64,000 bases of DNA, from contig NW_013657636.1 of assembly GCF_000142905.1 (NCBI RefSeq), positions 62,001 through 126,000 of the forward strand, given 5' to 3'. This document shows, piece by piece, positions 1 through 64,000 of this stretch. The notes under the pieces are model-generated. The model was not told the origin of the DNA. It made no database searches and saw only the letters and a program-made list of their open reading frames with translations. A program made the translations under genes and the position numbers. The DNA is from Thecamonas trahens ATCC 50062. Its lineage: Eukaryota > Protista > Apusomonadida. The first letter of the stretch is position 1, and the number at the start of each line of letters is the position of its first letter.

Positions 1-428
1 AAGAGGTGCTGCCGCAGCGCATCAGCCGGGGCCTGCGCCCCGTTGACCCGCTCGCGAAGCGGGGTTGATGGCCGTGACCCACCACCACCGTGGCTCTTAC
101 GCGACCGCAGATTGAGCTCAAACGAACCGTCGTCGGCCGACGATGACCACGCCGACTTGTCCAGCGGTGAAGCTGCAGCGTTCTCGGCGTTGTCCTGCAC
201 AGACGCCAGCTTGGTCCACATGTTCTTGAGCGAAGTGCCGAGTGCTTGCTCCATCGGCGTCGACTGCGGTCGGTTCGAGCGCGCGATGCGGTTGCACTCG
301 CCGTCTGGCCGTTCCGTCGCCTTGCGAAGCAGTGTGCTACGGTTGGTGGTTCGGATGGCGTCGAGGAGAGCGTTGGTTCCCGCACCAGAGTGCCGCGGCG
401 TCGACGACGGCGGTTCCGACGACAACGA

Positions 429-461
<33 letters not shown>

Positions 462-1975
462 GGCGGCAAATGACGTCGCGACAGGTGCTGGTGGCGGAGA
501 CGGCGGATGCGGGATTGTCACACTTCCTGATGCGGCAGCAGGAGCAGCGACGGTAAGCGGCGGCGGCGGCGGCGGTGGCGGAGCGAGCGCTGCCAATGGT
601 GGAGGAGGAGGCGGGAGAAGTGAGCGGGCAAGAGGCGCGGGCGGAGCGGGTGCAACATCCGAAACCCTAGCCGAAGAGGCCATGATAGACTCGTCAAAGA
701 CGACCCAGTCACGGAGGCCGGGTGCCGAGGCCGGGATCACGGTCTGAGGGCGGGCCGGCGGCGGCGGCGCAGCCGACGGCTTGGCCGACGGCGAGGGCGA
801 CGGCGAGAAGGGAGCGCACATGGAGTTCAGGTCTGGCTCGGTCTCCCACAGTGGGTTTGGGTCGAGCGAGGCCTGTCGCGGCGAGCGATGCGGCGAGGCA
901 GTGAGAACGGTGACCTCGAGCGGAGTCTGGGTGATGGACGACAGCTCGCGGAACGAAGGCGAGGCCGGCTGTCGCACCGACATGGCAGCCTCGAGCTCGG
1001 CGATACGAGCGAGCAGCGGCGCAGTGGCCGCGGCAACAACTTCATGCTGAGCCAGCGCAAAAGAGCGAGTTTGAGCCGCCAGTGCCTCGCTATGAGTGGC
1101 ATTGATGGCGGCAATGCGTGCGTCGTAGTCAGCAGCGAGCGCGTCGAGCGCGGCACGGCGCTCAGCCTCAGCCCGTGCAGCCCACTCGGCCTCCTTTCGC
1201 TTGAGGTACTTTTGAACTTGCTCCTTAGTGCCTTGGGCATCGACGGCCGCTTGATAGCCTCTTCCTCGTCGTTGTTGCTGTTGGCCGGGAGCGGATCGGT
1301 GGGTGAGAGCAGATCGCTGGCTGACGCCGCTGTCGACGTCGCCGACGCCGACAGGTCGACAAGCGAGAGGCCCGGACGAAAGCCCGAGGCTGAGAGCTCC
1401 GAGAGTGAGCGGGAGACGTCCACCGAGCAGACGGCCGAGGCTGAGGCTTCAAGCGCAGCGCGGGCGGCCTCGCCAAAGACGTTGCCCGAGACGTCGAGAT
1501 GGACCAGCGAGTCGTTGGCATCGAGAGCGGAAGCAAGCTCAAAGGCGCCCTGGTCGTCGATGGCGTTGCCGGCGGCATCAAGGCGGGCAAGGACCGGATG
1601 ACGAGAGAGAAAGGCAGCAAGGACGAGAGCGCCACGATCGCCGAGATCACAGGCAGCAAGCTCGAGGACTCTGAGCGAAGGCAGAGGAGCGACGACCGAT
1701 GGAGCCGGTGAGGAGAGAAGGATGGCGAGGAGCGAAGGACCAAGAGGATTATGAGAGAGATCGATGTGGGCGAGAGCAGAGCATGATCTCAGTGAGCGAA
1801 GTATGGCTTCTGTATGAACGATGGAGAGAACGTTGGCGGCTTTGAAAACGGTGAGCGATGCCGCCAGCGACGGGCGGAGCAGATGGCGCGTCAGCACACT
1901 CACATCCTGTTCATCGAGTCGACGGTCGAGGGCAGACAGATCCCACACTCCGTTGCCTTGTTTCTTGCTCAGCAT
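1..1975 (-). CDS. LRR (RNI-like) + coiled-coil + polyproline + WH2 protein; 3'-partial; one -1 frameshift near 1250
   Basis: ATG at 1975 (MLSKKQGNG). LRR units IDLSHNPLG, LELAACDLGDRGA, LDAAGNAIDDQGA, LDVSGNVFGEAA. After ...EEEAIKR the -1 frame stays open to the window edge: AVDAQGTKEQVQKYLKRKEAEW..., poly-Pro tracts, then NALLDAIRTTNRSTLLRKA (WH2-like, ~319-377). Confidence 0.75.
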
Positions 1976-2103
1976 AGCCCTCTCTACCTTGCCTCTCACT
2001 TGATGTCGGACGTGACGTGAGGTGACGTGAGGTGGTTGCCTCCGAGCGCTCGTTGGCACGCACGCGCGCCCAGTCAAAGTTTGAGTGAATAGGACGAGTG
2101 CCA

Positions 2104-2386
2104 ACGATAAATCCACCGAGAGTTTATTGATGGGTGCCACACGATAAATCCAACGAGAGTTTATTGATGGGTGCCACAACGATAAATCCAACGAGAGTTT
2201 ATTGATGGGTACCACAACGATAAATCCAACGAGAGTTTATTGATGGGGTGCCACACGATAAATCCAACGAGAGTTTATTGATGGGTGCCACAACGATAAA
2301 TCCAAAGAGAGTTTATTGATGGGTGCCACAACGGTAAATCCATCGAGACTTTATTGGTGGCCGGCCCCACGATAAACCCATCGAGA
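2104..2386. repeat. Tandem minisatellite, 37-38 bp unit, ~7.5 copies
   Basis: Unit ACGATAAATCCAACGAGAGTTTATTGATGGGTGCCACA repeated head-to-tail with no spacers; last copies degenerate. Confidence 0.95.
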
Positions 2387-2475
2387 CCATCGATAAAAAG
2401 CCGGTGGCCCAAGCGTCAGTCGCCACCGCCAGCCATACCCCCACCTGCCGCCAGACTGGCCACCACCCCTCCCCA

Positions 2476-4557
2476 ATGGCACCCAAGCGGTCAGCAGGTA
2501 GAGGGATCACGGTGCCTCTGCCGCCACATGCAGTGCTCTCGGCCGCACTGGTGCAGGCCGGCGGAGGGCCAAGAGTCAGGCCAGGAGAGCCCACGGCTCG
2601 GGCACTGCGTGTGGCGGCGGCTGCGGCTGTGGGAGCCACCGTCGACGAACTCGGCTCAAGCGCGAGAGAGCCAAGGGAGAGAGCCACTGAAAGCATGGTC
2701 AAAGACAGCGGCAAAGGCAAAGAGCGTGGGGATTCAGCTTGGCAGGCGCATGCACAGCGAACGAATGGAAAAATGAGTCGGAGCTCGCACCGTTCGCCGC
2801 GGCACAAAGCTGCTCGGGCGACCATTCTGGCTGCGCATGTGGCGGCCGAGGAGCAGCGGCTGGCGGCAGAGATGGCCGATGCAGCGGCAGCAAGAGCGGC
2901 GACAAGAGATGCCGCCCTGGCGGCCCGGCTAGCTCAGATCAAAGAAGAGCTGGAGGAGGAGGCTGCCGCCGCAGCTACCGCGCTGGATGCGCAGCGAGAG
3001 GCCGCCGCCGCGGCGCTCACCCGCGAGGCCGCCGCTCTCGACGAGCTGCATGCCAGGGAGCGGGCTGCAGCAGAGCGGGTGATGGCAGCCAAGGCCCGCG
3101 AGGCTCGCGAGATTGCGGCAGCCGCAGAGCGCGAGCGCGAGGCCATCGACGCCGCCCGCCGCCGCCGCGAGGGCGCCGTCGACGATGCTGCAGCCGCCCG
3201 CGCCGAGGAAGAGCGCCGCAAGCGCATCGTTGAGCGGACAGAGACGCTTGTGGCCGACGGCGTCATCCCGGCACTCAACGAGACGACCGAGGAAAAAATG
3301 GATCGGAACCGCGAGGTCTTTGAGCAGCGGTTGCAACAGGTGCGGGAGCGGCAGGCCGAGCGCAGAGCCGCCGCCGCCGCGGCTCTGCGAGCCAAGGAGG
3401 AGCGCAACACAATCTTGCTCGAGCGGCGGGCGCGCGAGAACCACTCACGCCGCTCCGCACGCCAGCGCGCCATGGACGAGCACCGCGCCCGCAAGCGCGC
3501 CGCCCACCGCGAGCACCTCGCCGCCATCGCTCGCCGCAAGGCCGAGTCCGTCGCCCGCGCCCGCGAGCACGCCAAGCGGCAGGCCGCGATCCGCCGGCAG
3601 CGCGACGAATCGATTGCTGCTGCCGCCGCCGAAGCCGCCGCCCGCGAGCAGGCCGCCCGCGACAAGGCCGCAGCCGCCGCAGAGCTCGAGCGCAAGCATG
3701 CTCTCGAGAGCCACAAAGCGGCGATGGCCAAGATGCGCGCCGCAGCCGCCAACCGCGCAGCAGCAGCCTCGGCTGCCGCCCAAGAGCTCGAGCGCCGCCG
3801 CGCCATGCGCGAGGCCTGGCAAGCCGAGGTCGATCGCAAGAAGCGCCAGCAGGCGTACGAGGTCCAACGCGCCCAAGAGCTCGTCGACGTTCAGCGCGAG
3901 GAGGAGGCCTGGGTGCGGGCTATGGAGGAGCGCCTCGCCGCCGAAAAGGCCCGCGCCCAGCACGCCATCCGCATGCAGGCGGCAGAGGCACAGGCCGAGC
4001 TCGCTGCTGAGCATGAGCGTGAGATGCGTGCACTCAAGGTCCGCCACCGAGCCGTCGCCGAGGAGCTCGACGAGCTGGCGACTGCCGCCGCACACGCGCG
4101 GATCGACCCTGCTGCGCCCGCAACTCCCGACGCCGGACTGGCAGATCCCAAGCCACCAACACGGCCACGTCGTAAGCGCAACAGACCATCGACCCGCCGC
4201 CAGCGGCCACTCCGCCCACTCCGCCCGCGCACCGCCGCCGACGCGCGGCTCATCGCGGCGTACGGCCCCAAACCGCCGCCGCAACGCCGCCGCTCCCGAC
4301 CCCGCAAAACACCCGTCCCGCAAAACGGAGGACTGCCGGTCGATCCCGAGCCGGTCGAGGCGAGCGAGCGCAAAAGAGTCAAGAAAAAGAAGCACGAGGT
4401 GGCGGCCGAGCCGCCCCTGCTGCCGCTGCCGCCGTCGCCGTCGACTCCGCCGCCGGCCGGCGATGTCGCCCCTGCTGGAGGCGCCGCCGCTGAGGCGGAC
4501 TCGGGCGAGGGTCCACACACACTCGAGAGCCCGCGCTCAGTCGAGAAAGAGTATTGA
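2476..4557 (+). CDS. Long charged alpha-helical/coiled-coil protein (trichohyalin-like), function unknown
   Basis: Uninterrupted ORF of ~690 codons, E/R/A-rich helical body, basic and Pro-rich tail. First ATG at 2476; start uncertain. Confidence 0.7.
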   Translation: MAPKRSAGRGITVPLPPHAVLSAALVQAGGGPRVRPGEPTARALRVAAAAAVGATVDELGSSAREPRERATESMVKDSGKGKERGDSAWQAHAQRTNGKMSRSSHRSPRHKAARATILAAHVAAEEQRLAAEMADAAAARAATRDAALAARLAQIKEELEEEAAAAATALDAQREAAAAALTREAAALDELHARERAAAERVMAAKAREAREIAAAAEREREAIDAARRRREGAVDDAAAARAEEERRKRIVERTETLVADGVIPALNETTEEKMDRNREVFEQRLQQVRERQAERRAAAAAALRAKEERNTILLERRARENHSRRSARQRAMDEHRARKRAAHREHLAAIARRKAESVARAREHAKRQAAIRRQRDESIAAAAAEAAAREQAARDKAAAAAELERKHALESHKAAMAKMRAAAANRAAAASAAAQELERRRAMREAWQAEVDRKKRQQAYEVQRAQELVDVQREEEAWVRAMEERLAAEKARAQHAIRMQAAEAQAELAAEHEREMRALKVRHRAVAEELDELATAAAHARIDPAAPATPDAGLADPKPPTRPRRKRNRPSTRRQRPLRPLRPRTAADARLIAAYGPKPPPQRRRSRPRKTPVPQNGGLPVDPEPVEASERKRVKKKKHEVAAEPPLLPLPPSPSTPPPAGDVAPAGGAAAEADSGEGPHTLESPRSVEKEY

Positions 4558-4610
4558 ATGGTCGTGTCCGTGGTTTACCGGAATGCGGAGAGGGTGCGCG
4601 ATCGAAGGCG

Positions 4611-6291
4611 TCACATGATGGCGCACGAGGACTTGGAAGAGGGCGTGGCGGCTTCGGCCTCGAGCGACTCGACCCGCGACCAGACACCCATCCAGCGGAG
4701 GCACGGCGGATTTGTCTGGGCCCAGACGGCAAACTCGTCCGCGTCAATGACGCCGTCACCATTGGTGTCGACGGTGGCAAAGCACTCGGCGACGTTTGCG
4801 GCGAGCTCGGCGTCGGTGTGGCCGACGGGGGAGATGCCGGACGAGCCCTCAAAGACGGATCGGAGCGACTTAAAGTACGAGAGAAGCTCGTCCGAGTCGA
4901 TGCCGCCGTCATTGTCCTCGTCGAGGACGTCAAAGAGGGCGGCGAGCTTGGCCTCCTGCGAGCCGCCGCAGAGGAGCGATGCGCCGACGACAAACTCGTG
5001 GAACTCAACAGTGCCCGAGCCGTCGCGGTCAAAGAGGCCAAAGAGGCGGTGGAGGGCAGCAGTGGCCTGGTTCCGCTCCTCTTCGGGCAGGCTCGCCGGA
5101 AGCAGCTTGGTCAGCGCCCGCTCAAAGCCGGCCGCGTCGAGGACCATGACCTCGCGGGTCGCACCCGCCGCGGCGGCCGAGCTCGAGGCTCTAGCGGCGG
5201 CAGGCGCGGCATCGGACGCGTTACTCGCGGCCTTGGCAGCCTTGGCCTCGGCCTTGGCGGCCTTGCGGGCAGCCTTGCGGGCGGCGCGCTCTTCGAGGCG
5301 GCGGAGGCGGGCAGCCTTGTGGGCGTCAAACCGCTGGCGCTTCTGCTCTCGGCGCTCACGGATGATTTGGTTCTTGGCCTCGCGCTGCGAGTCGTCCGAC
5401 GCCGAATACGTGAGGTCGGATGAGTCTGTCTCAAACTCCTGGTTCTCGATGCCGGCGTCGGGATCGTTCTCCGACGACGAGTACGACGAGTAGTACGACG
5501 ACGACGACGACGAGTCGACGTTGGCCTTGCCGTTAGAGACCGGAGCAAGCGAGACGCCGGCGCCGGCACCGGCCGCGCCCGCGTCGTCGCTACCGCCGTC
5601 GATTGGGACGCGCTGCTCGCGAAAAGCGGCCTCGTTGCGGAAGACCTCGAGGAGCTCCGAGACCTCGACCTCATCAAAGTGGGTGGCGTGGGCAAGGTCC
5701 TTCACCGACATGACCGCGGCGTACGTCGGCGCGGCCGCCTCGTCAGGGTTGGGCGAGAGCGGGTCCGGCACACGCGGATCGCGCCAAGTCGTCTTCTGGG
5801 TGTTGTGGTCGATGAAGAACGGCTGGCCGTTCTCGTGGATCCGCATCTCCCATCCAGGCGGAAGCGCAGCGCCCGAAGCCGTCTGAATGACTTCCCGATC
5901 ACCAACTACGAGGACCGAGTATGGAGTGCCGGTAAAGATATGAGGCATGCGGGCGAGGAGATGGAGCGGAGAGACCACGCCAGCTTCGGACATGACGCCT
6001 GTGATCTTGACAGACTTTGGAGTGTTTGGCGAGCGAGAGATGATTTTTGGAAAGGCAGCAATGATGGCCTTTCCCAGCAACTCTACCTCTTCTTCGAGCA
6101 TAGCCGGTGCGAGGAGAAAGCTCTTGACCTCTTTCATATGACGAAGACGAACCGTATGAGCTTGAAGCGGCGAGATCATGCCCGGTGTCACCACTCCCTC
6201 GGCCTCCACTGCATTCCCTCCTCCGACAGCAAGTCCTGCAAGTGGTGCAGATGCTGATGCCCCTGCGGTCGTGTTGATCCTCGGGGGTTCC
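4611..6291 (-). CDS. WW domain + EF-hand (NCS/calcineurin B-like) protein; terminal exon, 5' exon(s) probably lost in the gap
   Basis: WW: [32 protein letters not shown] loops [39 protein letters not shown] acceptor at 6294-6292 with CTAAC branch point at ~6330 and a C-rich tract. Ends in CAIM. Confidence 0.85.
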
Positions 6292-6389
6292 CTGAACAGG
6301 CCGGGAGGAGGGGGGGGGGGAGGGGGTTAGTTGTGCGTGTGGGGGAGGGGGGGGAAGGGGGGGGGGAGGGGCGAGGTCGTAGAAAAAGT

Positions 6390-7007
6390 NNNNNNNNNNN
6401 NNNNNNNNNNNNNNNNNNNNNNNNNNNNNNNNNNNNNNNNNNNNNNNNNNNNNNNNNNNNNNNNNNNNNNNNNNNNNNNNNNNNNNNNNNNNNNNNNNNN
6501 NNNNNNNNNNNNNNNNNNNNNNNNNNNNNNNNNNNNNNNNNNNNNNNNNNNNNNNNNNNNNNNNNNNNNNNNNNNNNNNNNNNNNNNNNNNNNNNNNNNN
6601 NNNNNNNNNNNNNNNNNNNNNNNNNNNNNNNNNNNNNNNNNNNNNNNNNNNNNNNNNNNNNNNNNNNNNNNNNNNNNNNNNNNNNNNNNNNNNNNNNNNN
6701 NNNNNNNNNNNNNNNNNNNNNNNNNNNNNNNNNNNNNNNNNNNNNNNNNNNNNNNNNNNNNNNNNNNNNNNNNNNNNNNNNNNNNNNNNNNNNNNNNNNN
6801 NNNNNNNNNNNNNNNNNNNNNNNNNNNNNNNNNNNNNNNNNNNNNNNNNNNNNNNNNNNNNNNNNNNNNNNNNNNNNNNNNNNNNNNNNNNNNNNNNNNN
6901 NNNNNNNNNNNNNNNNNNNNNNNNNNNNNNNNNNNNNNNNNNNNNNNNNNNNNNNNNNNNNNNNNNNNNNNNNNNNNNNNNNNNNNNNNNNNNNNNNNNN
7001 NNNNNNN
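6390..7007. other. Assembly gap
   Basis: N run flanked by G-rich/poly-G sequence. Confidence 1.
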
Positions 7008-7409
7008 GTGGGGGGGGGGGGGTAGTGAGTATGGGTGGGTGTGTACATTGTGGGGGGGAGTGAGGTGGGGTGCTGGGAAGTGGTGGTGGTGGTGGTGGTG
7101 GTGGTGGTGGTAGTGGTGGTCAGAGTGGTACAGGTGGTGGTGGTCGGTGGCGGCGGGCAGTCGGGCAACGGCTGGGATGGACGAGGGGGGGGGGGGGGGA
7201 GGGGATTGGATGGTTGAGAAGGAGGAGGCGATCAGGTACATTCATTGGGTGTTTGGTAGGTGTTGATTGGGCGGGAAGGAAGGCAGATGGCGGTGGCGGT
7301 GGCGTTGGCGGTGGCGTTGGTGTTGGCGGTGATACCGATCGTGGGCTGTAGCAATGATGCGATGATCTTGACGTGGACGGGAGGTGGGTCAGGAACGTAG
7401 AGAGGGAGG

Positions 7410-8153
7410 CTACTTGGTGTCGCGGCCGCAGTCCAAGTGGATGTTGGGAAAGGAAGGCATGGGGAGCTGGGGAAGCGAGAGGTTGCCAAAGCCGGCCGAT
7501 GTGTAGACAGCAGAAAAGCCAGCTCCCTCTTGGTGACCATCGACATACAGACGGACAAGCATGGCCGGGCCTGTCGAAGTAATGCGACCTGGATGCTTGG
7601 AGCCGCACAGTATGGCGAGGAGCGGCGAGTGGATGGTCGGCCCGTCAAAGATCTGGACAAAGTCGCAACATCCGTCTGTAGGCACGCCATCAAACGAGGT
7701 GCACGACGAATCTGAAGGCGCCTTGTCCTCCAGAGACAAAGTACCAAAGTGGAGAGTGATGGGACCAGGCACAGCACCAGGTGCAAGGCCTGCAGCTGCC
7801 GGCTGGATGAGCCAGTCATGAGCGATCCAAGGCTTGAGCTTGGCGGTGCAGCCACCGCCACGCAAGCTTGCACGATCAGCCACGCACGATGCGCACGAGA
7901 CAGAGCAAGCCGAGCACGCGGTACACGACGAGATAGCGCCTGTCATGCTTGTCATGCTTGTCCGTCCATAGCAAGTCAAGCCTTTTGCCCAGAGTGTGAA
8001 GGTGGCCATGACTCCGATGGCCACCACCCAGAGCAGGACATACGAGAGACAGCCTCCGACGTCGACGCCAGACACTCCCAACCCTGTTGCCCCACCAATT
8101 CCTCCCACCCTCACCAGACCACCGCCGTGCCTGACTCCCGCGCCTTCCTCCAT
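7410..8153 (-). CDS. Membrane-anchored CUB-domain protein
   Basis: Hydrophobic segment LSYVLLWVVAIGVMATFTLW, then CUB motifs WLIQ..ITLHF..L.LE, CCDFVQIFDG, LAILCGS..PGRITSTGPAMLVRLYVD..QEGAGFSAVY. Confidence 0.75.
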   Translation of the reverse strand: MEEGAGVRHGGGLVRVGGIGGATGLGVSGVDVGGCLSYVLLWVVAIGVMATFTLWAKGLTCYGRTSMTSMTGAISSCTACSACSVSCASCVADRASLRGGGCTAKLKPWIAHDWLIQPAAAGLAPGAVPGPITLHFGTLSLEDKAPSDSSCTSFDGVPTDGCCDFVQIFDGPTIHSPLLAILCGSKHPGRITSTGPAMLVRLYVDGHQEGAGFSAVYTSAGFGNLSLPQLPMPSFPNIHLDCGRDTK

Positions 8154-8239
8154 CTCCGTCGGTGGTCGAGGCGGAGAGAACGATTAGAGAACGTTGAAGC
8201 AATCGTTGGTTGGCCGGGCGGTGCCAGCGAATGCACAAA

Positions 8240-8420
8240 CGATGATCGAACGAAACGAATATGATTGTCGAATATGATCGAACGGAACGAATGACAATGA
8301 TCGAACGAATGGCAATGATCGAACGAATGGCAATGATCGAACGAATGGCAATGATCGAACGGAACGAATGACAATGATCGAACGGAGCGAATGACAATGA
8401 TCGAACGAATGGCAATGATC
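8240..8420. repeat. Tandem minisatellite, 18/23 bp units (AATGATCGAACGAATGGC / AATGATCGAACGGAACGAATGAC)
   Basis: About 8 copies seen directly in the divergent intergenic region between the CUB and C2 genes. Confidence 0.9.
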
Positions 8421-8566
8421 GAGACCGGGAAATAATCAATAACTCTGCATGCCATTCATCAATGGCCGCCTTCCCTGCCAGCCCAACGGTCCGCCCTTCT
8501 CCCACACCGATGGACGACTTGGCCACAGGGAAGGAGCACAAGAGACACTACACGTAACTGGCAAAC

Positions 8567-9642
8567 ATGTCGTACTCGGACTCGTACGATGACCGGTCAC
8601 CTGCAGAGCACCTTCTTGTGCGGGGTATGTTCTTGCTATGAGTATCCACGGCAAGGGCGGAGAGCTGGAAACGGGCAGCCGTTGGACAGAGAGGGAGGAG
8701 GGGGGAGGGGGGGGGGGGGAGGGGGGAGGGGGGAGGGGAGGGAGGGAGCGACTCACGGACAGAGTGTGGGGGAGGGAGGGGATAGTGATCAAGGGAGTGG
8801 ATCTGGCAGCGCGTGACTCGTCTGGCAAGTCTGATCCATATGTGGTGATCAAGTATGGCAAGGAGAAGGCCAAGACGGCGTACAAGGAGCAGACTCTCGA
8901 GCCGCATTGGGAGGAGACCCATCAGTTTCCCTACGACAAGTCGGCGACAGCCATTGAGCTCGAGGTGTGGGACTGGGACAAGATCGGGGCTGATTTTATG
9001 GGTCGCTGCTCAGTGCCCATTGAGGACATTCCCTTTGGTCGCCCAGAGGCCCTCTGGTACGAGCTCCGTGACAAGAAGGGCCGCGTGACAAAGAAGGCTC
9101 ATGGCAAGATCCTGGTCGAACTCGGCTTCATCCTCCCCGAGGCCGACGGCATTCCTATTCGCACCGGCCTTGGTGACGACTACGCTGCCTACGGCTCGCA
9201 TCCGGCCTATGCTCCGCGTCCGGCCGGTCCGCACGGCTACCCGCCGCACTACGCCCATCCGAGCTCGCGCCGCCCGCCGGCTCGCCGCGACCCCAATCTT
9301 GATCGCTACGGCCGCCCGCGCGACCCACTTGACTCGGAGGCTGGATACCACCAGGCCTTTGAGCGCGAGTACCGTGCCATGGTCAACCGCGTCGTCCGCG
9401 ACGCCCACGGCCTCCGCTCGGCAGGCGGCGAAGCCCTCCCATCGCACGCCCATCTCCCGTCGCACGCCGCGCCGCCGCAGCCTGCCGGCTACGGCGCCGG
9501 CTACGGTCACAGCTACGGATCCGGTGCGTACGGTCCCGGCGCTTACGCCTCGGGCTACCCGCCCGCTTCGGCCGGTGGCTACTACCCGCCGCCGGCTGCC
9601 GACATTGTCCCGCCGTACTCGCGGTACGGCGACATCCTGTGA
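8567..9642 (+). CDS. C2-domain protein with Pro/Tyr/Gly-rich tail; exons 8567-8624, 8786-9642
   Basis: Splicing GTATGT(8625)...TAG(8785) restores HLLVRVIKGVDLAARDSSGKSDPYV. Also TLEPHWEE and LEVWDWDKIGADFMG (Ca-binding Asp residues present). Confidence 0.9.
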
Positions 9643-9716
9643 CGCCGCTGTCGCTTTAAACCTTCTACGTGCGCGCAATCCACGCATAGTGTCGTGTGTG
9701 TGTATGTGTGTGTGTG

Positions 9717-10593
9717 TCACGGCGACGATGCGTGGGTCTCACGCCACGCGCTCACCATCACGTCGAGCACGGCGTCGAGATCGCCAAACTGCGCCGCAGA
9801 CGCCAGCATGTACAGCACCACGTTGACTGATGGCGACATGGTGGCAATCCGCGGCGACGATCCGGCCAGAAACGCCGCGGCCTTGACCTGCGCCGTCCGT
9901 GAGAGCTGCAGTGCCGTGCGGGCGTCAGAGGCCGACTGAACTGCGCGCGCCATGCCGCTGGTCTCGTCCGTCGGCACCGTCCGCTTCCTCTGCAGCGCTT
10001 CGATGATGGTCGCCAGCCGGGCCTTGGGCTCGCTGGCCGTTAGCACCGCCATACGCAGTCGGACCGCGGCCATGATGCCGGCCACGATGGCGCCGCCGGC
10101 ATCGTCGCCGGCCTGCTCGGTGTCGGCGAGGAGCGAGGCGAGGAAGCCAAGATCCGATCGGTACCACCCCGTCGCCTTTTCGCGGTCGCCCTCGATCACG
10201 TCGTAGTACAAGGCAACGGCCACAAAGCCGACTGCAGCCTCAAAGTACTTGGAGACTCGCTGCGCCGGAGGCACCTGCCCCGCCTGCTTCTTCACCTGCC
10301 GCGCCGCGGCGAGCACGTCGTCGGCCCGGGGAAAGTCCACCAGATGCGCCTCCGAGTACCGGCGCCACACCAGATTCGGCGCCGGACTCACCGTCTCGCT
10401 CGCCGGCGAAAGCGTTGGCGCCGGGCCCGGCTGAGGTGTCGTCGTCAGCGTCGTGCCATCGGTGGCCGGTGCTGCTGGCGCTGACCCTGCCGGCGGAGCA
10501 GGAAGCGACGGCGGAGGACTGAGGAGTTTGGCCCGCTTGGCCGGCGGCACCTCGGCCTCGGGCGCGGCCTCGGGCGCAGCCTTGGACACGGGT

Positions 10594-10635
<42 letters not shown>

Positions 10636-11597
10636 TCGTCATCGTCGTCATCGTCGTCGTCGTCAAATGCAAAGTCAAGCACAGAGCCTGCGTCCAGCGT
10701 CGCCTCGTCGTCCGACTCAAAGCCTGCGCCGCTCCCGCCCGCGCTCGGGAAAGAGCCGCCCGAGTGGCGCGACGGCGAGTGTGGAAAGCCAGCGGAGAAG
10801 ATGCCACGAGCGGCCGACGGCGTCGGCAGCGACGGTGTGAGCAAGCCCTGGCTCATTGCCGGAGTGTGCATCATGGCGTGAACGACCGTGAGGGCCTTGG
10901 ACTTGGCCTCCTCGGTCGACGACTTGCTCGGCTTGAGCGGCACTAGCTCGTCTGCCGACACCGGCCGCTTGCGCTTTCGCGACGGTGGGCTGGCTTCTTT
11001 TCCAACCGCAGAGCCGGTCTTGGCCTTGGCTGCCTCGCGGGCCTTGGCCTTGGCCTTTCGCTTCCGCATCACGTCGCGAGAGTGCTCGATGGAGCGCTTA
11101 CGATTAAGAGCTTCGCGGACGAGCCTGTTCTTATCCTCCGTCCGAGCCTTGTGCTCCCGTTCTTGAAGCTGCAGCGGCGTGAGAGTAAGCCGACCCTTGG
11201 GTACAGCCGGCTTTGCAGTACTTGTCATCGCCACCGTCTGGAGCGTCCTTGACTTTTCCTCGTCGGTAAACTCGACCTTGACCATCGAGGACAAAGAACC
11301 CGGCTGTATGTTGCTCAACACGGCAAACTTGTTGATGGCACCACTACCAGTAGTCGTCTCACTCTCGCTCGCCGCTGCTCCTTCCTCATCCATCCATCGA
11401 TCTTCTCCAAGTCCCAGATGGACTCCTTCTCCTCCCTGTCCCAGATCATGTCCTTGACCTTGACCTTGACCATTGGATCGACTTGCTCCATTCTTGACGC
11501 CATCACCATAAACACCTCCTCTATCATCATCCCCGTCACCATTACCATCACCAGCAAGTCGGTCATTGTTCGCTCGCCGTGCCTCTGTCTGCGACAT
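9717..11597 (-). CDS. Nuclear protein with C-terminal AF4/FMR2 CHD-like (Ebp1-like) helical domain
   Basis: ATG 11597 (MSQTEARR). Disordered N-terminus with NLS-like RKRKRP. C-terminal ADDVLAAARQVKKQA..KYFEAAVGFV..WYRSDLGFL..AAVRLRM resembles, from memory, the AFF CHD pattern (ADxYLxEAKKLKH.A..YLDAVVSFI..MYSETVELI..LLYLRL). Confidence 0.6.
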
Positions 11598-11611
11598 GGT
11601 CTCTACACACG

Positions 11612-11672
11612 CTCTCTCTCTCTCTCTCTCTCGCTGGCTCGCTCTCTCTGTCTCTCTCTCTCTCTCTCTCTC
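11612..11672. repeat. (CT)n microsatellite just upstream of the 11597 start
   Basis: Interrupted CT dinucleotide run. Confidence 0.9.
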
Positions 11673-11796
11673 GCTTTCGCTCGCAGAGAGGGGACAGCCA
11701 CCACTCACAGCCTCTTCTACCTGTTGTTGATACGCTTGGTAGAGAGAGGGCTGTGCAAGTGAGTCAGGAGGGACAGGAGTGCCAGGAGCAGGGGAA

Positions 11797-11982
11797 NNNN
11801 NNNNNNNNNNNNNNNNNNNNNNNNNNNNNNNNNNNNNNNNNNNNNNNNNNNNNNNNNNNNNNNNNNNNNNNNNNNNNNNNNNNNNNNNNNNNNNNNNNNN
11901 NNNNNNNNNNNNNNNNNNNNNNNNNNNNNNNNNNNNNNNNNNNNNNNNNNNNNNNNNNNNNNNNNNNNNNNNNNNNNNNNNN
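11797..11982. other. Assembly gap
   Basis: N run followed by poly-G. Confidence 1.
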
Positions 11983-12401
11983 TGGGGGGGGGGGGGGGGG
12001 GTGGGCGGAGGAGACGGGAGCTTGTGGCATGATCGAACAGCTTGGCAATCAATGACGGTGGATGACAATGGGGACATTCGATGGTGGGTGCCGGATTTTT
12101 GCACGCGCGTCCGTGGATCCGGCTGGAGCTACGCGGAACAACTCCCTGTATCTACCGCATGACAGAACGTAATCTGCATCATGGTGTGACTGATGTAGTC
12201 ATTGGCGTGAAGGGGAAGGGAGAGAGGGGCTTGATGGGCGCAGTTATGTGCTGATCCCCTTGATCGTCATGATGATGGTGGGCAGTGTAGAATCGTTCCG
12301 TCCCTTCACCCCCCCCCCCTCCCCCCTCCCCTCCCCAATCCAAAACACAGTCACACCACATCAACCACATCAACCACATCAATCAACCGCTCAGACTGGC
12401 T

Positions 12402-12466
12402 GAACAGCTGGCGGGCGAACAGTTGGCGAGCGAACAGCTGGCGAGCGAACAGCTGGCGAGTCGAAC
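12402..12466. repeat. 15-bp tandem repeat GAACAGCTGGCGAGC x~4
   Basis: Seen directly; units carry CAGCTG/CAGTTG E-box cores. Confidence 0.85.
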
Positions 12467-12639
12467 GATCTTATCGCGCGTGGTACGCCGCATGCCGACG
12501 GTCCACAACCGATAAACGATGCGATGGCACCGTCTCGACGCACACGACATCAAAACCCTCGCATCGTCCAAACACACCTCAAACAATAGCCAGCTAGCTT
12601 CCCACCATAGCCGGCCAGTCGACTGCCTGCGAGTCGAAC

Positions 12640-12912
12640 GGCTGGTGGCTGGCGTCTGGTGGCTGGTGGCTGGCGTCTGGTGGCTGGTGGCTGGTGGCTG
12701 GTGGCTGGTGGCTGGCGGGTGGTGGCTGGTGGCTGGTGGCTGGTGGCTGGTGGCTGGCGGCTGGCGGCTGGCGGCTGGCGGCTGGTGGCTGGTGGCTGGC
12801 GGCTGGCGTCTGGTGGCTGGTGGCTGGTGGTTGGTGGCTGGTGGCTGGTGGCTGGTGGCTGGTGGCTGGCGGCTGGCGGCTGGCGGCTGGCGGCTGGCGG
12901 GTGGTGGCTGGC
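12640..12912. repeat. 7-bp satellite (GG[T/C]GGCT)n, roughly 38 copies
   Basis: Seen directly; ends ~155 bp upstream of the 13069 ATG. Confidence 0.95.
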
Positions 12913-13068
12913 GGGCGACAGCAGAGTCTTTCCGCGCGCGCGCCAAAAGACGACAAAGACGATAGCGGCACGGCACACTTGACGCCAGCTCGTTGCTCAG
13001 ACACAGGCGAGGAGGAGCAGGGCGAAGAGAGAGTTTGGTAGAGTTGTTCCTAGGTGACAAGCAGAGAT

Positions 13069-13866
13069 ATGAACAAGTTGTTTGAGGGAGAAATTGGATG
13101 GTTTGGGGCGTCTGTTGGTCAAGAGCTTGTCCATAGCTGGCAGGAGCATGGAGGAGAGGTTGTGGCTCATGGAGTGGAAGGAGGAGATGGTGATGGAGAT
13201 GAAGGAGGTGAGGGAGGCCAAATCATTGCTTCCTTCCTCTTCTCTGATGATGCTCATGAACATGCTGTGGCCATTGCTCAGGCTGCGGGTGCTTACGTCA
13301 TTACCTCGGCTTGGATCACAGACGCCATCGCTGCCGCTCGCCGCCCTCCCGTCGGCCACTACATCCTGCCCTCGGCTGATATGGCTGAATACGTCAACTG
13401 TAAGTACTTGCTGGTCTCTCGCCTCTCTCACACATGGTCTTGCCTACACCATCGCCTCAATCTGCCCGCTCTCGCTTGTCCTGCTTCCCCGCCTCTCGTC
13501 ACCATCTCGCACAAGTGCTGATCGCTGTGGCCTCGGGCTGGCTGCCGGCTGACCCCCTCGCGCTAGACCCGGCCAAGACTCGGCCATGACTCGGCCAAGA
13601 ATCGGTTGCAAGCGTAGAACTCTCTCGTCCCCCCCCCCCTCTCCACTCACTCTTCCTCTCCCCGCACAGACCTCAAGGAGCGGGCGTTCAACGAGCCGCG
13701 GCTCATCGCTGCCGCTGATGACGTCGATGAGGTTGTGGGTGAGAGCCACGCAAGGCACAACGCAAGTGTGATGCCCATGGACGGCGTTACCTTCTTCAAT
13801 TTGGATGAGCTTGACCACGACGAAATCCGCATTGCTACCATGTTTGTGGCTCCAGCCAAGTCCTAG
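13069..13866 (+). CDS. TERB2: TERB2-like BRCT-fold protein, 175 aa; exons 13069-13399, 13670-13866
   Basis: LFEGEIGWFGASVGQELVHSWQEHGG...FLFSDDA...VGHYILP matches the recalled TERB2 N-terminus (FQGQRGWFCGSVSQDLRQFWVAEGG...FLFSCDA...LGHFILP). GTAAGT donor at 13400; CAG acceptor at 13669 with CTCAC branch; spliced frame closes at TAG 13866. Confidence 0.7.
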
Positions 13867-13895
13867 GCCGCCATGATTCTCTCCTCGTAAATGAA

Positions 13896-16118
13896 CTACA
13901 TCAGCCACCGCAGGAGCGCGTCCGCCGGCGGCGCTGTGAGGGACTTGACCCGCTTCGCGGCCGGCGAGCTGGCGAGGAGCGGCTCCGGCGAGCGCCGCCG
14001 GCTCCGCCCCGGATTCTGCCGCCGAGCCGCGCGAATGTCCACCTCCTGCCCGAGATACCCGCGGTCCTCAAGCTCCATCCGCGAGTACCGCGTCGATGGT
14101 GCGTCGTCGTCGCCACTGGGCTCAGCGCCCGTCGGCTCGTTGCCAGCACGCGCTTCCGCAGCAGCCGCAGTCACGCCTGCCGCAGCACTCCCAGCCTCGC
14201 CGGCTGTTCCGCTCTGATCCGGCCGCCGCGCCCGGACAGTCACCTCGGGCGCAAGCTGCATCTGCGCTTCCATCTTGCACATGTACTGCACCAAGGCGTC
14301 AAGACCGGTGCCTGACCCAGCAACCGCCGCGTGCGCTTCCACAAGGTCCCGCACCTCGAGCCACAGTACAGAGTACATCAGCGCCACAGAGTTGTAGTTG
14401 AAACGGTCCGGGAAGAGGTCAAAGTCGTTGCGCGCCCGCGCAGCCGCAAACGTCTCGAGACATTTCAAGCACGCCGCCAGTTCGCCCTGCGCTGGCTCGC
14501 TCACGCTCGTCGCCGCCAGCCGCCCGTTCGCCACCGCATCCACCAGCGGATACAGCATCGTCTTGATCGGCTGGGAGAGCAGCGGATTGAACAGCAACGA
14601 CTCGGTGTCGGTCACCGGAAACACCAATGTCGCCGTGTCGAGCTTGCCCACGGTGCTTGCCCCCGTCATCGGGCCCACAGACGCCGCCGCCACTGCCGCA
14701 TAGTCTTCCGTCGCAAACATCGCCGCAGGATGACTCACGCACCGCGTCGTCTCGTGCAAAATGACAAAGTCCGCGTCGGTGATCGGCCGGAACACATACA
14801 GCAGTAGCGCAGGCCCTGCAAGATCCAGCCGCAGCAGGTGCGTCGGCGGCAGCATCGCCACGTTCGTCGGATACCCGCTCCCGCTCTCTTTGCACATCAC
14901 AAGCATTGCCGCGAGCACCTCGGGCCCGCTCGACTTTTGCACCATCTCGCCTAGCAGCCAGTGCCATGCCTCAGAGCCCACATCCCGCGGCGTGACCCGG
15001 ACCCGCTGCGCCACAGAGAACGCCGCAACATCCACCGCAGCCGTCCGCGGCTTAAACGCAAGCTGCAGCCCGCCGCCAAACGCTCCAGCCGCTGCCAGCT
15101 CCACCCGCGCCCCATCGGGGCAGACAATGTCCACCCGCCCTGCCGATGCCAGGCCCAGCACCGTCTCCGCCATTGCGTCGTGGATGTCTTCAGCGCCACA
15201 CGCCGTCCATCGTGCGTCGACCGCGTCAAGCGTCTTGCGTGCCGGCGCCGCCCACCCGACTGCGCTGTCGACGCTCACAATGCGGAGGCGCAGCTGTCCA
15301 CTGCCCACACTTTGCGGTGCCGACGCCAGCGACGCCAGCACCGCTCCATGGACCTCGCACAGCACATCGTCGGCTGAGTCAGCCGTCAGCGGCCCGCCCA
15401 CCGCCACATACACCACGTCGACCACTGCCGCCGTGGCTAGCACATGATCCAGCGCAGCCTCCATCGGAGACTCGCTCGTCACATGCTTCTGGCGCTGCTC
15501 CTCCTCAGAGCCGGAGCTGTGCACCGTCCCCACCACATGCATGAGCCCAGCCACAATGTCGTCGACCATTTCGGCCACATCAACCACTCCGGCCGGTCCA
15601 CCCGACGACTTGCCCGAGCCTCTGGCCATGCGGTGATCAAACGCCGCCGGAGCTAGGACCGTGCCCCCGTCAGCATTGACACCAGCCACAGCCACAGCCT
15701 CTGGCACCACCGCCTGCAACTCAACCGCCACTCGCACAGCATTGGCCACACTGCTAGCCACAGCCAAGCCCGCAGGCGCCTCTGGCACCACCAGCTCTAC
15801 ATCCATGGGCAGAGGCAACGACAGCGCTGTCGTCGATGTTGTTGATGTCATCGACGTTGCTGATGCCGTCGATGTCATTGATGCTGCTGCTGCGGTCTTC
15901 TTCGTCTTGTTTCTCCTTGTCCTCCCCTTGCCCGTAGTCGCCTCAGCCATGCTGGTCTTCCCCGCCTCTCCAACCACACGGACAACCACCACCAGTCCCG
16001 TCCGCACTGTCGTTGCAGCTGCTGCCGCTGCTCCGCCTTGAGCTCCCTGCTTCCCTTGTGACCTTCCTTCTTCGCCAGCTCCTCCTCGCCTTGCCTCGCC
16101 CGTACTTCCTGTGCTCAT
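13896..16118 (-). CDS. INTS13: Integrator subunit 13 / Asunder-like protein
   Basis: Ordered motifs VRVTPRDVGS, THLL..LLLYV, LDTATLVFPVTDTESLLFN, PLVDAV..ACLKCLETF..RND, MYSVLWLEVRDLVEAH parallel recalled INTS13 motifs (YRISPVDVNS, SHML..IFLHV, LERHTRYWPMIISQTTIFN, PLASVI..NCQKTIYNL..RKND, QYRIMWNELETLVRAH). Start uncertain. Confidence 0.65.
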   Translation of the reverse strand: MSTGSTGEARRGGAGEEGRSQGKQGAQGGAAAAAATTVRTGLVVVVRVVGEAGKTSMAEATTGKGRTRRNKTKKTAAAASMTSTASATSMTSTTSTTALSLPLPMDVELVVPEAPAGLAVASSVANAVRVAVELQAVVPEAVAVAGVNADGGTVLAPAAFDHRMARGSGKSSGGPAGVVDVAEMVDDIVAGLMHVVGTVHSSGSEEEQRQKHVTSESPMEAALDHVLATAAVVDVVYVAVGGPLTADSADDVLCEVHGAVLASLASAPQSVGSGQLRLRIVSVDSAVGWAAPARKTLDAVDARWTACGAEDIHDAMAETVLGLASAGRVDIVCPDGARVELAAAGAFGGGLQLAFKPRTAAVDVAAFSVAQRVRVTPRDVGSEAWHWLLGEMVQKSSGPEVLAAMLVMCKESGSGYPTNVAMLPPTHLLRLDLAGPALLLYVFRPITDADFVILHETTRCVSHPAAMFATEDYAAVAAASVGPMTGASTVGKLDTATLVFPVTDTESLLFNPLLSQPIKTMLYPLVDAVANGRLAATSVSEPAQGELAACLKCLETFAAARARNDFDLFPDRFNYNSVALMYSVLWLEVRDLVEAHAAVAGSGTGLDALVQYMCKMEAQMQLAPEVTVRARRPDQSGTAGEAGSAAAGVTAAAAEARAGNEPTGAEPSGDDDAPSTRYSRMELEDRGYLGQEVDIRAARRQNPGRSRRRSPEPLLASSPAAKRVKSLTAPPADALLRWLM

Positions 16119-16317
16119 GCTTGCACTGCCGAGTCGAGTCGTCCTCACTCTCTCCCTCTCCCTCTCCCTCTCTCTCTCTGTCACTTTGCTACCGTCACCG
16201 GCTGGCGGCACTCGTCACTCGGCTGTCACCTCGCCACGGGGGGGGGGGGGGGGGGGGGGAAGTGGAGGGGAAAAAATTGTTGCCAGCTGGGCGTTTCTCT
16301 CGACTCGCTTGCGACTT

Positions 16318-17979
16318 TTACTCAGTCCGCTCAAAGAAGTCGTCCGAGATGACAAAGGGAGCAGCGGTGAGCGACTTGACCTCGTCGACCGAGACGCCCG
16401 GGGAAGTCTCGATGAGAACGAGGCCGGTGCCCTCGACGACGTCAAAGACGGCCTTCTCGGTGATAATGCGATCGACGACGGAGCGGCCCGTGAGCGGGAG
16501 GTTGCACGCCGGCAGGATCTTGGGAGCGCCCGACTTGGCGGTGTGCTCCATGGTGACAACGACACGCGAGCCGGACGAGACCAGGTCCATGGCGCCGCCC
16601 ATGCCCTTGACCATCTTGCCCGGGATGATCCAGTTGGCCAGGTCGCCGTTGGCCGCCACCTCCATGGCGCCGAGGATGGTGAGGTCGACGTGGCCGCCGC
16701 GGATCATGGCAAACGACTGCGACGACGAGAAGAGCGACGAGCCCGGAATGGTGGTCACCGTCTCCTTGCCGGCGTTGATAAAGTCAGCGTCGACCTGGTC
16801 CTCCGTCGGGTACGGCCCCATACCCAGCAGGCCGTTCTCCGACTGGAGGTGGATGACCACGCCGGGCTCGACAAAGTTGGACGCCAGCGTCGGAATGCCG
16901 ATCCCAAGGTTGACGTACATGCCGTCGCGCAGCTCCTTGGCTGCCCGCTTGACAATGACCTCGCGGGAGCCGGTGAGCTCGGGCTTCTCGCCGCCAGCCG
17001 CCGCCACCGTCCGCCGCTCGATCCGCTTCTCGTACTGCGTCCCGTGGACCAGCCGCTGGACGTAGATGCCCGGCAGGTGGATGTCTGCAGGATCGAGCTC
17101 ACCGGCCTCCACAATCTCCTCGGCCTCGGCAATGCAGATCTTGCCTGCCGTCGCGCAGTCGGCGTTGAAGTTGCCCGCCGTTCCGCGGAAAATGAGGTTG
17201 CCGTGAGTGTCCGCCACATGCGCCTTGACAAGCGAAAAGTCGGCCGTGATCCCGCGCTCGAGCACATACGACCGCCCGTTAAACTCGCGCACCTCGCGCG
17301 GCTCGGACGCAATCTCCACCTCGCCGTCAGCTCGGTACTTGATGGGGAACCCGCCCTCCTGGACAAGCGTCCCGGCCGCCGTCGGCGTGTAAAACGCCGG
17401 AATGCCCGCGCCGCCAGCCCGCAGCCGCTCAGCGAGCGTCCCCTGCGGCGTGAGCTCAACCTCGAGCTCGCCAGTCAGGTACTGCCGCTCAAACAGTTTG
17501 TTCTCGCCCACATACGACGAGACCATGCGCTTGATCTGATGCCCCTGCAGGAGCAAGCCAAGCCCAAAGTCATCCACTCCAGCATTGTTCGAGTACGCCG
17601 TCAGGTTGTTCACCCCCGACGCCACCAGCCCGGCAATGAGATGCTCAGGAATGCCACAGAGACCAAAGCCTCCCACAGCCAGCGAGGCGCCCGACGGAAT
17701 GTCGGCCACAGCCTCTTCCGCCGACTCCCACACCTTGGATGCCCCAATCACAGCACTTCCATGGAGCGCTCGAACAGTACCACCAGACATCATCATGCTG
17801 CTGCTGCTGATGCTGCTGCTGCTGCCGTCATTGCCTGAACGAGTCATTGCTTCTGCCACAAATCGACCAAGACGACCAGCTCCAGTTCCAGTTCCAGCAC
17901 CAAGACCAGGACCAGCACCAGCCAGCAGCCCAGCTGCTGCTCTCCCAGCCATGCGACCTGCCGTCAACGTGGTAAACAT
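16318..17979 (-). CDS. OXCT1: Succinyl-CoA:3-oxoacid CoA transferase (SCOT), mitochondrial
   Basis: [33 protein letters not shown], catalytic [14 protein letters not shown]. Fused A+B subunits; Arg/Ala/Gly-rich presequence from ATG 17979. Confidence 0.97.
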
Positions 17980-18645
17980 CTTTGCTCTTAGCCTACAAAC
18001 TACTTGCCCTCGCGTTCCTTCCCCTCCTTCCGTCAAAAATAAAAAAGAGAGAGGCGTACTCTCCGCCTTTCCCCTTCCCCCCCTACCCCTTCAACGTCAG
18101 CTTGTCTCTCTCGCCCCCTGTCATGCTTGCGTTGTTCAGGAACTCCGCAGGTGTCGCCGCTTTTGCGCTCAGTTTTTTTTTTGCGCCGCTCTCAACAGAG
18201 GCACCTTTTCTTGACCCCCCGCCGGCTCCGTCCAGTAGAACTGGATGATGCACAGAATACAGGCCAGGCCGTGGCAAGTACAATGTCAGGTAGAGTGTTT
18301 CAGCTCATGGGGGGGAGAAGTGCAACAGACGATCGCATCGCTGCAAGAGACGCGCTCTGATTCGGCTTCTGAGCCTGCCGCTCGTGCTCCACCTGGTGGA
18401 CGTGATGCACGACGGTGTCAACTAGCTGGAGCCCGCCGACGGGGGCATCGGTCTATCAGCCACACCTACACTATGTACCACGTGTCGTCAACCACTACCC
18501 TTCTGCCATCAATCACAAACCCCTCCCTTGCCAAGCTTGCCCGTGTCGGCTTCCTCACTCACGCACCAGGTACTTGCTCGCTCGCTGATCACACACCTGG
18601 GCGCACCCGTAGCTAAAAGAGATTTTCTGCGACGCTGAACAAGGT

Positions 18646-21600
18646 CTACGCCACCGCGGACGAGTCCATAATCATGGACGCGGCCTCGAGCTCGGCACGC
18701 CGCATCGACTCTTCGTCGAGCTTCTTACCAAGCTCTGCCCGCTCGCCAATGGCGTGCTCGAGACGGAGCATGAGCTCGTCCTGGGTCTGCATCGACTCGT
18801 TGGCGAGCTCGCGATTGCGAGCCTTGAGGTCGTGGAGCTGCATCTGCAGGTTGCGGACCTTGGAGACAAGCTGCGTCTCGAGCCGCTCCTCCTCGGCCAC
18901 GGCGCGGGCCGACTCGCGCTCTGCGGCGGCGCGGGCCTTCTTCTCCTTGAGCAGCTCGCCGGTGGTATCCTCCAGCGCGAGCTCGGCGTCGGCGGCACGC
19001 TCGCGCTCGCCCTGCAGCTGGGCGCGGAGCTTGGCAATGATGGCGTCGTAGTCGGCAGCCTGCTGCTCGCGGGCAGCGCGGGCATGCTCGAGGTCGCGCT
19101 GGAGGCCAGGCAGAGTGGCAAGCCGGCCTTCAAGCGAGGCGAGGCGAGAGTGAGCCTCGGTCAGGCGTGACTGCAGGTTCGAGACAGAGGCGCGGAGCTC
19201 CGAGATGGTGGTCTGGGCGGCGAGCAAGTCGGCGTGCGACAAGGACCGGAGCTCGTCGCGCTCACGGGAGAGGGCGTCAACCCGCGACTGAAGCGACTCA
19301 ATCTGAGGGAGCAGCGCCGACGCCGCCGATGCTGCCGAAGCCTCGGCACGCTCCTTGTCCTCGGTGGCCGACCGGAGGCGCGACTTGAGCCGGGCCATCT
19401 CGCGGTCGGCATGTGCCAGCTCCTCGGCGCGCTCGCCAGCCTCGCGGTTGAGCAACGAAATCTCGGCGTTGAGTCTCGCCCGCTCGGCGTCAAAGTCAGC
19501 CGAGAGCTCGGCCCGCAACGCGTCGAGCGCCTCGCGCGAGACCTCCGAGTGCGGATCCAACCGAGCCTGCATGGCGGCGCGGAGCTGGACCTCGTCAAAG
19601 AGCTTGCGCTCGAGAACCGACCGCTCCTCGGAGAGCCGCGCCACACGCAGCCGCAGCGCAGAGACCTCGCTTGCGCTCCTGCTCTCCATCTCCGAGTACG
19701 TGTCCAGGAGCGAGTCGTACTTGTCGCGCCACTCGTCGCGGGTCGCGCGGAGGCCCGAGAGCTCCGACTCGAGCGACGCCACCGCCCGCTGGAGCTGGCT
19801 CGTCTCGGCCGCCGCGTCCGACGACGCCGCCGCCGCTGCCGACTCGAGCGACGCGTTGCGGCTCTTGAGCGCATCGCGCTCCGCTGCCACAATGTCACAC
19901 TCCGCCGCCACCGCACCGTTGGTCTCCTGCAAGAACGCCGCGTTGGCCTCGGCGGCCTCAGCCCGCGCCTGAGCGTTGGCCAGCTGGCTCTCCAGGCTCT
20001 CCGCCCGTGCGCCGACCTGGCTTCGCTCCTCTTGCAGCGCATCGATCTGATTCTGCATCGCCGCTCGGGTCTGCAGCTGCTCGGCGAGCTTGTCGTGCTG
20101 GCTCTGGATCCGCTCCACCGCGTCCTGCGCTTCGGCCTTATCAGCCTGCGCCGCGAGGAGAGCAGCGTTGAGCCGATCGCGCTCCGCCGCCGCGTCAGCC
20201 CGCGCCGTGCTGAGGTCTTCCTGGCCCTTGGCCACCTGCGCGGCAAGGCTTGCACGCTCGGCCTCGAGCGCCTCGGCCTGGGCCGACAGCAGTGCAATCT
20301 GCCGCTCGGCGGCGGTCCGTGCCGAGAGCGCCTCGTCAAGCTCGCTCTGCAACGCCTCAACCTGCGCCTCCTGCTGGGCGGCGTACGCCTGCGCGTCGGC
20401 AAGCCCGGCCTTGAGCGTCGCCACGTCGCCTTCGAGCCGGCGGACGGTCGCCTCGGCCGTGGTCTGCGCCTTGGCCGCCGCACGCGTCGCACGCTCGAGC
20501 TTCTCTTGCACGGCATCGTTGTCGAGCTGCGCCTCCTCCAGCGCGTCCTTAAGGTACGCCACCTTTTCGTTGGCCTGGGCCATGACCTCGGCCCGGATCT
20601 CGTCGTAGGTCTTCGACCGCGACTTGAGCTCCGCAGTCTCAGCCTCGAGCGAGACCCGCTGCCGCAGCACACTCTCGTGCACGTCGTCAAGCTCGGCTTT
20701 GCGCGCGGCAAGCGAGTCGTACTTGGACTGCAGCGTAGCAAGCGCTGTCGAGACCTCGCCGCGCTCGGAAGCGAGCTCGGCAAGCTCGCCGCGGAGTCGC
20801 CCGGCCTCGCGCTCAGCCTCGGTCCGCCCGGCAGCCTCCTCGGCCAGCTTGGTCTTGAGCAGCGCGCCCTCGTAATCGAGCTGCGCCAGCGCGTCTTCAG
20901 CCTCGGCTTGCTCACGCGCGCGGTCCGACTGGAGGTCGGTGACCCGGTTGCGGAGCGCAGTGTGCGACTTGGCGAGGGCAGCAAAGTCCTCCTCTAGGCC
21001 AACCATCTCGTCAAGCTGGCGGCGGAGGATGCGGATCTCAAACTCGAGCTCCTCGATGACAGCGTTTTTGGTCGCCTCCAGCTTGCCGTGCTCCTCCTGC
21101 AGCGAGGCGAGGGCCCGAACCGACTTGTCAGCCATGGCCGCGGTCTTCTCCAGCGCAGCCTTGGCATCGGCCGCCGCACCCGCCGCCGCCTCGCGCCCGG
21201 CCCGCTCCTCCACCAGCATGGCCTGGGCCTCGGTCAGCGAGCTGCGGAGCGACTGGATGTTCGAGTCTGCGTACGCCTCCGAGTTGGCCACCGCGCCCTG
21301 GGCATCCTGCGCCTCGCGCATGAGGCGGAAGGTATCCACCTCGTACCGCGACCTAAGCTCGAGCAGCGCTGCCGAGTCGCGCTTGTGCTTGGCCGAGATC
21401 TTTGCCAGCTGCTCCTTGAGCGACTCGTTCTCTGCCGTCAGCGTCACCACCTTTGCCCGCAGCTCCTTCTCCATCGAAGCCCTTGCCGTTGCCTCTGCCC
21501 GAGACAACCTGTCCAGCTCCTCCAACAGCGTCACTTGAACGTGTTCCTTGACAGTATCATACTCTGGCGAGAGAACAGACGTGCCTTCCACATACGATCG

Positions 21601-21993
21601 CTCACCAACCGTTACCGGCTCACCACCACTGACACTCTTTCCCCAGCCACTTGCCGTTGTCTGCTGAACACGGAGGCCATGACCATCTTGACCATACTCA
21701 TACCCTCCATCATCCCCACCACCACTACCACTCTTCTTCCTCCTCCTCCTCGTCGTCGTCGTCTGGTTCATCCCGCTTCTCGTTGTCAGCCTCCCGCGAG
21801 GATACCCGTCCACCGCCAGCAAGTCATGGTTGGTGTCACCCTCACCTCCTCCTCCGCCTCCTTCTCCTCCAAGAACATCACGCTCACGGGTGGGAATATG
21901 TTGCTCATCCCCTCTACCAGGTACCGGTGGCAGTGGCCGTGACATATGACCCGTTGCAACTGAGAGAGGCGTGGCTACTGCAACTGCTACCAT
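18646..21993 (-). CDS. Large coiled-coil protein (myosin-tail/centrosomal-like), function unknown
   Basis: ORF of ~1,115 codons with continuous heptad-rich E/A/L/R sequence after a disordered N-terminus; no motor domain seen. Confidence 0.8.
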   Translation of the reverse strand: MVAVAVATPLSVATGHMSRPLPPVPGRGDEQHIPTRERDVLGGEGGGGGGEGDTNHDLLAVDGYPRGRLTTRSGMNQTTTTRRRRKKSGSGGGDDGGYEYGQDGHGLRVQQTTASGWGKSVSGGEPVTVGERSYVEGTSVLSPEYDTVKEHVQVTLLEELDRLSRAEATARASMEKELRAKVVTLTAENESLKEQLAKISAKHKRDSAALLELRSRYEVDTFRLMREAQDAQGAVANSEAYADSNIQSLRSSLTEAQAMLVEERAGREAAAGAAADAKAALEKTAAMADKSVRALASLQEEHGKLEATKNAVIEELEFEIRILRRQLDEMVGLEEDFAALAKSHTALRNRVTDLQSDRAREQAEAEDALAQLDYEGALLKTKLAEEAAGRTEAEREAGRLRGELAELASERGEVSTALATLQSKYDSLAARKAELDDVHESVLRQRVSLEAETAELKSRSKTYDEIRAEVMAQANEKVAYLKDALEEAQLDNDAVQEKLERATRAAAKAQTTAEATVRRLEGDVATLKAGLADAQAYAAQQEAQVEALQSELDEALSARTAAERQIALLSAQAEALEAERASLAAQVAKGQEDLSTARADAAAERDRLNAALLAAQADKAEAQDAVERIQSQHDKLAEQLQTRAAMQNQIDALQEERSQVGARAESLESQLANAQARAEAAEANAAFLQETNGAVAAECDIVAAERDALKSRNASLESAAAAASSDAAAETSQLQRAVASLESELSGLRATRDEWRDKYDSLLDTYSEMESRSASEVSALRLRVARLSEERSVLERKLFDEVQLRAAMQARLDPHSEVSREALDALRAELSADFDAERARLNAEISLLNREAGERAEELAHADREMARLKSRLRSATEDKERAEASAASAASALLPQIESLQSRVDALSRERDELRSLSHADLLAAQTTISELRASVSNLQSRLTEAHSRLASLEGRLATLPGLQRDLEHARAAREQQAADYDAIIAKLRAQLQGERERAADAELALEDTTGELLKEKKARAAAERESARAVAEEERLETQLVSKVRNLQMQLHDLKARNRELANESMQTQDELMLRLEHAIGERAELGKKLDEESMRRAELEAASMIMDSSAVA

Positions 21994-22398
21994 CCCCTTT
22001 GGGCCGCTCCCCTGCCCTGCCGACCGCCCGCCCTCCACCCGCGCCTTTGTTGCCTCGGCCAGCCGTTGGTCAGCCGTTGTTGCCTCATTTGGCTGGTCAT
22101 TCGAGCGTTCGATTGGGGGGAGGGTGACAGGGGGGGGGGGGGGGAAGGGGGAGGGGGAGGGGAGGGGAGGAGGGTCTCTCTCTGATGATCGGAATGGACT
22201 CGCTCAGAGAAATGGACAACGGCTATGTCCTCCTTTGTGTGTATCGATCAGCGGGGGACAGGCATCTGTGACTGGTGGTGGTGGATGGCTCGGAGCTTGG
22301 GATCAGTCAGAGCATTGTGCTGGTGGGAATGGCGCCGGCGGAGAAGTAGCGATGAGGGCGATGATGGGATGATGGTACCCGCTTGCTTTACCTTTTGC

Positions 22399-24255
22399 TC
22401 ACGACGAGTACGAGTACGAGTAGTCGGAGGACGAGCCACGCGAGTTCGACTCTTTGTCCGAGTCTTCGACCAGGACTGGGGCCTTGGCTCCGGGCACAAC
22501 GCCCTCGACATTCTGATGGGCAATTTGCTCAAAGGTCTTGGACTTGGAGGCCTTGGCCTCGCGCTTGGCGGCGGCTTCGGCCTCCTGGCGGGCGCGGACG
22601 GCAGCGGCAGCATCCTCAGCAGCGAGACGGGCAGCACGGCGGCGGCGGCGGCGCTTGAGGCAAGCGAGGAGGAGGAGGGCGACAATGACGACAATGACCA
22701 CGCCGATAAAGACGCCGACGGTTGCGCCGGCAGCAAGCCCGGCGTTGTCGGTGCACTTGGGGCAGGCTGGGCAGCCGCTAGCGGCCGCTGCCACGCCGAC
22801 AATCGCGCATTCGCCGGCAGTTGTGGTGCAGTCGAGCGTGGCCCGACGCGCCGAGCCGCCAAGCAGCCGCCGGGTGGTGCCGCGGGTGGCGCTCCCACTG
22901 GCGGTTCCCATGCACCGCCGCGCAGCCAGCGACGACGACCAGGCTGCAAACTCGGCCTCATCGATGGCACCCGAGCCGTCGACGTCGGCGGCGGTGAACG
23001 AGGCGCACGACGAGGAGTCCCTGGCCGTGGCGGCCTCGTCCTGGAGCGTGATGGTGGTAAACTGGCCGTTAAAGGCAGAGAAGCCGGAAAAGAGCACAAC
23101 GCGTGTTCCAACGTCAAAGGTGTATGCAGCAGGAATGGCGACAACAAGCGAGCCAGCAGCAGTCACGTTACCGCTTGAGCGGATGGTGATGGCCGGGACC
23201 GAGTCGCCGACACGGAAAGTGAGGATGGAGCCAACGGTAAGATCCAGATCCGAGGTGGAGACAGTGCCATCCTTGACGGTGAGCGCACCACGGACTTCCA
23301 AGTCGTCCAAGTTGAGAACAGTCCTCACATCAAGCGTCGTCGTCGCCGCCACCACCAGCTTCCCACTCACTGTCGTCGACAACGTCGAGTCGATGACAAT
23401 GTTCGCATCAGTAAACGATTGCATGCAGAGATTCGTCACACTCTTGCCGGCCACGTTGCTCGCCGTTGTGTTTGACGGGCATTGTCCATGTGCTGTGAAG
23501 GAGGAGATTGTTGAGGGTGAGGGTGGAGGGGGTGGGGGGGGGGGGGGGGGGGAGGGAGGGTAGGGGGGTGGAGGGTCGGGTGGTGGGGGAGGGGGACGGA
23601 GGGGGACGGGCGGGAGGGCAGTAGGGGACNNNNNNNNNNNNNNNNNNNNNNNNNNNNNNNNNNNNNNNNNNNNNNNNNNNNNNNNNNNNNNNNNNNNNNN
23701 NNNNNNNNNNNNNNNNNNNNNNNNNNNNNCAAGCTGCTGGCACAGTTAGATCTGCATGATGAGCTCACCGACGAGTTGGAGGCAGACGTGATGGCGGCGT
23801 GGCGTTTTCGCGAGAGACCCATGGAGAGGATGTGCGGCGGATGGACGCTCGGAGCGAGCTGATAGTCTCCTTTGACGACTTTTACACCGAGTACGCCTAT
23901 GTGGTGGTCGCCTCGGGCTTCCGGCCCGAGTTTGCGGCGCGAATTGTGCCTGCGCTGGTCCGCCGCCGCGCCTGATGAAGCTGCCATGATAGCGCTGTTC
24001 AAGGAACCCGGGCCAAGATCGCCGCACTTGTCAAGGTCTACGGCATGCGGAGCGAGTGGGAGACCCTGCGGGCGAGCTTTCGCACCCCGGACGATCTCAC
24101 CGTCCTTCCACGGGTGAGGTCGGTGTGGGGGAGGGGGGACAGGGGGACGGCGGGAGGGCATAGGGGACAGGGGGGCGACAGGACGACATGGGCCTACCTT
24201 GGGCCACAACCACCGCAAGCACCAGAGCCGCGGTGAGTGCAGATACAGACACCAT
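22399..24255 (-). CDS. Type I membrane protein: signal peptide, beta-rich ectodomain, EF-hand-like loop, TM; exons 24255-24198, 23492-22399
   Basis: Splicing GTAGGC(24197)...CAG(23493) gives MVSVSALTAALVLAVVVAQAHGQC. Also DVDGSGAIDEAE, TM GVFIGVVIVVIVALLLLACL followed by KRRRRRR stop-transfer, and an SDYSYSYSS tail. Confidence 0.75.
23630..23729. other. Assembly gap (100 N, probably unsized)
   Basis: Exactly 100 N. Confidence 1.
23730..24113 (+). pseudogene. Frameshifted fragment of a putative HhH/DNA glycosylase-like helical protein (possibly a misassembled contig end)
   Basis: Joining frames gives SFDDFYTEYAYVVVASGFRPEFAARIVPALV..LFKNRAKIAALVKVY..WETLRASFRTPDDLTVLPR. At least three breaks, all at homopolymers. 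Confidence 0.4.
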
Positions 24256-24290
24256 AGTGAGGGTGGGGTGGGTGGGGTGGGGAGTGGGGT

Positions 24291-24316
24291 GGGTTAGGGT
24301 TGGGGTTAGGGTTAGG
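24291..24316 (+). repeat. Short interstitial (TTAGGG)-like tract
   Basis: GGGTTAGGGTTGGGGTTAGGGTTAGG, ~36-60 bp upstream of the minus-strand ATG at 24255. Confidence 0.6.
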
Positions 24317-24959
24317 TGCAGCTTGGGGTCGGGGGGGGGCGCGGGGCGGTGAGGGGGTGGGGTGGCAGTGGCATCGCCGCGCTTTGGGCGGTGGCTGGAC
24401 CGGGTGAGTTGGACAGAGACATGGCAGTGGGGAGGTTGTGATCGGGTGCGAATGAAGGAGGGAGGTTCTTGATTGGATAGGCTGGACAGAGGTGGAGGGT
24501 GCAAGGTGGATGCGGTGGCTTTGGCGGACTTGGTGGGGCTTTGGAGGCTGGATCGGCTTGTTCGACAGCGTGATGGCGGTGGGGCGAAGATCGTGCCCAG
24601 GCGCAGGCACTATACGCCGAGCCTCGGCGGAAACGGCCAGCTATCTGGCCATCTTGAGCTATGGCTGGCAGCACAACGCGTCTCACCTGGGACTACGCCA
24701 CCCAGCTACCGCCATCGCTCGCTGCGATGGCCACACCCGATCCCATACCACCACCATCGCCAACACCCACCACCTCCCGCACGCAGCAGCCGTATCTTTG
24801 GCAAGCACAGCCAAGCCAAGGATCAACCCAGAGCAACTCACCCGCCCACTTGCCCTTCTCATCTCACCAACACGAAGAAATAACGGTACTTTGCCACCCG
24901 GCCTGTCACCGCCATCGTCATCAGCAGCAACGCACAATTGCTGCGACTCCTACAAGTCG

Positions 24960-25295
24960 CTAACACTCACAGCCGGCTGGCACCTTACATCGCTAAAAGC
25001 TCCGATGGCGTCGAGGAGCAGGAAGCTACCCCACCCACCAGCTTGATGACGTTGCGCGGCGACAACGACGACGACAGGCGGCCGTCTGGGCGCGCAAATC
25101 TTACCTTGATCTCGGGTGTACGCGAGCAAGCGGCTGCAGCTCATGTACATGCGGGTCACCGTGCCAATCAGTACAATGTGCTGGCAAAGATGGCGAGCGC
25201 AGTAGAAGCGAGGAAATCTCTCGGGCCGGCAACCGAGAGAGTGTGCGATGGTCACTCTCCATCCAACCAAAGTGACCGTTTTGTTGGGTGACAAG
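24960..25295 (+). repeat. Dispersed repeat, copy 1 (homologous to 56001-56370)
   Basis: Shared blocks CTAACACT.AC, CGCTAA.AGCTCCGATG, GGCGGCC.TCTGGGCGC.CAA, TTGATCTCG.GTG.ACGCGAGCAAG.GGCTGCA, CATGTACA.GCG.GTCACCGTGC, CCGGCAACCGAG, TTGGGTGAC. Confidence 0.85.
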
Positions 25296-25440
25296 TTGTC
25301 GTTCAGGCTGGCCGAGCCGCCGGTTGGGCGGCGGAAGTGGCTCGGGCGGCAGAGAGGAGCGGCGGGGAGCGGTGACCGAGGGGGGGGGGGGGGGCACATC
25401 TGTTGAAGGCATACACCTCTCGTCGTCGACGTGTGTAGGA

Positions 25441-27373
25441 ATGTCGGCGGCCGGAGCGTCGTCGCGTATGTTTAGGTTCAAAAAGTCCAAAGACAAGGAT
25501 AAGGACAAGGACAAGGAGAAGGGCAAGAAGAAGAAGGACAAAGACAAGGACAAGAGCAAGGATAAGGACAAGAAGAAGGACAAGGACAAGAAGAAGAAGA
25601 AGAAGAAGGGCAAGGTGGTACGTACTACACACATGAGCATCTCCATCACTACCCTCCCCTCCCCCCTCCTTCCTTTCTCTCCTCCTCCCCTTCCCCCTCC
25701 TTCCCCCTTCCCCTTGGGCTTGCCAAAGGGGGAAACATGCCCGTTTGATGACCCGCACCGATCCTCCTCTACTGGGGCTACCCCCCTGGTGACCATCAGT
25801 ACACCCTTGTACAGCCTTGTTCAGTGTATGCACCACATACTACCACTACTACCTACATTGTACACTCTTTGTACATCAGGAATATCACGCTCCCCTGTGT
25901 TCTTCTCCCTCCTACCCTTCCCTATGCCCCCCCAGGTACTTCCCCCCCGCCCTCCCCTCCACCGCCTGCCGTTGTTGGGTTTTTTGCTGGCCACCGTCCA
26001 ACCTCCTCCCCCCCTCCCCCCCTCCTCCCCCCCCTCCACACACACATATTCTGTACCAGCTTCACCATGCCTCCACTACCATGCCCAACATGTTGTCCAC
26101 AACTGCTTCCATGGTCCCCTAGCTTCCCCTTGCCAACCCAACAATCCCAAGCCCCCCCTTGGTGCAGAGGTCACAGCGGCAACGTCCATGGCTGTTCAAC
26201 TAGGCTGACTCCTCCCTGTCTTCCGCCGGCAGTTTCCTACATTCTCAGCATGTTGGCCTCGATTTTACCGCCAGTCACTCCCTCGCCTCCCCGCCTCCCC
26301 CGCCTCCCCCGCCTCCCACGCCCGCGACTCACACCAGGCTATATGCACGGTTTGTATAGGGAGACGATGATGATGACATGCCCAACATTGCGGGCCTCTC
26401 GCTGGAGGACAACATGTTTGAGCTCAACATTGCCGAGTTTGACCTCATTTCGACCATCGGGACGGGCACGTTTGGACGGGTCTACCTCGCACGGCACATG
26501 ACGACGTCCAAGTACTACGCCATGAAGGTGCTGAAGAAGGTGGAGGTTGTGCGGCTGAAGCAGGTCGAGCACATCACGTCGGAGAAGAACATCCTCTCGG
26601 TCATCCACCATCCGTTTATTGTCAACTTGTTCGGGGCGACGCAGGACGCCAAGAATCTGTACATGCTCCTCGAGTACGTCATTGGAGGTGAGGTCTTTAC
26701 GCACCTGCGGCGCGCTGGCAAGTTCCCGCCGGACGTGACTAAGTTCTACACGGCCGAGATTGTGCTCGCGCTGGAGTACATGCACTCGCTCGACATCATC
26801 TACCGTGATCTCAAGCCCGAGAACTTGCTCCTAGACTCGAACGGGCACATCAAGATCACCGACTTTGGCTTTGCCAAAAAGGTCGAGGACCGGACATGGA
26901 CCCTCTGTGGGACGCCCGAGTACCTCGCTCCCGAGATCATCCAGTCCAAGGGCCATGGCAAGGCTGTAGACTGGTGGGCCCTCGGCATCCTCGTCTATGA
27001 GATGCTCTGCGGCTACCCGCCGTTCTTCTCCGACAACCCGTTCTCCATTTACGAGGCCATTCTCGCCGGAAAGATTGCCTTCCCCTCGCACCTCGACTCG
27101 GCCGCCAAGGACCTCATCCGCAACCTGCTCAATGCAGACCTGACCAAGCGCATCGGCTGTCTCCGCAATGGTCCCGCAGACATCAAGCGCCACAAGTGGT
27201 ACAAGTCTATCGACTGGGACGCCCTACTCGCCAAGCAGATCCCGGCGCCCATCATCCCCGTCACCACCTCGCCGGGTGACACCTCCAACTTTGACCAGTA
27301 CGAGGAGGAGCCCGACGACCCGAGTGATCCCAACGGCGAGGATCCGTTTGCCGAGCTCTTTGCGGGCTTTTAG
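25441..27373 (+). CDS. PKA-C: cAMP-dependent protein kinase catalytic subunit (PRKX / Dictyostelium PkaC type); exons 25441-25617, 26360-27373
   Basis: [60 protein letters not shown]-terminal FAGF. GTACGT...TAG intron (742 nt) joins a Lys/Asp-rich exon 1 in frame. Confidence 0.95.
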
Positions 27374-27635
27374 TCGTCGCTGTGTGATGCCGCGACCAGC
27401 CCCCCCCCCCCCCCCCAAACGTAAAACGGTGTAAGCCACGTACACCTGTCAGCAGCCATCACGACCATCCGCCGTTAGCCGAGCCGCGCCCAAAGCCCGC
27501 GCTACGCCCGTCGCCCGTCCGACTTCGCATACGCGCCGTTGGCCACTCACACGGCCACCCCAACCGCACCACGTACTCGCCCGGCCAACCACTCCACACA
27601 CTCCACCCACCCACCCCATTCTCCACACAACGCCA

Positions 27636-30600
27636 ATGGCCATTGGCGCCAAGGCAGGCAAGCCACCACCAGCCACCGTCTCCAACCCAACCACCGCCAG
27701 CACCACCGCCACCAGGAAGCCAACCAACACGACGACAACCACCACCACCACCACTGCCGCCGCCACCACCACCACTGCCACCACGACCAACAACAACAAC
27801 AACAACAACAACAACAAAGCGCATGTGGCACTCGCTCCGCCTTCGCTCCCTCCGCTCTCTAGTCATGGTGTGGGAAATCTAGTCGATGACACCGAACTCG
27901 AACTGAGCTACAACTCTCCGACAAGACGACGTCGTCGTCATCATGGTCATGGTCATGGTCATGGTCATGGTCAACATGAGAGAAACATGTTGCATGACTC
28001 TCGGCGTCATGCAGAGTTTGACGCTGCTACTGCTGATGATGCTGCTGATGATGATGATGATGGTGCTGCCGTGACCGCCGCTTCTCGTCTGCCGCGGCCT
28101 GTCCTGCCCAACATTGATGCTGGTCGTGGCGGCGAGCAAGAGGCAGAAGGGGACGCTGTGGCCCAGCAAAGCCAGGTCATGGAGTTTGACTCGTACTCGG
28201 GGGACGATCGCCCGCTCTCGGCCGAGGCAGTGCTTGTTACTCCCGCGGCAGTGGTCCGGAATGGAGCCGGCGCGCACTCGCCGCCACACGGAAGAGTGGA
28301 CCACCACGCAGGGCTCGGCTCGGTCTCGCCCATGTCGTCGGACTCACTCTCGTCAGACTCATCCCCATCTGTACATGCCGCAGAGTCGACGCGGGCCATG
28401 GTGTACGAGTGGGAGCAGCCGCCGGCGCCGCCACCGCCGCCGCCAAACGCCGAGGCGCAGCGGGCGGCGGTGCTCGACCGATACACCGCGGCATCGGGTG
28501 TCATTACGACGTACAAGACCCGTGACCAGCGCGAGGAGCGGATTGTGCAGGCCCGTGCCCAGCGACAGCTCGCCGAGCTCCAGACCCGGGTTGAGAGCTG
28601 TGCCGTCGCGTTGCAGCAGGCGCGCGCCAGCCTCACTGCCGCCCGCCGTGAGGTTGACGGCACGCATGCAGCCATGCGCGAGGTTGACAAGGACATCCGC
28701 AAAGTCACTCGCTCTGCGCTCCGCCAGCCATTTGAGCTCGGCTCGCTCCGCAAGAGGCGCGCTCAACTCGAGACCCAAGTGCGGCTGCAGGAGCGCGAGG
28801 TCACCGACGCCGAGCGCGCCGTGGCCCGCGCCGAGGCCGAGCTCGGCACTGCCGAGCGCGAGCGGACCAAGGTGCTTCCAATGGAGGAAGCATTGACCAA
28901 GGCCGGGCAGAGCCAGCTGGTTGAGCTCAAGGTCATTGCCAACGCGCGGCTGGAGCGTGAGCTGGCCTCGGCTTACCAAGTTGACCAGCGGGCCCGAACT
29001 CGCGAGCTGGCGCTGGTCAACGCCACCCGCAAGGAGGCAACCAAGGTTGCAGTCCAGATGGACTCGGCCGTCTCGGCCCGCCGCAAAGCCGCCGCTCGCA
29101 TCAAGGCCATCCGCAAGGCTGGCGCCAATGAGGACGCAGCCGCGGCCGAGGCCACCCGCGCCGCCCTCACCGCCCGCCGCAAGGCCATCCGCGAGCTGAA
29201 GGACCATACTGAGGAGGCCCAGGCCGAAATCCGCGCAGCCAACAAGGCCCGCGCTCGCGCCGCAGCTCGCCGCCGCCGCGAGGAGGAGCGCGAGGCTGCC
29301 GCCATTCTCGCTCGTGGCGGCAATCCGGAGGAGGTCTTCCGCCGCCGCCGTCTCGAAGAAGCCTATCGCCGCCGCGCAGAGGCCGAAGAGGTCGAGCTTG
29401 AGGAGCGCAAGATGGCCATTGCCGCCCGGGTCCTCGTCGAAGAGGAGCGCCACGAGCGCCAGCTCCGCCGCGCCGATAAGCTCTCGGTCGAGCAGGCGAC
29501 CAAGGCGTCGGCACAGCGACGCATTCTCTCGCGCAAGGACAAGCGTGAGGCGGTCATGGAGTATCTGCGCTCGCACAAGCGCGACGATGCTGTGCTCGAC
29601 GGCGGGCTTCCGGCCCCGCAACTGGGGCCTAACTCGATCCAGCCGCCATTCCCATCGGACATTGCGCCGCGTGAGAGCTGGGCTCACCCGCTCGGCGACG
29701 AGGCGACTGCCATGACCCGCGAGCTCGAGGCTGCCGAGCGGGCCAAGTACGCCGAGCTCGTCTCGTCGCTTCCGCCACTGACTGCGAGCGCTAGCACGAC
29801 AACGGGACGGGGCGAGCTGCCCAAGCTCGAGATGTCAGATGGCGAGCGCGGCTCAGGCCGCGCCACCGGTGGGGCGGACCCATTTGCCGCGTTTGTGCGC
29901 CCAATTTCGGCTCCGGCCGAGCGGGGAGGTGCAGCGCGAGGCCGGACAAGCCGTCAGTCACGCGGCAGTGATGACATGCTGGTGCCGGAGATGCAGGGCT
30001 TGTGGGAGAGTGACTCCAAGCGAGCGGGAAATCGGGCAGGCGAAGCGGTCCGGAGCGCGCGGATGCGCCGAAACGGTTCGCTGCATCGGCGGGCACGGAG
30101 CGCACGCACGTCACGGCCGCGGATCGACCCCAACTACTCGGACACGGTGCGTGTGGCCGGCTTCGAGGCCTCACCGGCCTCGCTCACCTTTGCCGACTTT
30201 GTTGTCGGCGAGCACTACTCGCAGACGTTCTCGCTGACCAACGTGTCGTATGGGTTCAACTCGTTTAAGGTGCTGGAGCTCCCGCTAGCCGTTCGTGACT
30301 TTTTCGAGGTTGCCTTTACGCCGCAAGGCAACATGTCAGCCGGCCTCTCGACCGAGCTGACAGTCACCTTCTCGCCCAAGGTCGACGAGGACCTCACCAC
30401 GCTGTTGCAGATCCAGTCAAAGACCGGAGTGCTCGGCGTGCCGATTGCGGCTAAGACCCGCAAGTGCGACGTTGCGCTCGAGTCCAAGATTCTCGACTTT
30501 GGCTCGGTCGTCATCGGCGAGTCGTCAACTCTCAAGCTGACCATCATCAACTCGGGCGCTGTGCCGACTGAGTTTGAGCTCGACCCATATGTGCTCGACC

Positions 30601-33515
30601 GGGAGCTGCCGGAGTCGCCCGAGGTGGCGCCGCTGGCGCTGGTGCCGCTGAGTGAGTGCGTTCCGGTCACCGCCGACGAGCTTGTGCGGGCGAGCGAGCT
30701 GGCACTCTCGCGCGACGACGTGCCCGAGTTCCAGCGAATGGATGCGAGCTCGATCGAGGTGCCGGACGTCCACTTTTCGTTTGTGGTCTCGTGCTCCGAC
30801 TCGGACGAGTCGGCGAGCATGCCTGGCCGTGGTGGCGGTGGCTCGGGCTCGTCGCAGACGTCTGTCTCGACCGCTGTTGGGCTCACCGCCGGCAGCGAGT
30901 CGCCTTGGGCGCAGGCAGCGGCGGAGTCGCAGGCGTCAAGCGTCGGCGGCGAGCAAGGCGAAGCCAAGGCGCGTCCCGACGTGCCGGTCTTTGGCCTCGA
31001 CGCGTTTGAGGGCCGGGTACCCGGCTACGGCTTGACGTCGGTCGGAGTCACGTTCTCGCCGTCCGAGGTCGGAGTCTTTGAGCTCCACTGGCTCATCACA
31101 TTTGACTCGTCAGAGAAGCGGCTGGGCGTTGTGGTGCGCGGCGTTGCCGAGCCGATTCCGATCTCTGTAGGCTCTACGGGGCTCGATCTCGGCGTGTGCT
31201 ACGCAGGCCACATCTACCGCGACATTGCGGTCCTGCACAACGACTCCACGTCGACGTGTAAGATCTCACTGGCTGTGCCACCGCTGTACGCAGGATGCGT
31301 CGAGTTTCTGCCGCAGGTCGGGTTTGTGCAGGCACAGTCGTCGCTCTCTGTCCAGGTCAAGTTTGCACCGTCCGAGGAGCTGTTGGCCAAGGTGGGGCGG
31401 CTGCGCGCGAGCGTCCCACAACGGTCCGAGCTGGCACAAGGCCACGGGGCGATGGTCAACATGCCGATCAAGATTTCGGTCAAGGGTCAGGCGCTGCCTG
31501 TGTTCTTCCACCTGTACGCAGCGCTGACGTCGCCGTCGCTGGTGGTGCATCCGACAACACTCTCATTCGGCCGTGTCTCGCTTCACGCCTCGCGCGAGCT
31601 CGAGCTCAGGGTCTCGAACCCGAGCCTGCTCGTGCAGCAGTACGGGTTCCTCACGCTCGACGCCGGATGGTCGATCGAGCCGCAGGACGGGTTCGGGTCG
31701 CTGCTTCCGGGCGAGTCGCGGGTGCTCCGAGTCCAGTTCGCGCCGACGGCTGCGGTGTCGTACACCACCAAACTGGTGTGCAAGTCATCGCTGGGGCAGG
31801 AGCTTGTGGTGAGTGCCAGCGGGAGCGGGTTCAAGCCTGCGCTTGTGTTTGGCGCGCCGAGTCTTGCGCTGCCAGCCACGCCTATCGGCTCGTGCTCGTC
31901 GGCGCGAGTCTACCTGCGCAACCCGAGCAAGGTTGCACACAAGTTCGAGCTAGCGTGGGCACCCGAGCTCCCGATTGTGGTTGAGCCGTCGGTGGGCGAG
32001 GTGCCTGGGCGCGGCGAGATACTCCTGCTGGTGCTGCTGGCGCCGGGCGAGCAGACTGCCGACTTGTTACCGGCTCCGCGCGGGGCAGCTGCCAGCGCTG
32101 ATGTTCCGGCTGCCAAGAACGCATCTGAAGGTGGGAATGGTGGGGGCGGGGGCGAGGTTGTGCGTCGCGAGTTGAGCGAGGAAGAGGCTGCGCTTGCGCT
32201 GCTGGAGCAGACACTGCAAAAGGTGGCTGCGGGTGGGCAGCCGCGTCGAAGCGGGACGCGGGCAATTTGGGCCGAGGCCGGTGTCCGGCGCAGTCCAGTT
32301 GTGTGCTTTGTGGCGGGTGCTCCCAAGTCCGAGGCTGTCCTTCTTGATCTTGTGCTTCCTGTTGTGGAGCCTGCGCTGGCGGTCATTTCCAACGGCGGCT
32401 CGCGGGTGCTCGACTTTGGCGAGGTGCCGATGGGGGAGCGAGTGGTCAAGACGCTGACGCTCCGCAACGAGTCGGATGAGGTGGTAGAGCCTGCGGCGGG
32501 CCCGCTTGATCCTGTCGAGTCATCGTTTGTGGTACTGTCGGGCATGCGAGCGGTGGCACCGGGCAAGAGCCTGCGGCTGCTACTGGAGTTTGCGCCGTCG
32601 TCACAGGGGCGGTACAACCAGGAGCTGGAGCTGTACAAGCGTGAAGAACTGCGGGAGCTAGGAACGAGCGCAACTGCTGTACTGAGCGTTGCGCTTGTGG
32701 GGCTTGGGTCGTCGCCGTCGCTGCTGATCGAGCCGCTCCCGCGGGCATTGTTCATGGGCGACGTCAAGCCGGGCGAGAGCGTGAGCGAGCGGTTCACGCT
32801 CACCAACTCATCATCGTCGTTTGACGTCTCGTTTGTGGCCTCGCTGCGCCGTAGCGGCGAGCTGAACCGCAGCGGCATCAACCCGTTCTCGGTCTCTGTG
32901 CCGCGCGGGCGGCTGCTTCCAGGAGAGCGACTGGAGCTTGTGGTCGAGTTTGCGCCGGACCATGCGTCGGAGCGGTATGCGGACGAACTGTTGATTGAGC
33001 TTCCGTCGGAGCACGACAACGTGCGGATTCCATTGTCGGGCGTGGCGCACGCGCGCGATGTGTTCCTGCTTGCGGTGGGGTCCGTGCCGACGCCGCTTGT
33101 GCAGGATCTTGGTGCACCGCTAGTGTTTGCAGGCATGGAAGATGAGAGCGAGCCGCGGCACGAGATTGTGGTCCAGGTCGAGCTGTTGGCGGCTGCCGAT
33201 GGGCGAAGCTCTGAAGGCAAGCTGCGGTTCGGCAACGTCGCGCGCGGCGCGCCGGCGGAGCTCATCCTTGAGCCGCTCTCTGCCGATGCAGTGGCGGCTG
33301 GGTTCGAGATTCCAGGAGCGCGGACGGTGGTCCAGCCGCGGAGCGAGGAGATGCTTGTAATTCGCTACACCGGCCCACCGCGGCGAGCTGACGAGACGAC
33401 CATCCACGGCCACATGGGACTCCTTGCCAAGGATGGAAAGCGAGTGAGTGTGGTCGTCGTGGCCAAGGTCACTCCCGACAGCGCAAGCAGTCGCGTCGGC
33501 TTTGCCATGGCTTAA
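27636..33515 (+). CDS. CFAP74: Cilia- and flagella-associated protein 74 (coiled coil + multiple ASH/Ig-like domains)
   Basis: 1,959-aa ORF; ILARGGNPEEVF; F.DF.VG..Y...SLTNVSY..N.FK...RDFFEV.F.P.G.MSAG.S..LTVTF.PK..EDL; QQYGF..I.P.DGFG.LLP.E. All typical of CFAP74. Confidence 0.85.
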   Translation: MAIGAKAGKPPPATVSNPTTASTTATRKPTNTTTTTTTTTAAATTTTATTTNNNNNNNNNKAHVALAPPSLPPLSSHGVGNLVDDTELELSYNSPTRRRRRHHGHGHGHGHGQHERNMLHDSRRHAEFDAATADDAADDDDDGAAVTAASRLPRPVLPNIDAGRGGEQEAEGDAVAQQSQVMEFDSYSGDDRPLSAEAVLVTPAAVVRNGAGAHSPPHGRVDHHAGLGSVSPMSSDSLSSDSSPSVHAAESTRAMVYEWEQPPAPPPPPPNAEAQRAAVLDRYTAASGVITTYKTRDQREERIVQARAQRQLAELQTRVESCAVALQQARASLTAARREVDGTHAAMREVDKDIRKVTRSALRQPFELGSLRKRRAQLETQVRLQEREVTDAERAVARAEAELGTAERERTKVLPMEEALTKAGQSQLVELKVIANARLERELASAYQVDQRARTRELALVNATRKEATKVAVQMDSAVSARRKAAARIKAIRKAGANEDAAAAEATRAALTARRKAIRELKDHTEEAQAEIRAANKARARAAARRRREEEREAAAILARGGNPEEVFRRRRLEEAYRRRAEAEEVELEERKMAIAARVLVEEERHERQLRRADKLSVEQATKASAQRRILSRKDKREAVMEYLRSHKRDDAVLDGGLPAPQLGPNSIQPPFPSDIAPRESWAHPLGDEATAMTRELEAAERAKYAELVSSLPPLTASASTTTGRGELPKLEMSDGERGSGRATGGADPFAAFVRPISAPAERGGAARGRTSRQSRGSDDMLVPEMQGLWESDSKRAGNRAGEAVRSARMRRNGSLHRRARSARTSRPRIDPNYSDTVRVAGFEASPASLTFADFVVGEHYSQTFSLTNVSYGFNSFKVLELPLAVRDFFEVAFTPQGNMSAGLSTELTVTFSPKVDEDLTTLLQIQSKTGVLGVPIAAKTRKCDVALESKILDFGSVVIGESSTLKLTIINSGAVPTEFELDPYVLDRELPESPEVAPLALVPLSECVPVTADELVRASELALSRDDVPEFQRMDASSIEVPDVHFSFVVSCSDSDESASMPGRGGGGSGSSQTSVSTAVGLTAGSESPWAQAAAESQASSVGGEQGEAKARPDVPVFGLDAFEGRVPGYGLTSVGVTFSPSEVGVFELHWLITFDSSEKRLGVVVRGVAEPIPISVGSTGLDLGVCYAGHIYRDIAVLHNDSTSTCKISLAVPPLYAGCVEFLPQVGFVQAQSSLSVQVKFAPSEELLAKVGRLRASVPQRSELAQGHGAMVNMPIKISVKGQALPVFFHLYAALTSPSLVVHPTTLSFGRVSLHASRELELRVSNPSLLVQQYGFLTLDAGWSIEPQDGFGSLLPGESRVLRVQFAPTAAVSYTTKLVCKSSLGQELVVSASGSGFKPALVFGAPSLALPATPIGSCSSARVYLRNPSKVAHKFELAWAPELPIVVEPSVGEVPGRGEILLLVLLAPGEQTADLLPAPRGAAASADVPAAKNASEGGNGGGGGEVVRRELSEEEAALALLEQTLQKVAAGGQPRRSGTRAIWAEAGVRRSPVVCFVAGAPKSEAVLLDLVLPVVEPALAVISNGGSRVLDFGEVPMGERVVKTLTLRNESDEVVEPAAGPLDPVESSFVVLSGMRAVAPGKSLRLLLEFAPSSQGRYNQELELYKREELRELGTSATAVLSVALVGLGSSPSLLIEPLPRALFMGDVKPGESVSERFTLTNSSSSFDVSFVASLRRSGELNRSGINPFSVSVPRGRLLPGERLELVVEFAPDHASERYADELLIELPSEHDNVRIPLSGVAHARDVFLLAVGSVPTPLVQDLGAPLVFAGMEDESEPRHEIVVQVELLAAADGRSSEGKLRFGNVARGAPAELILEPLSADAVAAGFEIPGARTVVQPRSEEMLVIRYTGPPRRADETTIHGHMGLLAKDGKRVSVVVVAKVTPDSASSRVGFAMA

Positions 33516-33670
33516 ACAAGATGACGAGCATATATGAGTCATTGACCTGTGATGGTTGAGTCTCCATCGTATCCACGTGAGGCGCCGAGTCGGTCGTCCG
33601 GCCAGTAAGCGCAGAGTCCGCTCTAAGACGGCGAGAGCTGCCACCTGACTCAAAGTCTGTCGACGGGAGC

Positions 33671-35131
33671 ATGGCGGACTACAGCGGGATGAAGCTTGAC
33701 GAGGGGCGTCAGCATGAGAAGGAGGGAGATAAGCAGTATGTGTCGTGACGCGGGAGGGGGGGGGATTTGATATGGGTGGGGCTGTATGGGTTATATGGGT
33801 GGTGGGTGGCATGGGGGACGACCTGGGGGGTGACACGGCTGGCAACGTGGACGTGGACGGCGATGCGAACAACTGCACGGACGCGGTGACATGGCCGGTG
33901 GCACGGACGGCGACATGGACGGTGGCACGGATGGCGACATGGACGGCGACATGGACGTCACACCATTTGATTGTGGTCAACCGATGCACGCCAAAGGATG
34001 ACCACATCGTTGTTCAAGTGGAAGAAGGATCCCGAGGCTGCGGCAATCGCATACACGGCGGCAGGTGTGGCGTACAAGGCGGCAAAGGCACATGAGGACG
34101 TTGTGCGGGTGTGCGAGAAGGCTGCGGCGCGGCACGAGGAGACAGGTGCGATCTTCCACGCCGGACAGGCTAAAGAGCGGGCTGCTGAGGCTGCCCTCGC
34201 CCTCAACCAGCACTCGGTCGCCACCAGGCTGTACTCGGAGGCCGCGATCATGTATCGGATGAACGGCTCGCTGCCCGAGGCGCTCAAGGTCTACAACGTG
34301 GCCGCCAAGGCACTCGAAGGGAAGGACAAGTTTGGCGAGGCGCTGGACCTGCTCACTATCGCCGAAGAGCTCTTTGCTGATGGCGAGATGGACTTGCGCT
34401 TTGCTTCGGAGACGTACCGCACCGCACTCCGCATCGCCATCAAGAAGCGCGACTGGGCCCGCTCTCTTGAGCTGCTCGAAGCCCAGATCGGCCACTTTAC
34501 CGCCCTTGAGCAGGACGGCATGCTGTTCAAGACCATGCTCTCATACGTGGTTGTCGCCCTCGCCTCCAACGACTACGTCGCCGCAGACCGCGCCAACACC
34601 GCGCACCTCTCAGTCCGCGGCTACCTCCGTTCCACCGAGTCCAACGCCGCCAACGACCTGCTCGATGCATTTGAGTCTGCCGATGACGACGCCATCGCCG
34701 CTGTCGCCTCTCGCCAGGTCTTCACCTTCCTCGACCAGGGTGTCCTCCGCCTTGCCCGCGCTCTCACCTCGGGTGGCGTCCGCAGTGGCGGCAAGAAGAA
34801 GTCCTCCAAGACCAAGGCCCGCTCTAAAGCTGCTGCCGCTCCGGCTGCATCTTCGCCTGACGCACCCGATGCCGCCCAGGCCGCTCGCAATGCGCTCTTT
34901 GCCGCCCCGTCCACCGCCGCTGCCGCTGCCGACGCCTCGACCACGGCGCCCCATGCTGTTCTGCCGGTCGGTGAGGACGAGCCCTCGCCTGCCGCCGATG
35001 TCGGCGCTAGTGAGCCTGCGCATGTCGTCGATGTCGGCGCTAGTGAGCCTGCGCATGTCGATGTCCTTGGCGAGGCCCAAGACGATGATGCAGATGACGA
35101 CGATGAGGACTCCGACGACTCGCTGCTGTAG
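33671..35131 (+). CDS. NAPG: Gamma-soluble NSF attachment protein; exons 33671-33735, 33997-35131
   Basis: Spliced N-terminus KLDEGRQHEKEGDKQMTTSLFKWKKDPEAAA; FHAGQAKERAA; LASNDYVAA; FTFLD; acidic tail ending DDSLL. GTATGT...AAG intron. Confidence 0.9.
33884..33958. repeat. 12-bp tandem repeat (GGACGGCGACAT / GGACGGTGGCAC) inside the gamma-SNAP intron
   Basis: About 6 degenerate copies seen directly. Confidence 0.75.
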
Positions 35132-35792
35132 TTGTAGCCGTCCCCACACAAACACCCCAATCCACGCGAGATGCTGCTCTTCGAGGAAAGAGCGAGGAAA
35201 ATACTGGTAGACACCCCAGTTGCCCCCTCGACCGAGTACGCCTATCTTCACCACCAATGCCCATGGGAACCAAACCCAAGTACACATGCAATACTACATG
35301 CGGGTACTTGACTCTGCATGCAGGGAGACGTAGGAGAGACAACTAATTGTGCCGTGCATGCCTACCCCCGCCACTCATCCCCTCCCCACTTGGTTTACTT
35401 TTTTTACCCCTACCTCGACACCCGCCCCTCCCCCTCACCACCCACCAACCTCATCCATCCTATCCACCCACCCGACCGCCATTCCCACACCATCAATAAC
35501 ACATCAAGACACCAAGAAAGTCCCAAAGAACAATGAGAAAAGAGACAGACGAAAACAATAGCTGCGTGTGCGCACAGCCTGTGATACAAGTGCGACAAAA
35601 ATAATCTCCCCCCCCCCCTTTGCCCACCACCAGCCAAACGCACATGCAACGGTCGTTGCCTCCTCCTCCCAACGAATGAACGGAACGAGACACGTGGAGT
35701 CGACCTGTGTTGAGTGGGGGGGGGGGGGGAGGGGGGGAGGGGGGTACGGAGCAGAGACTCCAGCTGGTGGACACACCTCACCCCCATTGGCT

Positions 35793-37618
35793 ATGACTAC
35801 CGTGCGGGCACTCTACGACTATACGGGTGAGAATGAGGGTATGTAGGCGGAGGAGGGGGGAGGGGGAGGGGGGGACGGGGGAGGGGGGGAGGTCGTGGTG
35901 GTGACGTTGGCGGTGGGCATGGGCACGGGCATGGGCATGGGTGTGAAAGTGACTCATGGTAGAGGTGGCTGGCTGACGGGACGGGCATAGGCGATCTGTC
36001 GTTCTACGAGGGCGAGGTCATTACGGTGGTTACGGAGGATCCGGGCGATGGGTGGACCGAGGGCGAGGTGAACGGCTCGAGAGGCTTCTTCCCCACAAAC
36101 TACGTAGAGGTGATCGTGGCAGAGAGTGCTTCGTCTGCTCCGCCAGCTCCGCCAGCCAAGGCTCACGCAAAGCCCATGCCGTCGTTGCCGCATGCGGGTG
36201 GTGGTGAAACAAGCAGCGGACCGGATGCGGCTGATGCGGTCATTGATGCCTCAGCCCTGGCGGCGTCCATCTCGGATGTTATGGCTGATGGCGGGGACGA
36301 TGCGGGATGGGAGACGTCAGACTCGTCGGAAGATGGGTGGGGCGAGACAGGGACAGGCGCGAGTGGGCAAAGTGGAGCGAGTGCTCCGGCTGTGCCAGCG
36401 AGGTCGACGCTGGCGGCGCCGTCACCTGCTACGGCCAGGGAGCGGCGGCTGTCGACAGACATGTCACGGAGACTCTCTGTCCTCGACGCGCCGACGGTGG
36501 AGATCGACGAGCAGAACCGAATCTCTGCAGGGTTCGAGTGGGTGGCGGAGGAGGCGTACTTTTCGATCAAGGTGGCCAATCCGGAGAAGAAGAAGAAGTT
36601 TGGCGGACTCAAAAAGTACACGGCATACGTGGTGGAGACGCCAGCGCGCGGCTGGCGGGTTCTCCGACGGTACAAGCACTTTGACTGGCTCCACGAGCGG
36701 CTGGAGAAGAAGTACACAGCCATCGCTATTCCGCCGTTGCCTGAAAAGTCCGCCACAGGCCGGTTCAACGAGGACTTTATCGAGGAGCGCCGCATGGGCC
36801 TGACGTACTTTCTCAACACGCTCGCCCGCCACCCGGTCCTCCGCTCTTCGGCCGTCTTTCTGCACTTTCTCTCGGTTGACAACTCGAACGATGACACAGC
36901 GTGGAAGGCCGGAAAGCGCCAGCATGAGAAGGACGCGGTCTCGGGCGAGAACTGGTTCTTTTCGGTCGCCCCAGCTGTCGCTGTTGAGGGCCAGGCCGTG
37001 GTGCCTGTTCTAGAGACCTTTTCCAAGGATCTGAACTCGGAGCTCACGCTCTCGTCGACGCTGGAAAAGCAGCTGGAAGGGTGGCAGACTCGGTGGAGTG
37101 ACGATGCCAAGGCGCTGTCGTCGCTGGCCGAGACGTACGCGACACTGGCCCAGGTCGACGAAGGGGTGCCGACGCTGCAGGCGGCGCTGGCGGCGTGTGC
37201 GCAAAAGGTGGCCAGCATCTCGCAGCTCTCGCTGGGAGCCTCGCAGGCCGAGGACATCATGCTACGCACACTGGCGCTGCATCGGACCAAGATGAAGCTC
37301 CTGCAAAAGGCGCTCAAGGTTGAGCAGAGCGCGCGCACCCGATACGTTTCGGCCTACTCCAAGGTCAACGGCCGCGAGCCTACGCCTGAGGAGTCGGTCA
37401 AGCTCGAGGTCCTCCGCTCGGCGTCGAACCGCAAGATGTGCGTGGCGCTTGCCGAGATGGCTCACTACCGGCTCACCCGTAAGGTCGACTTTAAGAACAC
37501 ACTGCTTGGGTACATCCGCGAGCAGGAGGCATTCCATGCCAAGGCCGGTGAGGCGTGGGCGGCCGCACGGGCGACGGTTGAGGCCATTGACGTCGACGAG
37601 CACATGTTCGACGCCTGA
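35793..37618 (+). CDS. SH3-PX-BAR sorting nexin (SNX9/18/33 family); exons 35793-35838, 35991-37618
   Basis: SH3 VRALYDYTGENEGDLSF..GWTEG..GFFPTNYV. PX VLRRYKHFDWLHERL..IPPLPEK.ATGRFNEDFIEERR. C-terminal BAR helices (LAEMAHY..DFK). GTATGT...TAG intron with GCTGAC branch. Confidence 0.92.
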
Positions 37619-37636
37619 TGCGGGCTGGCGGGCGAG

Positions 37637-39165
37637 CTAGCCGGTTGCCGTCTCGAAGATCGCGTCGGCGTCGGCGAGATGCACGTCGTGGACGCGCCAG
37701 CGGACAACGCGGTCGCGGCGCTCACGCCCGTTGGGCCCCACTGCATAGCAGAGGATGCCCAGCGCCGACCACGGCGCCTTGATGAAGCCGTCGGCACCGT
37801 ATGACGGCGCCGTCTTGCACGGCGCGGAGCCGTAGGCCTGGCCAAATGAGGAGCTTTCACCGGACGCACGTGCATAGATGAAGACCGCCTTCTTGACCCG
37901 CGAGTTGAGGCCAGCAATGGCCTCACTCACCCCGACCGAGCGCGTGGGCGACGCCTCGTTGCGCATCTGCTGCGAGACCTGCATAAAGGCCGACATGACC
38001 CGCGATATGACAAACTTGGGCGAGCCGAGGAGGAACCGCCGGCGCCGGTCGAGCGAGTCGACCTCCGACGGCGAGGCTGGCAGCAGGGCCACCAGCTCCT
38101 CCACAACCCCGAGATAGTACGATTCGGCCTGCGCACGCGACGGCAGCGGCGTGCGCATCACGTCGCGGACGTAGCCCGACCCGTTGTTCATCTGCTGCAT
38201 CCGCTCGAGGTTGACCGAGTACCGGTCGTTGAGGATCGAGACAGACGACTCGCCGGCTGCGTATGCAGCGTTGAGGATGATTGTTGAGGCCGGATCGTAG
38301 TTCTGCGGGCCCGAGTCGTCCAACCACGACCACTGTGCAAAGAGCCCGCCGCCGGTATCGCTGGCCATGCTCCTACTGCCAGGCATCCCAAACGTCATGC
38401 CGCCGTCGTCGCCGCCAAAGCCCTCGCCTCGCCGCGACCAGCCACTACCTCCGCCACGACCGCCACGACCACGGCCACGGCCACGACCGCGGGATTTGCG
38501 ACTGTTGTTTCGCGACGACGATCCGCTTGAGCCCCAGCCATCCTCGCGATGCGGAGGTGACGCGCCATGCGCTGATGACGACGACGACGACCGCTTCCCG
38601 CGGCTGCTCGAGTTGCGGAAGGAGGCGCGATCTGACTTGCCACGACCCGCCTTGCCCCGACCCGCCCTGCCGCGATTAGAACGAGCAGATGGCGGCGAGG
38701 TTGCGAGAGGATCCTGCTGATTGCCAGACAAGAGCGAAGCCATTGGCGGCGACTCGCTGCGGGCAAACTTGCCCCTCGGCCCACGGCCTTTGCTCTTGCT
38801 CTGCCTCTGCTTCTGCTTCTGCTGCGGACGCCGCTGTCGCTGGCGCTGGCGCTGATGCATGTGCTTCTTCTCCTCGGCCGCCCTGCGCCAGTCGAGCGAG
38901 TCAGAGCCGCCTGCTCCAGGAGAGCCTGCTGCGGCGGCGGTGGAGGCGGTCGAGCCGGGCGTAGCGACAGTCCCGCCAGTCAGCGAGCGCCGGCGGGTGG
39001 GCGACGGTCGTTGCGTTCGTCATCGTCGTCGTCGGCCTGCTGGCCTTGTGCGATACGAACTGGACGGGGCGAGCTGGGCCGGCCACCACGAGAGGAGGAT
39101 CGTCGCGTGCGTGGGCCAGCACTACGGGGTGCACTCGCGGCATCCGTGGTGGACCTGGTGTCCAT
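37637..39165 (-). CDS. WWE-domain protein with RG/S-rich N-terminus; one -1 frameshift at ~38985-39015
   Basis: WWE: WSWLDDSGPQNYDPASTIILNAAY..YSVNLERMQQMNNGSGYVRDVMR. ATG at 39165 in GCCGCCATGG context. 39165-37637 is one base short of a multiple of 3. Confidence 0.7.
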
Positions 39166-39667
39166 GGCGGCAGAGACAAGTTGTGCGTGATGGAGGTGGT
39201 GCCCCTCCCCCCCCCCCCCCCCCCCCCCGTTGCCTCCCCCGTTGCCTCCCCCGAATGGAACAATGGGAAGAAAAGGGCACATGGCTGGAACGCAGCGAGT
39301 CGCATTGGTTGCCAGCCGACGGAGCAGTGACTGCACCAGCCGAACACCCGCCCGCGACGGAAGCAGCCCGCAGCAGAGGCACATGCACACACACACACAC
39401 ACGTATACATCCCTGCATCCATGCATTTATATGCACGCGCACGTGCAATCGGCTCTACGCCTTTGTCTTGGTCCTTCCCCAGCATCCATCCCCATCGATC
39501 ATCGCTCCCGATGAACGCTCCCCCGTGATCACCCCGCCGCCAGGTCCGCCCGATCGATCAACCACCCGCCCATACCTAGCATGCCTTTGCACACAGGCAA
39601 GCAGGCATAGGCTGCGTTCAGCCCGACACCCCCCCCCATACCTATCCCCAGGCTAGGCCGGCCTCTT

Positions 39668-39729
39668 CGCCCGATCGATCACCCGCCCGATCGATCACCC
39701 GCCCGATCGATCACCCGCCCGATCGATCA
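39668..39729. repeat. 16-bp tandem repeat CGCCCGATCGATCACC x~4 in the TAF10 promoter
   Basis: Seen directly; an isolated extra copy lies at ~39547-39560. Confidence 0.9.
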
Positions 39730-39783
39730 GCCCGTCACCCACCTCCACCAACACCGCACATACACCTCTACAGAAAGACGACG

Positions 39784-40685
39784 ATGGAGGCAGGCGGCGG
39801 CTTGAGCGAGAACGGACTGGTGGCCATGGAGACGGGTGAGGGGGCGGGAGCGGGTGGGCAGGTGGCGGGAATGGGCGGCAGCACAGCAGGCAGTCCGGCA
39901 GCCGGCGGAGCAGCCGCCATGGAGACCACAGAGACGAGCCATGGCGAGGCTGCGGGTGCAGGGAGCAGCAGCAACAACACAAGCAAAGGCCCAGCCGACG
40001 AGGGGGAGGCCCAGGCGCAGGCTGAGGTCGAGGCCCTGCTCGAGTCGCTCAAGGACTTTGTGCCCACGGTAGGTGCAAGGACGAGCGGGGGGGGAGGGGG
40101 GAGGGGAGGGGGGAGGGGGGGTCACTCATGGTGGGTATGGGCTTGGGAATGGGGTGGACTCTGCGGTTATGACTTGGCTGACTTGACCGGCTTCGTGGTG
40201 GACTTGGCTGGCTTGGTTGCTTGGTACTTGGGCTGGCGGTGGGACGGACATGGGATGGGCGCTGGGACGGGCGCTGGCCACTGGCCGCTGCAATGGACGC
40301 TGGCCGGGTCGCCGGATGCTGGCTATGGACGCTGAACACTGATTGGATCGGATCGGATCGGGGGGGGGGGGGGGGGGTATGCATGCGACTGGTTATTGTG
40401 GGAGGACAGATCCCACCCGAGGTTACGGCCCACTACATGGAGTCTGCGGGGTGCGTTACGACAGACATGCGGGTGCAGCAGCTGATGGCTCTGGCCGCAG
40501 AGAAGTTTGTATCCGACGTCACCAACTCGGCGCTGCAGTTCTGCAAAATCCGCCAGCAGAGCAAGAAAAAGTCGGCTGCCGACGATGCCTTTGTGCTGCG
40601 TACAGAGGACCTTGTCGCCGCGCTCCGCGACACTGGCATCAACGTCTCCAAGCCCGAGTACCTCATCAGCAAGGGCAAGCAGTAA
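39784..40685 (+). CDS. TAF10: TFIID/SAGA subunit TAF10; exons 39784-40068, 40410-40685
   Basis: LLESLKDFVPT|IPPEVTAHYMESAG..DMRVQQLMALAAEKFVSDVTNSALQFCKIR..VLRTEDLVAALRDTGINVSKPEY. GTAGGT...CAG intron. Confidence 0.93.
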
Positions 40686-40691
40686 ATGTGT

Positions 40692-43600
40692 TTACCACGC
40701 GTCGGCCATAAGCTCGTCCTCGGCCGTCTGAATGTCGGCCTGGGTGAGGAGGAAGCCCGAGTCATCGCGGATTTCCCAGAACTCGCCGGTCGGTGGCTCG
40801 AGGCCGGCCACCACATGGACGTGGCCGAGCTTGTTGACGATCCAGAACGAGCCGGCGCCGCCGCCGGTTCCCTCATCGGACCACAGCTGGCTCGGCGGTG
40901 ACGCCGCCGGCACCACCAGGCTTCGTAGGATGCACCGCATCGAGTCGAGCGCCGGTGGCTCGGGCGTCTTGGTCGCCACCATTCCCAGCGCGACGTAGCC
41001 ATCGCTCGGCGGCATGGCCTCCCACACATACACTGGCTCGGCTCCGCGGAGCTGCCGCCACACCTCATGGAACCGGATCGGGTGCGGGAAGAACTCGGCG
41101 AGGACCCGGTCGAGGTTCTTGGAGCCGGTCAGCCGCGATGCAGCCTTGTCCTTGAGATGAACCGTCAGCCGCTTGCCGAGCGAGTCCTTGCTCGGCGCCT
41201 TGTACGAGTCGGAGCCGTACATGCCGAGGCAGACCCCAACCCGCCGCGCGTGGAAGACCTTACCCAGCCCCGAATGCTGCACGTCCGGGAGCCAAAGCGA
41301 GACCAACGATCGCGAGCCCGTCCCCTGCGACGTCCACACTTTGACAAAGTCGTCCACTTCGAGCGTCTTAACCTTGGTCTTGAGGAGGACGGAACGATCG
41401 ACCATGGTGGCCTCGACGGCCTGTGCCTCGCCGTCCGCTCCGCTCTCCATCAGGCTCTTCGGCACCACCACCGCGTCGGTGAGGTCGTCGGCCAAGACCG
41501 TTACCGCCCAGTCCGATTCGTCCGAGTCGTGGAATGCTGCCCGGAACTCCTTCCACGTGATCTCGCCGTCGGCGTTCTGGTCGATCTCGGACACTAGCTC
41601 GCGGACCTGCTCCGGGCTCATGTTGATCCCGAGCCACTCGATGCCGCCGTACAGCTCCTCCGGGTTGAGGAACGCGTCGCCGTCGTGATCAAACAGCTGA
41701 AACGCGTCCTGCAGGTACAGGCCGCGCGATCGGAGGAGCGCACGGAACCGCTCCACCGCCGCCCGGTGCCGAAGCATGTCGTACTCGTCTGCTGTGACAA
41801 GGACGCGCTCCACAGCCTTGCCTGCGAGCGTGCCCTGCCACCGCCGCCGAAGGCTCCGCACCGCCGCAAAGTACTCGGTCCGTACCTCGACGCTGTTGTG
41901 CTGCAGCAGCCGAAGGAGCACGTTCGCCCGCTTCGACTTAAAGTGCATCTCAGAATTGAACCACCGGTAGGCATCCACCACGCCCTGCGTCGCGTACTGT
42001 GGGCCGGGGGAGTACAGCTCTGACGCGTCCAGCACCACATCGCCAAACCGGAGCGCCACGGCGGTCCGCTCGCCGCCGGTTGCAACGTCGTCCTCGTCGA
42101 GCGAAGACCACTCGGTGTCGCTTGCCGACGAGCTCGACCCGCGCGCCCCAGAGTCCTCCACGCCATCAAACACCATCCCATCAAACAGCGAGCCCGCAGC
42201 CTGCCGGAGGTGGAGCCACCCACGGATGTCCTGCGCCTCTTCGAGCGTGACTGCCACGTAGTACCGCCCGTCCTGCGCCCCATAGAACGAGTGCGACGCC
42301 ATTGCCTCGATCATCTCGTCGATGTCTACAACTCCGTTGTTGTTGCGGTCCATCGCCCGGAACGCTGCCGACAGCGACGCCGCCAGGCTCTCGCGCTGCG
42401 CCTCGTACTCGGCGTCAGAGTCGTCAGAGTCGTACCCGGCGTCAGCGTTGCCTTCGCCGGCTCCGCCAAAGATCGAGCCCGGTGCGTGTGGCTTGGGGAA
42501 TACATCCATGTCCAGTGACTTGAGCACATACCTCATTTCGACCTCGTTGAGGCACTCGTCTGAGTTGATGTCGAACATGCCAAACGCCGACCGCAGCTTG
42601 GCCAACTGCTCCTCGGTCAGCGGGTGCGAGTCCGGCACAGGCTCCAGGCTCGCCGCAGGCACCAGCGCCGCAACATCTGGTATGTACTCAACAAGCACCG
42701 TCACGTTCTTGAGCCGCCGGTACTTGGACGACACGCCCCACTTGGGTGCGTAGTGGTTCGTCGACACATGCATCGCAGATGGAAAGTTGAGCTCTGGCGA
42801 CTGGCCCTCGGGCGTCTTGACCCGCAGCTGAGAGAGCGGGTAGAACGGACCGCCCGGCGCCTTGCACAGCCGATCCAGCCGCCACGACTTGGCCTTGGGC
42901 GCCTTGCGATAGTAGTTGCGCTTGACAGGCTCCATCACCGCAATCGCCTCCTGCTCCTGCTCGATCTCCATCTCCTGCTCCTGCTCCTGCTCCTGTTCTT
43001 GCTCTTGCTCCTGTTCTTGCTCTTGGACCATCTCAGAGGTAAATGCTCGTGCCGCCGCATCGTCCTCGTCAACCTCGGACTCGGCCTCAGACTCGGAGCC
43101 GGCCACGGCAACGTGCGGGTGGAGGACGGCCTCGACCACAGCCTTCTCCTCCGGCGTGACCACAAAGACGGCCCGCGACGCCGCGAGAGCCTCCAACCGC
43201 GCTAGCCCGTCCGAGCTCGCACTTGGCACCGTATTGTCCACCGCCATGTCAATACGCTCGCGGAAGACGTCGACGCAGTCGCGGAGCGACGGGCCGCCGC
43301 CATCCGAAGCAAGCGACAGGTGTGGCGTGTGCTCTGGCGCAAGAATAACCTCCAGCTGACGGTACGCGTGCTTTCGCCAGACGTTAGCCAGGTTCTGCTC
43401 GCGAAGGAGCGAGGCCTGCAGCTTCTCCGCCTTCATCGAGTTGATGGTCAGCCACGCCGTGACGTCGTTGAGGAAGCCTGGCGAGGCCATGTCGACCTCG
43501 GCCCGGCTCGGGTCACCGATCGCCACCTCGATCTCGATCAGCCGCAGCACCTCGGGAATGACGTAGAGGACGAGCGTCTGGCCCTTGCCAATGCCACGCA

Positions 43601-46600
43601 TCCGGTATGCGCCTTGCGCGTAGTCACGGAACGTCATGTCCTTACCGAGCGTGAGCACCGCAGACGCCGTGTAGCTCTGCTTGATGTCCATCCCGGTCGT
43701 GTGGATCTGGTCGTAGAACGAGAACCGCTTCGACTTGGCAATTCCGCACTGCTCCAGCTTCATGACCTTGTAACCCGAGCGAACAAGAATCATCTTGCGG
43801 TCGAGCTCGTCAAGGAACACCACTCCATCCATGTCGGGAAGTCCAGCGTCAAGCAGGTACCGCGCCACTTCCTCGTTCGTCAGCCCCGTGATGAGCGCCC
43901 CAGTGTCAATGAGCGCCGAGAAGCCGGCCTCCGACTGGGCAATCTCGTCCAAAAGGCTCGTCGCGCACCAGCCTTTGGCCACAGCATGCGCAGACACAAT
44001 CGACGGTGACGTGAGCGTCGAAATCATCTTGCCGTCGTCGCCGGTCTCAAACGCGCACTTGCCAAACTCGACAGGCAGCAAGTCCGACGGCGTGCCCGAG
44101 AATCCGAGCCGCGTCGCAAACAGCAGATCACCACCAAGCTCCTGGCCCGAGGCTGTGAGCTTGAGCGTCTGGAACTCCATCGTCTTGGGGAACACCATCT
44201 CGAACAGGTACCACTGGATGAGGTGCGGCGACGATGAGAGCAACTTGTACAGCACATGCATCTGCTCCGCGTCGCGAGTGTTGAGAATCTGCAACGCCCA
44301 CACGTCGTCGTACGGCGAGAGGTACTTGGGCCCGTCTCCGGCAGCATCGAGCGCCTTGGCCGCGGCCACGAGCGGCGAGACCGCCACAAGCGCACCGACC
44401 TCGCCGGCCTCGCGCACCCCGCCCATCCTCACCTCCATCGACGCCGCCTTGAGCGTCGCAGCAAGGTCGAGGCCCTCAATAGCGTCGAGCTCGAGCTCGC
44501 CGGCAGCATCGCCTGTTGCGGCCGGCGGTGACGATGTGGCCGGCGATGGCTCCAGCGCAGCCATGTTGATCTGCGCCGCCTGGACAGCAGCAAGAAGGGA
44601 GTCACTGTCGAGCTCGTCGTCGGACGACGACGCAGCGTCAGCAACAGCTGCAGCAGCCGTGGCGTCGGTGGCATCCGTCTCAGCCTTGCCTTTGTCTTGG
44701 CTTGTGCCAAACGCGTCGTGCGCTCGGGACGAGGCCTTGGCCGACTCGGCAATGACCTTCCGGTTGAGGGCGCGCCACTTGGCAGAGCCGCGGACAGCGC
44801 CGCCAGCACGCTCAACCCAGGTCTGATACGTGGCACACGCAACTCGCTTCTCGTACGGGCCAGACTCGGCAGCCATGTCCTTTTTGAGCTGGGACATGAC
44901 GGCGGCAAAGTCAGACGGCCGGATGCCCTCATAACGATAGGCGAGAATGGTGAGGCCCAGCACCACGTCCGGGTGCGAAAACTCCGAAGCCGGCGACGGC
45001 ACATCCTTGCCGATGTACGGCACCGCAAGGAGCTTGCGCGCCTCAGGCATGGCCGGATCGCGCGCCAGCGCCATCGAGAGCGCCAGCGGTGAGAGCAGCC
45101 CGTACTTGACCCGGTTGATCTTGGAGAGAACATGCGGCATGAAACAGTTGAGCCAAGAGTACGAGAGATTGAGGAGGCGAATTTGCCCGTCATTCATGTG
45201 GGCGGCGATGGCGGCGGCGGCGTCCGGCGCGGCCACAGGCCCATGCAACAGGTACTCGTGGATTGAGGAGCGGGCCACAGCCTTGGGCATCTTCTTGTCC
45301 GCAAAGAACACCAGCATCCACTGCGCAAGAAGCGGCTTGATGGCGTCGTGGTAGTAGCCCTTGTCGAGGAGCACAAGATGCGGCGTCATCTGCAGCGCCT
45401 GCAGTCGCGAGCCAGCGTCAAGGACCGCGTCAATCTGCTCGAGCGTCGAGAGCGCAAACGTCGAGTCCTGCGCATCGACAGTCATGGCCCGCGGCGAGAC
45501 TGCGTCGAGGAGGTGCCACGGCACAGCCCAGCGGAGACCATGCGCGGTAAAGTCAAGCGGATCCTTTGGCCCCATCGGCCAGTTGAGCTCAGACTTGAGC
45601 GGATGGAGCAAGAGATCGACTTCGTCCAGCATCAGCGAGCCGTCCTCAAACATCTCCAAAATGGAGACACATAGCGTTGCCTGCGCACGGAGCGCGTCAA
45701 GGAGCGGTGTGTTGCTCGCCGATGACTCGGTAATCTTGCGCTTGAGCCGAGCAATGAGCCCACGCGGAATGGCGGCGTCCTCGGACGACCGCGTCTGTTC
45801 CGACTCGAGAATGTGTACAATCTCCACAAACTTGATGGCAAACGACTTGATGGCGGTGGGCGAGGCAATGACTACCGCGCCAGACGCCCGCGCCTTGCGG
45901 AGCTTGGCAAGCAGCGACGCGTCGACCTCGGACGACCGCGAGAACTCAAAGGTGTACACAGGTTTGCGAATGAGAGACGAGAACTTTTCGCGCATCACCG
46001 ACCGCGAGAACGGCAGGAGCGCCGCCGGAACAACCTGAACGACTAGCTTGGGCGAGGCCGTGAGCATGAGCGCAAGAAGCGGCGCGACAACCGTCGTCTT
46101 GCCAGCGCCCATGATCATCTGGTGGCAAAGCGAGCTACCCGACTCGACCGAGCCCATAAACTTGCCGACAAGCGTAACCTGCGCCGCGCGGAGGAGAAGG
46201 CTCGACGAGAACTCAAAAATGAGAAAGCGCGGATCATACGTCACGCCGCGGTCGCCCACCTTCATGTAGTGGCGTGAGGCCGAGAGCGCCGCCGCCAGCT
46301 CGTTGGCTTTGAGAGAGACAGCCGACGGCGACGCGCTGGAGCCCGGTGCGAGGAGGCCGAGAAGGTCGCGCGCCAGAGAGAGCGCCCGCGTCGCTGCTGC
46401 AATGCGGTTGACCACAAGGAGGGCCGAGACAAGAACGAGCTCGAGCGCCGATGCAAGCGAGAGGTCGTCAAACCATGGGTGGTAGACGCTGAGCGAGGAC
46501 ATGCCTTGCGGCGAGAGCAGCCACGCGACAAGCATCTCAAACGAGAGGCGCGGGACGATGCCGGCGGCAAGACTCAACCGCGCAGCAAGCGTCTGGGCAG

Positions 46601-49600
46601 TCCCGCCATTGACGAGCTCCATAACCGCAGAAATGGTGGCGGCAGCGCGCGCCCGGTCAGCAGCAAGCAGCGCTTCCAGCTTTGAGGCCAGCTCCGAGAC
46701 CGACGTGGTGTCACAGACACGGATCGACGGCGGCAGCGCAGCGTTCGTTGCCGCAGCATGCGCGGCAACGTCAGCCGTGAGGCGCTCGAGCATGGCAACC
46801 GCAATGGGCGCCTTCGACGCCGGGTGGCGCGAGACATCAAATGGAAGTTCAGCAGAGAGCTGCTTGTCTGCAGACTTGGTCTCGACGTACAAGTCGAGGC
46901 CAAGCGGCGCGAGCGGGTTGCCAGCAAAGGCAGCGACGTCGTCCGGCGAGAGTGTCACCAGGGCGGGGAAGCGATCGGCATGCGCGTCAAGCGGGCGGAG
47001 CCGGCGGAGCGCGCACCCTGTGTTCACCACCCGCGGCGCAAGAAGGCCGTTGCTCGAGAGGTAGTCTTGGGTGACAGGGCCAACTTCAAAGGCCATTGGC
47101 GCCTGGCGCGGAGCATCGGCGACAGCTTCGGCGACGGCGGCCGAGACGTCGAGCTCCGACCAACGGGACGAGACCGCCGAGTGAACAGCCTTGAGCAGGC
47201 GAATGCCTGCGCCACCCTTCTTGAAGAATCTCGACTGCTTGGCGGCGAGCACGACCGGATAGTGCGGGAATAGGTCGCGATCGGCAGTGGCAAGCTGCGG
47301 GTGCCACGAGAGAAGCTGCAGGATCGAGCGGAGGTTAGAAGGCTCGGCAAAAACGTCATCGGGCAGGAGGCGAAGGAGAAAGTAGCCGAGTGTGTAGCCG
47401 GCGTCGTCGCGGAGGAGAAGACGAATGCCGAGCGACGAGGTGAGGAGCTCGTAGAGGAAGAGGAAGCCAAGCGGACCGGTGAGGCGAACGTCGCCAACGT
47501 CGAGGGCCGAAGCGACAAGCTCCATCGCCGGTGTGCCTGACTTGTACTCGTCGGCCGGTCGCTCGTAGAACGGCAGCGAGCGGTTAAGAAGCTTGAACTT
47601 TGAAGAGCTCTGGGCAGCCGAGTCGTCGACTGGAAGGGTCTCGAAGCAGAGCGAGGCACGGCGGACTGTCGGGAGCTTGAGAGGGAGGCGAGGTGCGGAG
47701 CGGGAGGCGCCTTCGGGACGACACCATGTGGCGCAAAGGCGGTAAAGGCCTCGTTGAGAACGCGAGTGTTGAAGACAAAGTAGTGGTGGTCAAGCGCCGA
47801 GCCGACAGCTTCGAGACACTCAAGCTCTTCGGCCATCGAGAGCCGAGCGGCGGCGGGAACGTAGTCGCGCCAGCAAAGGTAGGCCTCGAGCTCAGAGGCA
47901 AAATCGAATGGAAGCGGCATGGTGGGACGCGCCGCAAGAGTGGCCAGGCCAATCTTGACCCGAGCGGCGTGGGCAGCAGGCGAGACGTCGTCGGCAACAA
48001 CAGCGAGCGAGGCAAAGATCTGTGCCTCCTCTGCCGAGAGCTCAGTGTCGGTGACAATGGACTCTGCCATGGCAACAACGTCGGCATAGCGCCGAGCAAT
48101 GAACCGCCAGAGCAAGAGGTAGAGCGAGGCCGAGAGCGTGGGTGGAATGACGAATGCATGCGAGTCATGAACAGTGTAGAGGTAGTGCTTAACGTCGCCG
48201 ACCGCCGCGTGCCACCGAGCATTCGAGCGGTTGAGGATGAGCGCGGTGCGGAAGAGACTTGCTCCGGGCTTCTTGAGCGGCTGGGTGAGGGCCGGGACAA
48301 GAATGGCGTACTGCGCGTAGTCATTAACGAGGACAAGTGAGGCCGGAAGGCCGTGGAGGAGCGGATCAAGCCAAGCTTCGGCAGTGGCAAGCTCGTCAGG
48401 CCCAGCAAGATGGTAGCCGGCATGCTCCGCCGAGGCGAGGCGACCGGCGGAGTCGACCACAAACGAAAGGCCGAGCCGCGGGAGCTCAACACAGCCGAGC
48501 TCGTCGGGAGCTCCCGGCTTAGACCACGGAAGAATGTGAGCCAGGTCCTCGGCGCGCATAAAGAGCTCGGCGAGCTTGCGGGCCGGCGATGATGCAGGAG
48601 TCGTGGCCAGGTTGTAGAGCGTCGCCGGCTGAGCGTCTGGCGCAGCAACAAGGCGGGCGCCGCGCGTGACAGCAGGCACGCGCGCAATGGTGGCGAGCTG
48701 GGATGGCTCGCCACCGCCTGCGGGTGAGACGACGATGAGAGTCGAGGCAAAGTCTGGTGCAGAAAGGTACGGCGACGTCGCCGCGTCTGGGGTAAAGTGC
48801 GGGTCCGGATAGCCGCGGATGATGCGGGTGGCATCGTCCTGCCAGTAGAGACGACCCTCAAGGAGGGCGTGCGGGAGGACACCGCGGAGGTAGCGAGCAG
48901 GAATAAACTGCTCCCACGCCATGTCGCCGCCAAGGCCGCGCTTGATGACAAGCGAGCGGGTCCGGATCTCGGGTGCTTGGGGGGTACCGACCGAGTACGA
49001 GGAGATCGGCTCAAGAGTGGCGAGGCAGAGCGGGGCCGATGACGTTGCAACAAGCGAGCGGAAGAGACGGCGGCCGTGCTCGGCCACGTTGAAGACATGG
49101 ATAGCTGGTGGTGAGCGGGTGACGTACAGCTCCTTGAGCGTATCGCCGTGCATGCCCGAGACAACGGCATCGTTGGCAGAGGCTAGCGGCGTCTCCGAGG
49201 TCTCCACAACAAATGGGATGAGGCCCGGTAGGTTCTTGGCCACAAACGGCTCGACGAGGGCGCGGAGCCAGTGCTCCGCAGCGGAGAGCTTGGAGAGCGG
49301 GCGGAGGCCGAGGTGCGGGTAGGCGTCGCGGGTGTCGACATCCCAAACAAAGACGTCGTGGCGGATGCCGACCAAGCGCATCCATGCGCAGTGATCACGG
49401 CGCTCGACATCGACAACTTGCATGCGGGCAGCGCCGAGGGCAGAGCGGCCAAAGACAGCAACAAAGTCGGGATGGGCGCCGACATCGTCGTCAAGCACCT
49501 TCATGCGGCGCTTCTTGAGCGTAAACTCACCGAGCTGGACGTTGACCTCGGTGGCAATGTCTGCGGTGGTGACCCGGGTGAGCCAATCCCGGAACAACTC

Positions 49601-52600
49601 GCCATCGGTCGGCTCGGTCGAGGACATGAGGATGAGCTCGGGTTCGGGCACGTAGCGGCCGGCACACCAGGCGCGGTCAAGCGGAAGCCAGTTGCGGGCG
49701 TTGAGCGCGGCGGGGTGATCCGGCGAGTCTGGAACAACAAGGTCGGTGACCGAGCCGGCAAAAGTCATGACCTTGATGAGATGCTCCATGATGGCGTTGG
49801 TGGCGAGCGGGTGGGCCAGAAGCCAGTCGTGAATCTTGGAGCGCGCGCTCTGGAAGAGCTGGAACATCTCAATCTGCGGGAAGCCGAGATCGGCCTCGAC
49901 TGCAGCCTCAAGCGATGCCACGTTCTCGTCGTCACGGTCAACAGCGACAAACGGAGCTGTGGCGGTGACCTCGAGCGAGAACCGGTAGTTAGCGTTGAGG
50001 AAGAGCTGCGAGGCAAGGAGACAAAAGACAGCACGCGACGAGAGCTCGCGCCAGTCGGGCATGTTCTTGAAAATGTAGCCGATGTGGGCCATGATGATGC
50101 AAGCGCGCGAAATGTTGCGGCTCTTGCCCGACATGGCATCGATGCGCCACGACTCGAGGATGTCAACAACGTTGTGGGTGAGGACAAAGGCAAGGCGCGA
50201 CTCGGCGTCGGCGAGAACGGTGCGAGCCGAGGGCGAGAGATCGAGCCCGCGAACGTGTGAAGCGCCGCCGACGCCAGCGGGCGCGTCGGCGGAAGACTCG
50301 CGCCAGGCTGCGTTGGTGAGGAGCGTCTGGATGTACGACTGGACGCGGACAAGGAGGCGGATGACAAAGAGGATAACCGACGACGACGACTCGACGTAGC
50401 GCCCGGTGTCGAGCTGGAGCGCAAGCTCCAGCAGCGACTCGAGCGCCGGGAGGAGAACGTGCGGCGCGTGGAGGAGCTCGTTGAAGAGGAGGCCGGCCGG
50501 CGTGGCCAGATGGTCCTTGGTCGGCGACGGAATGACTGCCGGTGCAACGCGGTCGCTGGTGTCAAGCCAGAGGCCAGGCTCAAAGAGGGTGGCGTCCAGC
50601 ACGTCCTGCAGCAGCGGGGAAGCCAGGGCCTGGATGCGGGCGTCGTCGGCAAAGAACCGGATAACAAGCGGGATGCGAATGTAGGGGACAGTGAGGAAGG
50701 AGAGAAGGAGCTCGGCATCGGCAGGCGCAAGCGTCTTGTCAAAGTCGGGCAGGTTCTGGATGTGCAGCACGTCTTCTTCGGAGGTGATGGGCGAGCCAGC
50801 AAGGACAGACGGGTCCGAGCCGGTGGGCGGAGCGCGGGAAGCAATGCCCGCGAGGCGCTCGGCCTTGGCACGGGCTTTAGCACCAAAGAAGCCGCCGAGC
50901 TTGGCCACGAGCTTGGCGCCCGAGGTAGGGCCGGTGACAACCGGGTCGAGCTTTTCATCAAAGCCGGTGACGACAAAGACTTCGTCCGAACTTTGGTACG
51001 AGAATGAGAGCGCCGCGTCGTTCGGCCGCCACGCCTTGAGCGGCGGGAGCGCGGATGAGGTAGGCGCCATGAGCAGCTTAAAGGTGAAGACAATGTCGCG
51101 GAGGTGGCTCAGCTCGGGATACACGTCGACCATAAGCGGATCCTCGCCAGAGAGGTAGGCCGGGCGCTTGTCAGGCGCGTCGTCAAAGCCAAGCTGGAGC
51201 GCAAGGTTGCCGATGAAAAGCGCATCGGCGGGCGAGAAGGCGCGTGACCGCTCGTAGGCAAAGATGACATGAGAACCCGAGCCGAGCGGGTCAACAAGGG
51301 CCTCGATGTCGTCAAAGTAGTCGAGGAGCTGGGTGCGAGCGGTGACGTGAGCCGGGTCAACGAGACGCATGGTCTCGGACTCTTCGGCAAAGTGGCCCAT
51401 GGTAAAGCCAAATGGTGCGAGTGGACCGGGCGCAGTGCCGTTGTAGTGGAGTGAGAGCTGGGAGACAACGTCGGCGGCCGGAACGCGAAGGATGGCGTCG
51501 GCGAGGGCGGCGATGCAGCCAAGGGTGATGATGCGGGCTGCGTCGAACGAGCGGGTAAGCTTGAGCGAGAGCGAGACAGCAGCAAAGTGGCGGGCGAGAA
51601 GCGCCAGAAGGCGAAGGAGCTCGTTCTGGGTCGCGCGGGTGATCGGAAGCGCTCGCCAGAAGCACCGGTCTGCGGCTGATGACGACGGCGGGAGCGGAAG
51701 CGGGATGACCGAGGTGAAGACCGAGACAAGGAGCGAGGCCCGAAGCGCATATGTGTTGCGGATGATGGCCGCTTGGTTGTCGAGGAGGGTGCAGACGTCA
51801 AGAGCGTTGCGAAGGAGGACAGCAACATCGGCAGGCGTGCTGACAGTCGACGCGACGGAGGTGAGTTCGACTGGGCGGAGAATTTGCGGCGCAGCGGCGT
51901 CACCAGCGAGTGCAGTCGTGTCGACAGCCTCGAACAGCCGGTCGAGGAGTGGGAAGGTCTTGGCCACGCCTGGAAGCGGCGCAGGAAGCGCCGGAAGCGG
52001 AGTAGGGAGCGACGGAGACGACGCCGCTTCAATGGCCGCAGAGAGGGCCTCGACAGCGGCGACGGCGGCATCCGACGGTGCATCGAGCGCGGCGCGTGCA
52101 AGGCCGGCACGAACAGCTCGGATCATGACAAGCTCGGAAGACGACGGCGGTGTAGCGGTGGCATCGCGCGCGACTTGCTCCGCCAGCGCAGTGACAAGCG
52201 CGACGGCGACGGCAGGCGCAGAGTCGGGCGGCGCCATGGCCAGGAGCGCAACCTTGGCTAGGAGGGCCGACGACGCGTCCGCGCCGCGCGGGGCAGGGAG
52301 GAGAGTAGCCGGCTGAGTGGCGTACGAGGCCACCGCGGCAAACGGCCTGTTGTTCAGCGCCGGGATGAGGCGCTCGTAGAGGACGGCGGCAGGGTGGAGG
52401 GGAGGTGTCGCTTGGGCATCGGCCTCGGCCGTCGGCGCCGCCAACGGGAAAAGCGAGCGGTAAGCTAGGAACCAAAAGGCCGAGTTGGTCAGCCGCTGGG
52501 TCGGAACGTTGAGGGCGGTGATGGCCATGTGCCGCGAGGCGACAGCACGCGGTGCCACAATGTCAGCAGGGTGGTAGTCTGCGCCAGGCGGGCCGGCGTT

Positions 52601-53533
52601 GCAGACCGTAAACGACACGGCGTCAGCCGAGGTCTTGCGGACGACAAAGACAATAAGATGAGCAACGGAAGAGGCTGGATCGCGCCAGCCGCCCGGAATG
52701 AGGAGGAGGTCGTCAACCGAGAGCGCTGCCACCCGCGAGGTCACCGACTCGAGCAGCCAAAGGAGGTCCGTCGACTCGGCCATGCGAGTGGCGATCTGTG
52801 CGCCGGCTGTGAGGGCGGCAGCCAGCGGAGGGTAGCTCGAGCTGATGGCATCGGCGTAGATGTTGAGCGTGGCAGAGAGCGCCGTGAGCGGCGTCGCCAG
52901 AGTGGTCGCCGGCGTCGTGGAAGTCGGCGGAAGCGACGGGTCGGCAAAAAGGTCGATGAGCGTCTGGGTCCGCCACAGCGGGGACGATCCGCCGCCGATG
53001 GCCGCCACAGTTCCGGCACTGGCCGCTGCTCCCGGCATGGTCGGGAGCGAGCGGGACGCGCCGGTGGCAGAGGCGGGGCTTGGGAGCGGCTTCGGCTTGA
53101 CCACGGGCTTGGGCAGCGGTTTGGGCTTGACCGCGGGCTTGGGCAGCGGCTTGGACGGAGAGGCGGAGGCAGCAGCGTCAGCGGAACCAGAGACGGAGGC
53201 GGGGGTCGGCGCCGGCTCAGGGTCGGCATCAGGAACAGCCTCCGCGTCGGCATCGGCGATGGCCGAGGCGGCAGCGGTGAGGGCATCAAGGTCAAAGTCG
53301 TCATCGTCGTCCACGTTGCTGTTGACCATCTCGATGTATGATGACGGAACATAGCCCGTGGCGCCAGAGGCGGTAGAGCGGCAAAAAGCCCACTCCGGAT
53401 CGGTCTCGTTGTCGAGCACGTCGAGCATGTCGCCTTGGGAGACAGCAAGGGTGTCGCCTTCGTCGCCCGCGTACTCGTACAGCGCACATGCGAGGAGTCC
53501 GCCGCCGTCGGTGGGAACCGACGTGGAAGACAT
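40692..53533 (-). CDS. Giant (~4,280 aa) SH3 + DUF3638/DUF3645 SF2-helicase-like + EF-hand x4 + Vps62/DUF946-like protein; one -1 frameshift at ~47660-47720
   Basis: ATG 53533. SH3 ALYEYAG..LAV..W...GYVPSSYI. QMIMGAGKTT, LDEVD, LAVPYIGKDVPSPASEFSHPDV, GFSGT, DQIHTTGMD, QGAYRMRG, (EQ)n tract, EF loops, C-terminal VYVWEAMPPSDGYVALGMV. The two long track ORFs overlap in adjacent frames and the total span (12,842 nt) is one base short of 3n. Confidence 0.8.
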
Positions 53534-53636
53534 GCGCGAGGGAGGGGGGGGGGAGGGGGGGGAGTAAGGCTGGTACGGTGTGGAGACAGAGTGGGGTGGG
53601 TTGCCATCAGGCGTTGCGGAATGTGGCGGTGGGGGT

Positions 53637-54400
53637 NNNNNNNNNNNNNNNNNNNNNNNNNNNNNNNNNNNNNNNNNNNNNNNNNNNNNNNNNNNNNNNN
53701 NNNNNNNNNNNNNNNNNNNNNNNNNNNNNNNNNNNNNNNNNNNNNNNNNNNNNNNNNNNNNNNNNNNNNNNNNNNNNNNNNNNNNNNNNNNNNNNNNNNN
53801 NNNNNNNNNNNNNNNNNNNNNNNNNNNNNNNNNNNNNNNNNNNNNNNNNNNNNNNNNNNNNNNNNNNNNNNNNNNNNNNNNNNNNNNNNNNNNNNNNNNN
53901 NNNNNNNNNNNNNNNNNNNNNNNNNNNNNNNNNNNNNNNNNNNNNNNNNNNNNNNNNNNNNNNNNNNNNNNNNNNNNNNNNNNNNNNNNNNNNNNNNNNN
54001 NNNNNNNNNNNNNNNNNNNNNNNNNNNNNNNNNNNNNNNNNNNNNNNNNNNNNNNNNNNNNNNNNNNNNNNNNNNNNNNNNNNNNNNNNNNNNNNNNNNN
54101 NNNNNNNNNNNNNNNNNNNNNNNNNNNNNNNNNNNNNNNNNNNNNNNNNNNNNNNNNNNNNNNNNNNNNNNNNNNNNNNNNNNNNNNNNNNNNNNNNNNN
54201 NNNNNNNNNNNNNNNNNNNNNNNNNNNNNNNNNNNNNNNNNNNNNNNNNNNNNNNNNNNNNNNNNNNNNNNNNNNNNNNNNNNNNNNNNNNNNNNNNNNN
54301 NNNNNNNNNNNNNNNNNNNNNNNNNNNNNNNNNNNNNNNNNNNNNNNNNNNNNNNNNNNNNNNNNNNNNNNNNNNNNNNNNNNNNNNNNNNNNNNNNNNN
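53637..54400. other. Assembly gap
   Basis: N run flanked by G-rich/poly-G sequence. Confidence 1.
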
Positions 54401-56000
54401 CGGGGGGGGGGGGGGACCCTTTTTTCCATGGCCAGCCCGCAAACCGGCATCGAACACACCGTGGCTGCTCCCGCCCCAGCCCCCTGCCCCAGCCCCAGCC
54501 CACAGCACAAGTCGTTCTGCCCACCTCTTAACACACCCAAACATATTATGAGCGCCGGAGACTGACTCGCGCCCTCTCCACGCCCTCTTCTCTGTCGTCG
54601 TAGCTGGGACGGGAGGCCTGGCCAACTGCTTTAGTCGAACTGCCGAGCCGCCGCCGCCGTTGTACTGCTCTACACCCTCCTCACCCCGCCGCAGCCCATC
54701 CTCAGCCACCCCCAGCCCGCCCGCAGTAGGGCATGCACTTGTGGCACATCCGTTGTGCGCGTGGTATGGCTCTCTCTGCTTATTCCGCCTGCTACCCATG
54801 ATTGGACTCATCAAGCTATGGCGGCAACGGACCGGACAACGCCCGGCACTCGGCCACAAGCGCCAGCCTCCAGCCACCACCAGCGCCGCCAAGGTCAGAT
54901 CGGTCGGTGGGGTCATCTCGACCCGACCGACTACTCGGACAGCATCATGCTGAAGAACGAGGTGGGGACAGGCACGGACGGGTTAGACATCGATCGGATG
55001 GTGATGCCCATCATGGTCGTCGTCGGTGCCTCCAGCACCTCCCAGCCATCTTCGAGCTAGACATGGCGATGGTCATGATGATGGTCGTGAGGACCGCGTC
55101 GCAGTCGCTGACCGGAGAGTGGCGTCCGTGTCCACACTCAACTCTATTCGAGCATGGTATGTTGGTTGATGATCATGATCATCATGGTGGTGATGGTGGC
55201 CCTGGTCGACAAGTGGTCGACCGAGGTGGGCGGGTGTTGGTCAATCCGATGTCGCGCCCGATCCGTCAATCGACGCCATTAGTCAACACTGCCGACTCCC
55301 TCAACTTGATCGATCCGAGGTGTGGTCATTAGGTCATCGATGATGTCCGCTGCTCTCACCCCCCCTTCCTCGCTCACCGCCATGGTCCACCTATGCAGAT
55401 GAAGACAACCTCCGGCGAGCTCACCACCACCATCGCTAACACGACTGGCCAAGCCCGGGATTCGATGCCGCCGTCCACACTCACTTTTGCAGGCTTCAAG
55501 CGCCGCCGCGACGACGACGCCTCCAAGTTCGCGCCGCCCCCAAGCGCCAGGCAACACTTTCAACAGTCACCTCGGTCAGTCTAGCCTTCCTCATCCGCGA
55601 TAAGTTCCTTCCCAGCAATGTGCGCCCCGGCGAGGGCGACAACCCTCTCTACGACACCATCCAGATCCCAGCCGCCGCCCCGCCGTCGTCTGATTTCGCA
55701 AACCACGACAACAGCGCTTGATGTTGGCCATGGCCGTGGCAACCGTATGAGCTCTGCTTCAACGACACGCATCAGTGAACGATAGCGTCCGACGATAATG
55801 AAAATGATGACAAGCAGCCTCTCCCGGCAATTCAGCCCATGTAACCACACGCCTCCCCACCCCGCCCCATTGCCAGTGTGCTCATTGTCAATGACATCGC
55901 TGACGTCGATCTATCCCGCCATGCTCCAGCAGGTGTTGGAGTGGACGGGGCAGAACGGGCGAGTAGACGGAATTGATCGTCAGCCTCTGGCATCGAAACA

Positions 56001-56129
56001 CTAACACTTACACCAGGCTACGCGAAGCGAAGCCATACTTCGCTAAGAGCTCCGATGATGTCGCCGTAGTATACTCCAGAGGAGTCAGAACCCAACCACA
56101 CACCCTTTGATGATGATGCCGAAGACGAA

Positions 56130-56167
<38 letters not shown>

Positions 56168-56370
56168 GCGGCCCTCTGGGCGCCCAATTCTGACTTTTTT
56201 GATCTCGTGTGCACGCGAGCAAGTGGCTGCAAGCCATGTACACGCGAGTCACCGTGCTTATCGGCACGATATGCTGGCGATGATGGCCAACCCTCAAGCC
56301 GTCGAGCCAGCAAAGCGGCCGCTCGGCCGGCAACCGAGCGTTTCCACAAACGAAGATTTGGGTGACCTGT
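56001..56370 (+). repeat. Dispersed repeat, copy 2 (homologous to 24960-25295), with expanded (GAC)n
   Basis: Colinear matching blocks with copy 1 in the same orientation; (GAC)n expansion at ~56130-56166. Confidence 0.85.
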
Positions 56371-56661
56371 CACAGGCGAACGGTGGGAGGGAAGGGGGGG
56401 GGAGGGGAGGGAGGAAGCCACACAACTCCAGATTGTGGTTGCAGTGCTACAGCAAGTGCAGGATATGGCAGCATCCAACTCGAACTCTGTCTCGCTCTCG
56501 TACGTGTGGAGCATGGGCGAGGAGGAGGCGGGGTGGGGGGATGTGGGGTGGGCCCAAAGCGTTCCGTCACGCCGACCCGCAACGCTTGCCAGCGAGGCAG
56601 GCGGAAGAGGAGGAGGAAGGGCTGAGGAGGGAGACTCATTGGGAGACGGGCTTGGGCATGG

Positions 56662-58005
56662 ATGGCGGCGGTAAATAGGTCGTCGTCGTGCGATGCGCCG
56701 GTTGTGCACAAGAAGGAGAACCGGTCGAACATGCGGATCATTGCGTCGACGATCAAGGAGCTCGCCGGCGACGTGGGCTCATGGGGCATCGGCGACCTCA
56801 CACTCGGGCTGCACTACCTGAAGAAGGCGAAAAAGCGGGAGGCGGCAACGCGCGAGCTGGATCTGTCGCGCAAGCACGATCCGGATGAGTGGCTGGAGGA
56901 GATGCGCGAGTGGCTCGACATCATCGAGGGAACATACAAGGGCTCGACCGAGGCCATGTGCGAGCTGACCGGCATTCCGGCCGAGGACGTTCTGAAGACC
57001 GACTGGAAGTCGACGACGCTCAAGCCGGGCTACTACGTGGCGCTGCTGCGGAAGAAGAAACAGGTGGTCTTTGCCATCCGCGGGACAGCCAACATGAAGG
57101 ACGCGCTGACGGACCTGACTGCAGCGCAGAATGATTGGCCGCTGGCCGACGGCGAGCGGGTCCACCGTGGCATGCACATCTCGACCATGTGGTTCATGGA
57201 GAACGTGAAGCCGCTGTTGGAGGAGGCGCTGGAGGCGAACCCGGGCTACGAGCTCACGGTGGTTGGCCACTCGCTCGGCGGGGCGACTGCGGCGCTCTCG
57301 ACGCTCCTGCTCCGCGAGGCCGGCCTCCCGGCCAAGGGCATTGTCATTGCGCCCGCAGCGTGCCTCTCGCTCGGCGCGGCGACGGCAGCGGCCGACCACG
57401 TCACCACCTTTGTGCTGGCTGACGACTGCGTGCCGCGGTTCTCGCTCTCGGCGGTGGAGGAGCTCCGGCTTGAGATTTCCAACTACCCGTGGGGCGACGA
57501 AGCCATGGACTCGATCCGGCAGACCCGGCTTGTTCGTGCCTGCGCCGACAATCCGGTGGGGCAGGCCATCGGGTCGGGCATGTCATCGGCGTACCGCGGA
57601 GCGTCGCAGGGCGCCCGCGCCGTTAGCCGCGGCTTTTCCAAGATGGGCTCCAAGATGTCGTCAATGTGGAATAAGTCGACTGGCAACGACAGTTCGGACG
57701 ACGGCAGTGACAACGGTGAGAATGCCAAGCTCAAGGTCTCTGACCTCTCGGACGAGGAGAAGGAGAAGATCGTCCCGCTCTACCCGCCGGGCAACGTGTT
57801 CAAGGTCGAGCGCGACCGCGACGGCTCGTACCATCTTGTGGAGTCTGACAACGAGCTCTACGGCAAGCTCGAGCTTTCGGACTTTATGTTCTCTGACCAC
57901 TCGTCGACAAACTACATCGACTCACTCGACCGCATTCTGGGCCGTAAGCCAATGATCGACACCAAGTCGGACGCCGGCGGCGATGACTCATCGTCGGACG
58001 ACTAA
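56662..58005 (+). CDS. Class 3 lipase (diacylglycerol lipase-like, soluble)
   Basis: VVFAIRGT..DALTD, HRGM, nucleophile elbow VVGHSLGG, DDCVPRFS, LYPPG, MFSDH (Ser-Asp-His triad). Confidence 0.9.
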   Translation: MAAVNRSSSCDAPVVHKKENRSNMRIIASTIKELAGDVGSWGIGDLTLGLHYLKKAKKREAATRELDLSRKHDPDEWLEEMREWLDIIEGTYKGSTEAMCELTGIPAEDVLKTDWKSTTLKPGYYVALLRKKKQVVFAIRGTANMKDALTDLTAAQNDWPLADGERVHRGMHISTMWFMENVKPLLEEALEANPGYELTVVGHSLGGATAALSTLLLREAGLPAKGIVIAPAACLSLGAATAAADHVTTFVLADDCVPRFSLSAVEELRLEISNYPWGDEAMDSIRQTRLVRACADNPVGQAIGSGMSSAYRGASQGARAVSRGFSKMGSKMSSMWNKSTGNDSSDDGSDNGENAKLKVSDLSDEEKEKIVPLYPPGNVFKVERDRDGSYHLVESDNELYGKLELSDFMFSDHSSTNYIDSLDRILGRKPMIDTKSDAGGDDSSSDD

Positions 58006-58216
58006 GCGTAGCAACTAGCTAACCAAGCTGTGTTGGGCGGAGTTAAACAAGTAGCCCAGCCACCACGCAGTAGACTCGTCAAAAATCCTAGCTTTAAATC
58101 AGCCAAGCACAGGTGTGGCCCGACCACTCTCTGTCCACGCCAGAGTTGAAAGACGCATCGAAGCGAGACGGGCACACCGGGTCGGGAGCGACGAAAGGGT
58201 CGCCTCGGTGCCAGAC

Positions 58217-59387
58217 TTAGAGCGACGGGGTGGTCGAGGCAGCATGGCCCATCCAGACGTCAGCCTCGAAGCCGCACTCGTTGTCGCCACGCTTGATGAG
58301 GAAGAAGCCATCCATGCCCCACGAGTCACCCCACGAGTTGGCGACCTTCCAGTAGGGGACGCCGTTGAGCTCGCCAAAGCCGACGATCTTGACAGCATGG
58401 CCGCCGAGCTCGTTGCCGGTCTTGTGGACGTAGACGCCCGACTTGTACTGCATAAAGTCAGCGTAGACGGTGAAGGCGGCCTGGGCAACGCCGTAGGTCA
58501 TCAGCTGCTCGGCAATCTTGTCGGCGCGGCCAAAGAGCGAGGTAATGTGCTTGGCACCAGTAGCGTGGTAGCGCTTGATGGGCGAGCCATCGGCGCACTG
58601 CGACGGGCACTGGCCGGTGGTGCCGTTGCCGGAGGTGTACGGGAGGCACTCCCAGGTGGCAACACCCGACCGCTCCATGTAAGTCCAGGCAGCGCCGAGC
58701 ATGCCGCCGTTGCAGCCCATGTTGGTGCGGTCGCACGAGACGAGGTCCTGGGCGGACAGCTCCATCTGGACCTTGCCCTTGGAGAGGAAGCAGAGCTCAT
58801 CAGCGAGGACCTCGGTGGCCGAGAACGCCCAGCACGAGCCGCAGCGCTCCTGGTTCTCGATGCCGTTCGGCGAAAGGAGAGTGCCGCACTCGGGGTGAGC
58901 CTTGGCAGCCTCGAACGAAGACGGGAGCGACGCAGCGACGCGGTCAGCCTCCTCCTGCATAGTCTTGGCGGCATCGGGGCCGACCAGGCCGATCGGCTGC
59001 TCCTTGGTCACCTGGACGTTGAGGAGCGCCTTCATCTGCTCGACGGACATGCCCTCGAACGCCTTGTTCACACCAGCCGTCCATGTCGACGACTCATCAT
59101 TGTTCACCGCAGCGATGATGTCCTGGTGGAGGGGGGGGGGGGGAGGGGGGCGGAAAAGGACGGGGAAACGTCCCCGACAGTGAACGTCATGCAAACGCGC
59201 CAAAAGAAGGGCGACCCAAAACGATCCCGAGGTAGGGGAGGGGGAGGGGGGGAGGGGGGGATGCAGGCAAGGGAAAGAAGGCATGGCACGGTAGCCAGAG
59301 AACCTGCATGTGACTTACATGGTTGACGATGGGGGCAGCAATAGCAACTGCCACAAGCGCAGCAAAGATAGCAAGGGTAACCTTCAT
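58217..59387 (-). CDS. CTSB: Cathepsin B-like cysteine protease; exons 59387-59319, 59122-58217
   Basis: Signal peptide MKVTLAIFAALVAVAIA; propeptide IIAAVNN..TWTAG; QERCGSCWAF, LSAQDLVSCD, GCNGG, GGHAVKIVGFG, YWKVANSWG. GTAAGT...CAG intron. Confidence 0.95.
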
Positions 59388-59416
59388 GTTGATAATCAAG
59401 TTACGTGTGGCCACAA

Positions 59417-59426
59417 GTCACGTGAC
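59417..59426. promoter_or_regulatory. Perfect palindromic E-box GTCACGTGAC (CLEAR / Cbf1-type element)
   Basis: Exact 10-mer separated from the cathepsin B ATG by 29 bp. Confidence 0.6.
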
Positions 59427-59624
59427 CCAGCCGCGACCACAGCCCCACGACTCCGATCCCGACCCCGGTCTCGGTCCAGGTCCCGGCGGTATGGCGGGTC
59501 GGGATTTTGTGGAGATACACACACAGAAGAGTGCAAAGGCGACAGCGAAACAGTCTGACGATCCAGATGGTGCTTACTCTATAACAACCCAACCCAAAAC
59601 AAACGTAATACGGCTTACGTCCAG

Positions 59625-60461
59625 CTAGCGGGCTTGTGATGGAAGCAGCGACGACGAGTAGAACCGAAGCTGGTGCAACCGGCCTCGGCGGGTAGGGCTG
59701 TCCTCGGCACCGGACACGCGCTCGGGATGCGGCGAGCGCGAGGCGCGGCTGCGGGAGCGAGATGCCTCATGCGAGACGGGCACGTCAACAGAGATCACGC
59801 CCAGTCGCTCCAAGTGGGCAGCGTAGTCACCAGCCTCCTCGGTGATAGCAGAAGAGGCCTCGTACGGCGAGTAGTTCCCGCTTCCCACAGAGGTGCAGGA
59901 CATGCCCGAGTCCGCGTCGGAATCGGGCTCGCACCTGGGTTCACGATGTGGCTCGGACGTAGCAGAGTTGTCGTCGCTATCCCAAGTCGGCCTTGGGCCG
60001 ATCCGCGGGGTCGAGCCGACCGACTCAGCCTCGACGCTCAGCGCCATGAGATCGAGCATGTCGGACGGCGTTCGTCCGAGCCGAGCCACGCCCCGGGCTA
60101 TAACTGCGGCGCCCGGCGGAGTGGCTGGAGTAACCGGCAAGTCTGGTGAGCCCGGCGTAGCTGGCGACCGCGTTCGCCGATCGTCGTCCATCGTCCGCCT
60201 TCGGCGTCGCCGCCGTCGATGCTCCCGCCGCTGTCGCCGCCGGCGCCGTCGCCCACGACCATCGTCAGCCTCCTCCTTGGCAGAATTTCCGTGGCTACGC
60301 CCACCAGTATCAGCATCAACGTCGCCTCTGCCCGAACGGAGGGGGATGGGCCGGAAGACGGCATCGTCTACAAGAGCCAGCGAGGTGGCAGCGAGGGCCG
60401 TGCCCATGAAAACGCCCAGAGCCACGGTGGAGGCCGCCGAGTCCGACCCGCTCTCAGCCAT
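59625..60461 (-). CDS. Hypothetical protein with N-terminal hydrophobic anchor and disordered S/R/P-rich body
   Basis: ATG 60461 in GCAGCCATGG context; VALGVFMGTALAATSLALV; open for 278 codons; no family recognised. Confidence 0.55.
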   Translation of the reverse strand: MAESGSDSAASTVALGVFMGTALAATSLALVDDAVFRPIPLRSGRGDVDADTGGRSHGNSAKEEADDGRGRRRRRRQRREHRRRRRRRRTMDDDRRTRSPATPGSPDLPVTPATPPGAAVIARGVARLGRTPSDMLDLMALSVEAESVGSTPRIGPRPTWDSDDNSATSEPHREPRCEPDSDADSGMSCTSVGSGNYSPYEASSAITEEAGDYAAHLERLGVISVDVPVSHEASRSRSRASRSPHPERVSGAEDSPTRRGRLHQLRFYSSSLLPSQAR

Positions 60462-60759
60462 GGCTGCTGCAACCTGCAACCTGCCCGTCTCTCACCGGCC
60501 TCACTGTATCCACGGGACACAGAGGGCGGAGACGGGTGCTGTACAATCTCGAACTTCAGGTGCACAGAACGGCGGTGGTGACCGAGCTAGCTAACAACAC
60601 CACACGCCACACGCCACCGCCACCGCCACCACCACCGCCACCGCCACCGCCACCACCACCACAACTACAACTACCCCTCACCTGACTTCACGTCCCACCT
60701 AACACCCCTCCACAACCACAGCCACCCGCCCCGCCACCCCTCCGCACACTCCCACATCA

Positions 60760-61810
60760 ATGGCCTTCACCTCGCGGGCCAAACGCTCGTTCGGCTTTGG
60801 CGCACCCACTCCTGCCGCTGTAGGGTACGCCCTCCCTCTGCTCCACCCTCTCGCTCCTCCCCTCACACCCCTGCATAGTCTCACACACTCTCTCTCCCTC
60901 CTTCTCTCCTTCCCTTAGTCCGGGCGCATACAACGTGCCGTCGGGCATTCGCGTGGGGCGGCGGTCGGCGGCTCCGTTTGGGACGTCGAGCATGCGAGCG
61001 GTGCATCTGCCGCCGGCCGGCTCACCTGGGCCGGGCTCGTACGATGTGGCGCAAGCCGCTGGTCTCACCATCCAGACCCGGCCGGCACATCATGCAGCGC
61101 GCGGGCGGGTTGTCCCGTTCGGATCGCGCGCCTCGCGGTTTCCGCGGTCGCACGCCAGGGCTGCGCGTCCCGGCGCCCCCGAACACGCCGCCTCTCTTGC
61201 TGCCGGGCCACACTCTGGTGCAGCCGCCAGCGAACGCCTCGCCTCTGCCCTTGATCGCGCCGCTGAACAACGCCAGCGCCACCTCGCCTTGCGCATTCCG
61301 CGTGGCCGTCGCGGTGCCGCCGCCCCTGCTGGCCGTCTGGGCCGCTCATCTGTTCCATCTATCCCGGCCTCCCGCTCGGGACACGGCTACGATGAAGATG
61401 ACCGCGGAAACTTGGTTCCGTATCCGGCTGACGATCACGCGGCTGTTTCAAAGCTCGGCCCGGGGCCAAGCACCTACACCCCGCGTGACACCATTTTGCG
61501 CTCCCGCGTCCCTGCCCCATCGCTCGCCGGCTACGCCGGCCGAAAATCCTCTCCCCGCGCCTCGGCCGCCAAAGACACTCCTGGTCCGGGCTCCTACGCC
61601 GTCTCCGAAGCCTACTCTGCCACCATCACTAGCAACACACGCTCGCCGCGTCGCGCCGCGCCTGTCCCCTTCAACACCACTGCCCGCCGCGTCCCACTCA
61701 CTGCTCCCAACGCCGACGCCCTCCCCGGTCCAGGATCGTACGAGCTCGATCAGACTCCACTCTACGCTCCCAAGTCGTTCAATGTCACCTACGACGATGT
61801 CTACATGTGA
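60760..61810 (+). CDS. PGPGxY (SHIPPO/STPG/ODF3-type) repeat ciliary protein, STPG2-like; exons 60760-60824, 60919-61810
   Basis: Repeats VGPGAY, PGPGSY (x3), GPGPSTY; SVPSIP...GYDEDDRGNL. GTACGC...TAG intron restores VGPGAYNV. Confidence 0.85.
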
Positions 61811-61932
61811 GGTCGTTGTTCTCCCTCGTGATGCGAGCAGCTTGATCCAGTCCGGGTATCTGCTGCCTCTCTGCATTACTGTGATCCTTGAAGTATTTGC
61901 CAGTCATAAGCCGCCGTTAATCCAACTGAAGT

Positions 61933-62057
61933 GCGCTAGCTTGGACAACGTGTGATCTACACCTGCTTGATACGGTGTGCTGTGACAAACACAAGTGCGC
62001 GCTAGCATGAACAACGTGTGATATACACATGCTTGATACGGTGCGCTGTGACAAACA
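61933..62057. repeat. Direct tandem duplication, ~59 bp core with 66-bp period, 2 copies
   Basis: GCGCTAGC.TG.ACAACGTGTGAT.TACAC.TGCTTGATACGGTG.GCTGTGACAAACA at 61933 and 61999. Confidence 0.9.
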
Positions 62058-62361
62058 GCATAATAAAAACGGTTGATCATCCGTCGCCTGACACACTCGC
62101 ATACAGATGCTTCAGACGTAAACAATCTGTTCGACATGCCTAAAGGAATCATGTGCAGTTGATTCGTCCAATGCAAAAGTATGTGATGTGTTATACAGAG
62201 TTTTAGTGTAGAGAGAGTAAAGCCTGAGGTGCTGCGTGTTTGTCTGCAAAGAGATCAAGTATGGATGTAACCGTGGTGCCTGGCGGGAGAAGCAAGCCAC
62301 GCACGTGGGCTGCGTTCGCGCGTGGCACAGACACAGAACACTTGACCTGTCACGCCCTGGC

Positions 62362-64000
62362 ATGGCCCATTCCCCACTCCACCTCCGGGTCGGGTCGACT
62401 GTTTCTGTGGACGCAGAGGCGCGCGGCAGAGTCATGGCCGCTGTGCCACTGTCCGGTGGTGGGCTAGGCCGTGCTTGGCTCGGCTTTGCTGTCTGTCTCA
62501 CCGACTCTGCGGCGGCGTCGTCGTTGTCGCCTGCCGGGCTGGCGGCCTCGTGCCGCACCGTGCTAGCGCTGGCATCAGCGGTGTCGAGCTCGTTTGTGCG
62601 CGATCCACCGCACCAGACTCTCGGTCTACTCAAGGACGTCCTTATTGCTGCTCGGCGACTGTACGACGCTGTGCCGGCTGCTGGCTCGGCTGGGCGCATC
62701 CGCAGTGGTCTCGGCGACGCCGCCAGAGTCCTCAAGCTCGCCTACCGTAGTCTGGCGGATGCATCTCGTGTAACTGGAGTAAGATCGAGTCTCGCGCCTG
62801 AACTAGTTGATGGTGCTTGCGAAGCCCTCGAGGCAGCATGCCGTCGAGTGGGCGAGTTGCTGGCATGGGCCGAGGCCAAGGCAGCGCTTGCTGGCAATCT
62901 CGATGCCGACTGGTCTCAGAACGTCGATGCCGCCGTCTCAGACGCACTGGAGACCTCGTTGTACATTGCTGACGATTCGAGTAATAGCTCACCCGGTCAC
63001 ACTGTCGCACTCGACGAGCCTGTCACTACCGAGCTCCTCACCCGTGCCGCGGGATGCGAGGCGGCTGCCGATCGTGTTCTTGCCTCGGATGCGCTCGTCG
63101 ACCTGCTTGCGCTTGGTAACTCACCAGTGACGCAGGACCCGACGTCAGGACTCTCGCTCGACACTGTTGTCCAGCACGTTGTCCGGGCCCGGGCCTCAGT
63201 CCGATCAGCCATCGAAACTCTGAGGAAGCGGCTAGCGTCCACCACTGCCCGCACCCTCCTCTCCAATGCGATTCACGAGCTCTGCGTTGCATGCAGGCTC
63301 CTCCACGCACACCTCGCCCTTATCAAGCGTTCAACATCTGCAAGTAGCGCGCATCCTGCTGTCGTCCGAGCTCGCGCAGGATCGGACGCGGCGTCAAGTG
63401 TCGGCTCGTACGCCACAGCTCTAACTCGCGAAGTCTCGTCGCCCACAGGTATGCACTTTCCACACCAGCGCTCGGTTCGGTTTGACGCGGGGCGCGGGCG
63501 GGCAGGGTCGAATGTCTCGTTGAACTCGACGTCGCCCATGCTCTCGCGCCGGCCGCTGGGGCTCGCCTACGCTGAATCAGTCGCCACCCTCTCGGACCAC
63601 TCGGGCACATCACCACTGCAGCGCCGGCGCCGCTGCGGTATGAGCAACCGACTCAACAGTACATCAGGCTCGATTACATCACTGGCTACTCGCCTCTCCG
63701 AGCTGGGTAGAGACCGCCAGGCACCGCGGCCTCCGCTTGCTTACACCCTCACACCCGATGATCATGCCGCCATGGCCAGGTTGGACGCCACAGTCTCGTG
63801 CTCCGACCTGGATGAGAGCTCGATCTCCTCTGACGCCGAGTCGGGAAGCCCCAAGGCCAAGAGCAAGACCAAGGCCAAGGCCAAAAAGAGGCTCAAGAAG
63901 AAGAGAAAGTTGACAGACCGGAAGACTCCGCTGCCGATGGCTGCTCGCCGCATGGCGTCGATGTCGGCACTCAAGATGGCATCGGTTCTGGACAAGCTTG
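62362..64000 (+). CDS. Hypothetical helical protein, 3'-partial (runs off window; absent from ORF track)
   Basis: Frame from ATG 62362 (or 62434, MAAVPLSGG...) reads without a stop to the window end (...KKRLKKKRK...MASVLDKL). Amphipathic helical N-terminal half. Confidence 0.65.
   Translation, partial: MAHSPLHLRVGSTVSVDAEARGRVMAAVPLSGGGLGRAWLGFAVCLTDSAAASSLSPAGLAASCRTVLALASAVSSSFVRDPPHQTLGLLKDVLIAARRLYDAVPAAGSAGRIRSGLGDAARVLKLAYRSLADASRVTGVRSSLAPELVDGACEALEAACRRVGELLAWAEAKAALAGNLDADWSQNVDAAVSDALETSLYIADDSSNSSPGHTVALDEPVTTELLTRAAGCEAAADRVLASDALVDLLALGNSPVTQDPTSGLSLDTVVQHVVRARASVRSAIETLRKRLASTTARTLLSNAIHELCVACRLLHAHLALIKRSTSASSAHPAVVRARAGSDAASSVGSYATALTREVSSPTGMHFPHQRSVRFDAGRGRAGSNVSLNSTSPMLSRRPLGLAYAESVATLSDHSGTSPLQRRRRCGMSNRLNSTSGSITSLATRLSELGRDRQAPRPPLAYTLTPDDHAAMARLDATVSCSDLDESSISSDAESGSPKAKSKTKAKAKKRLKKKRKLTDRKTPLPMAARRMASMSALKMASVLDKL

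Follow-up and report, generated by a model that had tools for sequence, protein, structure and literature searches.

The locus at positions 13069 to 13866 of the window (the whole stretch of 64,000 nucleotides of Thecamonas trahens ATCC 50062 analyzed here, bases 62001–126000 of contig 44) raises the question whether a relative of the animal protein TERB2 is encoded in an organism that is not an animal. Thecamonas is an apusomonad and belongs to a lineage that is sister to the opisthokonts. TERB1-TERB2-MAJIN has been described as a metazoan invention (PMC7227075); an exhaustive PSI-BLAST search of NCBI nr recovered TERB1, TERB2 and MAJIN only in Metazoa and found nothing in fungi and the unicellular relatives of animals (da Cruz et al. 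2020, PMC7227075), and a review from 2026 calls the complex 'conserved in most metazoan' (PMC13522668). A non-opisthokont protein that passes a curated TERB2 model is the first handle on the origin of TERB2.

The locus was first considered as a gene. It comprises two frame-compatible exons on the forward strand, 13069–13399 and 13670–13866, encoding 175 aa. An in-frame stop (TAG, 13051) lies upstream, and the ATG at 13069 is the first one after it. Codon 111 is split by the intron: exon 1, with 110 full codons and one base of codon 111, encodes the entire globular N-terminal domain, and exon 2 starts with the other two bases, which are followed by 64 codons and the stop codon TAG (13864–13866). 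The phases of both exons (1 + 2) join in frame, and the frame of exon 2 is open from 13618 onwards. The predicted intron (13400–13669, forward strand, 270 nt, phase 1) begins with GTAAGT, ends with a pyrimidine tract followed by CACAG and contains an 11-bp tandem repeat at 13565–13605. Position 13400 is the sole GTAAGT donor of the stretch concerned, and 13668–13669 is the sole AG behind a pyrimidine tract. In the whole window GTAAGT was found four times versus 5.4 expected occurrences, i.e. it is not enriched; consequently, the donor motif alone is weak evidence and the splice model is carried by the phase match and the pyrimidine tract. Start, donor, acceptor, phases and stop thus all check out in the sequence for the two-exon gene of 175 aa that the initial annotation had proposed.

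The base composition of the two exons differs. The GC3 value is 0.48 for exon 1 (13069–13398) and 0.70 for exon 2, the latter being typical of coding sequence in the window, where the long open frames (≥300 aa, n = 55) have values of 0.59–0.85 in 47 cases; the remaining eight, with GC3 values of 0.12–0.39, look non-coding. For the low value of exon 1, low expression, fast evolution or a recent origin are each conceivable. The GC content of the window itself dips at 6001–8000 (0.42) and at 54001–56000 (0.49), compared to 0.60–0.68 elsewhere. ORFs that overlap the locus on the antisense strand or in other frames gave no family match.

Pieces of the gene were found in only one RNA library, an environmental one labelled as a subsurface metagenome metatranscriptome. 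Two contigs of 151 nt from this public run, both 100% identical to the genome, lie inside exon 1 (13164–13314) and inside exon 2 (13689–13839), respectively; none of the pieces lies on the intron or across the 13399/13670 junction, so that the library lends weak support to the gene model. A 100% match of a subsurface-labelled library to a cultured flagellate indicates either that the organism or its nucleic acid was in the sample or that the label is misleading.

The gene had no self-match among 1.84 billion protein representatives, a collection that includes the public Thecamonas proteome, as is evident from the presence of AMSG_04107, and it is consequently unannotated. Ten neighbouring ORFs were also looked up as exact sequences in the protein collection and none of them was found, which is attributable to gene-model differences because AMSG_04107 is in the database. 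The lack of an annotation explains why database surveys such as the PSI-BLAST search on NCBI nr (da Cruz et al. 2020) could not see the gene. Judged by its sequence features, the locus holds a genuine two-exon gene, as yet unannotated, with a putative splice. As to its surroundings, a tandem array of the 7-bp unit GGCTGGT (12640–12911, ~39 copies, 90% matches) lies ~160 bp 5' of the ATG, and a 15-bp tandem array is located further upstream at 12402–12466. Downstream, a convergent open frame of 771 aa on the reverse strand (13896–16211) gave no Pfam match at E ≤ 10; its stop is 29 bp away from that of the TERB2-like gene, so that the 3' ends of the two must overlap or abut.

In order to assign the product, searches were run exon by exon or on open frames, with a Pfam scan covering 24,736 families. 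Exon 1 (110 aa) matched the Pfam family TERB2 (PF15101) with 29.8 bits (E 7.1e-7) and thereby passed the curated gathering threshold of 27 bits. The unspliced ORF reached 28.7 bits, and the sum obtained in the six-frame scan of the 28.7-Mb genome, in which this locus was the sole TERB2 match, was 28.9 bits. The margin above the cut-off amounts to 2.8 bits, and more than half of the score originates from 29 residues. The match is colinear, residues 5–33 corresponding to profile positions 1–29 and residues 54–109 to positions 33–96 of a model with 207 positions; together both pieces cover the whole N-terminal (TERB1-binding) domain, which is broken by a Gly/Asp/Glu insert. The TERB2-like N-terminal domain proposed for this gene is thus borne out by a score above the cut-off and beyond chance.

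Relatives of the protein were sought in several collections. Among 5.8 billion clustered proteins none was found, neither at E ≤ 0.01 nor at E ≤ 10; phmmer against the 1.84 billion representatives returned a spurious repeat protein (P0001) as the only match, and no relatives were found in JGI metagenome contigs. As no relatives were found, these collections give no measure of conservation. These findings bear on the view that the locus is no gene at all, the open frame being a product of chance in GC-rich DNA and its likeness to TERB2 accidental. The genome has a GC content of 64% and long spurious ORFs are common in it, the GC3 value of exon 1 is atypically low, and absence from the public gene set and the lack of relatives found fit this view as well. 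On the other hand, the PF15101 match reaches significance at the level of one protein and, by an extrapolated summed score that is an estimate, also genome-wide; the profile starts at residue 5, right behind the first ATG after the in-frame stop; the splice signals, canonical and matching in phase, are followed by an open frame of high GC3; and the RNA-library pieces fall on both exons only. With respect to these points we regard a chance frame as highly implausible.

The motifs GWFGASVGQEL..W..HGG, FLFSDDA and GHYILP, on which the TERB2 assignment was initially founded, are all present and in that order. The most TERB2-specific segment comprises residues 5–33 (13081–13167, forward strand; GWF..SV.QEL...W...GG), which contributed 17.1 bits to PF15101 in the genome scan and was aligned by phmmer to residues 1–26 of 6J07 chain A. 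When the first 39 residues were scanned alone, TERB2 ranked first of the 24,736 families with 21.6 bits (E 2.4e-4). The following Gly/Asp/Glu-rich insert (residues 35–50, 13171–13218, forward strand) is placed between strands 2 and 3 in the BRCT alignment and has pLDDT values below 50 in both models discussed below. The remainder of the domain (residues 54–109, 13228–13395, forward strand) runs from FLFSDDA through a helix, a strand and a Trp-containing helix to GHYILP; it scored 10.6–13.5 bits with PF15101 and also matches the C-terminal half of BRCT domains. Scanned alone against the 24,736 families, this C-terminal half again ranked TERB2 first (13.5 bits, E 0.07). When the whole domain was compared by sequence with solved structures, 6J07 chain A of human TERB2 came first with E 0.016, followed by the BRCT of BRCA1 (E ~1).

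The match is not free of differences. The second piece aligns 56 residues with 64 profile positions, which corresponds to a net deletion of ~8 residues, so that the domain does not deviate from TERB2 by a Gly/acidic insertion only, as had been assumed at first. Short fragments were scanned against Pfam to place the deletion and gave no matches. Placed by the human TERB2 sequence, the deletion probably removes the segment with the TERB1 contacts Asp55/Tyr56/Glu58/Asp59, in a numbering that agrees with both Wang et al. 2019 and da Cruz et al. 2020. These four are the TERB1-contact residues of human TERB2, whose N-domain in the structure with a TERB1 peptide (6J07) consists of a three-stranded sheet and six helices (Wang et al. 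2019, PMC6361898). For all TERB2 proteins a motif [F/Y]xLxP has been reported where the N-domain ends (da Cruz et al. 2020, PMC7227075); the Thecamonas sequence, G-H-Y-I-L-P-S, departs from it, with Tyr and Leu fitting and Pro standing one place early.

The domain resembles BRCT domains, too, and an ordinary, fast-evolving stand-alone BRCT protein has to be weighed as an alternative. The N-terminal likeness to TERB2 would then be a convergence on a strand-helix-GG pattern, and the protein would have a task typical of single BRCT domains, for example the docking of proteins or phosphopeptides in pathways of chromatin or DNA damage. Several results point in this direction. When the C-terminal half was compared alone with the PDB, the best match was the BRCT of BRCA1 (E 0.09) and human TERB2 was absent. 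A profile built from 20 BRCT domains of the Thecamonas genome was aligned by hhalign to residues 64–100 with a probability of 78.5% and E 1.7e-5 over 37 columns. The multiple alignment with these domains is colinear: the GG turn that follows helix 1, the A..G that precedes strand 4, the Trp of helix 3 and the terminal Tyr are all in place. In a language-model atlas, which provides leads only, BRCT clusters (0.87 and 0.86) stood just above a TERB2 cluster (0.85); with the BRCT families left out, TERB2 clusters took ranks 1 and 3, again as leads only. A single-sequence AF2 model had a pLDDT of 47, which renders its structural matches meaningless. A model seeded with BRCT paralogues and therefore biased to BRCT reached a pLDDT of 67 (82–91 for residues 54–109) and, with this bias, matched only BRCT folds; 6J07 was not among the best 50 structure matches in either search with it. 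The lack of TERB2 partners in the genome searches described below likewise fits an ordinary BRCT protein.

The Pfam scores speak against it. BRCT_2, the best of the BRCT families, gave 12.2 bits (E 0.24) for exon 1 where 27.3 bits are needed, whereas TERB2 passes its own threshold; on exon 1 the TERB2 model thus prevails over generic BRCT models with 29.8 versus 12.2 bits. The locus was also absent from the genome-wide match lists of BRCT and BRCT_2. As a specificity control, 20 canonical BRCT domains cut from the Thecamonas genome were scanned against Pfam: all of them matched BRCT families and none matched TERB2 at any reported E-value. Consequently, the TERB2 model is not merely detecting BRCT-ness. 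Furthermore, both halves of the domain separately rank TERB2 first of all families. Taken together, we consider an ordinary BRCT protein the less probable account, albeit one that deserves serious consideration. Judging by the alignments, the C-terminal half resembles BRCT domains and TERB2 to the same degree, and we read the exon 1 product as a putative BRCT-superfamily domain that, among the known families, stands nearest to the TERB2 N-domain. The initial proposal is partly supported in that the likeness to the TERB2 N-domain appears real and specific; a function in a tether is only putative. A possibility that follows the same line is that the TERB2 N-domain may itself be BRCT-derived; TERB2 and BRCT were not found mentioned together in the literature searched.

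The tail was considered separately. Exon 2 contributes 65 aa with a hydrophobic stretch VTFFNLDEL...IRIATMFVAP. In this tail, MPMDGVTFFNLDEL had been taken as a weak likeness to the MAJIN-binding segment of TERB2; the motif is present and finds no support from Pfam or the PDB. Neither exon 2 alone nor the whole open frame 13618–13863 matched a Pfam family at E ≤ 10, no relevant match was obtained for exon 2 in the PDB, and the C-terminal MAJIN-binding motif (human residues 168–202) was not recognisable in exon 2 by the TERB2 profile.

With a globular N-domain, a linker and a hydrophobic C-terminal segment the protein has a TERB2-like layout, from which a small adaptor appears most likely. The protein of 175 aa would be non-enzymatic, its first ~105 residues forming the BRCT-superfamily/TERB2-N-like domain and its last ~65 the tail. 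In such an adaptor the globular domain may dock one partner through that partner's helical or peptide motif, while the hydrophobic C-terminal tail would hold a second partner. We infer that the domain shares its descent with the N-domain of TERB2 and that the protein acts as an adaptor, and, judged on the sequence comparisons, homology to the TERB2 N-domain and the small-adaptor reading would jointly have somewhat better than even prospects of being correct.

As TERB2 acts together with TERB1 and MAJIN, the genome was searched for partners. A six-frame scan for MAJIN (PF15077) gave no match at E ≤ 10, although a divergent or intron-split gene could escape such a scan and no control genome has the family. 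TERB1 was looked for through Myb matches rather than via a TERB1 profile, and no candidate with ARM and Myb was present among the 33 Myb matches of the genome. The only telobox protein among these 33 is the TRF-type telomere protein AMSG_04107 (600 aa as annotated; contig 16, about 500875–502716, forward strand; L068:1376–3217), whose telobox Myb is C-terminal, with no Cys/His zinc motif upstream of it; the product of the locus is 100% identical to AMSG_04107. The best matches of its Myb were zebrafish Terfa and human TRF2/TRF1 (E about 1e-13), with the Myb of mouse TERB1 far behind. The N-terminal helical region of AMSG_04107 (~220 aa) matched no Pfam family, and a search of the genome for the TRFH family of Pfam gave no match. 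A Rap1-like gene on contig 51 (reverse strand, L069:1495–3186) matched Myb_Rap1 with 19 bits and Rap1_C with 23.9–27.7 bits. By these matches Thecamonas possesses shelterin-type TRF and Rap1 components. Rap1 had also been considered as an identity for the TERB2-like protein and was rejected because this separate Rap1-like gene exists. Three Spo11/TP6A_N matches, Hop2, Mnd1 and two SUN-domain genes were located on contigs 45, 26, 46, 12, 27, 78 and 20 (L031–L037). The structures that a tether would connect (TRF, Rap1, SUN) are thus present independently of the TERB2-like gene. Of the partners expected along with the TERB2-like gene, the search delivered a TRF-type gene and neither a MAJIN match nor a TERB1 candidate among the 33 Myb matches.

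These results bear on the most far-reaching reading, in which the protein is a true functional TERB2 orthologue acting in an ancestral TERB1-TERB2-MAJIN-like tether during an unobserved meiosis of Thecamonas. The membership of the N-domain in the TERB2 family, the TERB2-like overall layout and size, and the presence of TRF-type, Rap1-like, two SUN-domain, Spo11, Hop2 and Mnd1 genes are consistent with it. Moreover, Thecamonas reportedly keeps other 'animal-only' machinery, for example the integrin adhesome (Sebe-Pedros et al. 2010). Against this reading, the MAJIN-binding motif, MAJIN and a TERB1 candidate were all not found, and the 8-residue deletion probably lies where the TERB1 contacts of the human protein sit. 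The reading would furthermore demand that fungi and every unicellular relative of animals have lost the protein or changed it past recognition, as the PSI-BLAST search recovered nothing there (PMC7227075). A functional orthologue therefore seems quite improbable to us, and the ancestral TERB/MAJIN-like system put forward in the initial annotation does not follow from the likeness of the N-domain. A role of the Thecamonas protein in a telomere-nuclear envelope tether in general is possible, if unsupported, and would have to be called rather unlikely. For the hint at cryptic meiosis nothing is gained from the TERB2-like gene: Spo11, Hop2 and Mnd1 are present independently, so that the meiotic capacity of Thecamonas does not rest on it.

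With common descent and a small adaptor as the preferred reading, the history of TERB2 may be considered. That TERB2 predates the animals, with the Thecamonas protein as an early form that has survived and kept its BRCT-like appearance, is a doubtful proposition at present. If it were correct, the TERB1-binding domain of TERB2 would be shown to descend from a BRCT domain, and a TERB2-based adaptor would have linked shelterin-type proteins (TRF, Rap1) to the nuclear envelope in the ancestor of apusomonads and opisthokonts, with partners that were different or have diverged beyond recognition. The analysis suggests a checkable idea in this respect, namely that the N-domain of TERB2 is a modified BRCT domain. 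If the link were superficial, the result would be a minor finding, an orphan BRCT-like gene.

The protein may finally be compared with known systems. Bqt1/Bqt2 of fission yeast and Ndj1 of budding yeast are not known to be related in sequence to the TERB2-like protein and are functional analogues only; yeast and animal adaptors for meiotic telomeres are not known to share detectable sequence. In our comparison no sequence relationship of Bqt1/Bqt2 or Ndj1 with the Thecamonas protein was seen either; they are alike only in the proposed role, as small adaptors between shelterin-type and SUN-domain proteins. Compared to BRCT domains (clan with PF00533, PF16589, PF12738), such as the second one in BRCA1 or the N-terminal one in Rap1, the Thecamonas protein stays under every BRCT threshold of Pfam and its domain is a stand-alone single one, Rap1 being a separate gene in this organism. 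Unlike animal TERB2, the Thecamonas protein carries a 16-residue Gly/acidic insert and a net deletion of 8 residues, keeps the BRCT-type Trp, has YxLPS in place of [F/Y]xLxP and an unrecognisable MAJIN-binding motif, and comes from a genome in which no MAJIN or TERB1 was found. In common with TERB2 (PF15101) it has the GWF..SV.Q[DE]L...W...GG start, FLFS.DA and GH[FY]ILP, and both are similar in size (175 aa versus ~220 aa) and in their layout of a globular N-domain followed by a short hydrophobic C-terminal segment.
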